Translations under genes and position numbers: made by a program
Notes under the pieces: generated by a model
What the model saw: only the letters and a program-made list of their open reading frames with translations
Told to the model about the DNA's origin: nothing
Databases searched by the model: none
Part shown: in pieces, positions 1 through 64,000 of the stretch
Numbering within the stretch: the stretch's first letter is position 1
Layout of the letters: every line of letters starts with the position of its first letter
From: Sphagnum compactum
Lineage: Eukaryota
Direction: 5' to 3'
DNA: 64,000 nt
Assembly: GCA_965153455.1 (NCBI GenBank)
Contig: OZ234493.1
Location: 35,702,213 to 35,766,212, forward strand

Positions 1-1
1 T

Positions 2-106
2 GTTACTTTTGTGGGGTTGTTGAATGCATGCGCTAGAGATGTGCTTGAAGAAGGTAGGTTTGCCCACGAGCAGATCATTGAAACTGGATGGGATTCATTC
101 ATGTGA
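2..106 (+). pseudogene. 3' end or fragment of a PLS-class pentatricopeptide repeat (PPR) gene, running off the window start
   Basis: Frame from base 2 reads VTFVGLLNACARDVLEEGRFAHEQIIETGWDSFM*, a typical PPR L-motif (VTF..LNACA....LEEG...H..I...G..S). It stops without E/DYW domains. Whether it is functional cannot be judged here. Confidence 0.75.
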
Positions 107-764
107 TCTTTCGCAGATGTGTTAGTGAGTAGTATATGCATCATCAAGCATTCCAACAGTGCTTACTGCAGATGATCATGAACACACACTTGCTAGATGA
201 CAAACAACTTCTAGCATTTTTGTGAACCCTAAAATCTGTTCAGTGATCCATCCTCGTTCTGTTTCACTATTTGATGGAGGTGGCTAGCTTTGCAGTTCTT
301 TATCTAATTTTACTTGCAAGTCTTTACAATTGTTGCAAGCAGAGAATTTGTTGGGTGTCTTTTTTTGTTTTATTTTGTTTACTGTTTCTTGGTCTTTGTT
401 CTCTGTTTTGTCTTTCTTCTTTGGAATTCTCTGTGGCTGGTTGAAGAAGTGTTAACCTCGATTTGCATTGACCTCACATTCGTGCCTTTTCATTGTGTCT
501 CATCCTGTTCTCTTACATGCTATGGTTATTTTTTAGGTACAAGCCAAGCTTATTCTCAAGTATATCATTCCTGTCTTTCTGACTTGGAATAATAGATCTT
601 TATTGCAATATGGCAAGAAAATATCCATTTTTAAAAAACTTGTGAGTACAACAGACTATTATAGTTGGTTGACTATATCAATTTCAGGTTATAATCCATT
701 ATTCACTAAATTGAGATTGCTTCTAAGGTTTAAGTGATAATCCAAGGTTTGTGGAGGGTGTAAT

Positions 765-925
765 GGATATAGCAGGGAAAAGGTGCTTTAGTCTGGGCTT
801 GGTGGCAAGATTTGAGCCTGCAATATGGGATCAAGGTGCTTGGATGTATTAAGTGGTCAAGTTCTGTACTTGGAAGCACATGCATTTGGCATTTCTGCCA
901 CATGCATTGGTTGCTACTTTAATGG
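765..925 (+). pseudogene. Plant nitroreductase-family gene fragment with internal deletion and frameshift
   Basis: DIAGKRCFSLGLVARFEPAIWDQGAWMY then, in another frame, SGQVLYLEAHAFGISATCIGCYF. This matches the C-terminal part of plant nitroreductase-family proteins, but the PRLFWETG-like segment between the two halves is missing. Confidence 0.75.
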
Positions 926-1134
926 TGCAGGTTATTTTCTCCCTTTCTACTTGTTCCCAACTTTGCGCCTTGAGCTACTTAAATCAAAGTCCTATGTGTA
1001 CAATATCTCTATTTGTGAACAATCCTTATATGGACCTAGATCAAGATTGCAATGCACACTGCTATAATTCAACTGGGAAAGACTTTTTTATTGTTTTCAT
1101 CTGCATGTTTACATTTTGGATGTTGTGAGAGCAG

Positions 1135-2046
1135 ATGAGGACAAATTTGTCATGCTTGTATCAGGGTCAAAAATTGGAGGAAAATCTACAAATCTTCTTG
1201 AATTGCAACTGCTTCTGGATCACTTGACTGGTCATCTTGGTGAAGAAGAGGTTTGATCTATGCCCCAAATCAGTTTCTTGAGTTCATTGAAATCACAATT
1301 CTTGAAGGTAGGACCATACATTGTAGCTTTAATTTGGCAATGGTGGATTGGCATATCTGCACCTCTTCTAAGTTTTGCCATGTATCAAACACATGGTCAT
1401 CATATATATATTACATGGGGTAGCCTGATAAGGGTTTTACTTTTATCACAGCAGTAAGTAGGGATGGGTGTTAGACGCTGGTCCACATGCAGCAGCTCGT
1501 GCGACAGGCTTCGCTCCAATCCATTGGTGCTATGGTAGGAATTGGCATATCAGCCAATGAAAAGTGTCATATACATTGGTATACAGTGGATATGGATGGG
1601 TTGTAGTGGAATCTTCAAAGGCATAACATGATTGTGGATTTGCTTGATAACTGTGAAAGATTGACCAGGATCCAAAGATGGATGGTGATTACAGGAGTAG
1701 ACTTTGAGTTGTCAGGTTATGATGTTGTCATTGCTAGAGGTTTTGTCAACTTGCAAACAAACTTGTTGAATGGCCAAGTGCGTTGAGAAACTATCTTTTT
1801 CTGCATCTTTTGTTTGGTTGCCTTTTTCTCATGGATTATCCTTCTCCAATCCCGTTGATGTAATCTCCTTCTTGTCCCTCATGATCTTTTTTGTTCTATC
1901 TAAACTTGTGATGTCATATAAAATCACCTTGCTTCAAAGAGCAAGAAGACTAATGCATTGGTTTTGTGGACGACAGCCATTGTCAGCAGAGGAACAGGCC
2001 AAGCTTGTGGAATCTATCAAAAGAACTTGATTTAGCACTAACTCAA
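1135..2046 (+). pseudogene. POLD2: DNA polymerase delta small subunit fragments (two exon remnants)
   Basis: An AG..GT-bounded exon at 1135-1250 encodes EDKFVMLVSGSKIGGKSTNLLELQLLLDHLTGHLGEEE. At 1968-2046 the sequence reads GRQPLSAEEQAKLVESIK / ELDLALTQ with a +1 frameshift. Both resemble successive plant POLD2 segments. The other exons were not found. Confidence 0.75.
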
Positions 2047-3959
2047 GCTGTTGTGTTACATTCAAATTGCTATATGGAGAATTTTTCTGCAATTTCATAA
2101 ATTAAAGGTTAGTGAAAAAGTCTTCATGCCACAAAGAGATGATGGTTAGACTTTGATTTTGAAGCCAGATGAAAAGTTTCACGTTCAAATTTGTGAGAGA
2201 GCCCTAACAATCATATCTACTGTTTGGGATTCTCTTGTGATTAGGTGCAACATCTAGATTATTTTTCAACTTAAATTGTTGGTGCACAAAATGTTCACAA
2301 CATATAAACATGGGCAGTAAAAGTCATGGGGAGAAGGTCTCTAAGACCCTTGCATGGCACCTTTTTTCCCTAAGCCTGTAATGTCACATTTTTCTATTAT
2401 AGAATTGTCATTGAAGCAAAAGGCTCAAAGTTCCTCCAAAGCATATGTGAAGGTATAGGCACAAGCTGGAGTCTACAGCGCCTTGTGTATCTTTGCTATC
2501 TATTTATTCATGATAAGAGGGAATTTGATGGTGTGTCGACATATAGGTCTGTTTAAATGTCAAAACATACTTTTGAGTTTTTTCTTCAGAGTTCTCATAG
2601 GCCTAATGTATTACTTACTTGCATGCAATCTCTAAACAATGTGCGTTGCTTGGAGGTAGATTTTGACTCCCAAATTTCACTGTAAAGTAGAAACGTCCAA
2701 GGATCTTCCTTGATGGGGGAATGTGCCACTATATCATCCTCGTGAAGGATTCAACATCAGAAAGTGTTTTTCTTTCTGACCAGTTTTGTACAAGATGTCA
2801 CATGACTCCAAAGAAAGTGTTTGCAGGGTTGAGAGTTATTGCTAGGCAGCACTATCATACATTGGGTAGGATATGGTCACCTATCATATAACTTCCAGCT
2901 CTGGGCACATGATTATCTAAACAATAAACAGTCACCTTGTTTATCATTTGTTGTCGAAAACAAGCTCAAGATTTGCATTTGTTAATTTGCTCATTAGTAC
3001 AATTAAAGTTTGCCGAATTGTTAGAGCCTTCACACTTCCCTTGCATCCTTGCAGGTATGCCTAATAACTCAATGTTGCCACATAGCTTGAACACTAAACT
3101 AAAAGTCATTAGCACAATGAAAGTTTGCCAAATTGCTTTAGCCTTCACACTTCTCTTACATAAGATTTATTCATTATTTTCAATTGATTAGCATTTAAGC
3201 TTTTTACGAGATAACAAGATAATTTTCATAAAGATCCAGGCAACCTTGCAGGTATGCTTAACAAGTCAATGTTGCCACATAGCTTGAACACGAAACTAGA
3301 ACTATAGGCATCATAATATAGGGGACAAAAAAATATAACAATGTCAACAATATTTTCACACATGGTACTTTGCCACCTCAAACCATCCGGCCTAAAAAAT
3401 AAGGGCCAAATTAACAACATTGAGAGATCAAAAAAAAATCGCAAGTAGGGACTAGTTGTTAGGTCTCATTTTATCTTGACTATTATTAGTCATTGAACAA
3501 AATGATTAGTTGATAATGACCTTGATGATTGATATACAAAACCTATTGGTTATTACTTTATTAATACATACCGTACCTATGACTGATGTTTGGCACAAAA
3601 TAATTTACAATAGGTTTAGCTGAAAAATATTTTGTTGTTGAAATTTGTTGAAAATTGATGCCCATTGAGCTACTATTACAAATACAAGGTGTACTTTGCA
3701 TGCCTATTCCTCATATGTTAACATTTGAAACTACTGACCTCATTTGTAAAATAAAAATAGATTAATATTCAACAAAGAAATGTCAAATATTAGTAGTAAG
3801 TATTGTATTTAGTTCCCATGGAACTCTAGTCTAATTCAAACATCTTGAATTTCAAAGTACTAATTATGAAAAAAATTATGTTTTACTAAAGGATTCTCAT
3901 GTGGTATAATGTTTTTTTTAATGTGGTTTGTGTTGTGAAGTTCCTAATGCCACCTAAAG

Positions 3960-5051
3960 AACATAGAGTTATTGATAATGATGGTGTCTATGCTGCTGTA
4001 GGACGCCAGATACGGTAACGTCAGGTTCAGAGATTGTCCTCGTGGCCACGACTCTGCGCTTTGCATCACTAGCTCCGGTACCATATCCCCCGGACTCGAT
4101 ACATTCACTGGAGTCGTCGTGTTGATCGCGAAGCTCGAGATTGGATTCACTTGCTGTATATCGTTTTGCCACTCACGATCATACTTATCATACGGGTACC
4201 TGCAATATATATATACAACTTTGTGAGGTTTCATGTTGGTGCTAATTAAGGGTCTCTTTCCGTTAGGCTGTTCTCATGATCACGCTTACACACACTGTGC
4301 TGCGAGCGATCACAGCGACCTCATGGAAACTTGAGATTAAGCTGCCTACATAGGACCTAATTTCTTCTTGCGCTGACCAGTCGCTTTCCATTGTAGAGTT
4401 GCAAGAGCATTGAAAAAAATATGTTTTGAATCGTGTTAGGAACTCAGGGAACACATATAATTCCCATGAGAAAAGGACAGATGTCCCTGTTATATATAGT
4501 GATTCTTTTAACTCTTGCAATTGACCAATGCTTCACCAGTAGAGTTGTGAGATGACATAGTAGAACACAGCTAGCTAGCTGAAAAAACATAATGAAAAGC
4601 TGTTGTGATCACAGCGGTCTAATGGAAAGAAAGCTGACCTTTGAAGTATTTCACTCGCACTCGCTTTTTGGGTTAAACAGGTTGACTAGGCTAATGAGTG
4701 AGAGAATGCTTAGTAGTACTGAGTAGTGTTACACAGTGAGACAATGCTGCTTCAAGACCAGCTCTCGGCGCTGTTTCAAGGAGATTGCGAGGAGTTTTTC
4801 TAGCTAGATGTACCTCATGATAGGTGTGGAGCCGCTGAAATTGGCATGATAAAGATTGAACAAGTAGGAGCCTTGTTGCACAATCCTATACATGTTGGCG
4901 GTGTCAAGAGGCCTCAACTCTAGAGAAGATATGAAAGGGTCGCCAGTATTTCGCGCAAGACAAACATAAATAGTGTCTTTGGTGGCGGACAAGTAGCCCT
5001 CATAGTATTGTACATTATTCTCTGCGAAGCCTGTAAAATCAATTTGGCCAA
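3960..5051 (-). pseudogene. Two-exon fragment of a malectin-like domain (LRR-RLK, IOS1/SymRK-type ectodomain)
   Basis: Exon 5051-4814 encodes ...YYEGYLSATKDTIYVCLARNTGDPFISSLELRPL...PIMR. After a GT-AG intron, the exon starting at 4199 encodes YPYDKYDREW...PELVMQSA. The PFISSLELRPL and RYP.D.YDR.W motifs are diagnostic. No signal peptide, LRR or kinase exons were seen. Confidence 0.8.
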
Positions 5052-5084
5052 CTGAAAATTATTAAAATACATACATAATTTATA

Positions 5085-6008
5085 TGTCACAATCCTAGCC
5101 TTGGGCTTACGACCAAAGCAAGGGCATGGAAAGGTGCGGGCCAAAAGTGCAACTCGGGAGTCACATTCACACTCCCGAGAGTGTGATAGAATGTGAAGGA
5201 ATGAACTCACACACTCCCAAGTGGACTCCCACTTTGGGAGTTGGAGTTCCTATGAAGTCTTGAATTTTTAGAGAGCGATTTGAAAGGTCAAAATTCATTA
5301 GATTGCAGACTTCCTTATATCATTGGAAAGTTCTTAAGACTTAAATATTTTAAATGAGTTTGCATGATCCATTTGAACACTTACAACACAAGTTATGGCC
5401 GAAAGAAAGGTCACGAATCGATGTGTCAATTTGACTCCCGACCATTAAAAGTCAAGAATCGCCCTAAATGATGTGCGTGCAGGTGATGTGTCACATATTC
5501 TTGAAAAGCTCTTGACGAAAGCCACAACTTTGTTTCAAACCTCACTTTAATCAAAGGTCTGCACATGAAATTATGAGCTTCCAAAATGGCGGGAATCCCA
5601 GTTTCGAGAATTTCGAGACTTTCGACTTAGGAGTCTTGAAAAAAAAGACATTTGGGTGCAACCTTCGTGGCCAGTCATAGAAAATACTATAAGGGGGAAG
5701 GTGATGGCTTCCCCCAAGTCCAGGCTATGGTGAATTTTTTGAGTTCGTGTATGTTCATGACTCATAAATGCACTAGAAAATGTTCCAACTATACTAACCA
5801 ACTTGTTGTTTGATTTGTGCATATCCATATAAATAATTGACTCGCTTGCCATTCATTCTAGTCCCTATCCTAAAGCTCCAGCATGCCCCTATTACCCCCG
5901 AAGTGCTACAAGCAAAAAAACGTACCCTAATTTCTTCTTCCACCGTTTTTATTTTGAAACTTACATTTGAAATCTTTCAAGGAGTTGGGGGGGGGGGGGG
6001 GGGTGTCA
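5085..6008. mobile_element. Solo LTR of about 924 bp with 5-bp target-site duplication
   Basis: Begins TGTCAC and ends TGTCA (TG...CA). Flanked by TTATA at 5080-5084 and 6009-6013. No coding capacity. Confidence 0.85.
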
Positions 6009-6460
6009 TTATACAATTTCAAAATTGCAGCAAATGTTTTACACTTTTGCACACATGTTTTTATCACAACAAAAAAATTGCATTAACTATTTTTCATGTT
6101 TAAAAATAAAAAATGACATGTAAAAACAAAACAAAATTAAAAAATCCATCAAAACTATTTTTTCGAGCTTTTCTTCTATGCTCTATTGTATCTTATTACA
6201 ATTCCCTTAGAAACTTTTCATGGAGAAGAAAAATTTGAATCTTCCTTCCAAAATCGAATTTAGATCTTTGATTGTCACTCTAATCTACCCTAATCAACCT
6301 ATAATACCTAATTAGCCCTTAATATATTTTAATCTCCCTTTACCATGGTTTTTTTTTAAAAATTGTCAAATAATTGGATTGGCCCTCATCTAGAAGAAGA
6401 ATAAATCAAATTGTGTTAGGCCAAGACAAGAAAATATAATTTTTTTGGAATCTTGCTTTG

Positions 6461-6751
6461 CTTTTGTGAACTTCACGAATTCATTGTCTAAAAATGACGA
6501 CTTCTAATTTTTTATTAAAAAAATATGGCAACCTTTGTGCATTTTTTCCAAATAAACCTTTTGTGAACTTCAAGAATTCATTGTCTAAAAATGACGACTT
6601 CTAATTTTTTATAAAAAAAATATGGCAACCTTTGTGCATTTTTTCCAAATAAACCTTTTGTGAACTTCAAGAATTCATTGTCTAAAAATGACGACTTCTA
6701 ATTTTTTATAAAAAAAATATGGCAACCTTTGTGCATTTTTTCCAAATAAAC
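6461..6751. repeat. 97-bp tandem repeat, 3 near-identical copies
   Basis: The unit CTTTTGTGAACTTCA...CCAAATAAAC starts at 6461, 6558 and 6655. Confidence 0.95.
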
Positions 6752-9700
6752 CGTTTGTACACTTCACAAGGGGTTTCTTCTTTCACAATGGTGTGACATT
6801 TCCTCCAAAAAAATAACATTACAATATTAGTTTTATAGGGAGTGGTGGGCATCCAAAGTGGTTTTGTTTTGGGCCCCATCACAAAATACTAATTTGAACA
6901 CTAAACATGCCCAAAATGGAGTAATGTAAAATTTCACTTTTCCCATGTTTATAACTTGTGACATTTGAGCTTTGAGCAAACCTTATCAGATAAATTGTGC
7001 TAGTGTTGAGTGCATGCTTTCATGTATATCAAGGTAGGGTAGATAAGTTAGTGGATGAACATTTAAGTTCTCTAAAAGTGTTATCCACTCTTTCATCACC
7101 CAAGGGTTTAGGTAGCCCTTCATTAGGAGCCCCAATAATTGTTTATAGACTTTCATTGGGGTTTAAAACTAGCAAGATAAAACCTTTCAAAGTAGAGGGG
7201 GTTGAAAAAATATGAAACCTTTTGTGAACACATATTCTTTCATGTGTAACTAAAACACATTTTATAATTGGATATGACAAATTCATACACAAACAATATC
7301 CTTGGACTATTACCAAACAATGTGGACTTTATTCCAAACAATTCCATATAACAAAAACACTTGTGGATAGGCACAATTTGCCCTTGAAGAAGTGATAACT
7401 ATGACAAGTAATTACCCATTACCAAACAAAAAGAGGCAAATGAACAAGAAAAATGTTTTAGCATAAGCGTTTTGAAGGTTATTGACAAACATCAAAACAA
7501 GATCTTTGAATGAAAGGTTTTAAAACCCCAACCACAAGTTTTAGGAGGTGATTGTTTGATTTTAAAATGTCATTGAACAATTACCAGTTGAGGGGTGTTT
7601 GCTCAAGTCATCTTTTGAATTGTGTAGGTGTTCATTCACTCGTGAGTGAATGTTCGGCAATGGGTGGTAAAACTCTAGATGCAATGATTTACATGTGGCA
7701 TTTTTAATGGGCATATGGAATGATACAAAAGAGTAAAGGGCCTTTAACAATGATTAGGTATGGGGATGAATTGTTTGACTTGTAAAGTCACTTTATTCCT
7801 TTGTTTATCATCAAACTATATGGTGCATATTGAAAGTCCCAAATTATCCAAATTTTAATATTTTAATTGTGATCCAAGCCTTTTGTTCATTTATGCTAAT
7901 CATGGACATATTGATGCAAGATATCTGACATAATAAACACTCAACTTATATGGATACCATATTTGTGTCAACATCTTAAAAGCACATATGCACATGTTAA
8001 AACACAAAATATGACAAAAAACACATGAACATTCAAATCCACATTTTATGTATATCATACTTCCTTGGATGACAATTATGCAAGGGAATGCACAATATCA
8101 AATGTTGTACTCCATAAGCAATTTGGAATCACAAACACAAAGGACTACAACAAAAATTTGAATTTACGTATATGCAAAACTTAGACCAGACTAGTTGGGA
8201 TGCCTGTGGTTTTCACACGTGTCAGATGGTAAAGAATTAGGTGAATTTGCATATGTGCAAAAACTAAGCCAAACTTGGTAGTTTGGATGCCCATGGAAAA
8301 ACCCAAAGAACTGCCACCAGTTGGCCTCAAGGTACAAGTGCAAATTGTGGAAATTCTCACCTTTTGCAGTTTGTTATCTGCAGTTCCTTTGACATGAGTG
8401 CAGAGGCTCTGTACCCAACCTTCAAACCTGTAAAAGAGAGGTCAAGGAGGAAAGCAACAGTCAATATGATATTGGAATCTCTGAGACAGCTTCCAGCACA
8501 GAGGACAATTCATCATGAAGAGAACAAGAAATGATAGAAATGTATGCAACAAGGTGGGACTTTGTTAAACACAGCAACCAAAAGAAATGCATGAGATGAA
8601 CTTCTTCCGACAATGATTGACAATCCATATACCACTATCAGTCTCATAATGCTGAGGAATTGAGCATTGTGAAACCGAAAAATGATTTCAATAGTAAAAA
8701 TGACCAATAGTTCACATACTGCTTTTTTGACTGAAGCAAATTGGGAAAGACACCCTAACACTTGTTCAACTGAACATTCCCTGGATGAGCTCCTTCCTGC
8801 AAGCTTGATAAGGACCTGGCCTCAAAAAATGAAAATAAAACAGCAATAACACAGATCTATAAACAGATGCAAAAAAAGAAGCTCCATGAAAAAAAACACT
8901 CCTTGACAGAACAAAACTCCTGAACAAGTGCTAAATCAGTGCCCCCACATACATTGTTAATTTTTACATGTAGCAGAAGAACTACTACACAACAATTCCA
9001 TAGAAAGAACACAGGCCTTGAAGATTTGTCAGCATGGAAGCTTGGAGTGCATCTCACGATCACCACCTTGAGGACTGCACACAATCCAGTCCAGAACATC
9101 CACAGCACACTTTCTCCTGTGATAACATTGTTGGTACAGAAATCTGTACAGAGAAGACTGGAGAAATCAGCAGGATTCACTGTTAGAGCTTGCAAATCTG
9201 TCCATTGCATCCACATAAAAGGTCAATTCAGTGAATTTCAAAATTGTGCAACACAATCAGGAAAATGCACACAAACCACACATGCTACACACCATGAGAG
9301 CGTGCAAAGAATGGTCTTAAGAGAGAAGTCAGAGTAGGTTTGCCATTGAGAGATCCCAAAAAGGAATGCAAGCACCTTGAAGCTATTCTGCAACAGTTAT
9401 TAGTCCGTTTGTTCTTGGTCTCAGAGTTACCTTGACGAAAGTGCAGTCCACAAGGGTCACCAATGGTTTTAGATAGTTGCCCCAAAGATATAGTTGTGAC
9501 AACAGACTCCATATCTAGAACCTAATTCAGATCTGTCAATTAAGTGCCAACTCAAACTATTCTTGTGTTCACAACTTTCTGCAATTCATCCTTTGCATGA
9601 AAGTCTTTTCTTGCATCCTGCCCATCTTTGATGACTGGTAACCCAGCTGGAGCCAACTGACTAGAATATCCCAGGAGTGACCTATGCTTTCACAAAATCC

Positions 9701-10017
9701 ACTGCAGAAGGAGAGCACTCCAGGCAAGGTTTGAAGACAAAGATGGTTTATATGGGGTCATTTATAATCCAGATTGTTGTCTGATATTGGCAACAATAAT
9801 AGGGCTCTCTCATCATGTCCTGGGAACTAAATAGTTTAGGGTCACATCAGGGCCCAATCTGAAATAATTCAGAATTTAAGTTTATCCTCAGTAAGCAATT
9901 AACAATTCAAAATGAAGCACAACTTATTTTGGCTGCAACTGTATCACACTGATCCTTACTTCAGACCTTCAGTCTCTTGTCCATTTATGTCCTTTCATGT
10001 ACTACTCCATACATGAA

Positions 10018-12204
10018 CTACTTGTGCTTACCAAAACGTCTGTTGCGCTTTTGGTATTCCAACAATGCATCTTTCAACTGGGCCTCCCCAAAGTCTGGCC
10101 ACAAAGAATCAACAAACAAGAACTCCGAGTAGGCAGTCTCCCAAAGCATGAAGTTACTAATGCGTTGTTCCCCACTAGTTCGAATCAAAAGGTCAGGATT
10201 GCGACCCTCCCCTACCCAGCTTGTCTTCAGTTCCTCATCAATGGCTGCCTCTGTCAAGTCCTCTGGACTCATCTCCCCATTCTGTACTCGGGCCATGAGT
10301 CGTTGACAGGCACCAACTATGTCTTGGCGCCCACTGTAGCTCACTGCTATGCTCAGCTTGAGGCCTGTGTTGTGCTGTGTGGCCTCTTCTAAGGTCGCTA
10401 TCATTTTCCTGAGTGATGCGGGTAGCATTGAAAGGTCACCCACACAACGAACTTGAATGTTCTCACTGATTCAACCACAAGACATGAATCCACAGTTTTA
10501 GTTCCAGTGCTGCTCCTAGACTTTTGTGTTCTAGCCTATCAAGTTGAACACTGTGCAAGTCATGGAGAGTCACCTCACTAATTAGTTTACAGCTTCTATG
10601 GTTATCAGGTCTATGAATTGCCAATATACTCTAAAACTTGTCACATTTTACTCACACCAGGTATACAAAGGTGAAGTTCAAAGCCAGTGAGAAAAACTAA
10701 TTATTGACAACATAAGCAGTGTGATTACTATCATGTGGATGCCATGCGAAAAAGAACACACTTGTTTGCTGTTTCAGAAAAACGGCACAGTTTCAGGGTT
10801 ACAAAATTCTCAAGAGGTAAGAAAAATTTAGGCTTAGCTCATGTGACTCATATTATGGAATCTAGAGTCTTCAAAAGATAAGCAACAAACTCTGCAGATA
10901 ATAGAACACCATGCTTGCACACACATGTTGCTGCAGGCTGCCTGAGAAGCTATGGAATATTTTCATCTAGGGTTCTCATGGCATACAATGCTAGTCAGTA
11001 TACTTAAGAGCTACTGAGTGCATGGTACTCTTGAGAGTTCAGTAACAAGGAAGTGTCAGATACACCAGCTTAATATCCAACAAGAATGGCACAGTTCCCA
11101 ACAACAGTTGCATCCACAGTAGCATCCTGCTGTGTACAGATACCATCGGTAGCAAAGAACACATCCAGGTATATTTAAGTTCTTCACCTAGTACGATCAG
11201 AGTGTGCAATGCACAGCACACCTTCACATGAAAATTGTGCTGAAACTGACTTTACTAATGGTGCCCATGGACTCTGAAGACATGCAGTGGCAACATTGAA
11301 ATTATTCTGGGAGTAGAAATGCAAACTCACTCAGGCATAGTGTTGAGCTGTTCTTGAAAAACCCTCTCAAACAACTCCATCAAGAAACCAACTTCCGTCT
11401 GCACCACCACAAACCCATTCCTGGTTACAATATCACATATTCGAGTTTTATAATTCACAAATCTTTGCAGGTTTATGAGCAGGTTACTACAAGATCAGTT
11501 TATGTGTGATGTTTGCACTTGGGACCCCTTTGATGCTCAGCCCTACATGTATGCGATACCTCAATAAAACTCCTGCACTTGAGATGAGTTTGACTCTGCA
11601 AAGGACAAAGAGCTCTATAGCACTTTGATTGTCTACAAGCTCATACATGTGTTGAGGTAAGTCTAGCACACTCTTAAGATATGCTTGCTGCAGCCCTGAA
11701 TCTCTTGCAAACTTCATGACTCAGTACCTTTGGGCGAAGCCAATTCTCTGTGGAGAAAGCAAACACGGTGAGCACTTCAATGCCCCATTTCTGTGATAGC
11801 TTCACCACTTCCTTCAGAGCCCGCACCCCAGCTTCATGGCCGACGCTTGCTGGCCACCCTTGCCTCTCTGCCCATCGTGAATTGCCATCCATAATTATTG
11901 CCACGTGCCTGGGCATCCGCGACGGGTCCAGCTCTGTCGGTAATTCCCGCATATCCACCGCATCACAACAAGCCAGTGCGTTGACTCCTGCCCAACCTAC
12001 CGAACGACACCGCCTTAGATTCGGGATCCGCGAAGGCAGACAGCAGACGCAGCAGGAAGCATTCACGTATTTCTGGTGGGATACGGACGAAGATGGCGCT
12101 ACGAAGAAACTCGAAAATTCGCGAGGCAGACAACACGGGAGCGGCGACAGAGAGCGAGAGGTGACGCCAGAGAGAAAGGATGAAACCGGCAAACCCGGAA
12201 GCAT
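10018..12204 (-). CDS. CPT: cis-prenyltransferase (undecaprenyl/dehydrodolichyl diphosphate synthase family), probably plastid-targeted; exons 12204-11728, 11398-11331, 10465-10018
   Basis: Motifs PRHVAIIMDGNSRW, GHEAG, VFAFSTENWLRP, EVGFLMELF, YSGRQDI, PDLLIRTSGEQRISNFMLW, WPDF and RRFG. GT-AG junctions keep the frame. The Ser/Cys/Arg-rich N-terminus resembles a transit peptide. The start ATG is inferred as the first in-frame ATG. Confidence 0.95.
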
Positions 12205-13421
12205 CAATGGAATTTGCAGACACTTGAGATCTATATTAGCCGTATCGTCAGATCCCAGAAGCTGTAACAAGCTGGAAAAAGGATCGAAGAACAGGAGACA
12301 AGGCCTACGAGCATGGCAAAACCCTTCCGCAGGCCGATCTCTTCTTCCTCCTCTTCTTCTTCTTCTTTCTCAACTCGGCTGAGACTGCGAGAAGGGTCAC
12401 TTGAGTCACCCATAGCCGGACACTCACCAGTACCCGACAGAACCGCAAATCATTTAATCCCTTGAAGCGAGTCAGGAGTGTGTGCACCTGTGAGTGGGGA
12501 AAACAGAGAGAACACTTCAGCAGGTGTGTTGAGAAACGAGGCACAGATTCAACAAGGAATGCGCATTGTTGAATCGCGGATTGAGAAGATTGTAGTAAGG
12601 TGGCCGTCTCCTTCAAGAGCATACAGACTTGGAAGCCCATGTGACCAGGATGCAACAGATCTCCCTCGAGCCAGTACCGGTGCTTCTTCTCCTCTGACTC
12701 CCAATTACTTAAACTGCCGTGTTTCCCCATTACTCGCTATCGATTCTGGACTCAATTGAGAAGCTGATTCACAAATCTGCTGGAGAAAAGCATATTCATT
12801 ACAAAGAACATAGAACACACACAGCTTTTGTATTGCACCCAGAGCTTTCCACAAACAGAGAAAGAAGAACAAAGAACAATCATCTGGACAATTAGGCAGG
12901 AGCTTCAAACACAAGATTTGCAGATTCTGCATACCATTAGTGTAGGTTTTCTTGCAGGGCTAACCAACAGTTCAAGAATCCAAATAGCAAAGTGTAAAAC
13001 TCTTGGCTGCTTCTGAAAAGCTCAATTCATCCACAAACCCTAACCTAGGGTTTTGCAAATTTATGTATAAGTAAGTAGTGTAGTCTCTAGGGGAGGGGCT
13101 AACAACAGTCAATCAATCACTTGCAAGCATAAAAAGCTCTTGGTGATTGTGAAACAGTAAGATTCATCCTCCTGTTGATCTACATTTTGATGACTATTTG
13201 TATTTGGTACTGCTACATTCTGTTGCATCCACATTGTGAAATACTTTTGATGGGCATCACAGAAAACCTTGAAGAAAAAACTCTACCAAGTCTTCTTCAG
13301 TAGCATTTCTATGGTACAGCATGAATGTGTGTTTTTCGCACAATTTTGTAGGTTGCATTCTAGACTTCGACATGTACCATATCTCCAGATTGTCGAGCCA
13401 CCCCTAAATGCCTGCAAAACA

Positions 13422-14903
13422 CTAATCCTCACATGGCATTGAACCTGAAATCACAGTAGCCAAATCCACATATTCCGGACTCAAGAACAAGGGGTAAAAG
13501 GGTTCTGCAGATCCTTCCTGCTGGCTCTCATCCTCCACTCTGTCCACTGCTTGGACGCTCACTAATCTCTCTGTGTTGTCGGCAGTCTCTGCTAAGTATT
13601 GCTGGGCTGCAAACGCCTTCCCAGCTGCTTGTGCAAACTCTATGACTAGTTTATTTCTAGCCTTTGGGGTGAGATTGAGGTCTTTCAATCCTTCAAGAGG
13701 AGCAAAAGAGGATGCGGAATCTTTATGGTTGTATTCAGGGTCCTTGCCACCTAAGTAAGTGGTACGCAGGTAAGTGGCAGCATCATGTGCTCTTGCAGCT
13801 GCTTCAGGAGTTTTATATGTTCCTAGCCAGATCTGCTTCTTGCCACCGATACGAATCTCTGATACAAACACACCCTCCCGACATCGCACCCCTCGGAACT
13901 CCTTGGCCCTCTCCATGTCAGCTGTTGCCTTCTCGGGGTCTTGTGACTTATTGGCCACCTTCTTCCGTTTGTGATGTTTTGAAGGTGGCGCGGACTTAGA
14001 GTTCCCTGCAATGCCGGCATCTCCGCCTGTCGAAGAAGCTCCGATGATTCTTTCACAATCTCTATCTCTTTTCTTCGAGACATGTTCTTCGCTCAATTTG
14101 CTGGGTACCAGCGTAGAATCTCCAAAAAGGGAGCGTGAAGCTCCACTAGGGTCGTATGAAATACGTGACTCTTTCTTATTTGCATAATCAAGAAGGAGAT
14201 CTGAAGCGGCCTTAACTTGATATGCAACTTCCGAAGCTTCCTCAGTAGCTTTAGCTACATGTCCTGAAAGGAGTTCTGAAGCTACCCTGATCTCATCTGC
14301 GACTTCTGACGGTTGTTCCAGGCATTCTAAAGCTTTAAAGACTGTGGTTACAATTGAGAACTTGGCAAGGTTCTTCACTTCATCTAGAACTGAAACTTTC
14401 TCAACAACAGCAGCTGTACCTGCAGACGTCAAGCCGTTCTCAGACTCGCGATTAATTAGCATCGTGCGAAGGTTCTGATTCTTCCTGCCCGCACCCATTA
14501 GGCTTCTAGTTCTCACACTCCGCAAGGGCAGGAGGAGTGAAGTGTCGGGACTGCGACGTTGCGTATGGCGAGAATTATATCTGTCCGAGGCTCGATTTTC
14601 TGTTGGAGGTAACACATATGTTGGGAGAGGCCGTCGTATCGGGCGAGACTTGTCAATCCAGGCTCGATTTTCTGTTGGCGGTAACACAGATGTGGGGAGA
14701 GGCCGTCGTATGGCGCGAGCATTATCCACCCAGTCTCGATTTTGTCTTCGAGTAAACACCGATGGTGTGCGAGGGGGTGGTGTCGCGCGAGAATCATCCT
14801 CCCGGTCTCTATTTACTGTTCGAGGCAACACAGATGCTGGGTGAAGCCGGGAAGACGAACAATCCCTCAATCCGGGCGAAGAATAGGTAAAATCTCGCAT
14901 CAT
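13422..14903 (-). CDS. Single-exon AP2/ERF-domain transcription factor (divergent DREB-like)
   Basis: ORF of about 490 aa from the first ATG at 14903. AP2 domain FRGVRCREGVFVSEIRIGGKKQIWLGTYKTPEAAARAHDAA, preceded by a basic NLS-like KHHKRKK. The tail is acidic. Confidence 0.88.
   Translation of the reverse strand: MMRDFTYSSPGLRDCSSSRLHPASVLPRTVNRDREDDSRATPPPRTPSVFTRRQNRDWVDNARAIRRPLPTSVLPPTENRAWIDKSRPIRRPLPTYVLPPTENRASDRYNSRHTQRRSPDTSLLLPLRSVRTRSLMGAGRKNQNLRTMLINRESENGLTSAGTAAVVEKVSVLDEVKNLAKFSIVTTVFKALECLEQPSEVADEIRVASELLSGHVAKATEEASEVAYQVKAASDLLLDYANKKESRISYDPSGASRSLFGDSTLVPSKLSEEHVSKKRDRDCERIIGASSTGGDAGIAGNSKSAPPSKHHKRKKVANKSQDPEKATADMERAKEFRGVRCREGVFVSEIRIGGKKQIWLGTYKTPEAAARAHDAATYLRTTYLGGKDPEYNHKDSASSFAPLEGLKDLNLTPKARNKLVIEFAQAAGKAFAAQQYLAETADNTERLVSVQAVDRVEDESQQEGSAEPFYPLFLSPEYVDLATVISGSMPCED
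14520..14840 (-). repeat. 72-bp (24-aa) coding tandem repeat inside the AP2 gene, about 4-4.5 copies
   Basis: Homologous units occur at 14589, 14661, 14733 and 14805, encoding VLPPTENRAWIDKSRPIRRPLPT-like peptides. Confidence 0.85.
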
Positions 14904-15844
14904 GTGATCTCTGATTCTACAGCAGCAGCAGCTAAATTTCTCTTTTCTCACTCACAAGTCTAACAAGAAGAAGCAGTCTACGCAGCTTACCACATCACTA
15001 TCAATCCCCAAAATCTCTTTGTTATCTGAGCAACATCTTTCTAGACTTCTCTCAACTAAACAAACACAAGAGAACAAGAAGCAGTTGACACTCACTCACT
15101 CACTCCCCTCTACTACCCACCATATCCCGTCAATCCACAGACATCGACTCTCCCAGCAAGCGATGGACCAATTCTCCCTTTCCCACGAGAATAAAACTGG
15201 ATGATCGATCCCTTTCCGTAGAAGTTCGATCTCCCGACAAAATTTGACGGATTGGGAGCTCAATGTGTTCCTTCAAAATATCCATGCCGACGGACGCCGG
15301 CCTTGACCTCTGCCGACGCCAGCTCCGAGTGTTTTTCGGAGCGTCCCCTTATGTCAACGCTCCCATCCATCGGTACGCATATGTGTGCACTGGTTCAAAG
15401 CCCATCCTCAAAGAGGGCATCAGAAACAAGGGGTGTGTCATATGATGGCCTTGGCATTTACATTAAAAAGTATCTTATGGCAAAAGAAGAATTATGGAAA
15501 TTCAAATATTTCACCATGCAAAAATATATTCTTCAAAAAAATCCTCTAAAGGAAACCAAAATCCTTCAAGATATCATAACTCTATGACTAATTTCAAGTT
15601 TCAACACAAGCCAAAATATCATCTTTCTAAAATCCTCCTACAAAAATGGACCTACTACTACCTAGGGGCCGAAATCCATTAAGCTACTAAACTCTATGAT
15701 GAATCTAAACACAATATCTATGCCTGGGTAGGCAAGGCCAACAAAGTTCCCAGGTCTCTCGTCCTTCATCCCCAACTTACCAGTGTAAACTTTTGAAGGA
15801 TTCTTGAAAGTGGCCCTAGTGGTTGTTGTGTGCTTGAGCTAGGA

Positions 15845-16211
15845 AGAGCATTTCCAGTCGTGCTCAATATGTGATACTGCACAATAACATTGGATGAAGA
15901 AATGTCAAAATATGCTGGTTCGGTTCAGGAAAATGGTTTTGGCTCAGCATAATTCCACAGTTTGGGGTGGCTGGTTAAAGGTGCAGCAAGGAGTGCAGAA
16001 GAGTGTAATAAATATGATCTGACTCGTGCTCAGTGTTTCTGATTGGCGATCATTAATGATTGGTCCAGGTGGTTTGCTATTAGTAGTCCCGCACCTATTT
16101 GCTGTCCTTGTTTAAGTTTTATGGGTTGGGTTGCAAAAAAGTATTTAACTAAACTTGGATGTGAAAATTATTTGTGAAGGGTCACATACTGAGCACCACT
16201 GGAGATGCTCT
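15845..16211 (-). mobile_element. MITE with AGAGCATCTCCA-type terminal inverted repeats (PIF/Harbinger-like)
   Basis: Left end AGAGCATTTCCAGTCGTGCTCAATATGTGA, right end TCACATACTGAGCACCACTGGAGATGCTCT. The interior is homologous to 34123-34492 in the opposite orientation. Confidence 0.75.
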
Positions 16212-16793
16212 GACTCAGGTTGCCACACTCATATGCCTGGTTATCTTTTGACTGGCTATGCAGAAAAAATAAAATAAAATAATAACATATGACTATTTTC
16301 CCCTTTGGAGGTATGGTGTATTTGGCTATTTCAAGCTGCATTGTGTATGTGAATAGTGGCTTTTTCATTTTTATAAAGTCTGAATTTAAGTTATAGTAGA
16401 AAAATTTGTGGAGCCATTTGTTGAGTCTTGGAGGATTGGAATGGCAAAGCTTGGTGAAAGATGTCATGGCCAATGACTTAAGCTACTTAATTACAATTTA
16501 GAAGTTAAAGATTAAACACTAGCAATTTCTTCAAGTCTATAAAATTCAAAATAGAAACTGAAATCACATGAACAAATTACAATGCATAAAAAGAAAATTG
16601 ACAAATCATGTGAAGGAGTTGAACGTTTGTCTTAGAAGACATTGTCCTCATTGGTAGTGCATGATCCCGACATGCAAGCTACACATTAGATGAGAACTAC
16701 AAAGGCAAATAAATGGGATTAAAGAGAGAAGGAGAAGTTTACCCAAAGCTCAAACTAATCGTGCATCATGAAAGTGTTGTTTTTTCTAATGAA

Positions 16794-19700
16794 CTACCGA
16801 AGCCATAAGATCCCTTCTTGCCTTCTCATCAATCCATCGTCATAAGGAAAAGTGTCAACAATATAGAACAATTCTACAAACATACACACCACCAAATCCA
16901 AATGTTCATAAAGCTGATTGCATAATCTTGTCTCCATGGATGTCAAAGTTGAGAAAGTTTTCTCATCTTTCACAAATCCCATAATTTGAACCTCAACTAA
17001 CTCCACCACTTCCATGAACTCAGAAAGTTCAACACATAATGATGCATTGAAAAAAAAATTCTTCCAAAGTTTGGACATTGGATTCAGATCCATGGGTTGG
17101 TTTGTAGCCCATTGAGCATTGGACATCATTGGTTCTTGAAAAAAAAAATTGTAAGTCCAAAATATTCACATCAAGATCTTTTGAAATCCAAGTTTGGGTT
17201 GATCTTAGCTTTTTGGGCTAGTAGTAAAAGCCTTTCACAATGGTCATATGAATAGGAAAGGTCTATTCACATGAAGATTTTAGCCACTGCTATGGATACA
17301 CCAATGCTACAACATCCATCACATCTTGGGTAGGAAACCACTTCTCAAGTTCATCACTAGCCTTAATTGTTGTTTCAAAACAATGTTTTTTCACATTATT
17401 AATGGTCTACTAGAAAATAACACGAATCACCTAAGGTGATGTCTTGAAACAATGAAAATGCATTAGAAATTGAATATTCAAATTAGATGCCCATTCATCA
17501 CTACAAGGTTTCTTGTCAATATCAACCCATGTGTTTGTGATTTGTGTCCAAATCAACCATTTTTACAACTACCAATGGGATTATCCTTTTGTGCCACATG
17601 CTAAAAACAACTTATACTCACATATACAACTGTAAAATTGTTTTAAATTGCATATGCAACTATGATTTACAACCATTGCTAGTTTGGATGAAAATGCAGA
17701 TGAAAAATGTAATCATGTCATCCAACAACTAATGGTATTCAAGGATAGATGAAAATTTAGTTATTTTTGCGAATGGTAATGTGGTTCATAGGCAACTAGA
17801 CACCACATGACATCTTATTCAACTTGAATTGTGACTATAAATTATAGTTGCAAATATACATGTGTTAAGTTGTGGCAAAAAAAATGTTATGGCTGATGAA
17901 TTATTGGATTTGGTGGTTTGAAGTTTTTTTGTTAATTATATCGAATGGAAAAATAATTAAATATACAACAAATTTTGGTAGGTTTGTGGAAATTCTAAAA
18001 GACCATTGAAAAGGGTAAAAATTAACCATCATTTTCAATTTCAGCATAATAAGGTTGTGTGTAGGTGTGAACATTTTTTTTGAACAAATGTGATTATTGG
18101 ATTTGGTGGTTTGGATTTATAATAATTATTTATAGCTAGGGTTTTTATACATTATAATTTATTTATTTTTAAAAAAAATTGTGTTGAAGCCAGAATAGAC
18201 CAATTTAACTTATTAAAATAACTTTAAATAGTCAAAAATGTCCTAAGGTGGAATAGTTTAAAATAACCTAGGGTAAAATCATTTATAATAAACTATGACA
18301 AAATAACATGAAATAGCCTAGGTTAATTAGTCTAAAATAATGAAGTAGAATAGTTCAAATAATAAATATATTAACTTTAATTAATTTTAAGTAGAATAAA
18401 TTAAAATACTTGAAAATAATCTAAGGTAGAATAATTTAAAATATTCGAAAATAACCTAGGTTGGAATAGCTTAAAATAAATAAAATAAATTATAATAACT
18501 TAAAATACCTATGGTGGAATAATTTTAATATAACCAAGAACAGTCTAAAATAATTCAGCGTAGGGTGAAATATCCTATAATAGCCAAGATTAACCTAAAA
18601 TAACCAAGAATAACTTATGATACAATAACCTATAATAGCATAAGGTGGAAAAGCCTAAAATAGTTGATAATAACCTAAGGTATAATAACCTAGAATAATA
18701 ATAAGTAATTTAAGGTAAAATAATTTAGAATAGCTTAGAGTGGAATAACCTAGAGGCTAGAATATTTGAAAATAGCCCAAGATAATTTAATAGATTAAAA
18801 TAATTTAATATTCCTTAATAATTAATAAATTAATTTAGGACAACTAATTAAGGTTTAGCCTAAAATAGGTTGTTTAATTTAACCTAGATTAAGTAGTTAT
18901 CATGATTACATTAATTTTTAAATTATTATTTATTGCCACATGTACATCATTTAATGGACAATCTTTATCCAAACGGTGGAAAAAATTTCACCACGTGTAT
19001 ACATCCTAAGTTTCTATGTCATATGTGATTACACATTTTAATTACAAATTTAGTTGCAAATGGTCATGCCTTACAAGCATATGCAATTACACACTTTAGT
19101 TGTAAAAAATAATCATAAATGACCATGCCATGTTGGCCAGTGGTTAGTTGAACGAAAAGTTCATTTTAATCGCACCTTGATGTGATTACCATTGCAACTG
19201 GGTGCCATGTCATGTCTTTTGCAATTGACATTTTATGTGACTTGTCTAAGGCAACTAAACATTATAGTAAGTTGCATGTGGCATTTGTGACTAAAAAAAC
19301 CAATTATTAATATGCAAATTTCTTACAGTGTCATGCACCACCACATTTTATGTCCCATTTAACAAGTTTTGGCACCCATTGAACACATCATTCATCTAGG
19401 CATTATGGTATAGCAGTAAAGATTTGTTTGGCACAACTTGATTGTGGCAACAAAATCACATACAAAACACTATTAGTACTAAGAGAGTTTAATCAATTCA
19501 TTCAACCTCTCAAGCATGGCCATGATATAAGAGAGCCCAAACATTACTTCTGAACCACAAAAAAAAACATATTATAGATAGGATGTTGATAATGCCAACA
19601 TCTTGATGCAATTTCAAAACCAAGGGACAATACTCAAATAAATCTCTCTTAGTCGGGAACAACATTGAAATCTAGTAGGTTTTGATGTTTTTCAAAATCC

Positions 19701-20560
19701 GTTGACCCCTTATTTCCATGATGTTGGCTAGTTCAACAAACTCTTAGATTCTCTTTAGACTATATGAAAAAAATATGCATACAAGCTCTATAACACATCC
19801 TCAAGTTTTCCCACAATGCTCAATTTGGAAAGAATTTGAACTGCCAAATTGGTGTAATGGTTCATACAATGCATGCCAATCAAGAATGTTGCATTCTAAT
19901 GTTTCAAGTAAACTGTCACACCTATTTTAACACCCTGAAAAACATTCACCCCATTAGCTCCAAATGTGATTAGTTTGGATGCAATTGTATCTTGAATCAA
20001 TTCACCAAAAAAATCATGGCATCCATTAGAATGCACTTCAAATTACTATTAGTGGCCCCCTCAACCACTCATGCATGCAAAATGCCATCTCTTAACCACT
20101 TGTGTTTGACCAATGGTTTTTGGAAACATTTTGACATCAAGGAATTGCAACAACTTGTTCATGCTTTCATAATCAATCAACATGTGGAAACAAATAGAAA
20201 ACTACACCAATGTTTTTAACCTTTCTCCAACATCAACATGGCAAACTTGCCTAAAAATTATGTATTTTTTGGTTGCTATAGATAATCTTTCATTCTTGGC
20301 ATGGACATAGTCTTTATTCATGTAATATTCACTAGCACTACAAACTTTTAGGATTATTATTAAGGCCTTCCTCCTTATACCATGCTTTTAGATATTCTTG
20401 AATGTAAGGGCTAGCCAACAACTTTTCCTTGCCCTCTATTTTGGTGCCTTCCTTTGTTCATCCACCATAAACTCAACCCATTGAAGTTTAGCACTCCAAA
20501 TATCCTTAAACACCTTATTTTGTTCATAATCCTTCCCTTTCCTTTTAACCTTTTCAACAA
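16794..20560 (-). mobile_element. Decayed hAT transposase (ZNF862-like), interrupted by an insertion at about 17545-19330
   Basis: C-terminal dimerisation-like motif VKDEKTFSTLTSMETRLCNQLYEHLDLVVCM at 16794-17129. Upstream remnants GANGVNVFQGVKIGVT and HCMNHYTNLAVQ lie near 19830-19970. Many stops and frameshifts. Confidence 0.75.
17545..19330. mobile_element. Non-autonomous CACTA-like element, left terminus eroded
   Basis: Right end TTTCTTACAGTG (reverse complement CACTGTAAGAAA). TTGCAACT/AGTTGCAA subterminal motifs and an AT-rich AATAACCTAGG core give the same architecture as 57934-60484. Confidence 0.6.
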
Positions 20561-23500
20561 AAATCCAAAGATTTACATCAAAAATAAGTTCAACAAAAAG
20601 CGGGGAAAGGGGGGAATCTAGTTGTTACTAATAGATGCAACATTGATTAATTCAATTTGAAAAAAAAATTGGAGGATGCAAAAAGGCCATGCTCAATGAA
20701 AAGGGTCAAGAGCAATGAAAATAAAGGCTCAACAAGAATAGATAAACACTAAATCCTAAACCCTAACAAATTGAATGAGAAACACTTAAAAGAAAACAAG
20801 GATTTGATTTGACTAAATGTATTGTGAAAGTTACAACTATAAGATCTTACCTTTATATTATGTAGCTACTAAATATCTATAAGACCTTGGAACCTTGCTT
20901 AATGAAAAGGATTAAACTAGTGAGGATGTTAAAAAAAACTAAATAGTGAAAACAAGGGACAACAAGAATAGACAAGCATTAAATGAAATAAGTTCAATAG
21001 AAATCACTGAGGATTCAATTTGATTAAATGTAATGCAAAAACAACAATTGTCAAAGGTTACTTTTACATTGTGCAACTATTGTTTTGTAAAAGCCTAGTG
21101 CATTTTTCAATGAAAAGGATAGAACTAGTGAGCACATTGGAAAGGACTAAACTATGAAAACAAGGGACAAGAAAAGCAAATGAGCACTAAACCTTAAACC
21201 CTAAACTTGAATGAACTAAATGAGAAATGTTCAACAAACAACAAAGATATATTTGACTCAACTAAATGCAATGCAAAAATGACAACTATAAAATCATACT
21301 TTTGCATTGTGCAATTGCTACTTTGTAAAACCTCAAAGCCCTATTCAATGAAACAAATTAAACAAGGGAAAATAAAGGACAACAAAAACAAATGACCATT
21401 AAACCTTAAACCCTAAACTTATGTGGAACTGAATGAAAGATGTTCAACAAAAAGAAAGGATATTCAACTCATTTAATGCAATACATAAATGACAAAGGAC
21501 TATAAGAATTAACTTTTATAGTTTTTTATAAGACCTTAAAACCTTTTTGACATTTTGTAAGTTGCGAGTTGTGAGTTATCCTAATTCTTTAAATCCCATC
21601 CCAAATCAATGAAGTTTAGATAGCAATGAGCACATAAGTGTTGGCAAAAGCACACATCACACAATGCACACATGAATTTAGATTCCAAATTTCAAATTCC
21701 ATCCACATTGAATCCCAAATCCCAACATTATTTAAAGCTTCAAGGTGGGCACTAGAAACTTATAAGTTGCTACTCATTGGCTAGATGCAAATACCAATTG
21801 GTTTTCAACAATCAAAGAATCAAAATCTCGCTTTCAACTTGTTGTTTGAATCGTCCCTTGCACAACACACATGGAATGCATCGTAAGTTCTAACAATAAC
21901 ACAATCTAGCAACAACAATTTCAATTACATTGCCAAAGATGGTGAATATCACCACTTTGTATGCAACAAATGACAAGCCCTATGTAATTTTTTCATTGTT
22001 TTAGCGAAGGATGACAATTTGACAAATAGGCATTGTCGCCATTTAGTGGATGTATAAATCAAGCTTATCATGTGCAATGATAGGCATTAGGGTTTAGGAT
22101 AAACCATAGGCAAAAGACATTCCTGGGTGTGTAGCCTTTAGGTGATTTTGCCCTAATTTTCATCCTAGTTTTTAAGCATACATGTAGAAGAGGTAAATTC
22201 TAGGTCAAAAATTGATGATATTTTGCCATTAAAAAAACATTGCAATTTACTTTAAGGATGATTCTATTTATTATTATGTGTAGGGGAAGGCTTATTCTTG
22301 AGGGCCTTCCCTAATATGAAGGTCATAGCCTCAACGGCTTAAGCACCAAATTTAGGGTTTCTTTCCATAACATAAAGTACAATAACTTTTTATTTGAATT
22401 GGAGAAGGTCTCTGATAGTTCCTTTCAATTGAAGGAAACATTTTTTATGTGGGAGGTCCACACTAAATATGCTTTCAAATACAAAGAAAAAAATCTTGGG
22501 GTGCTTTATGTAGTCAATGTTTTCATGTTCTCATGGATAGAGGTTTAGTCATTTGGGAAAACTTTGTCATGTATGGAGGTTTTGCGGTAGGTTAGACTTG
22601 TAAACATAGGTGTAACTAGCATAAGGTGCCTACCCAAAACAATAACCAAATTGTGGGCCTTTAACAAAAATGTAAAATCCCACCTAGAAACCAAAGGTGA
22701 CCTTCAGTGCCAAGAGGGAATATTATGGATTTAAGGTGCCCTCCAAATACACTGGGAAATCTCTAACAAGTCATTACATACAAAAAAATTGAACCCATGA
22801 GCCCACACAATCCATCAATTCATCAAAAAAGAAACAAAATCAATTTGTTCATTGGGAAAATGGAATCGGATTGAGAATGTATAATAGATAAGGTAAATTT
22901 ATTGAATGAGAAAATGGAAATGGATTAAATTACTAGCAAAACAATGTTGATTACCATGAATTAATCAAGGCACATTAATGCCGAAACTATTCTAGTATTA
23001 AAGACCCTTGAGCTAGTTATCGGACGTAGTCAATGGCACAAGTGTACCTTCTGTAACCAGTCAGTCCATCCACTTGAGGGTAATATATGAAAGTTAACCT
23101 ATCAACAATGAGGAGGAACCTGTCAAAATGTGTTAGGAAGGTTCTAATCTCTAGTGTACCAAAATGCAAGATGCCACGAGAATATGATATATAACTCTCC
23201 AACTAATGTCCAATGTTGTGCTGCCACCTAAGAAGCATTATGGTCATTTATGGATTCAAAATGTGTATGAATTTGGTAAATTTGCTAAAGGGGACAATGA
23301 AATTGAGCTTCATCATCACCACCAATAATTGTGGAAGTCATTTCAATATTCAAAAAAAAATATGGTTTCCCTTGTCAATTTTGTGAGCTCTTTAACCAAC
23401 CAGTCCAAAGTCTAGTAGGAAATATTCCTTTAGTCACCTTCTAGTCTGAGTTTTGATATTGATGTAAGAAGCTATTTGGTAGATTGTGTTGGCTCATGCT

Positions 23501-25285
23501 TACTTTGGTCTTGGGTGCAGTCACAGTAACATGTATCACAGCAAATGTTATTAATGTTTGATGTTCCATGTTATTGAAAATGTAATTTAATTTCGTGTTG
23601 AAATTGTAGGATTTACTTATATGATAACATTCATAATATATCATGGGAACTTGTGAATAATTTGAAATTAATCAAATGAATAAAAAATATGAAAAAACAT
23701 TAATAAAACATTGTAATTAGTGTTTTTAAACAATAAAAGGACATGTTTACTAACTTTAATTTTTTTCAAATGACATATTTTGGCAAATTTTTAATGCAAG
23801 ACTGATCAAAGTACTATAAAAAAAATTATCATGATTTTAAAAGATTTTTTCAAAGGCTTTTTCAAAAATATTCTAGGAATATTTTCTCAAAAGCAATAAA
23901 AAAGCAAGCGAATGTAGCTCATGTTATCCTGTTTGCACCCTCTTATCAAAATGGTTTTAAACATTAAAAAATATTTTTTTAAACCAAATTGGCCAAGAAA
24001 ATGATTGAAATCAAATTTTCATGAAAATAATTTTTTTTGGAATTTGTTTTTGGACTCATTGGGATACTGAAACTTAATAGTAAATTTCAATGAATAAGGT
24101 ATTAGATAATATAGTGGCCTTAATGTTTCTTTTAGTTGTGTGGTACACAACAATGAAGTGAATAACCCTGGAAAACATTTTGCCTTTAATAGAGAGAAAC
24201 ATAAAAGGGGAGAGGAGCTTAATGCACTTTCTAAAAGGACTATTCCTAAGGAGCTCTTTCACTACTTGCCCCACCTCTTACTATAACTTTAAGATTATAC
24301 CACCCTTAAACATTAAAGAAACCCTGAGTTATTTCAGCAACACGTCGTAGATTTGTCAGTAGTTTGGAGGTGGTTCGAATCTTAGAACTTAAGTTGCAAT
24401 TATTATTGTGAAGGCCTCAAATTTTGATCTATGCATTTGACATTGAAGGTTAATTTACGTTAAACCTTACTAAATGCATATCACTCTCCATCACAAGTGA
24501 CACAATTGAAGTTAGAAACCTTTTGATATCAATGATTCATTATTCAAATCATGCAATCCATGTATTACTACTCTAGTGTGCAATGAACTTTGAAGTGTAT
24601 TTTTCTTGGTACAAATTCAAAACCACACTCTTGAGATAGACTAACAATTTTTAGGCAAAGTGTTGTGCACCTTGACATCTACCATTTCACACAATTCCAC
24701 TATTTCCCAAGGAAGCTCAAAAAATAAGTTACCCACTAGATCGTGCACAATGGAAAAATCTAGGAGCTTTTTAAAGGTCACACACCACCTTGCATTTGCT
24801 TCCAAAAGTAAGGATCAGAATTACAATTTTGAGCACAATTGGAACTCAATATGTTTGCCTTGCTCAAGGGGTTGAAATTTGTAAAACACAAGGTTTGACT
24901 AAACAATCATATGGTTCATTCTTTCAAATCTTGCAAGCATTATACATTTAGTAGAGGTACAATGTTATCACATATGGAATTTGAATGAAATTGGTATAGA
25001 GCACATGTTTTGGCCAAGTGCATATGGGTACATTCAAGGTGATAAGAACTAATGGAACACCTTTAATGACTACTTATTATCAAAATGTTCTTTAAATGTT
25101 TTAGGAATATTTCATTTGTAGATTGAAAAAAATTCATTAAAATTTTATTATAACCCCAAAAAATGTTGCATTACATTATTCTGTAAATATATTTTTTAAA
25201 AATATTCTCAAAAAAATTTCATTTCAAATTTTTTAAGAATCATTTAAAAGTCCATTAAGCAATTCATTGCAAACATCCCATCCCA

Positions 25286-25404
25286 CATAGTGATGACATT
25301 CTTCATTTTGCACTTTAAAATTCGCGAAAATTCGTTAAAATTCGTGAAAAATTCGTTAAAATTCGCGAATTTTAAAGTGCAAAATGAAGAATGTCATCAC
25401 TATG
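25286..25404. mobile_element. 119-bp hAT-type MITE forming a hairpin, with 8-bp TSD
   Basis: Arms CATAGTGATGACATTCTTCATTTTGCACTTTAAAATTCGCGAA and its reverse complement. CCATCCCA is duplicated at 25278-25285 and 25405-25412. Confidence 0.9.
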
Positions 25405-25492
25405 CCATCCCACAATTTGATAATGAAAATCATGTGAAAAACCATTCTTTCATGAATTTGTTTTTTTAACATTTCGATGTCATGTGTTTTAA

Positions 25493-25578
25493 ACACATAT
25501 GATGGACATATAAATAGGGTGAAATATTTTCAAGTGGTTGAAAATATTTCACCCTATTTATATGTCCATCATATGTGT
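25493..25578. repeat. Perfect 41-bp inverted repeat with 4-nt loop (foldback core)
   Basis: ACACATATGATGGACATATAAATAGGGTGAAATATTTTCAA-gtgg-TTGAAAATATTTCACCCTATTTATATGTCCATCATATGTGT, with imperfect pairing extending outward. Confidence 0.95.
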
Positions 25579-27199
25579 ATTAGACACAACATCCATGTGT
25601 AACACAAACCCATGAATAAAAAAATTCATGTGAATTTTGAATGAATTGATGAAGTTTGTAACTTTGTGATGTTAGCAATAAAATTTTGCATTTTTGGTTT
25701 TTAACTGGTACTAGGTTTTAGCCTATTTCATTTACCTTAAACACCAAGTGCTAAAGCAATTGGGGTAATTATATACCTCCATTGAACTTGGAATTTTCAT
25801 TATTTGGTTCACTTACATTCCTACCTGAAACATCGTTAGATCATGACAATCACATAATTGTTTTACAACATTTTTTCAAAAGTTGATTCCACTCAACAAT
25901 ACTTTTAGATAATGTATACATATCATGTCTAGTTAATAACATCAACTGTTACAATAAATTATTTAGCACAAATTTAGAGATGGAAAATGTTTTAAAATTT
26001 GTAATAATAATCTTTCATCCAAGGTTGAACAAATATCCTTTTATACCAGTCATGTTGGTTACAACTTCTCAGACTATAATATTTCGATTAGCAACATGGT
26101 GAGTTAGTCTATTCAACTAGCATATGCGACTGACATATTTGGATATCCTACTTCAATAATTCATTTTGGCAAGGGGATGGACTTTATCTAGGTTAACCAT
26201 TTAAAAAAATTAATAATAAAAAAAAGAAGTTACAATGTCTTATGAAAGTTTTTGAATACTATATTTTCATTAGATTCATTCCAAATCATTGCATGTGTTT
26301 TCATAATATTTGAAACATTGTCTTGTAAACACATAAAAAAATGTTTACAACATTAATACAATTTTAAACATTGAAACATGAAAAACCAAACATTGGTTAC
26401 ACAACCATTGGCTCCTATTAATTTGAATGTACTTAGATCTCATCAAATTTACAACAGGGTGAAGCATGGTAAAGTATACAATTCAATTATTTTGGCAGTC
26501 TATTTGTCAAACTAACAAGAAATATGACTAAAACCCATCATAAAATTATTATACATATAATATTTTTATTTAAATGATGGAAAAAAAACTTCTTCACAAC
26601 TATGATTTAATTTGTAAATTCTACGTTGTAAAAGTAGGTTTCAAGTATACTTTTCAAAAAGTAAGTAACTTTTGAAACCTACTTTTTGTAGTGTAACATT
26701 TGTTTCTATTATGTGTTAGTATATTCTACCAAAGAGAAAATAAATTTATTTATTTTCCTTCCTTTGAATATATAATGATCTTTATGTTATAACTTCACAC
26801 AATTTTATTTCATTAAATTTTCTAATGAAAACGTACTTTTGAACACCATATTGGCCAACTAAACTCAAAAGTATTTGTTCCTACTTTTATTATTCCAAAG
26901 TTTTTCAAATTTTGTATTCAACTTAATGCAAACCCATGGAAAGCACCATGGTTTCAAAATGAAATTTAAGTAAAAATTGAGTCTACTTTCTTGTGTTTTT
27001 GTGAAAAACTGTTTTTTTTTAAACTTGATATTTTCTCATCAACTTTTTTGTATAAAATACCATGTTTTCACCCAGCACCATCCCCAAGTCCTAAAGTGGT
27101 TAATTATGAAATGTGTTGTAAATGCATCATGGGTAATTTTGTTAAAACGTCCACATTTTTCACAACGAACAAATTAAAAAACAATTACATCAAGTTCCA

Positions 27200-28230
27200 T
27201 AAACCAAACACATGTATGGCAATGCAAAAGAAAATGTGGATGGCCTCTTTTTCTTCAATAAATATATCTCATTACTCAACAAATTTGTATTAGGTGGCAT
27301 CAATCTTTCAAACCCATCACCACCTATTGATTCTTGATGGTCATGGATCACACATCATGTTAGAGGCCATAGAATAGAACAAATGCAACAATTTGGACTA
27401 GACATGACCATTTTTCCCTCACATACATTGCATGAATTTTAGCCTTTAGATGTCACTTGTTTCAAAACTTTGATAATAACATTTAAAACATGACAAAATG
27501 TTCATGTGGTTAGAAACAATCATACTAAATCAAACTTGTAGATGATGTTGATTAGTTAGGTAGCTACACACAACTTTGGGCCATAATTCATTATCCAAAT
27601 TGAATATCAAAAGTGGGTTTAATGTTATAGGATTTGGGGTGAATGTATGGTATGGTAGCTCACTTTGTGTGTCACGCACATGATTTTTGCAGGGTACCCT
27701 TGGTTTGAACACTTATGGCAAAAAAATATGCTTAGATTTGTCATTATATTTAGATTAACAACTTGATTATTAATACATATGTACAACTCTTTTTCAAAAA
27801 ATGTACATTCACTCCAAACCATTTATAGGGACTCCATATATGATATAATTTGACATAATATACTCATATGTGGAATCCTTGCCTCAAAAACCTAAGCCAA
27901 AATTAAGTTATAGACTTTTGAATGATAAAAAATGGGGTTTTGTTCCATATGTCCCTATAAGTTGCAAATTTTTTGGTTTTAACTTTATTTTTCACTATAG
28001 CAAATGGCATTGAAATATATAGGCAAGCTACCTTTCATATTGAATTTATTAATTTAAACCATTATGCAATCCTTTATTTAATTAATGATATAATAATAAA
28101 CAACCATTTTAACATTATCGAATGGACTTTTATGGAGTGTTTTATTCGTTGAATTGAATCACCATACCATGCATTCACCCTATGGCCATTAAACCTTAAG
28201 GCCATGGATGACAAGACTAGACCATTAAAA
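27200..28230 (+). mobile_element. Decayed pogo/Fot1-like DDE-1 transposase, split by a MITE
   Basis: AMQKKMWM..., HHLLILDGHGSHIMLEAI, PSHTLH..PLDVTCFK and NIKSGF. After the insertion it resumes WPLNLKAMDDKTRP. Confidence 0.75.
27637..28180. mobile_element. MITE with 20-bp terminal inverted repeats
   Basis: GGGTGAATGTATGGTATGGT ... ACCATACCATGCATTCACCC (1 mismatch). It interrupts the DDE-1 relic. Confidence 0.75.
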
Positions 28231-28404
28231 ATATACAAAGCAAGATGAGACAACCATGAATCGAAGAACCTTACTTTTTCATATGAAGATGAAAATGATA
28301 GTTAATAGTGAGAGGAAACATACACAACCACACAGTTGTTGAATATTTAACTAATGTTGAAATGCCCCAAAAAATATGAAAATCATGAGAGGGCATCATC
28401 CCTT

Positions 28405-28730
28405 TGTCATGACCCTAACCTTGGGCTTGTAATCAAAGTTAAAACATGAAAAGAAATGTAAGTTAGGAGAGTGTCCCAAGATTCAAACACACTCCCAAAA
28501 GTGTGAAAAAATGGAATGAAATGAGTCCCAACACTCCAAAATGAATTCCCATTTTGGAAGTTCAAATCCCATGGGTGTCAATAAACTTTGGGACAAAAGT
28601 GCAAATAATAATTTTTATCCAAATTGGGCTTAAATGTTTTTTTGGGAATTCACACTAACAGTGCTTTCATCCTAGTCCCATATTGAAACTCCTACATGCC
28701 CTAACCCCAAGTGTGGAACTAAGGAGCACA
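28405..28730 (+). mobile_element. Degraded, internally deleted relative of the 5085-6008 LTR
   Basis: TGTCATGACCCTAACCTTGGGCTTG...CACACTCCCAAAAGTGTG...CACTCCAAAATGAATTCCCATTTTGG parallels the start of 5085. Confidence 0.6.
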
Positions 28731-31700
28731 ATTGGGTGGCAAATATTCTAGGAATTAACAAGGTATTTACCCTTAATACCATTTGATAAGCCAAAGGTGT
28801 GTTACCTTCTCACTTCAAATACATGCACAAAATATATGAAATGCATATTTTGTGTATTTTATCAGCCCACTTACATATATTGATGAACGCTTAAAATATG
28901 ATTTTTGTTTTAGGCACTTGTCATGTGCACCATTTGCACTATGAGATGCCTAGGTCAAATTTGTGTGTCGGGCACTTGTCACCTAAACTATCTCAACCAT
29001 TTACATTATGAAATATGGATGTTTTGATTTTTGAGGTGTAGAATTTTGGTCCCATATGTTAATTGTGCATTTGTTTCATGTTGTGGCTTTGTTGTGTGTC
29101 ATTTGAGGTCGTGTCATGTTCATTAGTTGTTACATATGATGTCAATTATGTATGAGATTAGTTTTATGTGTTGGGTTAGTTGTGCATCTTGGGTCATAAA
29201 GTTAATTTGTTGTGGTATGAGTTCTTCATTTTGCTCTATTTTTGCATGAACTGAATATGTATAGTTGGAAGGACTCCTAAGATGTATCTCCATTTGAGGA
29301 ACTTAGTTAAAACTATGGATTTTTGTTGTCACTAATTGGTTGTTGGATGTATTAATGGTTGATCGTGTGAGTTTTGTAAGGTGATTCTTTAACATTTTTT
29401 AGGTGTAGTCTAAACCCAAAAGCGCTTCCTCAAAAAAATCTTCAGATGTGATTATGAGTGCTAGGGGAATTAACAATTTTAGTTTTTGAATTATCTTTGG
29501 TTACAAAAAAACTTGCAAAATGTGTATGACATGGATTTGATACATGTGATACATAGGACACCTCAATCAAAAACTGCATGTATTTCATAATTTCAATTGA
29601 CAGTTTTTGGGTATGTGAATTTAATTGATAACCCTAAACCCAAACCACAATGTCCTAGCCCACCTACTATTAAAAACCCTAAACGATTAACCTTGATCCT
29701 CACCATGTTTTGGGGAAAGCAACAAGATTAACCTTATTGGAAGTTTTGGTAGAATGGAAAAAATCTTAAATCATGATCCTACTTGGAGGTTCTATTAATT
29801 ATAAATAAATAAATAAATCCACGACAATAGCTTCATTTCCCTTCAAAATAAATACTTGCACAATGTATTAATTCGAACCAACCATTGTTGGTCTAGGTCT
29901 GGTTTTCAACCTAAGTTTGGGTTAGGGTCTAGGTACTTGGCTCAACAAGTCCCAATGGGGAAGACTCACCACAAGATCCACCTTGGTGGATTTAGTTGTG
30001 GGAAAACTTGGGGTCAACTGGATTTGGCAAAAGACTCGACCTGTTGGGTCTTAAGGTGTTTTTGCTTAGGGTTGAGTCTTAGGTGTAGGTATAGGGTATA
30101 TCTAAGTATCTAAGGTTCATGAAACTAATAATTTTTTTTGTTTTCTTCACTTATCATTGAACCTTGTTAGTTTTAACATGTAGATTGATACCAACTCATT
30201 TCTTGAAGTTCGATAATTTGGAGGAGAATGAGACAACAAAAGGTGGTAGGGAGGATGTGTTTTCTTGAAAAGAATCTAACTTTGAAAAAAAATTCCCTTG
30301 GAAAAATGCTTGTGCATTTACCTCATTGTCTTGAATTTTTTTTTAATGAAGTTTGTTTGTAACCTTCACAAAAAAGTAAAAACATTGGTTTCTAGGAGTA
30401 CATGCCTATTAGTTCTCTTGGTCCTTGCATTTCATCTTGATAATGTTATAATGGTGGCAACTAGTTGGCAAAATAATATATTTTAATTTACAAGATTTGA
30501 CATGTGATTTGTATGCAAATCGCTTAATTAGAGGCCCAGAACTTGGACCCAACTTGGAACTTTGCCTTCTTCTAGTCATCCAAATAACAGTTTTAAAATG
30601 ACCCCAATTTTGAGCCTATAAGAACTGATGAAGCCTAAAACTATTGAACCATAAAAGAAGTAGTTAAAAAAAATTAGCCTCGACCCTAGAACCAACATGT
30701 TTTAGTTTTTAAGAATATTTCCTACACTGGAAACCCAAAAAGTCGTCCATTATGTAAATAACAATTAGACCTAAACCCAATGGCTCCTTAAAACAAGGCA
30801 TCACAAACACGCTGGCTTTGCCAATAGATAAGATGTTGTACATCTACCACACTCTAAACACCAAAAAAATCTGTTCCAATCCAAAGAGTCTAAACACTTT
30901 CACCAAAGAGCGGTTCAACTAATGTGAAACTGGTTCTAATAAGGTAAAACTTCCAAAAGTTGGATCCAATGCGATAGTCCTTGTCCCTGTGGGGGGCAGG
31001 GCCCAAAAACCTGACCTGACCAACATAGGACTTATTTAACAACTTCAATAGAAGCCATTGAATTGAATTTGTTGTAGCATCATTCATATTTGGAATTTTA
31101 TTTGGGACCTTGTACTTGGGAATTTGATTCTTTTCTTCTTTCTACATGAGTGTTTTAATAATTTCTTTCATTTACCTCATGGAATCATTCAGTGGACTAT
31201 GAAAAAAATTCCTTTTTTTGTTTCAAGTATTTTTGCCATATTCCACTCAAGTGTTTCTTCAGTGGTCTTACTGATGTTCAAATAGGTCGTCTAATCTAGC
31301 TTTTTCCCATGAAATAATGTGAGTGCATATAGTGTACATTGTTGTTGGTTTCTAGTATATAGGTTAGGTTTTTGCATGGTATATAACCTTTACTTACAAC
31401 TAATAATCAACACTTTTTGGTCAATTATTTAGTTTTTTTAAGAAAATGAGGTGCAGCAGTTTCAAATTTAATTTTCCGGATTTTCAACATTTAAGGATAA
31501 ACCATGCAAAATACCTTTTTAAGTTTAGTATTTTTTATAGTCACCCACTGGTTGGAACTTGGGACAAAATTACAAATTTTCACAAGTTGGGAGTTCAATT
31601 CTCAACAATTTGGGCAGATAAACAAGAACTGGAAAATGTTTTCGAAGGTGAATGCAGCATAACAAATTATTGTGAAAAGCAAGAGAACCACAAGGGCATT

Positions 31701-33595
31701 AAATCAAGATCAGATCTCTAAAGTCTGAATGATATTTCTCTTGATTACCATGTGATATGATTAATAATACATGGGGAGTGGAAAAGAAAGTGAATTAAAA
31801 GCATGGATTGAATGTATTTAAACTCTTATGGAAGTAAGGAATAGTGATGAGTGTGGAAATAGTGAAGAAAACAATTCCATTTTATTCAATTCCAAGTGGG
31901 AGGAGGAATTTCCAAATCTTTTTGGTTACACCTAGACTTAATGCCATTGCAAAGAACTTGTGATCTATTGACATAGACCCATCCCTATGCGCTACTATCT
32001 AATCCATACCTTTTCATAAGCTGGATAATGCCTTGTCTTTGTACCACATAATTAAACGAGGCTAACGACATCAATTAGCACCACAAAATGATCTTTGAAT
32101 TTATGTTTCTTGAATCAAAAAGCATGACAACCTTTTTACTTGCCTCTCATGTTGTGACAAATACATGGATTTACTTGCCTTGAGCAAAATAATTGACAAA
32201 TACCTAACCCTAAACCACCCTAAACCCAACTCAAAAGAAAAAAAAATTGGGGCACCTTGAGCACATGTAGAGCTTCCCATTGGCAACTAACATCCAATCA
32301 ACTAGAAACAGCAAAGCAAGCATCCACCATTCTCAATGAAGTGTTAGGGAAGGCCTGCTCCCCAGGGTGTCCCCTAATTTATCTAATTTTTAATTAATTT
32401 GAGGGTCTCAGCATCAAGGGTGCGCTAGCAGCCTTTGTTTTTAATTTGATGAAATTTTGACCCAAAAAACAGCGAAATTAGAAAAGAAAAAAAATTGAAA
32501 ATGAAGTGATTTGGGAGGGTTTCACTCATTGAAGGTGAGAAAAAATATATAGTGAAAATGGCGAGATTTTTATATCTTATATTCAGTGTGTAGTCATAAA
32601 TATAAAAGGGTGATTAAACATTTTTACTTCATATCTGGTTTGTCACCAGATTTGGCTAAATCTTCCTAAGGATGCTCATCATTTTTTCTCCATCTTTTCT
32701 TCGTGGTCAACAATTTTTAGTTTCCTTCTCTAAGTACATTAGAACAACTTCATAAAATAAACTATAAGCTTGGTCCTACATTTTAAATAAGTTATTACAT
32801 TTGATTGATTGTACATAATCTCTATGTGCCCTAATTTTAAAAAAATTTAAAATTACATAAATTTTTGAGTTATTTTTAAGGAATGCTTTTGGGAGCCATT
32901 GCTATTGTGTGTTGAAAGACAATGGACTTGTTGTACTTGTTTCTCTTTGCAATGGGTAGTAGTTCCATTTGTGTTGAGGAAGAAAAGAAGTTGCCTCTTC
33001 AGCCTCATGAAAAAACAAACATGGTCAAGGAGGATACTTGGAGCAATTAAAGTCTTTTTAGCAGATTGAGCATTAATAGCAGACTGTCTAGGTTGACAGT
33101 GGGTGATTCATGCACCACATTTCACAATTTATGAAAACTGTATTCACCCTTTGTTGGCTCTGCTTGGCAGACCAGGCAAGAGAGAGTTCAGGTTTCAAGT
33201 TTCAACACTGGAATGGAATGAATTGGTTTTCTATGAACTCACAGGAGGAGGTAAGTGAAGAAGGCAAGTAAGGCCAAAGTGGGGACACTCTGGCTCTGAT
33301 CAGTGATAGTGTGTAGTGTGTACCCCAATATGATTAACAATGCCAAGCCATGCAATGTGTGTCTGTGGGTAGGTATCTTGTGTCACAAGTGCTACAATTC
33401 TGTTTGACACAAGCCAGCCAGCTCAGGTCATTTTTTGTCTTTGCATCTTTGGAACACCCATTCCCCAAGGATTTTCAGGGTACTAGTCCGTAGTATTATG
33501 TGTTGCAACCTGGGGAGGAATTGTCAAAGAAGCAGCCCCTAACAAATAAGCCCCACGAGGCTGTACCAGACCGAATTACCCAATCATGTTCTCTG

Positions 33596-33598
<3 letters not shown>

Positions 33599-33630
<32 letters not shown>
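33599..33630. repeat. (GA)n microsatellite
   Basis: Direct read. Confidence 0.95.
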
Positions 33631-33633
<3 letters not shown>

Positions 33634-34089
33634 TCATTTCTGGTCACACTCCTTCACTTCTTTATGCATGTTACTAACTCTGTCTCTAAGTCAGAAACTA
33701 TATTTTATTTCTCAACTTGGACAAGTTCTTGAATGTGTTGCACCAGAAAAAAATGACGCGACTTCCTTATGCACTCTCTCACCATGATTTTTTTAATAAC
33801 AGTAATGCTGTGTCCATGACTTTGTATAAACAGTAATGCCATTTGTGTCTTAAGGTTCACTGAAGAAAGCAAACTTCATTCGCTGCTTGACCATTTACAC
33901 ATCCAATTTTGAGTGACATCAAAGAGTCCACAATTTGTTTTGTTCGGGATTGAGTTAAGCCAGAGACACTTGCAATTGCTTGCTTGCTACACAGCTCTAA
34001 TGAAAATTTCAGGACTTCAATGCATTAGGCTTTAGGTTTCACAATCAACTCATGGACTATACCAGTGTTATTGGCTGGTATGTAATACA

Positions 34090-34091
<2 letters not shown>

Positions 34092-34120
<29 letters not shown>
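34092..34120. repeat. (AT)n microsatellite abutting a MITE
   Basis: Direct read. Confidence 0.95.
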
Positions 34121-34122
<2 letters not shown>

Positions 34123-34123
<1 letters not shown>

Positions 34124-34492
34124 GAGCATCTCCACCAACACTCAATATGTGACCCTGCAAAAATATTTCTCACATCCAAGTTTTAGTTACTGACTTTTTT
34201 CCAACCCCACCTGTAAAACTGAAACTGGACTGCGAGTAGGTGGGAGACTACTAATAGCGACCCACTTGGACCAATCAAACTATCTACCCAATCAGAAACA
34301 GAGAGCAGTCAATAAATGTCATTTGACTGTGTGTGTTAGACTGTTCCAGGGCTTTGAAAGCTATGAACTTTTTCATGGTCCCAGCAGTGGTTCCAGTGGA
34401 TCGATCCACTGGACTCAAAAGACTTATGAACCTCATCCAAGATTTCTACTGCAGGGTGACAGACATCTACTGAGCGTTGGTGGAGATGCTCT
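34123..34492 (+). mobile_element. MITE of the same family as 15845-16211
   Basis: AGAGCATCTCCACCAACACTCA ... TGAGCGTTGGTGGAGATGCTCT terminal inverted repeats, about 370 bp. Confidence 0.8.
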
Positions 34493-37400
34493 CTCTAATG
34501 GCATTCCAACACTGGATTAGATGTGAAATATTGTTGCTGGAAGGACAGATTACTGAAGGAATGGGCACATCATTCCTGGTTTTTTTGGGCCTTTGCATTT
34601 CTTGATCTAAATTCACAACCCACCATGTTGCTGCTTTTTCATGGGCAGCCACTTAACCACACCGTCCAAAGCAGATGAGTCTTGTGGGTCTAACTTATCA
34701 CCACATGGGTCCCCCACCATTGGAAGGTTTGATTGACTCCCCATTGGATGATTCATAATGATGTTGGGGTCCCCAAATGAGCCTGAGCCAACATTCAGTA
34801 TGGGATGCCATCCCAAGTGGCAACCTTTAGTTCAAGGAAAAGCTAAATTGTGAAAGGATAAGTGGTAAGCCAAGGCTTTGGTCTAATTTTATAACTATTA
34901 CTTGAGCTCTATGATATTTTTATGCCTTACCATTGACACTGAAGTGATGAAAATAATGAGTTGATTATTTGGAAATTAAGTTCCATTTGAATGAAAATAT
35001 TAAATGACATTGCATGCAACTTGAATTGAATTCAAATTCAATTGAAGAGGAACGGGATCCAAACTTGTGCAAAAGGTATTGAAAATATGCTCATCACTTC
35101 TGGCATCCATGATTATGGTGTTGAATAAAAAGAAACTCCGAAAAATTACAAGAGAATGTGGTTCTTCTGACATAAAAAGCCATGATTCATGACACATGTG
35201 AAATAAACTTTATCATTTCATCCATTACGATGTATAAGATGTGGTGTTTATTGTGACATATATTACATTAAAATGGTAATTTGACATTAGATAATGGCAC
35301 ATATCACACAATATGAGTTGTTAAACTAAAAAAAATTAGTCATTAAAATTAATAGTTTAGATGTTCATCTTTCAAATGTAAAATCTTCATGACTTAAATT
35401 AGAGTAGGCAAAGTTTTAATGATGGATGCCTATGAACACCTTGCCACATGGCTCATGTGATTCAAAATATCTTCCTTGCATAATGTTAATTTGCCCAAAA
35501 TTTGTCTAAAAGTGCTACACATTACTATGTTTTCACCCATCATTGTAATAGTTGACTTAAACATTGCAAGGTAAAACCAAATGCAATAGCTTAAAGCTAA
35601 CCATATGTGAACAATTATGTTCAATCAAAGTTGTTGTTGCCCACCCAAAGGTGTTCCATTAAGTCATTTCTTAGATTATAACATTTTATGTTTTACATTT
35701 CTTGTATGCTTTTTGTAAAGTCATCAAATGATAGCCCAAATAAAGAAATAGATAACAACACATTCACTAGCACTTGCAAAATAAGCAATTGTCATAGAAG
35801 GATAATTTGCAATGTAATTGCACTAGATTTGTGATTTTCAAAGCTCTCAATCCCTAAAGAATGTTGGCTATATGTGTTGTTTGTCCAAATGCAAATTGTT
35901 CTTTTCCTTGTTAGATTTTCATGTTAGGACCACACATCAAATACCATCTAGCAAGTATAATCAATGTTTAATTTTTCATATTTTAGTGTCCAAAATTGTA
36001 CTAATGTTACAAATCATGCAAAAACATTCATGACAATATTTTTTTAATATTATGCAAACATATGATATGATTTAAAATGAATTTAATGAGGATAGAATAT
36101 TCAAAAACATCCATTAAACATTATTTAAAAAAATATTTTTGAAAGAATCTTCAAACATGACATATTTTGGGGGAGATTCTTCAAACATATATTTACATAA
36201 TATTATATTGCAACATATTTTTATTCAGATTTGATTTTTTTCAACTTTCAAATGGCATATTTTAAATAGATTTTTAAAACATTCAAAATAAGCAACCACC
36301 TAAGGAAATGAACTTGACTCATATTATTATGTTTAGATTCACCACCACTTCATACATGGGCAACTCTTGTAATTCAAAAGAAATTGACATAATATGTAAT
36401 GTGCTAAGTACCTAACAACAAATAGACATTTTTACAAAGGCACTAGGGAAACAAAGTTTGAAGGTTTGCAAGAGGTAATTTGAGTATTTTCAAAATTAGT
36501 ATTATGACCATGTCAAATGTATGTAAACATGAAGATCAATAGTACAATTGTGGAAAGAAAAAATGAGGTGTGAAAGAGAGTGTAAATATGTAGTTGCACA
36601 ATTCATAAGGTAAATCAAATCAAATATTATTATATAATTTTTTATAGTTTGAAAATGAACTTGTTTGTTAGTTAATTTTTTGTGTTGTGATTATTCATGT
36701 TGGATTGGATTACAATTAAAAAATTGTGACACTTAAATGGAAATGATGTCACTTTAATTAAGGATTCAAAAGTGGTGATTTTAGTTAGGGTGGTGACTTT
36801 TCTTTTATGTCATGTATTTATATTTCTAATTTATTAATTAAAAAACTGGTAAATTAGGTCCCTTCCCTATATAAAATTTTACAAACTAATTATCCAAGGT
36901 TGTAAAAACTTAGGGGTTTCTAATTCAATTATCCATGGGAGAACAATTGAACAAACATATTAATAAGTAGGGAAATGAATGGGTAAATATGTGGACAATG
37001 ATAAATTAAAAAATGACCTTTATTGGCATGATGGATTGGGATTGGTGCAAACACAATCCAAGGAGCCAACATGATTACTTCAATTAAAGACTATGCAAAT
37101 TCTACGCAAAAAATGTATTTCATACAAGGAACTTTTGAATGAAGTTTTGTGCAACTTGTTACTAAATATGCTTATAATTGATTAAATATAACACTTGTTG
37201 TGTGTTAATCATCATGGAATAAAATTTATGAATTTTTAAAATTTTTGTAAATTTTGTATTAGATTTTGTGTTTTGTCATGAAAAATGACGACAATTTCAA
37301 ACCATACCAAATGTGTTCATTATTTGAGAGATCATTTTCTTCTATTATAAGCTACAACTTTTTGTACATTATGAACATTATAATTCATTTACATGTGATA

Positions 37401-39649
37401 AACGACTCTTGAAATGTTTTGGATTTGAAACATGCTTTGTATTTCTAAAACAAATTCGCAAATTTAATTTCAAAAATTGTGAGTGATTTCTAAGTGTGAT
37501 TATTAGGTTTTTATCATCTTTATTTTCTTAATATTAAACCAAAAAAATTCTTTGCAAGATTGTCTTAATATGATGCATTGTTTGTTCATTTTCAAAAGTC
37601 CTCAAATAAATTTCAAAAATTGTAGTTGAATTAAATGGATTTTAAATTTGATTACCTTAACATTCATTTGAGTTATTTAACACAACTTGTCGTTATTAAT
37701 ACCATGATTTTCAAATGGAACACATTAATAAATCTATGATAACTTATAGTTTTTTTTGTTATTCAATGGGTGCAATCACATTAGCAAGAGTTAAATCAAT
37801 GCTTAATTTTTCATGTTTTAAAAGTCAAAATTTTATATTAATGTTGCAAGTCATTTTTAAATTTTTTTTGACAATGTTTATAATATATTATGAAAACATG
37901 TGTTATGATTTGAAATGAATTTAATGAGGATCTATAATATTTAAAAGCACTCATTAAACATTATAAAAACTTTAGTTTTGAGAAAATTCTTATACCATAG
38001 TATATTTATTGAAGGAGATTTTCAAAACACATCTTCATATAATAATATGATGGAACATTTTTTTAGTTCATAAATTTTTTTAATGATTTTTTCAACCTAC
38101 AAGTGAATTTTTTAAACAATATTCTATGAAAAGCATTCACCCAAGAGTGTAGGTTTGGTTCATGTTCTAGCATGAAAGCACCGTAATGTTTTGTTTTGGC
38201 TCTTTTGATTGAGTTCTTGCCCATCTTGACTTTGGAATTATTTTGGATTAGTTGAATAACATGTTTAATTTAGTAAAATGGTAAGCAATGTGAAAGCTCA
38301 TCAATGAAAAGATGGATATATATTTCAAAAGATTAATAAGTGCTATAATTCAAAATGTTAGTAAATGATAAATATGTCTTAAGCCCTAAATGAACGGAAT
38401 GACTAAATCATCCACTTTCTTTTCAATAATTTAATTGGTTGTGATCTTCATTCACATTTTTTCATCTTCATATATTGAATCATTGGGATTTTTGAATTCT
38501 AATGATTGTTAACTTCTATTTGTTGCAAAATATTACATGATTTTGCTTCATGCAACAAAATGAAAAATTTTGGGGGCATGTTCCCTAGTTGTTTGTGATT
38601 GAACAAAGTGGGTAAAAGCTTTGGGATGAAGACTAGGATGATGTTGACTCTTCAAGTTAAACTTTTAATCACATCAAAATACACAAACAACAGGGGTAGT
38701 TGGTGCAATTGGAAAAGGTTTTGCTTCATGGAGTAGTCAGGGGCTCACATGTCCTCATAAAATTCACCACATTTTAAATTTGGAAAGAGATATCACCCTC
38801 CTCCTTATACTGTGTATCTCATTGTAACCCTTACATCAAAATGACAAATTCTTGAAATTATCTTGAAAGTGAGATTTCCACAATTAGTAAATTACAAATC
38901 TGAAAACTTTGGGGACTCATAATTTTTTTTAAACACATCCAAATTGAATCCTTTACAACTCTATCATATAGCCTTTGAACGGAGATTTTCAAAGTCATAT
39001 CAAGCTCTTCAATTGAAGATTCATATTTGGTCCCTCACTTGTGATGATATGATTGAGTGGGAGCCAAATTTCTCCTTACCATTGAATTTCTTTAGGTGAC
39101 CATAATTTTTAATCATAAAATCTCTTTTGGTAATGCAAGAGCATCATATTGTAGTACTCATTAAGACCAAAATGGGACACATTTGGTAGTCATGAGAGTT
39201 TTTCAGTTGCATAGCCACACATTTCTTACTCATCTTGGGAATGTGTTTTAGCCAATGACTTCTTTCATTCCCAACCCACTTCATTTGTCTTGCCTCAACT
39301 TTGGTTACATGCCTTAAGCTAGGGTTGAGAGTTAAGACATACATGAATTTGTGTTAATGAGATTCATGATACAATGAATCCAAGAACGTATTTCTAATAA
39401 GCCTGTTTAGGAGGCATAATTACTTTTCCAAATAGTTGTATTTAGGTTGTAATGTTGAATTAGATGGTGATTTCAATTAATTTGTACAACATTTGATACT
39501 TAAACGATATCCAAGCTCAAGACGTGTATAAAAAGGTGGAACCAAACTTGACTTCCCCAAGCTGAGTTTAATGTTCTTTTTTAAAGAATCAAGAATTGAA
39601 GGTTAAGAATGTGAAGAACTGGTGTCACACCTAGAGTACTTGCACCAGA

Positions 39650-40700
39650 TAATTGTGTGAAAAATCTTTGCAAATTGTGCAACAATTCCCCATGATGAAG
39701 ATCAAATCACGGATTATAACGAAAAGGCAACCAAAACATTTGCATTACTTTGTGAACATCTCATGGATGCACAACTTGCACATGTTCAATATTGCGAAAA
39801 TGTCAAAAGCGCTTGGGAGACGCTTTGCGGTGTCCACGAAGCCAACACTATTGGAAACAAGTTGTTTCTTTGAAGGAGGTTCTTCACCATCAAAATGCAA
39901 GAAGGGGAAGACTTGCTTGCGCACATCAACATGGTGAAGGCGCTTGCGGACCAATTACGTTCCATTGAGGTGAAGATTGAAGATGAGGACATGTACATGG
40001 TACTTCTCATGAGCCTTCCCCCATCTTTTGATAACTTGGTCACGAGTTTGGAGTCCATGTCCACCAAGGATGTTGACCTTCAATTCATCGTTGCTCGATT
40101 GCTTCATGAAGTCTCCAAAAAAAAAGAAAGTGAAAGTACGGAAAATGCCGCATTGCTTAACAAAACTCATAAGGCAAACGAAAAGCTTTGCTTTTATTAT
40201 AAAAAACCCAGACATTTTGTGAAGAATTGTTTGAAGAAGAAGAATGATGAGAAAGAAAAGGCAAACCGAGCTTGTGAAAATCAAGAACAAATGTTTGTTG
40301 TTGCGTTGGGTGTTAATGATCATACGACGAACGATTGGATCATCGATTCCGGGGCAACACAACACATAACATTCAAACGAGAGTGGTTCACCACTTACGA
40401 ATCCATTGTTCCACGAAAGGTGTACATGGGAGACGACACCATTTTGGAGGCCATTGGCAAAGGGTGCATCAAGGCCACAATGCAAGTTGAAGGTAAAATG
40501 TTTGTTAGAAATATTATTCGTTTCTAATTCATAATGTTGATGAATGTGTGAAACATTCATCAAATGGATGAATAGTATTCACATCCTTATAGTAGTTAGA
40601 TTAAGTTAAATAGTGGTAATTAGGGTTTGGAAGTGGAGGTTACTTAGGGCTTGGTGGCGGCTAGGGAAATGACCATCGAATCTCATACTTAGTTGCCACA
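39650..40700 (+). mobile_element. Ty1/Copia gag-protease relic joined to a probable LTR fragment
   Basis: Gag (UBN2-like) AWETLCGVHE...MQEGEDLLAHI...LLMSLPPSFDNLV, a decayed zinc knuckle CFYYKKPRHFVKNC, and protease WIIDSGATQHIT. The frame ends near 40503 at TGTTAGAAAT, an LTR-like start. Confidence 0.9.
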
Positions 40701-41615
40701 AATCAACCAAGGATATGCACATACCGTGCATGGTAATTTAGGTGTGCAATGTTAGAAACCCCAAAGACTGAGGGCAACACCAATAGGCAGCACAAATGTA
40801 CATGTTTATTGGCTATGGGGGAAACATGTTCTAGTTCTTGGAGTCTGGACCCTCCTCTGTGATTGCACAGTTCTTGTTGTACTTTGGACAAAACTTTCTA
40901 ATGTGATAACTAAATCTCTTGTCTAGGATTCAAGATCTTTGAACAGAACAAAGCCCCAAACATTTTCCCCCCTCAGGAAAGACTGTAGATAGTTCGTTCC
41001 ATCAAAGTCCAATAAGTTGAACTTCCAAGATCCCCCTCACACCCATTGCAATATACTACTAACAACTGTGCAAGCAACTCATGACTATTGTTTGTTTCTT
41101 TGGTGCCCAGATGCTTAAGTTGTAAAGTGTTAGAAAAGCCTATTTTCTGGAAGCTGTTAGATTCTAATTTGCTGTCAGAGGAGTTTGTTGTTAATATATT
41201 TGTCCGCAAACTCTCTGAGATTTATTGAAAGAAGCTGTGCTTAATCATTACTTGCGTCTCAGTTTTCAAGAGAGTTTTTAAGGGTCCCAGCTTTGTTGAC
41301 CAAGATATTCCTACTCTTCACCTGACATTGAAGGATGCCCTGACAGAAACTTTCCTTAGGGGGGATCAAAGGGCTCATGGGGTTGTGTTGCTTTCTATTA
41401 AAAAATTGGGAGTTTGGTGCTTGGCATGCATAAATAACACATAAAAATGCATGGCAATAGAGGAAAGAGTGGGTTTGTCAGACTGTGTTTTGACTGGTGA
41501 AAAGTATTGAGTATTCACAATCTCCCCATCATGGGGATTTTTTTTTTTTATTTGTTGAAATTTATTTATTTGTATCCTATGGAAGGTCCTCCGTGAAGGA
41601 ATCATGGACTTCTAC

Positions 41616-41765
41616 TGAAAGCATGATGTGAAGATTCACTTGATTGTTAATGCATGATGAGAAAAGGATGCACTTATTTTGAAAGCACGATGAAAATGAT
41701 TCAGACATTGTGAAAGCATGATGAAAATGCTTCAGAGATGTGAAAGCATGATGAAATGCTGAAAG
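41616..41765. repeat. Degenerate minisatellite of about 30 bp (GAAAGCATGATGAAAATG...), about 5 copies
   Basis: Direct read. Confidence 0.75.
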
Positions 41766-42784
41766 GCCAAGCCAGTTTCAAACAGAGACATTGCAATCTG
41801 TCACTCATAACTGGACAAAAGTTGCCCCATAAGGGAGATTCAAGGAAGTTTCAATGAGATGGCATTAGTTTATTGGATTGAAGTACAACAGCTATGCATT
41901 GGAACCTGGCTATTCTTATCCGCCTCATGAAATAGATAAGTCCATAGCTAAAAAATTCTAAACAATTGGGTAGCAACCGGTGCTGTCTGGTTCTTCCTTT
42001 TTGAAAGAACTTCCAGTCCAGGTGTATGTACAATTTTTGCCACCTTCCATGTGAGTACAGGCTGTAACATGACCATCAACATAGAGCACCCTGACTATGA
42101 AGATGGCATGCTACAACCTGAAGCCATGCTCAATAGGTAGGTATCTGGTACGTAACTGGTCCATCTTCACAAGGGTAAAAACTTCGAGAATTTTTATAAT
42201 GTGTAGGGTAACACCTGCTTAGAGGGTGTTACCCTGCATACTGTGCGGAAAGCACAACCAGAATATCATTTTTTTTTCCATTGGAACAAAATGAAAAATA
42301 GAGGCCAGTTGTTTCAAAAACATAAAGCACTTCGACGGGACTCGTAGTGTTAAACGGATGTTGATTATAGAATGGAATTTCCCTCCGAAAAATCGAAAGG
42401 GAATTTCATGTTTCTGTGAAATTTTCCAATTTCTAGTGGGATCTTCCATTTTTGAGTGAGATCTTCTGTTTTCTGCCATGCAAAAGTTTGATCTTTAAGT
42501 TGGATAAAGCCCACACAAACTGAGGTCTTTATCAAAATTCAGGAGCACCCTCAGCTCTCACTTCAAGGTCCCTTATTTTAGTATTGGGGCTTTACCCTAC
42601 ATGAAATACCCATTGGAGAGGGTGTTTCATTTTTGGAAATGCCTCACCATTTGTGGAGGACAGATTCTGCTGCATAACATGCCATCCAGATTTTGTTTTA
42701 AACAAAATTAAGCTGGTGCTTTACACTCCCTAATGACTATGAAGAGATGGAGCATAGTAGATCACATGACATTTGTATATTAGT

Positions 42785-42873
42785 TCACATACATTTGAAC
42801 AGAGATCACATATTTAGTATAATAGCTCACATACATTTGAACAGAGATCACACATTTAGTATAATAGCTCACA
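42785..42873. repeat. 42-bp tandem duplication
   Basis: TCACATACATTTGAACAGAGATCACAYATTTAGTATAATAGC occurs twice. Confidence 0.9.
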
Positions 42874-44737
42874 AAGATTTGCTCTCTACAGTGACGGTGG
42901 CTGTCCTTTGATGTTGTATTAATGTCAATACTGTAAAGCCAACATTTAAGGGGGCAGTTCTTTGTCCTCATCCCCTTGATTGAAGCTAAAGACTTCATTA
43001 CCAGACAAACGCTTCGTAACTTGCATGGCCAGACAAAACACTGCGTTTTAATATGGTGACAAAAATTTTGTGATCAGGAAGGAACCAATTCTGTTGGCCA
43101 AAGAATAACTTTTTGGAAATCTAGGCAAGGAAGGGGCGGCAGCAGCAGCAGCAGGGTAGGATATCTAGTCCTTGAAGAAGCTAGGAGAGCTTCCCTTGAT
43201 TCGCTGCAATCAATTCCGAATCCAGAGTGCAGACAGAAGAGGTTTTGCCTCCAGCAATCAAATCCCACTCGGAGGCTTGTGGGTCATGGCCATGTTGCAA
43301 GTGGTTGTCGAGGTTCAAACAAACAAAACAAAAAGATCGAGACAAAAAACTAAAAAGATTGCATGGCATTGATTCTGATAGCAGCCGCCCAAGTTTCTGT
43401 GACAGTCCAAAAATCATAGCCAAAAAAGTTTCCACTAGAAAAATATGTGGAAATACGTAGTCGTTGCTGCTGCTGCCAGGAGTCACGCTAGCGCGCGCAT
43501 GCATCAGCTATAAGATTGATTACCTATTAGGTAGAGGAGTCGTTGCGTCCGTCAGGTAGAGGATCAATCCGGCAATGCCAACCTTGCTAGCTCCAGCTTT
43601 CTTAATTACACCTACTGAGCTGTCAAAAGTTTTGTCTTGGAAGATGGCAGTAAATGAGCCCGCCGGTGGAGGAGACTAGCAAATACGAGACACACTCAAA
43701 CCTCACACACCTTATATGTCTGTCGGCAGACAAGAAGTAATATTGTCATATGTTAGAGTCTTTGAGCATGGCATTCAAGTAGTAGTTTTGCGGTACTACA
43801 CTAGATGAAGACAGACAGAAAGATCTGCAGCAGGCCCGTACTCGTGCACGAAGTGTCTCTTGGCTTCGGAAATTCCTCTAGCTAGCCACTGCAAGAAGGT
43901 TAGTGGGTTTTGGATGTTAGAGACAAAGTATGGAGCTTGAGACTAGCATGAGTGGATTAGGGCGTTGACTGGAATCATATAGAATGGTCTTTACAAAGTT
44001 GCTGCTGGCTTGGGTTTTTGGGCCTGACCTCTACTGTAGTAGAAGTAGTAGTAGCTGCAGCTTGTGAAAATCATCATGGCAGCGCCGTATGGGTCCAGAC
44101 TATTGTAAGACGCGAGGAGCATGGTGTCCAAGATGTAGCAGCGTAGCTCCGATAATATATATATACTGAACAGCAGGTGCAGAAGACTTCTTGATGTTTT
44201 GCTGTTGCATCCCTAGTAGTTTTGTCTCGAGCAAAATTATGAGGCTTGGATTCAGCCTGCTCGAAGTTTGAAGAATTGGTGATTTAGGTGTAGCAGATTC
44301 AGCCTCCTGTGTTGGGTTACGTGTCGAGCAGCTTGTGGGAATGTATGAGGAAAGACTGCGGAAGTTGGGAATATATGGAGATTGCAGCAGCTCGCGATTG
44401 CAAGCAGGCAAGCTCCCGAGTTCCCACGCGAGGTTCCCTTTGCTGGACGACTGCAAGCTTGCTAGCTAGAAGCTCCTGCTGCTCAATGGGGAAATAAAAT
44501 CAGACTAGCAGCAGGAACTGGAATAACGTGGGAGTTTTCGAGGCAAATGTCGAGTTTCGCGATATGAAACTGCATCACGCAAGTAGACTAGCAAGTGCTT
44601 GACTCTGCAATAGTCACAGAGGTGTCAAACATGGCAGCTGCTATTTGTTCAATCAGCTGCCGGGGTGAGTCGTAAGATTTGGAAGTCGAGCTGCAAACTA
44701 CTGCTGCTGGGAATCGATCACCGACGGAGCTGGCCGA

Positions 44738-47351
44738 ATGGGTTTGGTCACTCCAGAGGAGTTAGCTCATGTAGCGAGACCGCAAACTCGTCGGCCGGTG
44801 GCGGCGGCCGATCAACGATGGAAGAGAGAGGAATGCGCATATGTGAAGCACGATAAGCTTTTCTCAGACTGGAAGGTACGTGATGTCGAGAGCTCTCTCT
44901 CTAGCTTCTTTCTTCGATTCTACCCAAGAAATCCTCTTCTGCTGGTGGCTGGAATTTCGTATGCAAAGTGTTCACATAGCTTCGAGAATTTACAGTTGTA
45001 GACCAGCCTTGTCGAACACGACGGTCCGGGGAGACAGATTTCACGGAAGAATCTGAACCTGAATTTGGATGTTGCTTAATTGTCGCGCAGCATAGCTAGA
45101 TTCAAACATTTGATTGTATTATTGTCGGAAGAAGAGTCTTACGAGGATGCGGAGCGCCTAACCTGTTTGGCTTGAGTACTTGAGGTGGCAGATCTTGGTG
45201 GGTCCGGAAGACTGGAAGGGTCATGCGGCAGGGAAGGAAGATGTAGAGAGGTATCGAGCGCACAACCTGCCTGGGAGTAACTGGGGGCCGGGAGTGTATG
45301 AGTTGGGTCTCGCGATGCCGGAATGGGCGGCAATGAATGAGCAAAGGGTTGGTCTGAAAAAGAAGGAGAAGAAGCTAAGGCCGCAGAATGTGATGGTGGT
45401 GTATGTAGGGAATGCGGAGCACATACGCCACAGGCTTCAGCGATACGGGGAAGCAGGTGGTCACCTCGAAGGCTCAAGGTAAATTTTCTTCCCTTACAAC
45501 TCTCTTCACTCACCATGCGGCACGGATTTACTGTCTCAATCTTGGAAGCTAATCATAGGCGCTGATCATGCTTAAAAGTCTTTCGAAGTCTTGGAATTTC
45601 TTCTAACAGGAGCTCTGATACTTCTCTTGAATGTTTAAGTCGGTGACAGCTGATCTCGTGATGGCTGCATCCTCGGCGCTGTGGGTTTTATGGTCTGCAG
45701 GTCGACAAGGTTGTTTGTGATCAAGGACGATGGATTCCATGGCAGCAGCTGGAAGAAATGCGAGCTGCAGCAAAATCGCGGTGCAGCACAGCAGCTAGTG
45801 CATCATGAAAGGATAGCAGCAGCCCCCACAGACTCGGAGTACTTCTACAAGTCATCATCAACTGAACAAGGAGTACGCAAGTCTTCGCGAGGCCCGCGCT
45901 TGTTTTCAGAGGTCTTTACTCTTGGCTGCGCAATAGCTTTCCGGTGGACGGCGGTGAGCTTCTCCCTCCAACTTCGTCTCAGTACGTCATGATTTCACTA
46001 GCTGACTAAACCGTGAACCCATGAGCTCGCGCTTGTTCTCATTCTCATCGAATGCAGTTGGAGAATTGTGCGTAGTACTAGACTTGTCAGAGAGATTCTA
46101 ACACATGGAAGCAGCTGGGATGTTTTTTTTGCTGCTCATGAGCATACTCCATGTGCAATTCGTACTGTACAGACAGAAAGTAAAGCAGCAGCGGAGAAGG
46201 CGACGGCAGAGCTGCTGGAGGTTTTCGACTACGCCTGGAACAGAGGCAGAAACGGATCTCGCCGATCTCGAGAAGTGATTGAAAAGACTCTGGTCGCACG
46301 CCAGTCGCCTGCAGGCGTTACTCGCAGTCGTTGTCATTGCTTTCGAACAAAGTCGAGATCGACATGGCTGCAGCCGTTCAGGGTGAACAGAAGAGTAGGC
46401 GTCAACATTGCCGCACGCAAACCGACGGAGTCGCGGGATCCGCCGCTAGAAGCAGCAGGCAGCAGCTGGAGTACTAGTCCATGTTTCAGCAGAAGAATGA
46501 AAGCGGGAGATTTTTGGATGTTGCTCAAATCTCGCGCACATCTGCTTCCTGGACTCGGAGGCAGGACTGCCAAAAACTGCGAGTTCACAAAGCTGGACAT
46601 CCCCATAGAAAGATGCGGAGCGTTGCTGGACACTGGTCTTCCATGTAATGCGCTGCCGGTTAGAGGCCGAAAGCGTTGCCGTATGCACAAAGATCTGAAA
46701 AGCACTAAAAGACGCCGATCAAAGCAGCAGCAGCATGCTACAGCAACGATCACAGGCCAACAGATCAGGACTTATCAACTTGGATCTTGGCTGCATGAGC
46801 ATATTGTGGGATCACGGAACACTAGATCTGCTAAGGAATGTTTAAAAGGAACATCCCATCATGAGGCTGCTGCAATGTCTCATAACAGCCAAAGAAGTGA
46901 TGTGATGGAACCCCAGTCCCGGAGCTTCACCATCTCTTGTCTTCCTTTGTTTTTGTTGCGAGCTGCTGGGATGAGGAAACACGAGTGCAGAACACAGGAT
47001 GTGATCAGGTCGCGAGTGAGTTTGTCATTCAGCACATGGCTCAAAACTTCCAGATCAGGCATGATGACAGAGACTGAAATCACTGCTGTAGCAGATGCAG
47101 CCGCCACAGCAGCAGCAGCAGCAGCAGCCATCAAACTGAAGACTAGTGCTGCCACTAGTGATCACATGAGCAACAACATGATGTTTTCCAAAGTAGAACT
47201 CCAAGGCCTTCAGAATGAGGACTTGTTTGAGCTCATTGTGCATAACATTTATGGATCATCGACACTATGTCATGTCCCTCCCATCACACACACCATGATG
47301 CAACGGAATTGTCCTTCACACTATTCAATGCATGCAGAAATTGGGATTTGA
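44738..47351 (+). CDS. ET: EFFECTOR OF TRANSCRIPTION / HRT-like protein (GIY-YIG-like domain plus ET zinc repeat), about 618 aa; exons 44738-44875, 45192-45478, 45701-45953, 46173-47351
   Basis: KREEC..VKHD..FSDWK, ILVGPEDW....GKE.VERYR.HNLP..GPGVYELG, VYVGNAEHIRHRLQRYG..G.HL, FRW, LL.VFDYAWN...NG.RR and CGALLDTGLPCNALPVRGRKRCRMHK. GT-AG junctions are in phase. Confidence 0.92.
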
Positions 47352-48616
47352 TGGCAACAACAGGAGCAAATTTGTGGAGCCAAGCTACAAACAAAGTAAG
47401 TTGAAGGAGCTGTAGCAGTTTTTTTCGCAATCAAAGAGTCTAGATCCAAGGAAGGAAACAGAAAACGACATTGCCTATATATCTATACATATCTCTGCAA
47501 ACCAAAGTATGATACAAGTTTTTTCCTCTTTTTGACCTCCATCAGCAAATTGCTGCCTTTCTGGATGATGAAACACATTGAAAACTAAAGCTAGCTGGTT
47601 TGTTTGAACACTCCCCAGCTTCCCCCCAAGCACTCAGAATTAGAATCCCCCAACTTCACACATTCTCAATGCATTTACTTGAGGATCAGGACTCAAGCTC
47701 ACAATCATGCAATTCTCAAGTAATGGATATTAGGCTCAGGAGAACTGTATTGAATTTCTACATTTTTGGCTTGTCAGCAAGGAAATTCAGGAAAGGCAAA
47801 TGGCATGGGGGACAGCATCACGATCCATGTCTACAAACAAGAAATTGTGTGACACTGAGAGTAGTTTTTATTTTAAAAAATTTAGTAGATTTTTAATCTC
47901 TTTACCTGAATCTCCACTGCAAGTTTTTGAACACAAACTAACCACTCATCACCACGCTACATTGAAAGTTCCTGAAAATCGCTTTCAAAGTAATCAGAAT
48001 TCTACAGACTTTTACACAGTAACTGTTGAAAATGCTTTTGGTTCTGGGAGTGATCTGTAGTTTAATATACATTAATTTTGTTTTTGGGTTTGTGGAACTT
48101 GTGACTCATTGTTGCCATTTATTTTCTCTTGTGACACGGTTTGTGAGAGTAGCTAGCTGCATGTGTTTTTCATACATCTACTCAGTCCTTCCTGCACCTT
48201 CGATCTTTGGGGTTTCTTCATTATAGTAGCGTCTATGAGCAGAGTTTGCATAATTTTCTATCCAGAGAACTATGGGATTTTTATGAGATTGTGGGCCTGC
48301 TCAAATAAGCATCTTCTGAGTTTATCGTGTGTATGATAACAAAGATGCTTGGAATCATGAACTCCTCTTCTTTTTTTAGTTTAAAATGCATATGATGATG
48401 ATGATGCTGATGAATCACAAGCTCCAGACATTTTCACCTCTGCATGATTATTGAAACTGGCAGTTGTACTCTTGCTTGCTCAGTCAAAAATTCCATTGCA
48501 GGTGGGTTCCATTCATAAGGCAAATAACCTCTAGTAAACAATAAAACTTTGCCAAATCATTCTTCACATGTAAATATATCTTTCATAAGAATAGAAAAAT
48601 CTCCGTTCTCACCATG

Positions 48617-49378
48617 AAGAAGAAACAGCAAGGCTAACACTTCCTCAGGGAGCCACAGAAAGAACCAAACAAGGGGAGACAAAAAACAAACAGAAAACGA
48701 AAAACACACACACCGGTATGAACAAAAGTGCCAGTCTCACACCTGTTCAGGGACCATCAACAGTAGTATGTATGATAGTGACTTAACTATCATTACTTCC
48801 CCACTGACTTCATCAGCTCCCTACAGTGGGTAAAGGCCGGTGACAAGCACCATCCTACGAACTGAGTTTCTGCTGCAATTCCAGAAGCATCGGGAAGACT
48901 CAGCCATACTACTGGCTAGCAACAGACCCCACAACAAAGACCAGACAAAGAAACAAAGAAAGACAGAAAGGGAAAAGAACAGGGAAAGACTAAGAACAAG
49001 AACAATTGGGCTTACAGGAAGCTCCCCACTTAAATGACCTGAAGCAAAATCATTCTGAAAATGCCAAAAGCGGAAATTCCAAACAGGAATTTTTCTTTAA
49101 GAACCAACCCTCTAGTTCTCTTTACAAGACTTTTAAAGGGTAGCCTTTTGCCTTCAGAAAGACAATAAGACTGACCATCTGGAAGACAAAAAACTTCTTA
49201 CAACTACAAAGTCTCAAAAGAATCTGTAAAATTGACTATTGATAACCCCCAGCTTCGCAGTCATTGAGATATTGGAATGAACATGAGGCATTCTAATCAT
49301 TTCAATACCTGCATACTCTGGTTGAGAGCGTTTGTCAAAAATGTCACAGGATAAACCTTGAGGACTCTGGCTCACAGG
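48617..49378 (-). mobile_element. 5'-truncated Penelope-like retroelement relic (RT C-terminus plus 3' tail)
   Basis: QSPQGLSCDIFDKRSQPEYAGIEMIRMPHVHSNISMTAKLGVINSQFYRF / LRLCSCKKFF...LKAKGYP resembles the PLE RT motif (Y/F)DKR...P...SN......G...SQ..R...C......GYP. Two frameshifts, stop at 49030, then about 400 bp of non-coding tail. Boundaries are approximate. Confidence 0.65.
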
Positions 49379-50282
49379 ACAAACTATGAAGCACAACAGG
49401 ACATGTAAAGACCACAAAACACTTTAGACTGGATGGTATACAGTTCAAATGCCAATTGAGAATAACCCTCTAAAGAGGTCTATTCTGATGGAACTAATTT
49501 GGGTTCCATAAGTATTCCAGATCAGAGAAGGAATCTGGTTGTGTAGCAGGCCCATGTTGATCACCAGCTGTGTCAATGAGCAGCTGCAATTCTATCAGTC
49601 TCATACCACAGGTATGACATTTCAAACATGTATCCAAAGTTCCAAAAGATAGCAACACAATTCCCCCAGATGCAACATGAGAGGTGGGAAAGAGTGGGCA
49701 CACTAGATCACCACTGTCTCCAGGAAACTTTCACAGACACTTGCAAAAGTTCACACAAAGGTTTTCCTCAACCAGAATGTCGCCTTCTGATAGCCTATAG
49801 CAGCAGATACATTGATGAGATTCGAGGAAACTCCAGAATAACACTATCAAGTTACTGTTGTGTCAGTTCAAGTCAAACCAAAACAAACACAACAGGAATT
49901 AGTGCAGTCATAATCTTGAGAGGGTCACTCACAAAGTATGATCACACCATCACCTTCATCATGAATGGCAGTGACAAGCCGACAGCAGCAAACATGTGCA
50001 ACAAATCTGGGGGCCCAAAATTCACCTATAACCCAAACCACAGCTATGCAAAGTAATCAAGTCATCATCATGGAGAGCCATGGCAAACCCCTGCATACAT
50101 CACTAAACAAAGCACTGACGTAATCCAAGAACAGGAGACCCCACCAGTACAATTGCCGTCTACTCTATGCCTTATGTTGTGAGCTAGACTGACAAAACTG
50201 AATGCACTAATCTCATCTCCATTATCCATATGAACAGGAAAGGAGAGGTGGGCACATTTCCCAGGTGACAGTTTGGTATCAG

Positions 50283-53200
50283 CTACTCGCCCACTGTCAT
50301 TCCAAATCCAAACTTGTAGTCCTTCTTCCAATGATCAATCTGTCAACAGAAAAAATTAACACTTAGTAAAATGAAGCAAAGACTTAAAAAAGGAACACAA
50401 TTGGGAGAAAGCATACAACATTAGATGGAAAACCTCTCTAGGCAAGGCCCCTCTGAACTTTCACTGCATGCACCAAGACCTTTTGCAGTTCAGAAGTGAT
50501 CACAAAACAAATCAATATAGTGAAGGAACCTAAGTATACAAGGCAAGCAGCCAGACTACAACAACACCTGCACCAGGTCTCAGGACCATAAAATGGAGCT
50601 GTTTCCTTGACCAAGTCATGGCATTTGTACATACTGGGTAAAGTCTACATGCAAATGTGGTTTTCTGCATCCATTACTCTGTATCAATAAACTGGAATGT
50701 TTGCAAAAAGTTGATTCCTAAGTTCATCACCTCATTGGAAGAAGAGTCTCAACTCATATAGGTAACAACAGAAACAGCATGTCAGAAACAATGAATTCCT
50801 CAAAGAATATAGATTTCACCCTGTTATACTCAGGTATCTCAGGTATTATTTCAAGTGAAAGACAGCTCAAGTGCACTTTGCTATTGATGCCCTCTAGCAC
50901 TTAGCAATTCATGTACGTACTACTTCTGGGACCAGACATCTACCCTAGCAAGAGTGTGAAAGTGAGGATGAGCATGTAAGGTACCTCTGCAGACAGCAAA
51001 AAGTTGACTCCAAGGTTGAGCCTCTCTTCCAGAAAAGCTGCCACGGAACCATTTGTATCCAGTCTACCTCTTAAACGGCACTGCACAAATGCAAAGCAAA
51101 CAATGCATTCTTTAACTCTCTAACAAGGAGATACCAGAGCTCTTGTAAATTGCCACTGAAATTTTTGGTGGTGGAACTAGAAACAATCTCTCATGCAAAG
51201 TTCAGCATCTGTCCCTAGAACTTTGGAGGGGCATACATATATGACCTGAGCTCAGGCCTACTTAACAAAGAACCAGTTCAAGCTAGATGAAGAGATCATA
51301 GGACTCAAACTTGGGTAGTGCCACCTTCTGGGAGTAAGGTCCCTCTAGATAGGCTACCACATTTCCAAGCTAATCAGTAGGCACATCAGTGAAGTTCAAC
51401 TAGTTATGTAGACCTGAACATATATCCAACTAGAGCTTCAAGAGAAGCACCATTGAATGGACATATAACTACATTCCAGACCTACCTGGCGAAGGAGGTA
51501 GTCATAGCCAACAGTTGTAGTTGCCTCCTTGGTGTTCCAATTGTATAGAAAGTCTGATGCCAATGATACCTGGTGCAAAAGTCATCAATCAGCTTCTATG
51601 ACAGAGGGACTCACAGAGAGTGGCATGACACCAGATCAAAGCAATCCAACCACCCATGTCCCTTCCTGTCTTGCTCTCCAGAGTCAACGCTTTCAGTAGC
51701 TACAAACTATTTGCATGTACACCAATCCAAAAGACTCAAAGAACTTCATCACCATTTTGAGCCAGACTGAGCTGCAGAATGCAGGCACAAGGAAACAACC
51801 AAGCAATGAAGAAATAGAGAAGTTACCTTGTCTGATACCCTTTGCACATAGGTTAAAGACAAAATGCCAGTGCTTGCAAATTGTGCTGTTGCTATCTGCA
51901 TATACAGCATGATTCAGAATGCAGACACTGAAGAAAAATGACTGGATCTAGGGATTTTTGCAGAAGTGATCAATCAGGATCAAACCTTGTCTCTAAAATA
52001 GACATGAAAATTCCACAACCATTGAGCAAGTGTGAACAGGTAAAAACATTTTGGCAAGAATTGGGAAAGATCAAGGACAGGAATTGCAGGGTTTGCAGGA
52101 GGCATATCCACACCGCTTTATCAGTATTGTATCGGCCAGCAAAACCAATGCCTGACTTCCGCTGCTGACCCAGCCAGAAAACTTCTCCTCCCAAAGCCAG
52201 TGTTGGTGTTACACTCTGTACTGCCCACCACATTCTCCTTGTTACTGTTCCCACTGGTCAACCTATTCTCAACAGCAGTTTGCCTCCACCTTCTAAGATC
52301 AATTAACAAAAAATACCAGACAAACTTGAGTAGCCTGTCATGTGCCAGTGACCCAATAGTAACGAGCATCTCCTACAACTAGTGTTGAAAAATATTCTCT
52401 TGCACATTTGGTACCACATGCAAAAGCAATCTATGTGGCTGAGGCAAAACCCAGGAGGTTGACAGAAAGGTTGCTGGCTAAGAACCTGGATGTAATTAAA
52501 CCCATAGAAAGCATTGTTGCCCAATTGCAACTGGGCCTGATAATCGCCCCCCTGTTCAAGTTCCAGAGCAAGACATCCAATCCCCAGACTTAGCAATTCC
52601 AGGCACAACAATACATTGCAATCCTCTGAAGTTGATAACTGCCAGCTCCTGGCTTTGATGACTTCAGTCAAGCTAGTTATCAGTACAACCTACTTTCCAT
52701 CCACAGGAGAATGAAATAAAAGGATCAAGAACACCAAATTTTGGTCACTGACATGCCCCAATAAGATCATGCAAGAAAGGAAAAATGGACAGAGATCACC
52801 TACCCTATAGTCAAAATGGAACATCCCTTGTGAAAAGTGAGGCTCATTTGTAATCTGTCTCCCAAAAACCATCATCACAACATAAGCCATGAATGTAAGA
52901 CTGTAACTTCATGTCATCACTTATAGCAACTGCAACCCAAAAAACAACTCATGGGAATCAATTAACATGGGAATAAAAAGGGTGCTTGGTTATATAACCT
53001 ACAGGCTTTGCAAACCTACTTGAGCATTCGCTTTGATGGAGAAACGATCAGTAACATCATACTTGATCCGGGCACTCATACGACCATCTGTCAAGATACG
53101 TCCGATGAGCATTGTCATCTGCACACCCACTCACGATCTTAAGATCTTCCATAATTGAAAACCACATAGTGGACCTAGACTTGGAACATTCAATGAAATG

Positions 53201-55431
53201 TTCAAGATGCATTTGTCTTAAGATAGCCAACCTGTCACAACAGAACCTGCCTCAATCCCATCAGTACAGTCACAAGACATTGAGCTTGAAAAAACTGAGC
53301 CTAACCCACCAATCTCTTTTGCAACATCTGTTCCATGTTACTTTACTTCAGTCACCACACCTTGAACCCTTCATACCAAAGAATCCTATGGGCAAAGTCA
53401 ATCTGGTCGATGAAGAGCACTTGTGAATGAAAGGAGAAAGATATAAACAGAGAGCCCAGAGAAGACAAGAATAAGTATATACAACAGGAGGGAGAGTAGA
53501 AGAATAGAAGATAAACCCGTTGGTCTATAAGGTTTGCTCCAAACTCATAATGAGCAGCTGGAACCTTGATGATTTGGGCTCCCTGAGATGGCACCTCCAC
53601 AGAACCCATGAACAAACTGCACAGATACAATCTCCAAGCATCATACACTATCCTGCTTCATGTACTCACACACATGCTCAGTACAAATACCTGTAGCCAC
53701 AGAATGCTCTACTACAATCACAACTTCCTGATTGTTAAGCCCATGAGTGACACTGTACGAAATCCATCAGTGAACACATTCAGAAACTACTTAACTCCTG
53801 GATCACACTATGACCACTTTACAACAGGGTACAGCAGAATGACTATCCCACTGTCCTAATGAGTGATGCACTAACATGCCAGCAAGTAATCTGTTGGTAT
53901 TTGTTGCAAAAGACACCTCCATCCAAGCACTATGATACAGAGATGTATACAATACAAGAGAAAATAAGGCAACAGATATATAATTGGAAAAGCGAACCTC
54001 CACACCTGTGGCTTAATGAAAACCTTTGATTGAGAGGCTTGGTGAAGTCAAATCGCAGGCCTTCAAAAAGCTCTGGTTTCAGAGACACTTCCCACATCAC
54101 AAGAAAAATGTCAGCCCTTCTATTTGTGTCAACAGCACTCTTCTCTGAAACAATGTTCTGCTTTCTGAGAGAAAAGATAGAACCAATTAATAAACACTGT
54201 AATATTTCTTACTGGTCTGTGCACAAAACAGCCCATACAAAATGAGTTTTACATCTGCATCCTAAACCCTAATTTCCATTAGTTTGATCAGCTGCAGATC
54301 TAGTGGATTGTGATCACACGTTGCATTACAACACAACCAACACACTGCTCTTATGTCTGGACAAAATCCCTTCTCAAAGTAGGGATTTCGAAAAAGACAT
54401 ACAAGAACTCGACTTCACTGTCACCTGCTGACTCACAAGTGACTTGATTCTTAAACCCTAAAAAGAATATTGCTAATATCTGTCATTGAATGTGGAGATC
54501 CAAGGAAAGTAGCCAGTTTCACACTGAAATTGGGCATGGAAAAGCTCAATCCCCTCATACTACACCTGGACATTCATGTGCATTCAAGGGCATTGTGTTG
54601 ACTCAATCTAGACTCTCTGAGGGTTTAAGGCGAGTTATAACAATGATGTCAGTCAACACAAGATCCTATTCCAAATTCTTTTTCATGGGATGAAAGCTTG
54701 GAATGTTCCTAGTAGGCTACGTAATACAGTATCAAGGACACACAGATGGCCAACTTGCGAGAGGAATCTAGTGAGTGACTCCTGCACAGGTCCACACCAG
54801 ACGAGCAAAAGGTTTTACTTCACTTAATACACACATGAAGAAGTAGTCTCAGACAATCTACAATTTCAGCAAACCTTGGATTTAAAGACTAGAGAGGGTG
54901 CATGCAGGTGAGCAGCATTCTTGTGAAAATGTTTCAAGGACGTGGATGGTCTGGTGTGCTCAGTTCCACGAACTCCTAAGGAACAAATGTGTAACCTTGG
55001 GGCTATGATCAATGCATACAAAAGGAATACATACACTTCCTTGCCGAAAATTGTTCCCTTCGTCATAAAAGGTTCCCTCATTTTCGGCAATGTGCCAGAC
55101 ATGAAACGCCATCTCATTCGAGGGTTAAGCTCACGCATGCAACTGGAGCTTACCAAAGAAAAAAAACACGCGCGCTCACACGCACCCACAACACTCATCT
55201 TCAAATCAGGCCATGCCGCTCTCCCTTGCATGCCACCAGAGGAAGGGGAGGAAAGGAGGGGGAGAGGAATCGGATCTTACTGATATTTTCACGTTGAATC
55301 TCCTCATACTTCACGGGGCACGGCAAGTTGAGCCAGTCAACAGAATCCACACCCTTGTTGTCCCTCTCCTCCTTCGCGTCCGCCGTCGAGGGCTGGAGCG
55401 CCGCTGCAGCGTAACTCACAGCTCCCCCCAT
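50283..55431 (-). CDS. TOM40: Mitochondrial import channel TOM40, 11 exons (first 55431-55281, second 54087-54006, last about 50339-50283)
   Basis: Exons encode [131 protein letters not shown] and [17 protein letters not shown]. Confidence 0.97.
51210..51366 (-). mobile_element. Possible tRNA-derived SINE in a TOM40 intron
   Basis: A-box-like TAGCCTATCTAG (51356-51345) and B-box-like GTTTGAGTCC (51310-51301) are 34 bp apart. No TSD was confirmed. Confidence 0.35.
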
Positions 55432-55910
55432 AACCCCAATATTTATTTGACAAAAAACCCCCGGAGAACGCGAGGAGGAGGATCACTACCCACCCCCACC
55501 TGCGCCTGCACGAAACTAATGAGTGCCGGCCAAAAGCAGTAGACTACAGGGGTGGCACCGGAGCACAAATCGACAAAGATGCAGCTGCGGTAGTTGGAGG
55601 GCAAGAAAGAAAAAGGAAAAACAGAACCAAAAGGCAAAGCGCGAGGGCAGTGGAGCCAGCAGCAAGCAGGCTCTCACACCATCGCACTCCACAACAGGGG
55701 AGGCAGCGTCGTCGTCGTGGTCGTGTGGTAGGCTTCGTTGGATGGAAAGAAAAGGGAAGCAATTTTAGGGTATAGAACAGGTACAGGGAACTTTTAGGGT
55801 ATACGTAGTTATACGAAGAAATACGTACCCAGGTACGTAAGTAGGCAGTCGAAAATACGGACCCGGAAGGGATTCTTTGTCTCAAGTACAATACCTATAC
55901 ACCTATACCT

Positions 55911-56368
55911 AGGGGCCTGTTCCACCTAAGAACAACCCCAAGCCCGGTTGGGACCAACGTGATTCCGCTAAGTGGTAACAGGCTCTACCAAGAGGCTTGT
56001 TCCAGTGCCAATGTCACATTGCGTTCAGTAGTAACAGGCTCGTGTTCCGCCCAGTTGATGCGTATCATAAGTGGAACATTATGAACGTGGAACCAGCAAG
56101 TGGTCCCTGTTGTTGATTCCGACCATAAGTGGAACTGGGAGAACAAAAAATGTGGATCTAGCTAAGCACATTGTCCCCAGGTTGTATCATAAGTGGAACT
56201 GGCTGTATTAGAAGGTGGAACCAACATGTCTTCCCCACTCTTGATGAGTAGAACTGGCAGAGTTATATGGTGGAACCAGCACATGTTGCCCACTTAGTGG
56301 ATCGTATCGGAAGTGGAACTGGCAGAATTTTAAGTGGAACCAGCAGAATGGCTACCGCTCCCCACCTC
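55911..56368. repeat. MITE-like element with reiterated (A)GTGGAAC motifs, upstream of TOM40
   Basis: About ten AAGTGGAAC/GTGGAACC motifs on the right side and inverted GTTCC(A/G)C motifs on the left. Confidence 0.55.
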
Positions 56369-57933
56369 GGAAAAAGCCTAACAAAGTACCTGCTGAATAC
56401 GACACCATAACCAGCTTTAGGGGCCATCTTGATGACGTGTCTTTTTCTCATTGGATGTCCACACTGGAGTTTAAATTTTCTGTATCCAATGGGAGTTTCT
56501 TCTTTACTATACTACCATAGTACCTGAATAATTTCGGCAACAAATTGTCAAATAATTAATTTAAATTTAAATCTTAACTTTGGCATTTGGTTTTTTTTAT
56601 TTTGAAATTGTTGACAAGTATTTCTTATATAAAATAATAAACAAATTTTCTTCAAGGTTATGGAATAATGTAGTGTGTTTAAACTATCCCAGTCTTAAGT
56701 CTCTGCACTTGAATTATTTGAAAAATAATTTAATTTATGCCAAATTTGTTTAGTTACTATGGTAGATGAGGTCTACCAGTTTGCATATCATGCACCATTC
56801 TTGTAAATTGAAGATAATGTTTTCCAACATTTTTTGATGTTAAAACGAATCATTTTGAAATTATTCGTTGAATTATTGCAAACCTTCAAATTTTTCTTTC
56901 ACTAATGTTATTGTATGAATGTTTGCATGATATTAGTTATTTTCAATCTGTTATGTTAATTTTTTCTAATGTTAGTTTTCCACACATGATGTGGTAGTGA
57001 TGACATTTGATGTGTTTGCTTCAAACATGAAAGATTGGATTTTTATCCATTTTGATGTTGCTCACATTGTTGGATAAAATTATGATCAATCTTAATTTTG
57101 CATGTTTAATTTCCCTTAAGAGTTTCCTTACTTAAATGACCTCCTAAAAACCTTCCATTAGTGTACGATATTATATCTCAATTGAAAACAAAGCCATCAA
57201 AAATGGTCTTTTCCCACACCATGACACTAATGAGTTTCCAATTTTGACAATATCATTAGTAAAAACATTTTTAAGAAAAGATATCCTCATTCTCCTTTTC
57301 AGCACCCTCAAGAAGATTCTCGACTACTATTGACACTTCCGATAAAAAAACCTTTCTCTCTTTAAGACCTTCAAAAACATAGACCTCATCATTATAATCA
57401 TCACCTTGACATGAAGAAAAATTCCCCCAACTGTTGCCTTTAAAGGCTGCAAATGGTGGCTTCTTCGGCTTCTTCATCTGCCCCTAATGGTTGTCAAAAG
57501 CATACAAAGACCAATTAATGCAATAAATTTTCCTCTTTGCCAACCAGCCCTTCAAAAAAATGCCAAAATAATCACCATTAGAAGGTGGATGAACATAAAT
57601 TGTCTCATACAATTTTAGTATTCCCTCACAATCTTCTGCATTCAGTAAATCACATGGTTTGACCTTGCAACCATTAAGGGATGATCTCTTCCCAAAAAAT
57701 GTCACAAGTTCATCTTCTGAAACAATGTCTGTTGATATGTCACCATGAGCATCTAATCTAGAGGCATTTAAAGAAAGCTTCTTTCCAAAGTCATGCACAT
57801 TCCAATGTGTATGACCAAAAGCATGGCTCATCCTCTCCATCTTCCTTTTCTCTTTCTTGGAAACATGATCCTTTGATTTCACTATTAGTAATCAAACATT
57901 TGATAAAACTTTGGGCACCATTTGAGATTGCTA

Positions 57934-60484
57934 CACTAGTAGAAAGTGGCCAAAATGTAACCACTCTATTTGCAACTACATGCAACTATTACTTATTTGC
58001 AACTACATTTGGACATTTTTGCAACTATTTCTTGTGTTGGTCATATTTGCGATTACATTGCACCTAATTTGCAACTATTTTGGTGTTCATCCTTCCATGT
58101 GAACAACATTTAGTTTGGTTTTCATCCAAGAAAAACAATTTATGTCCCATTAGTTGCAAATGTGACCAATTTAGTTGTAACCCTATGAGTATACAAAGGT
58201 GTATTTTATGAATTCTCAAGAATATGGTTGGGTGCATTAAAATTTATAAATGTATATTTTGAATGTATATGAACAACCATATTACATGTGTATTCAAGTA
58301 ATAATATTAACATAAATGGCTTCAATATTATGGTTACACTAATTAGTGTGTATTTTGAGTATATTAAAATTTTATGTAAAATATTTACTAAATATATTGT
58401 GCCCATATTACAAGTTTATCCAAACCATCTTATTATACTTCTTAAAATTATTACAAATGACATTATTATTATTGTTATTATTATTATTATATTTTTATAT
58501 TAATTACATGTAATAAAAAATTAAATTTCAATATTATCTTCATTAATTTTTTTTAAATAGTAATAATGTGTTACGTAATGATGATGATGATATTAGAATG
58601 ATAGGAAAATAGTTATATAATTACTGAAATAACTACTAGAAGTCCAATATATTATTTTATTATTATTATTATTATTTCAAATGACTAATATATTTATTAA
58701 AATTTTATTTTTTACTAAATAAAAATATTAATTAATTATAATAAATCATAATGGATCTAATAAGTGACATAATAATATATAATAAAAAATAACTAACCTA
58801 GGTTAGCTACAAATTACATTATTATTATTATTATTATAAGTAATCAATTATAAAGTATTACTATATTATAATAATTACCAAAAAATATTAATATATTTTC
58901 TTTTTCTTTTTTATTTCAAATTTTATAGTTAATATTTATTCATTATTCATTTATTCATTTATTCTCAGTTTTATTATTTTAAATAATTATCATAGTAATT
59001 AGAATGGAAATCTAATAAATTAATATACAAATGCAGAAATTATTTTCGAAGGAAAAATATACTTGTTACAAATTTGAAATATTTATTTTAATAATTCATA
59101 AATAGCTATAATGAATGAAGTAATAATATGAATAATAAAATATATATATATTCCTTGGCTACCAACTAGCTACAATAATAATTAAATTAATGTTATTGTT
59201 AATATCAAATATTTACATTTATATTTATTATGAACTATAAAAGTGAAAATAATAATGGGAATAACTATAATAAAACAGTTAACCTAAGCTAGGTTTTAAT
59301 TATATTATTAGATTAAAACAATAGTATTCAATTTTTATAATCATTAATTATTTATTAATAATTAGTTAATTATTTCAATATTAGCCAATTACTAGTTAAT
59401 GAAATTGGTTGATAGATCATTATAGTTCATATATAATTAAAACTAAATCTTATTATTGTTTATCTAGCTAATAAATTAAGTAATATTTAATAATAATAAT
59501 AATATAATTAATTCAGTAATCATAATGTATTGATGATTATTACTATAAATAATTAGTTAGTTGGATAGTTTATCAAGTGAATTAGTTAGTTTTTAGTTTA
59601 GTTGTTCATTAATTAATTACGAAGCTTATTAATTTATTTGTCTATATTTTATTCATTAAATAATTAGTAGTTTTATTAGTTAATTAATATATTAGTTAGC
59701 TAATTAATTAGTTAGTTAGTTGTCAAATGTTATCGTGAACAACTTGCAACTAAAAAGTTTATCCCATATGTTTTGGCTTTCATTCTCATTTGAAAAATAT
59801 ACAAACAAAGTGTTTTGTCTTTGCATTTTCATATTTAAAAACATGGACATATGGGATGAGCCAATGAAAATGACTTAACCCAAAATAAAATATAAATATT
59901 CATGTACTTACACCTAACTACCTACTTCCCTTACTTACCTACCTACTTTTCTACCTACCTACCTACCTAAGTAGGTATTTGGCCTAAATAGGTAAATAAA
60001 TCCTATCTAGATAAGTGTTTAGCCTAGATGGGTAGGTAGGTACCTAGTTCAACCTACATACCTAAATATTGATTTAAATTAAATTTGGACAAATTCAATT
60101 AATATGTTAAGTGACAAATTTATTTACACCATGTGTCACAATTGAAACCATCCAAACATAAAAATTAAACCTCTTAGATTATTTCAAAATAGTAATAAAA
60201 TATTTTTAATTACTAAGAGTTGGGACACGTGGCAAGACATAATTTGTTCCCATTGTTCAACAAAAAAGTCGCATCCTAGTTGCAAGTGACAATACGTGTA
60301 TGACAAAGCAAAGGATGAAAGTGTATTTGATTGATTTTTTCTTTCATCCAAAATTTGTTGCCGTTTGTGACTAGTGTCAATGCGACTTATCCAACGCAAC
60401 TATTAAGCTTTTAGTTGCAAATGTTGCTTACAACTAAAAATTAATTGTAGGGACCAATTGCAAAATGGCCATTTTTTACTTGTG
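57934..60484. mobile_element. Non-autonomous CACTA transposon with 3-bp TSD
   Basis: Left end CACTAGTAGAAAGTGGCCA, right end TGGCCATTTTTTACTTGTG. CTA is duplicated at 57931-57933 and 60485-60487. TTGCAACT subterminal repeats and a very AT-rich core. Confidence 0.85.
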
Positions 60485-61109
60485 CTAATTAAAATCTACA
60501 ACCTTCAGAAAAAAAACTACAAGCAATGGATTTTGCAACAACAAGTTCTATCACAAATGCCACAAGTTGTTTTCTAGCAAATAACATTTTCTAAGACCTT
60601 GCATTTGTTATAAAACATTAGTGCCAACCCCTAAACCCAACCCACTACATGATAGATTTTTACCTCAGTTCACCAAACTGCAGCTTACAAAAAATCCCAC
60701 CATAGCTAAAAGATTTGCAAGATCTCGCCTTCGTTCGCGACAACACATTAAACATGGCACTTTAAGTTCTGTTTATGGCCTCAAAATGCCATCACAAGTT
60801 GAGCTCAACTGTTGTTGCAACACAAAGAAAAGAAAATATTGATGTGCATTTTGCAACTCTACGTTCAACTTACTAAGTTGCATTTACGTTTCTAGCGACC
60901 TATCATTACTACAGTTAGGTTTTTAACTACCTATCATTGACATTCAAATTTAATATCACCTAATTATAAAATTCCTTGTCCAAAAACAACGCTCAAAACT
61001 ACTTTCTTCTACTTTTCAAAAACTACCAAAGTAGCAAGGATGTACAAAATACCTTGCTTTCACCCTACCATTTTAATTATCTTTTAATTTCTAAAAAAGT
61101 TATATTGAA

Positions 61110-61565
61110 TTGTTCATACTAAGTTCAAGGAGCTTGACAAAGCTCATAAACCAATTATTAAGTCTCCAAACTAAATGTTCATTTTCAAAATTCACAATCC
61201 TTTAATTGTTTCATGTAGACCTTCTCCTTGAAATCATAATTCAAGAAATTTGTTTTGACATCCATCTATAAAATTTCCCACCCACGATGTGTTACAATTT
61301 AACTATAATGATTTTAATTGTGCTCCATTTGATCACTAGTGCAAAGGATTCATGAAAATCTAAACCTTCCTTTTATTTGAACCCTCTAGCAAGTAATCTA
61401 GCCTTGTATTGTGACAGTTTGCCAACATAATCAATTTTCGCCTTATATACCCATGTAGTTGTTATTGGTTTTTTCCTTAACAACAATTCAATTATTTCCC
61501 ATGTCTAATTATGTGAGATGGAGTCCATTTCTTGAACCATTAGCATTTTCCACCTCTTATCTATG
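61110..61565 (-). mobile_element. Ty1/Copia reverse transcriptase relic
   Basis: WKMLMVQEMDSISHN*TWEIIEL...KPITTTWVYKAK...YKARLLARGFK*KEGLDFHESFALVIKWSTIK, with internal stops. Confidence 0.85.
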
Positions 61566-62664
61566 ATTGTTTTCCCTAAGAAGGAAAAAAAAAAAACATG
61601 TTTTGTCTTTTTTTTTGTTTTTCAGGTTCTTATTTGTTTTTTAAGATTCCAAAAATAGAAATCAATTTTTTTATTTCCTTTTTTTTATTTCTTAAAGATT
61701 CTAGAAGAAGATTTTTTCCAATTTTATTTTAATTTTTAAATGTTAGAACAAGAACATTTTTGTTTTTTAAAAAATCCCCTTGTTTTTAAATATTTTAGTT
61801 GTATGAAGAAAAAGTTTAGGGTATTAACATATTTTAGTTATAAGGTTTTTAAATCTTTTTTTTTGTGTGAGTGTGTAGGATTTGTGACAACATGGTTGGT
61901 GAGAAATGTTGCCATCTACATTGAGTTGGCGAGGGAAGTTCAAAAAGAAATATGGTCGTAGCTTAACATGTTGTTTCAACTCAAGCTAACCCACAAATGA
62001 GTGTTGGTTCTAATGATGTAGCTTAGTTAATATAATATATTTTTGTTGTGAATTTGAGTGTGCCTTCACACTAAATTGATGAATCCAAATCAATTAGTAG
62101 GCAAATGATGGTTAATGTGCATGAAGAAGAAATGATAATATAATTTTCATTTTAATTTATACATTTAATAGACCTTTTTGTGATGCATCATAGGATTTTT
62201 TTCCACTTATGTGGAATTTTTTTAAAAGTAGAATGTGAGCATTTGGGTTGAATCTTTCAACCTCATACTTGTGGTGTTCCTTCTTATAAGTTATGATGAA
62301 ATTTATAGGAATAAAACCAACCCCAACCTCACCTTTTATTGTTGCATTATAATTTCACATTTGCATTCCTAAAACTCAAAACATGCATTTAATTAATTTT
62401 GAACTTAATTCAACATTGTGAATGCAAGGAGGGTCACTTGGTGGTCACTGGATTTAAACAATTTTGAATAAAAATTGCAAATTTTTTGTCATTTTTTTTA
62501 TTTCCTCTAATTTTATGTGCTACATTTAGGTAAGCTTAAGAACTTGAGGTGTATATGTTAATGCCAACAACAATATAATCACATATATAACCCTCAATAT
62601 ACAATGTTGGTTTAATATAAATATTCAAAATTTGCAAAATGAAACCAAATATAGAATGAATGAC

Positions 62665-63251
62665 CTAAAACTTGCAACCTTAAAATATGGACATTTGAAA
62701 GCAATTTTCATATGTTTGATGGATTACTTGGTGGCCACTTGGTAGAAGGCTACAATTCATCAAAACATTAAGAGATAACACAATGTGGACTTAATAAAGA
62801 AGAGCACTAAAACTTACAACCTTAAAATTTAGACATTTGAAAGCAATTTTCATACATTTGATGGGATTATTTAGTGGCCACTTGGTGGAAGGCTGCAATT
62901 TATTAAAACATTAATTAAAAGATAACACAATGTGCATTTAGTAAAAAGAGAGGACCAAAACTTGTAACTTCAAATTTTGGACATTTGAAAACACTTTTCA
63001 CATGTTTGATGGGATTACCTAGTGGCCACTTTGTAAAACTTTTAAAAACTTCAATTCATCAAAACATTAAAAGATAACACATTGTGGAATGAGTAAAAGA
63101 AGAGGACTAAAACTTGCAACCTTAAAATATAAACATTTGAAAGCAATTTTCATACATTTGATGGGATTACCTGGTGGCCACTTGGTAGAAGGCTGCAATT
63201 TATTAAAACATTAAAAGATAATGCAATCTAGACTTAGTAAAAAGAGAGGAC
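62665..63251. repeat. Tandem repeat of about 146 bp, 4 diverged copies
   Basis: The unit CTAAAACTTGCAACCTTAAAAT...TGATGGGATTAC.TGGTGGCCACTTGG... starts near 62665, 62807, 62955 and 63107. Confidence 0.9.
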
Positions 63252-64000
63252 AACAAAGGCTGGTGTACACCAGGTCATAGTTATATATGAAATAAAATAA
63301 AATAGAATAATGAAAGACTATAAATTGGATTATTATCACATGACATAGATCCATGTTCATTTGAAATGTCAACATACTAAAAAAACATGAACAAATTCCA
63401 ATAACAACAATACTTTTTTTTGAATTAACCAATAATCAAATTATATTTAAAAAATGAATGAGTAAAGATCAAAATAATAATCACACACTAATAGTCTCAT
63501 TAATTACATCAAGGTTTAGTTTGGCCTTAGTTGCATGAATAACACTAATCATTATAATGCTATTGATTGTGACATTACTTTTTTTGCCCCCATGTTCAAT
63601 TTGACCAAAGTGCCATTTTGGATAAGTCAATTTGGACTCAACCATTTTGACTTTGTTTTTTTGGTTGATCTTTCTAATTGGGTTCTTTTGACTAAGTTTT
63701 TTTTCACTAAACCATCATGACAATAATATAAATTGGGCAACAACCATAAATATATATTATTTAAATTATCTTATTTAATATTAATATGAAAATATTTATT
63801 AATTAATTAATTACCCTACCTACCCTATTCTACCTTACCTTAACCTACCTACCTACTTAATAAACCTAATAATTAATGCCAAAATAATTTATTTATTTAC
63901 CTACCAACCTTATGTCCTAGGCCTAGGTTAGGCCACCTAGGCTAGGCCAAGCCACTTAGGTTAGGCCAAGCCCCCTAGGCTAAGTCAAGTAGCCTAGGCT

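Follow-up and report, generated by a model that had tools for sequence, protein, structure and literature searches.

The 64,000-nucleotide stretch of Sphagnum compactum DNA under analysis (the window) contains an 830-bp copy of a Penelope-like element (PLE) which was, very probably, dead on arrival and comes from a Chlamys-type family of peat moss that bears an endonuclease and has been active recently. The window copy is itself a dead fragment that encodes nothing functional; the identity of the family comes from its longer copies. An N-terminal GIY-YIG endonuclease without CCHH motif, the presence of an IFD, a reverse transcriptase (RT) predicted to fold like telomerase, and the grouping of that RT with CCHH-less relatives together lead to the endonuclease-bearing Chlamys elements. 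An earlier note, made from the letters alone, had proposed a truncated Chlamys-type insertion, and this proposal stands: longer copies carry the GIY-YIG–RT frame upstream, their endonuclease lacks CCHH, and in the tree their RT is placed apart from the Naiad-type clade. In this genome, though, the element is neither rare nor an old relic – there are hundreds of copies, with a median pairwise distance of 4.3% (last 790 bp, 49 copies).

Structure and decay of the window copy

The element is larger than originally called: in place of an extent of 49030–49378 (or a start at 48617) it spans 48577–49406. Its parts, and one older neighbour, are as follows.

48577..49406, minus strand: inserted PLE copy, 830 bp, 5′-truncated and internally deleted, with a 3′ end common to 46 of 46 loci
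49401..49409, minus strand: target site duplication (TSD), 5′ copy, 9 bp, the last 6 nt of which overlap the 5′ end of the element (microhomology)
48566..48574, minus strand: TSD, 3′ copy; 11 bp with one mismatch allowed
49378..49406, minus strand: 29-nt 5′ stub, coding for RT just ahead of motif 5
49377..49378, minus strand: junction of a 163-bp deletion with loss of the catalytic FVDD motif, in one of 32 spanning copies
49030..49377, minus strand: RT C-terminal/thumb coding remnant, without C-terminal endonuclease
49032..49030, minus strand: stop TAA of the coding remnant
48577..49029, minus strand: 3′ UTR (~450 nt), up to the fixed terminus; forms the pseudo-LTR in tandem copies
48772..48831, minus strand: conserved 3′ UTR core, a putative stem-loop with a CUGAUGA hammerhead half-core followed by a second putative hairpin; present in older repeats too
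49829..49979, minus strand: older dispersed-repeat relic, inserted separately, from a repeat family that has the 3′ UTR core in common with the element

The minus-strand peptides to which attention had been drawn are present and spread over three frames: DIFDKRSQPEYAGIEMIRMPHVHSNISMTAKLGVINSQFYRF in the first (at ~49345–49220), LRLCS...KGYP in the second, and a last part in the third, which runs to the stop codon. Their counterparts in longer copies are the C-terminus of the RT and the thumb, with identities of 91%, 79% and 78% (E-values of 1e-40 and 2e-12), in agreement with the initial assignment to the C-terminal RT region of a PLE. The reading frame is broken twice, by a +2 frameshift near 49218 and a -1 frameshift near 49130. 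As had been observed, no C-terminal endonuclease is encoded; the stop is followed by the 3′ UTR. The N-terminal GIY-YIG that the family has was lost from this copy through truncation.

The claim that the copy is 5′-truncated is correct insofar as a true 5′ end lies at 49406, but the edge on which it was based, 49377/49378, is an internal deletion. The stub upstream of this edge aligns ~190 bp farther upstream in other copies, and the edge must therefore mark the loss of an internal stretch, 163 bp in length and bounded by a 2-nt CT microhomology, that includes the FVDD of RT5. A second apparent carrier of the deletion, L097, recovered by a regular-expression match, is really a tandem duplication. 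Other top matches in a genome search with 48600–49800 begin nearly all near 49377, and the fixed 5′ end which this would imply is an artefact of the window copy's own deletion. A further stretch of degraded RT at 49400–50300 was also considered and rejected: it gives no tblastn match, and is made up of an older short repeat together with sequence lying downstream of the adjacent gene.

A young family with hundreds of copies

The same search returned 953 candidates, of which 40 were scored; the other 39 top matches are 93–96% identical to the window copy, and its nearest copy lies at a distance of 2.4%. The 27-nt 3′ terminus has 203 exact matches in the genome compared to none for a reversed control. 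The check for further copies that had been called for is thereby answered, and the single-copy case is refuted. Taken with the rate at which the exact terminus is carried by copies picked on similarity (32 of 42), the 203 exact matches give ~270 young copies as a rough floor; the window copy is itself one base off the 27-nt sequence.

All 46 loci share one terminal 3′ octamer, while 5′ ends vary. Among 26 pattern-picked loci the shortest copy is 35 bp and the longest exceeds 1.5 kb, and longer copies reach ~4.3 kb, with an element body of ~4.34 kb in L047. Three loci (L050, L051 and L060) contain a pseudo-LTR, a 150–440-bp 3′ fragment arranged head-to-tail ahead of the body, and at the junction of each there is a run of six T plus ~70 nt more. 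An optional 30–40-bp tail or inverted 5′ copy, both common but not obligatory in PLEs, was flagged in none of the 46 loci.

Five near-full-length copies that are 99% identical (L024 and L045–L048) might be taken for five jumps; having the same flanks and the same TSD they comprise one near-full-length insertion, copied five times together with a host gene that we take to be CWC22-like. Three of the five sit within 250 kb of a contig start.

Older layers are evident also. The genome contains endonuclease families at 42–49% amino-acid identity to the present one, and older repeats that share its 3′ UTR core, an example being the relic at 49829–49979 (76–83% identity to other members; 1434 first-look candidates), whose repeat family probably consists of 3′ ends left by a PLE family that is older or non-autonomous. 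These older endonuclease families and old core-bearing repeats point to several waves of amplification over a long time. Separately, a composite repeat (G000) made of 86% and 43% pieces of the endonuclease region ~700 bp apart occurs at more than 25 loci (for example C18:9070524 and C14:14315436; also L104 and L105), and has the look of a non-autonomous derivative with an amplification of its own. Ten further fragments (L052–L059, L062 and L063), located on C20 and near several contig ends, are internal pieces of the element with an identical start that lie inside larger repeats; these were apparently carried within another multiplied unit.

Coding capacity of longer copies

In longer copies a single frame runs from a GIY-YIG domain at the N-terminus through a linker to CxC, GTKFR, DKC, an RT with IFD, FVDD and thumb, and stops directly behind the thumb without a C-terminal GIY-YIG. 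The upstream GIY-YIG–RT frame that had been predicted thus exists; at metagenome locus L133, for instance, endonuclease and RT occupy one frame of ~1030 codons with two stops and no frameshift, and L134 has 803 open codons up to the stop. No unbroken endonuclease–RT frame was present among the ORFs at 4 + 19 genome loci and 80 metagenome loci. The GIY-YIG domain keeps its R, H, E and N residues, has no cysteines between its two motifs, and lacks both CCHH and CX2-5CxxC; its Pfam match (E 0.0011) is under the cut-off. The CxC motif reads CAC. The spacing between RT3 and RT4, which reflects the IFD, is 100 aa, compared to a median of 84 in 13 CCHH rows and 92–108 in 6 CCHH-less rows (counted solely in rows where both motifs matched).

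Longer copies, including L133, have no in-frame ATG ahead of the endonuclease, and for this reason the frame is likely to acquire its start by splicing or to begin at a codon other than AUG. Land plants are not known to have selenocysteine machinery, and on this ground a read-through of the upstream UGA codons was set aside. Selection on the protein was gauged by comparison with L134: dN/dS is 0.41–0.56 in all eight copy pairs, a range that would be expected from selected master lineages mixed with neutral decay.

Pfam gave no RT match for the family protein and a PDB profile search gave no match at all. For the predicted structure of the RT (pLDDT 84.5) the top ~15–16 ranks of the fold matches are all telomerase structures (best E 9e-11), with group II intron RTs not appearing before rank 28.

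Relatives

An unfiltered protein search gave 323 proteins at E 1e-30 or better, from which the 173 that cover the RT core were kept. Removal of 29 rows (28 near-duplicates and one ambiguous), of every second CCHH row, and of endonuclease-less rows scoring below 180 preceded a quick 70-row tree, computed with SH-aLRT support only and with neither bootstrap nor canonical PLE outgroups nor named references for Chlamys. Here the family belongs to a 35-row group (SH-aLRT 97) that holds 14 CCHH-less rows and no CCHH row, while all 24 CCHH rows are in a separate 26-row group (SH-aLRT 95). The tree places the RT outside the Naiad-type (CCHH) clade, in the company of unnamed CCHH-less proteins. The CCHH-less rows do not form one group: nine of 23 lie beyond the midpoint, on the side of the Naiads, a pattern to be expected of a paraphyletic Chlamys. 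Another quick tree, of 29 rows and on the C-terminal part, unites the family with a Psilotum fragment and three unnamed proteins (support 100), and the family is again outside the CCHH clade.

Only two of 30 relatives looked up by name have an organism attached. The nearest named relative is a transcript of the whisk fern Psilotum nudum (P0162, EukProt), 55% identical over 182 aa, which is 63% identical to an unnamed sister family (P0094). The best full-length named match (36%) is from the ichthyosporean Amoebidium parasiticum (P0134/P0283, EukProt), in whose transcriptome there is, contamination being possible, a full-length CCHH-less PLE with N-terminal GIY-YIG; the consulted part of PMC8557442 lists no Chlamys-type elements from opisthokont protists. 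In two other database proteins (P0042 and P0045) a Naiad-type RT is combined with PF00443 (ubiquitin hydrolase) at the C-terminus. A search of the ESM Atlas gave unnamed eukaryotic clusters only, and a prokaryote genome collection yielded no relatives among 47 pattern matches.

Comparison with known elements and alternative readings

The likeness to the minimal Chlamys elements – Chlamys-1_meVir of Mesostigma and Chlamys-1_cAtm of Chlorokybus, as presented in the consulted part of PMC8557442 – is extensive. Common to both are a single ORF with an N-terminal GIY-YIG that lacks CCHH and CX2-5CxxC, the CxC and GxKF motifs, a DK motif without conserved third residue, a long IFD, 5′ truncation, pseudo-LTRs, genome-wide spread and no canonical hammerhead. 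The length of ~4.3 kb lies within the range of 3.3–8.2 kb given there for Chlamys, and short motifs are shared in the endonuclease region with both elements (by eye, first ~400 residues in supplement S4). The moss family differs from minimal Chlamys in its land-plant host, in that no start codon was found, and in its one 3′ end with no optional tail seen. From most Chlamys it differs in its targets, which are T-rich unique sequences with clear TSDs of 9–23 bp rather than (CA)n/(C)n microsatellites; such a bias is not obligatory, as meVir and several other Chlamys are listed with no preference in the consulted supplement of PMC8557442. Only for Chlamys-3_cRei does the same source show that the pseudo-LTR has a promoter and the 5′ UTR an intron.

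If the moss family belonged instead to the endonuclease-less PLE-X group nothing would be extended, for PLE-X is already hinted at in mosses by a few strong BlastP matches (Craig et al. 2021, PMC8557442, consulted part). PLE-X elements of Selaginella and Chara share with it the CxC motif, an IFD-type RT and non-seed-plant hosts, and the window copy, taken on its own, has no endonuclease and bears a CUGAUGA half-core in its 3′ UTR. But PLE-X has no GIY-YIG, a CxCX1-8C N-terminal extension and hammerheads, whereas longer moss copies carry a GIY-YIG within the RT frame, their N-terminus is unlike the first 400 aa of four PLE-X proteins (by eye, supplement S4, consulted in part), no canonical hammerhead was found, and insertions occur genome-wide and not in 28S rDNA, the target of Selaginella PLE-X (PMC8557442, consulted part). 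The reading is largely refuted already, and we regard it as highly improbable. It follows that the Selaginella elements offered in the earlier note as a precedent for an N-terminal GIY-YIG are not one: in the consulted part of PMC8557442 these are endonuclease-less PLE-X with hammerheads, in 28S rDNA. An animal-type Naiad element that entered moss by horizontal transfer, as Dryad did in conifers, has about equally little to recommend it. The permuted endonuclease–RT order, CxC, IFD and pseudo-LTRs are common to Naiad and the moss family, many word-indexed matches (24–29% identity) are CCHH-bearing Naiad-type proteins, and an 'HHR half core' and missing start codons are listed for several Naiads in supplement S1 of PMC8557442 (consulted part); however, the moss endonuclease has neither CCHH nor an upstream Zn-finger, its RT has DKC and not DKA and a longer IFD, the best full-length matches of the unfiltered search are CCHH-less (30–36%), and neither tree places it in the CCHH clade. 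With Penelope/Poseidon elements (conifer Dryad and PAc of Anolis; PMC11167929, consulted part) the family has in common a telomerase-like RT, a GIY-YIG nickase, a pseudo-LTR, AT-rich targets and a start of reverse transcription at a defined internal RNA site (putative for moss); it lacks their C-terminal endonuclease and hammerhead, and has the IFD that they do not. Most remote of all is a LINE, a group II intron, a non-RT protein or a single-copy chance match, in spite of the missing Pfam RT match and of a fixed 3′ end, 5′ truncation and long TSDs that would fit LINEs too. This case, named in the earlier note as the one that would overturn it, did not hold: the predicted fold is nearest telomerase, with group II intron RTs far down the ranking, the endonuclease is GIY-YIG and not AP/REL, and the family has pseudo-LTRs, no poly(A) tail and hundreds of copies. 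Judged by its motifs, then, the family is of Chlamys type and not of Naiad, PLE-X or Penelope/Poseidon type, published Chlamys proteins having been compared by eye only.

A different question is how a Chlamys-type family came to be in Sphagnum. Horizontal transfer, with a fern, a different bryophyte or an aquatic protist as the donor, in place of descent from streptophyte algae, is unlikely, though by no means to be neglected. The identity to Psilotum nudum and the fully supported five-row group are close for the moss–fern split, the best full-length named match is an ichthyosporean, and the protein searches gave no named matches from other mosses. Against this, the much older endonuclease families and old 3′ UTR relics indicate long residence in the lineage, and most relatives are unnamed, so that gaps in range may be due to sampling. 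Other retroelement RTs, moreover, can hold such identity levels across land plants.

In the consulted part of Craig et al. (2021, PMC8557442) endonuclease-bearing Chlamys are listed only from algae and Physarum, with land-plant members being endonuclease-less, and for land plants the consulted part of a 2022 review names Dryad and PLEs without endonuclease, and no others. Bryophytes do have PLE calls that are unclassified: a liverwort assembly table, as far as consulted, gives 346 generic Penelope matches. We found no report, mainly in the open literature, of endonuclease-bearing Chlamys in a moss or fern – an entry in a repeat database being possible – and no paper that combines Sphagnum and Penelope. 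Other PLE literature (PMC9033089, PMC10288648, PMC12130436 and PMC11630846) and preprints (10.64898/2026.07.22.740005 and 10.64898/2026.09.17.752431) were drawn on in part for comparison. It is probable that the host range of endonuclease-bearing Chlamys extends to land plants. A young family of hundreds of copies in peat moss, together with a whisk-fern relative, supports the view of Chlamys as an old component of green-lineage genomes; what is more unusual is that the moss family kept its endonuclease.

A more specific proposal, which we advance tentatively and with rather less than an even expectation that it is right, is that the family represents an undescribed land-plant lineage of endonuclease-bearing Chlamys, found in peat mosses and ferns and derived from streptophyte algae, still transcribed and very recently mobile, that primes on a U-tract – possibly, then, in mirror image of LINE-1 priming – and whose 5′ ends may be healed with telomeric repeats. 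Were this true the family would be the cleanest system in which to read the integration chemistry of PLEs with N-terminal endonuclease from a genome.

Target sites and a proposed mechanism of integration

Target duplications of Naiad and Chlamys are often unreadable (PMC8557442, consulted part). Because the moss family avoids microsatellites its TSDs and junctions are readable, which makes the mechanism of priming testable. TSDs of at least 9 bp were detected in 52 of 68 loci, five of which had their 5′ end outside the analysed DNA, compared to two of 300 mismatched-flank controls. A stricter finder recovered TSDs in 47 of 67 loci, with a range of 9–23 bp and a median of 16, lengths that are slightly inflated by the one mismatch allowed. 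The upstream TSD copy, which is the target itself, has T at +1 in 41 of these 47 loci and at +2 to +6 in 25–29, set against 32% T in flanks. The targets are unique sequence spread throughout the genome, and no (CA)n or (C)n insertion bias was seen in the 47 loci. An ATT preference of the kind known from PAc was not seen; A stands at -1 in 12 of the 47 loci, without bias.

Junctions have two further peculiarities. In five copies (the window copy, at 48575–48576 between its 3′ TSD copy and the common 3′ end, plus L015, L086, L087 and L132) the common 3′ end is followed by one or two extra nucleotides, T or TA, not matching the target, which suggests that initiation involved slippage. Plant telomeric repeats, two or three in number, stand between the TSD and the truncated 5′ end at three of 68 loci (L005, L007 and L084), compared to 13 of 4047 windows in the flanks; such repeats are present once more at an internal junction of L049. 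Of these four fillers two are G-rich and two C-rich. Healing of the telomerase type, acting on one or the other free end, would account for this, the numbers being small.

The T-rich sites and duplications of 9–23 bp suggest priming on the U-tract just past the fixed 3′ end, and from the genomic junctions we infer the following route, a form of target-primed reverse transcription. The GIY-YIG endonuclease would nick the bottom strand at a site that is T-rich in the sense strand; the A-rich 3′ end at the nick would pair with the U-tract which, in tandem RNA that spans a pseudo-LTR junction, comes after the fixed 3′ end; and the RT would begin there, in most cases dropping off early. A staggered second nick would give rise to the target duplication. 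In the window copy the RT may have jumped 163 nt via the 2-nt microhomology (or the stretch may have been deleted later), halted 29 nt beyond the jump, and been joined to the target through the 6-nt microhomology; the frameshifts would have arisen after insertion.

The T bias could also come from endonuclease preference alone. PAc, a Poseidon element and the sole PLE studied in vitro, initiates internally at a site without homology to its target (PMC11167929, consulted part), and for this reason a pure endonuclease preference stays a rival to U-tract priming. The moss family differs from PAc, which prefers ATT in that account, in that target and RNA continuation share a T-run.

The 3′ UTR

The 3′ UTR folds with a z of -2.3, and contains the CUGAUGA half-core at 48816–48810. 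Pairing in the two core hairpins is kept in 82% of cells, with two-sided changes at three of seven pairs of the second hairpin. Together these suggest a structured core, its covariation score being reached by 32 of 500 shuffles and so not beyond relatedness. A hairpin at the pseudo-LTR junction showed no covariation among its three copies. A hammerhead or other ribozyme was considered and rejected: Rfam searches of the window copy and pseudo-LTR junction gave chance matches only, a loose type I hammerhead descriptor gave no convincing fold, and what is present is the half-core alone.

Expression and genomic neighbourhood

Pfam RT models miss the family, and fragments of it find their way into gene models, as in a database protein named from Sphagnum compactum that carries a piece of its RT. 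Element sequence is frequent in RNA data, with 20 of 24 listed runs (12 studies, five organisms; those with element words being labelled moss or plant metagenome) holding about half of the sampled element words. One stranded poly(A) run has 3512 reads on the element, nearly all sense, at a depth of 1–5 over the 5′ part and 100–560 near the 3′ end. These reads may derive from host read-through; reads on the flanks run in the same direction. No splice joint in the element was among those listed for this run, at the 5′ depth just given.

The window copy sits between two convergent host genes. The plus-strand gene at 45162–47351, 1.2 kb from the element, has matches to the GIY-YIG domain PF19239 and presumably belongs with the Effector of Transcription family; that it might be the element's endonuclease was rejected, as it is a host gene on the opposite strand. 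On the minus strand a multi-exon gene at ~50283–55480, with a weak Porin_3 match and a last exon that stops near 50283, is what we take to be TOM40 (probably). The PLE has the same orientation as this gene and lies ~875 bp behind its stop, where it may be within or close to the 3′ UTR. A cluster of short imperfect direct repeats (15–51 nt) with a GTGGAAC core is located at 56062–56349, upstream of this gene, and at 39874–40527 on the plus strand a Ty1/copia-like gag–protease fragment was recognised by eye.
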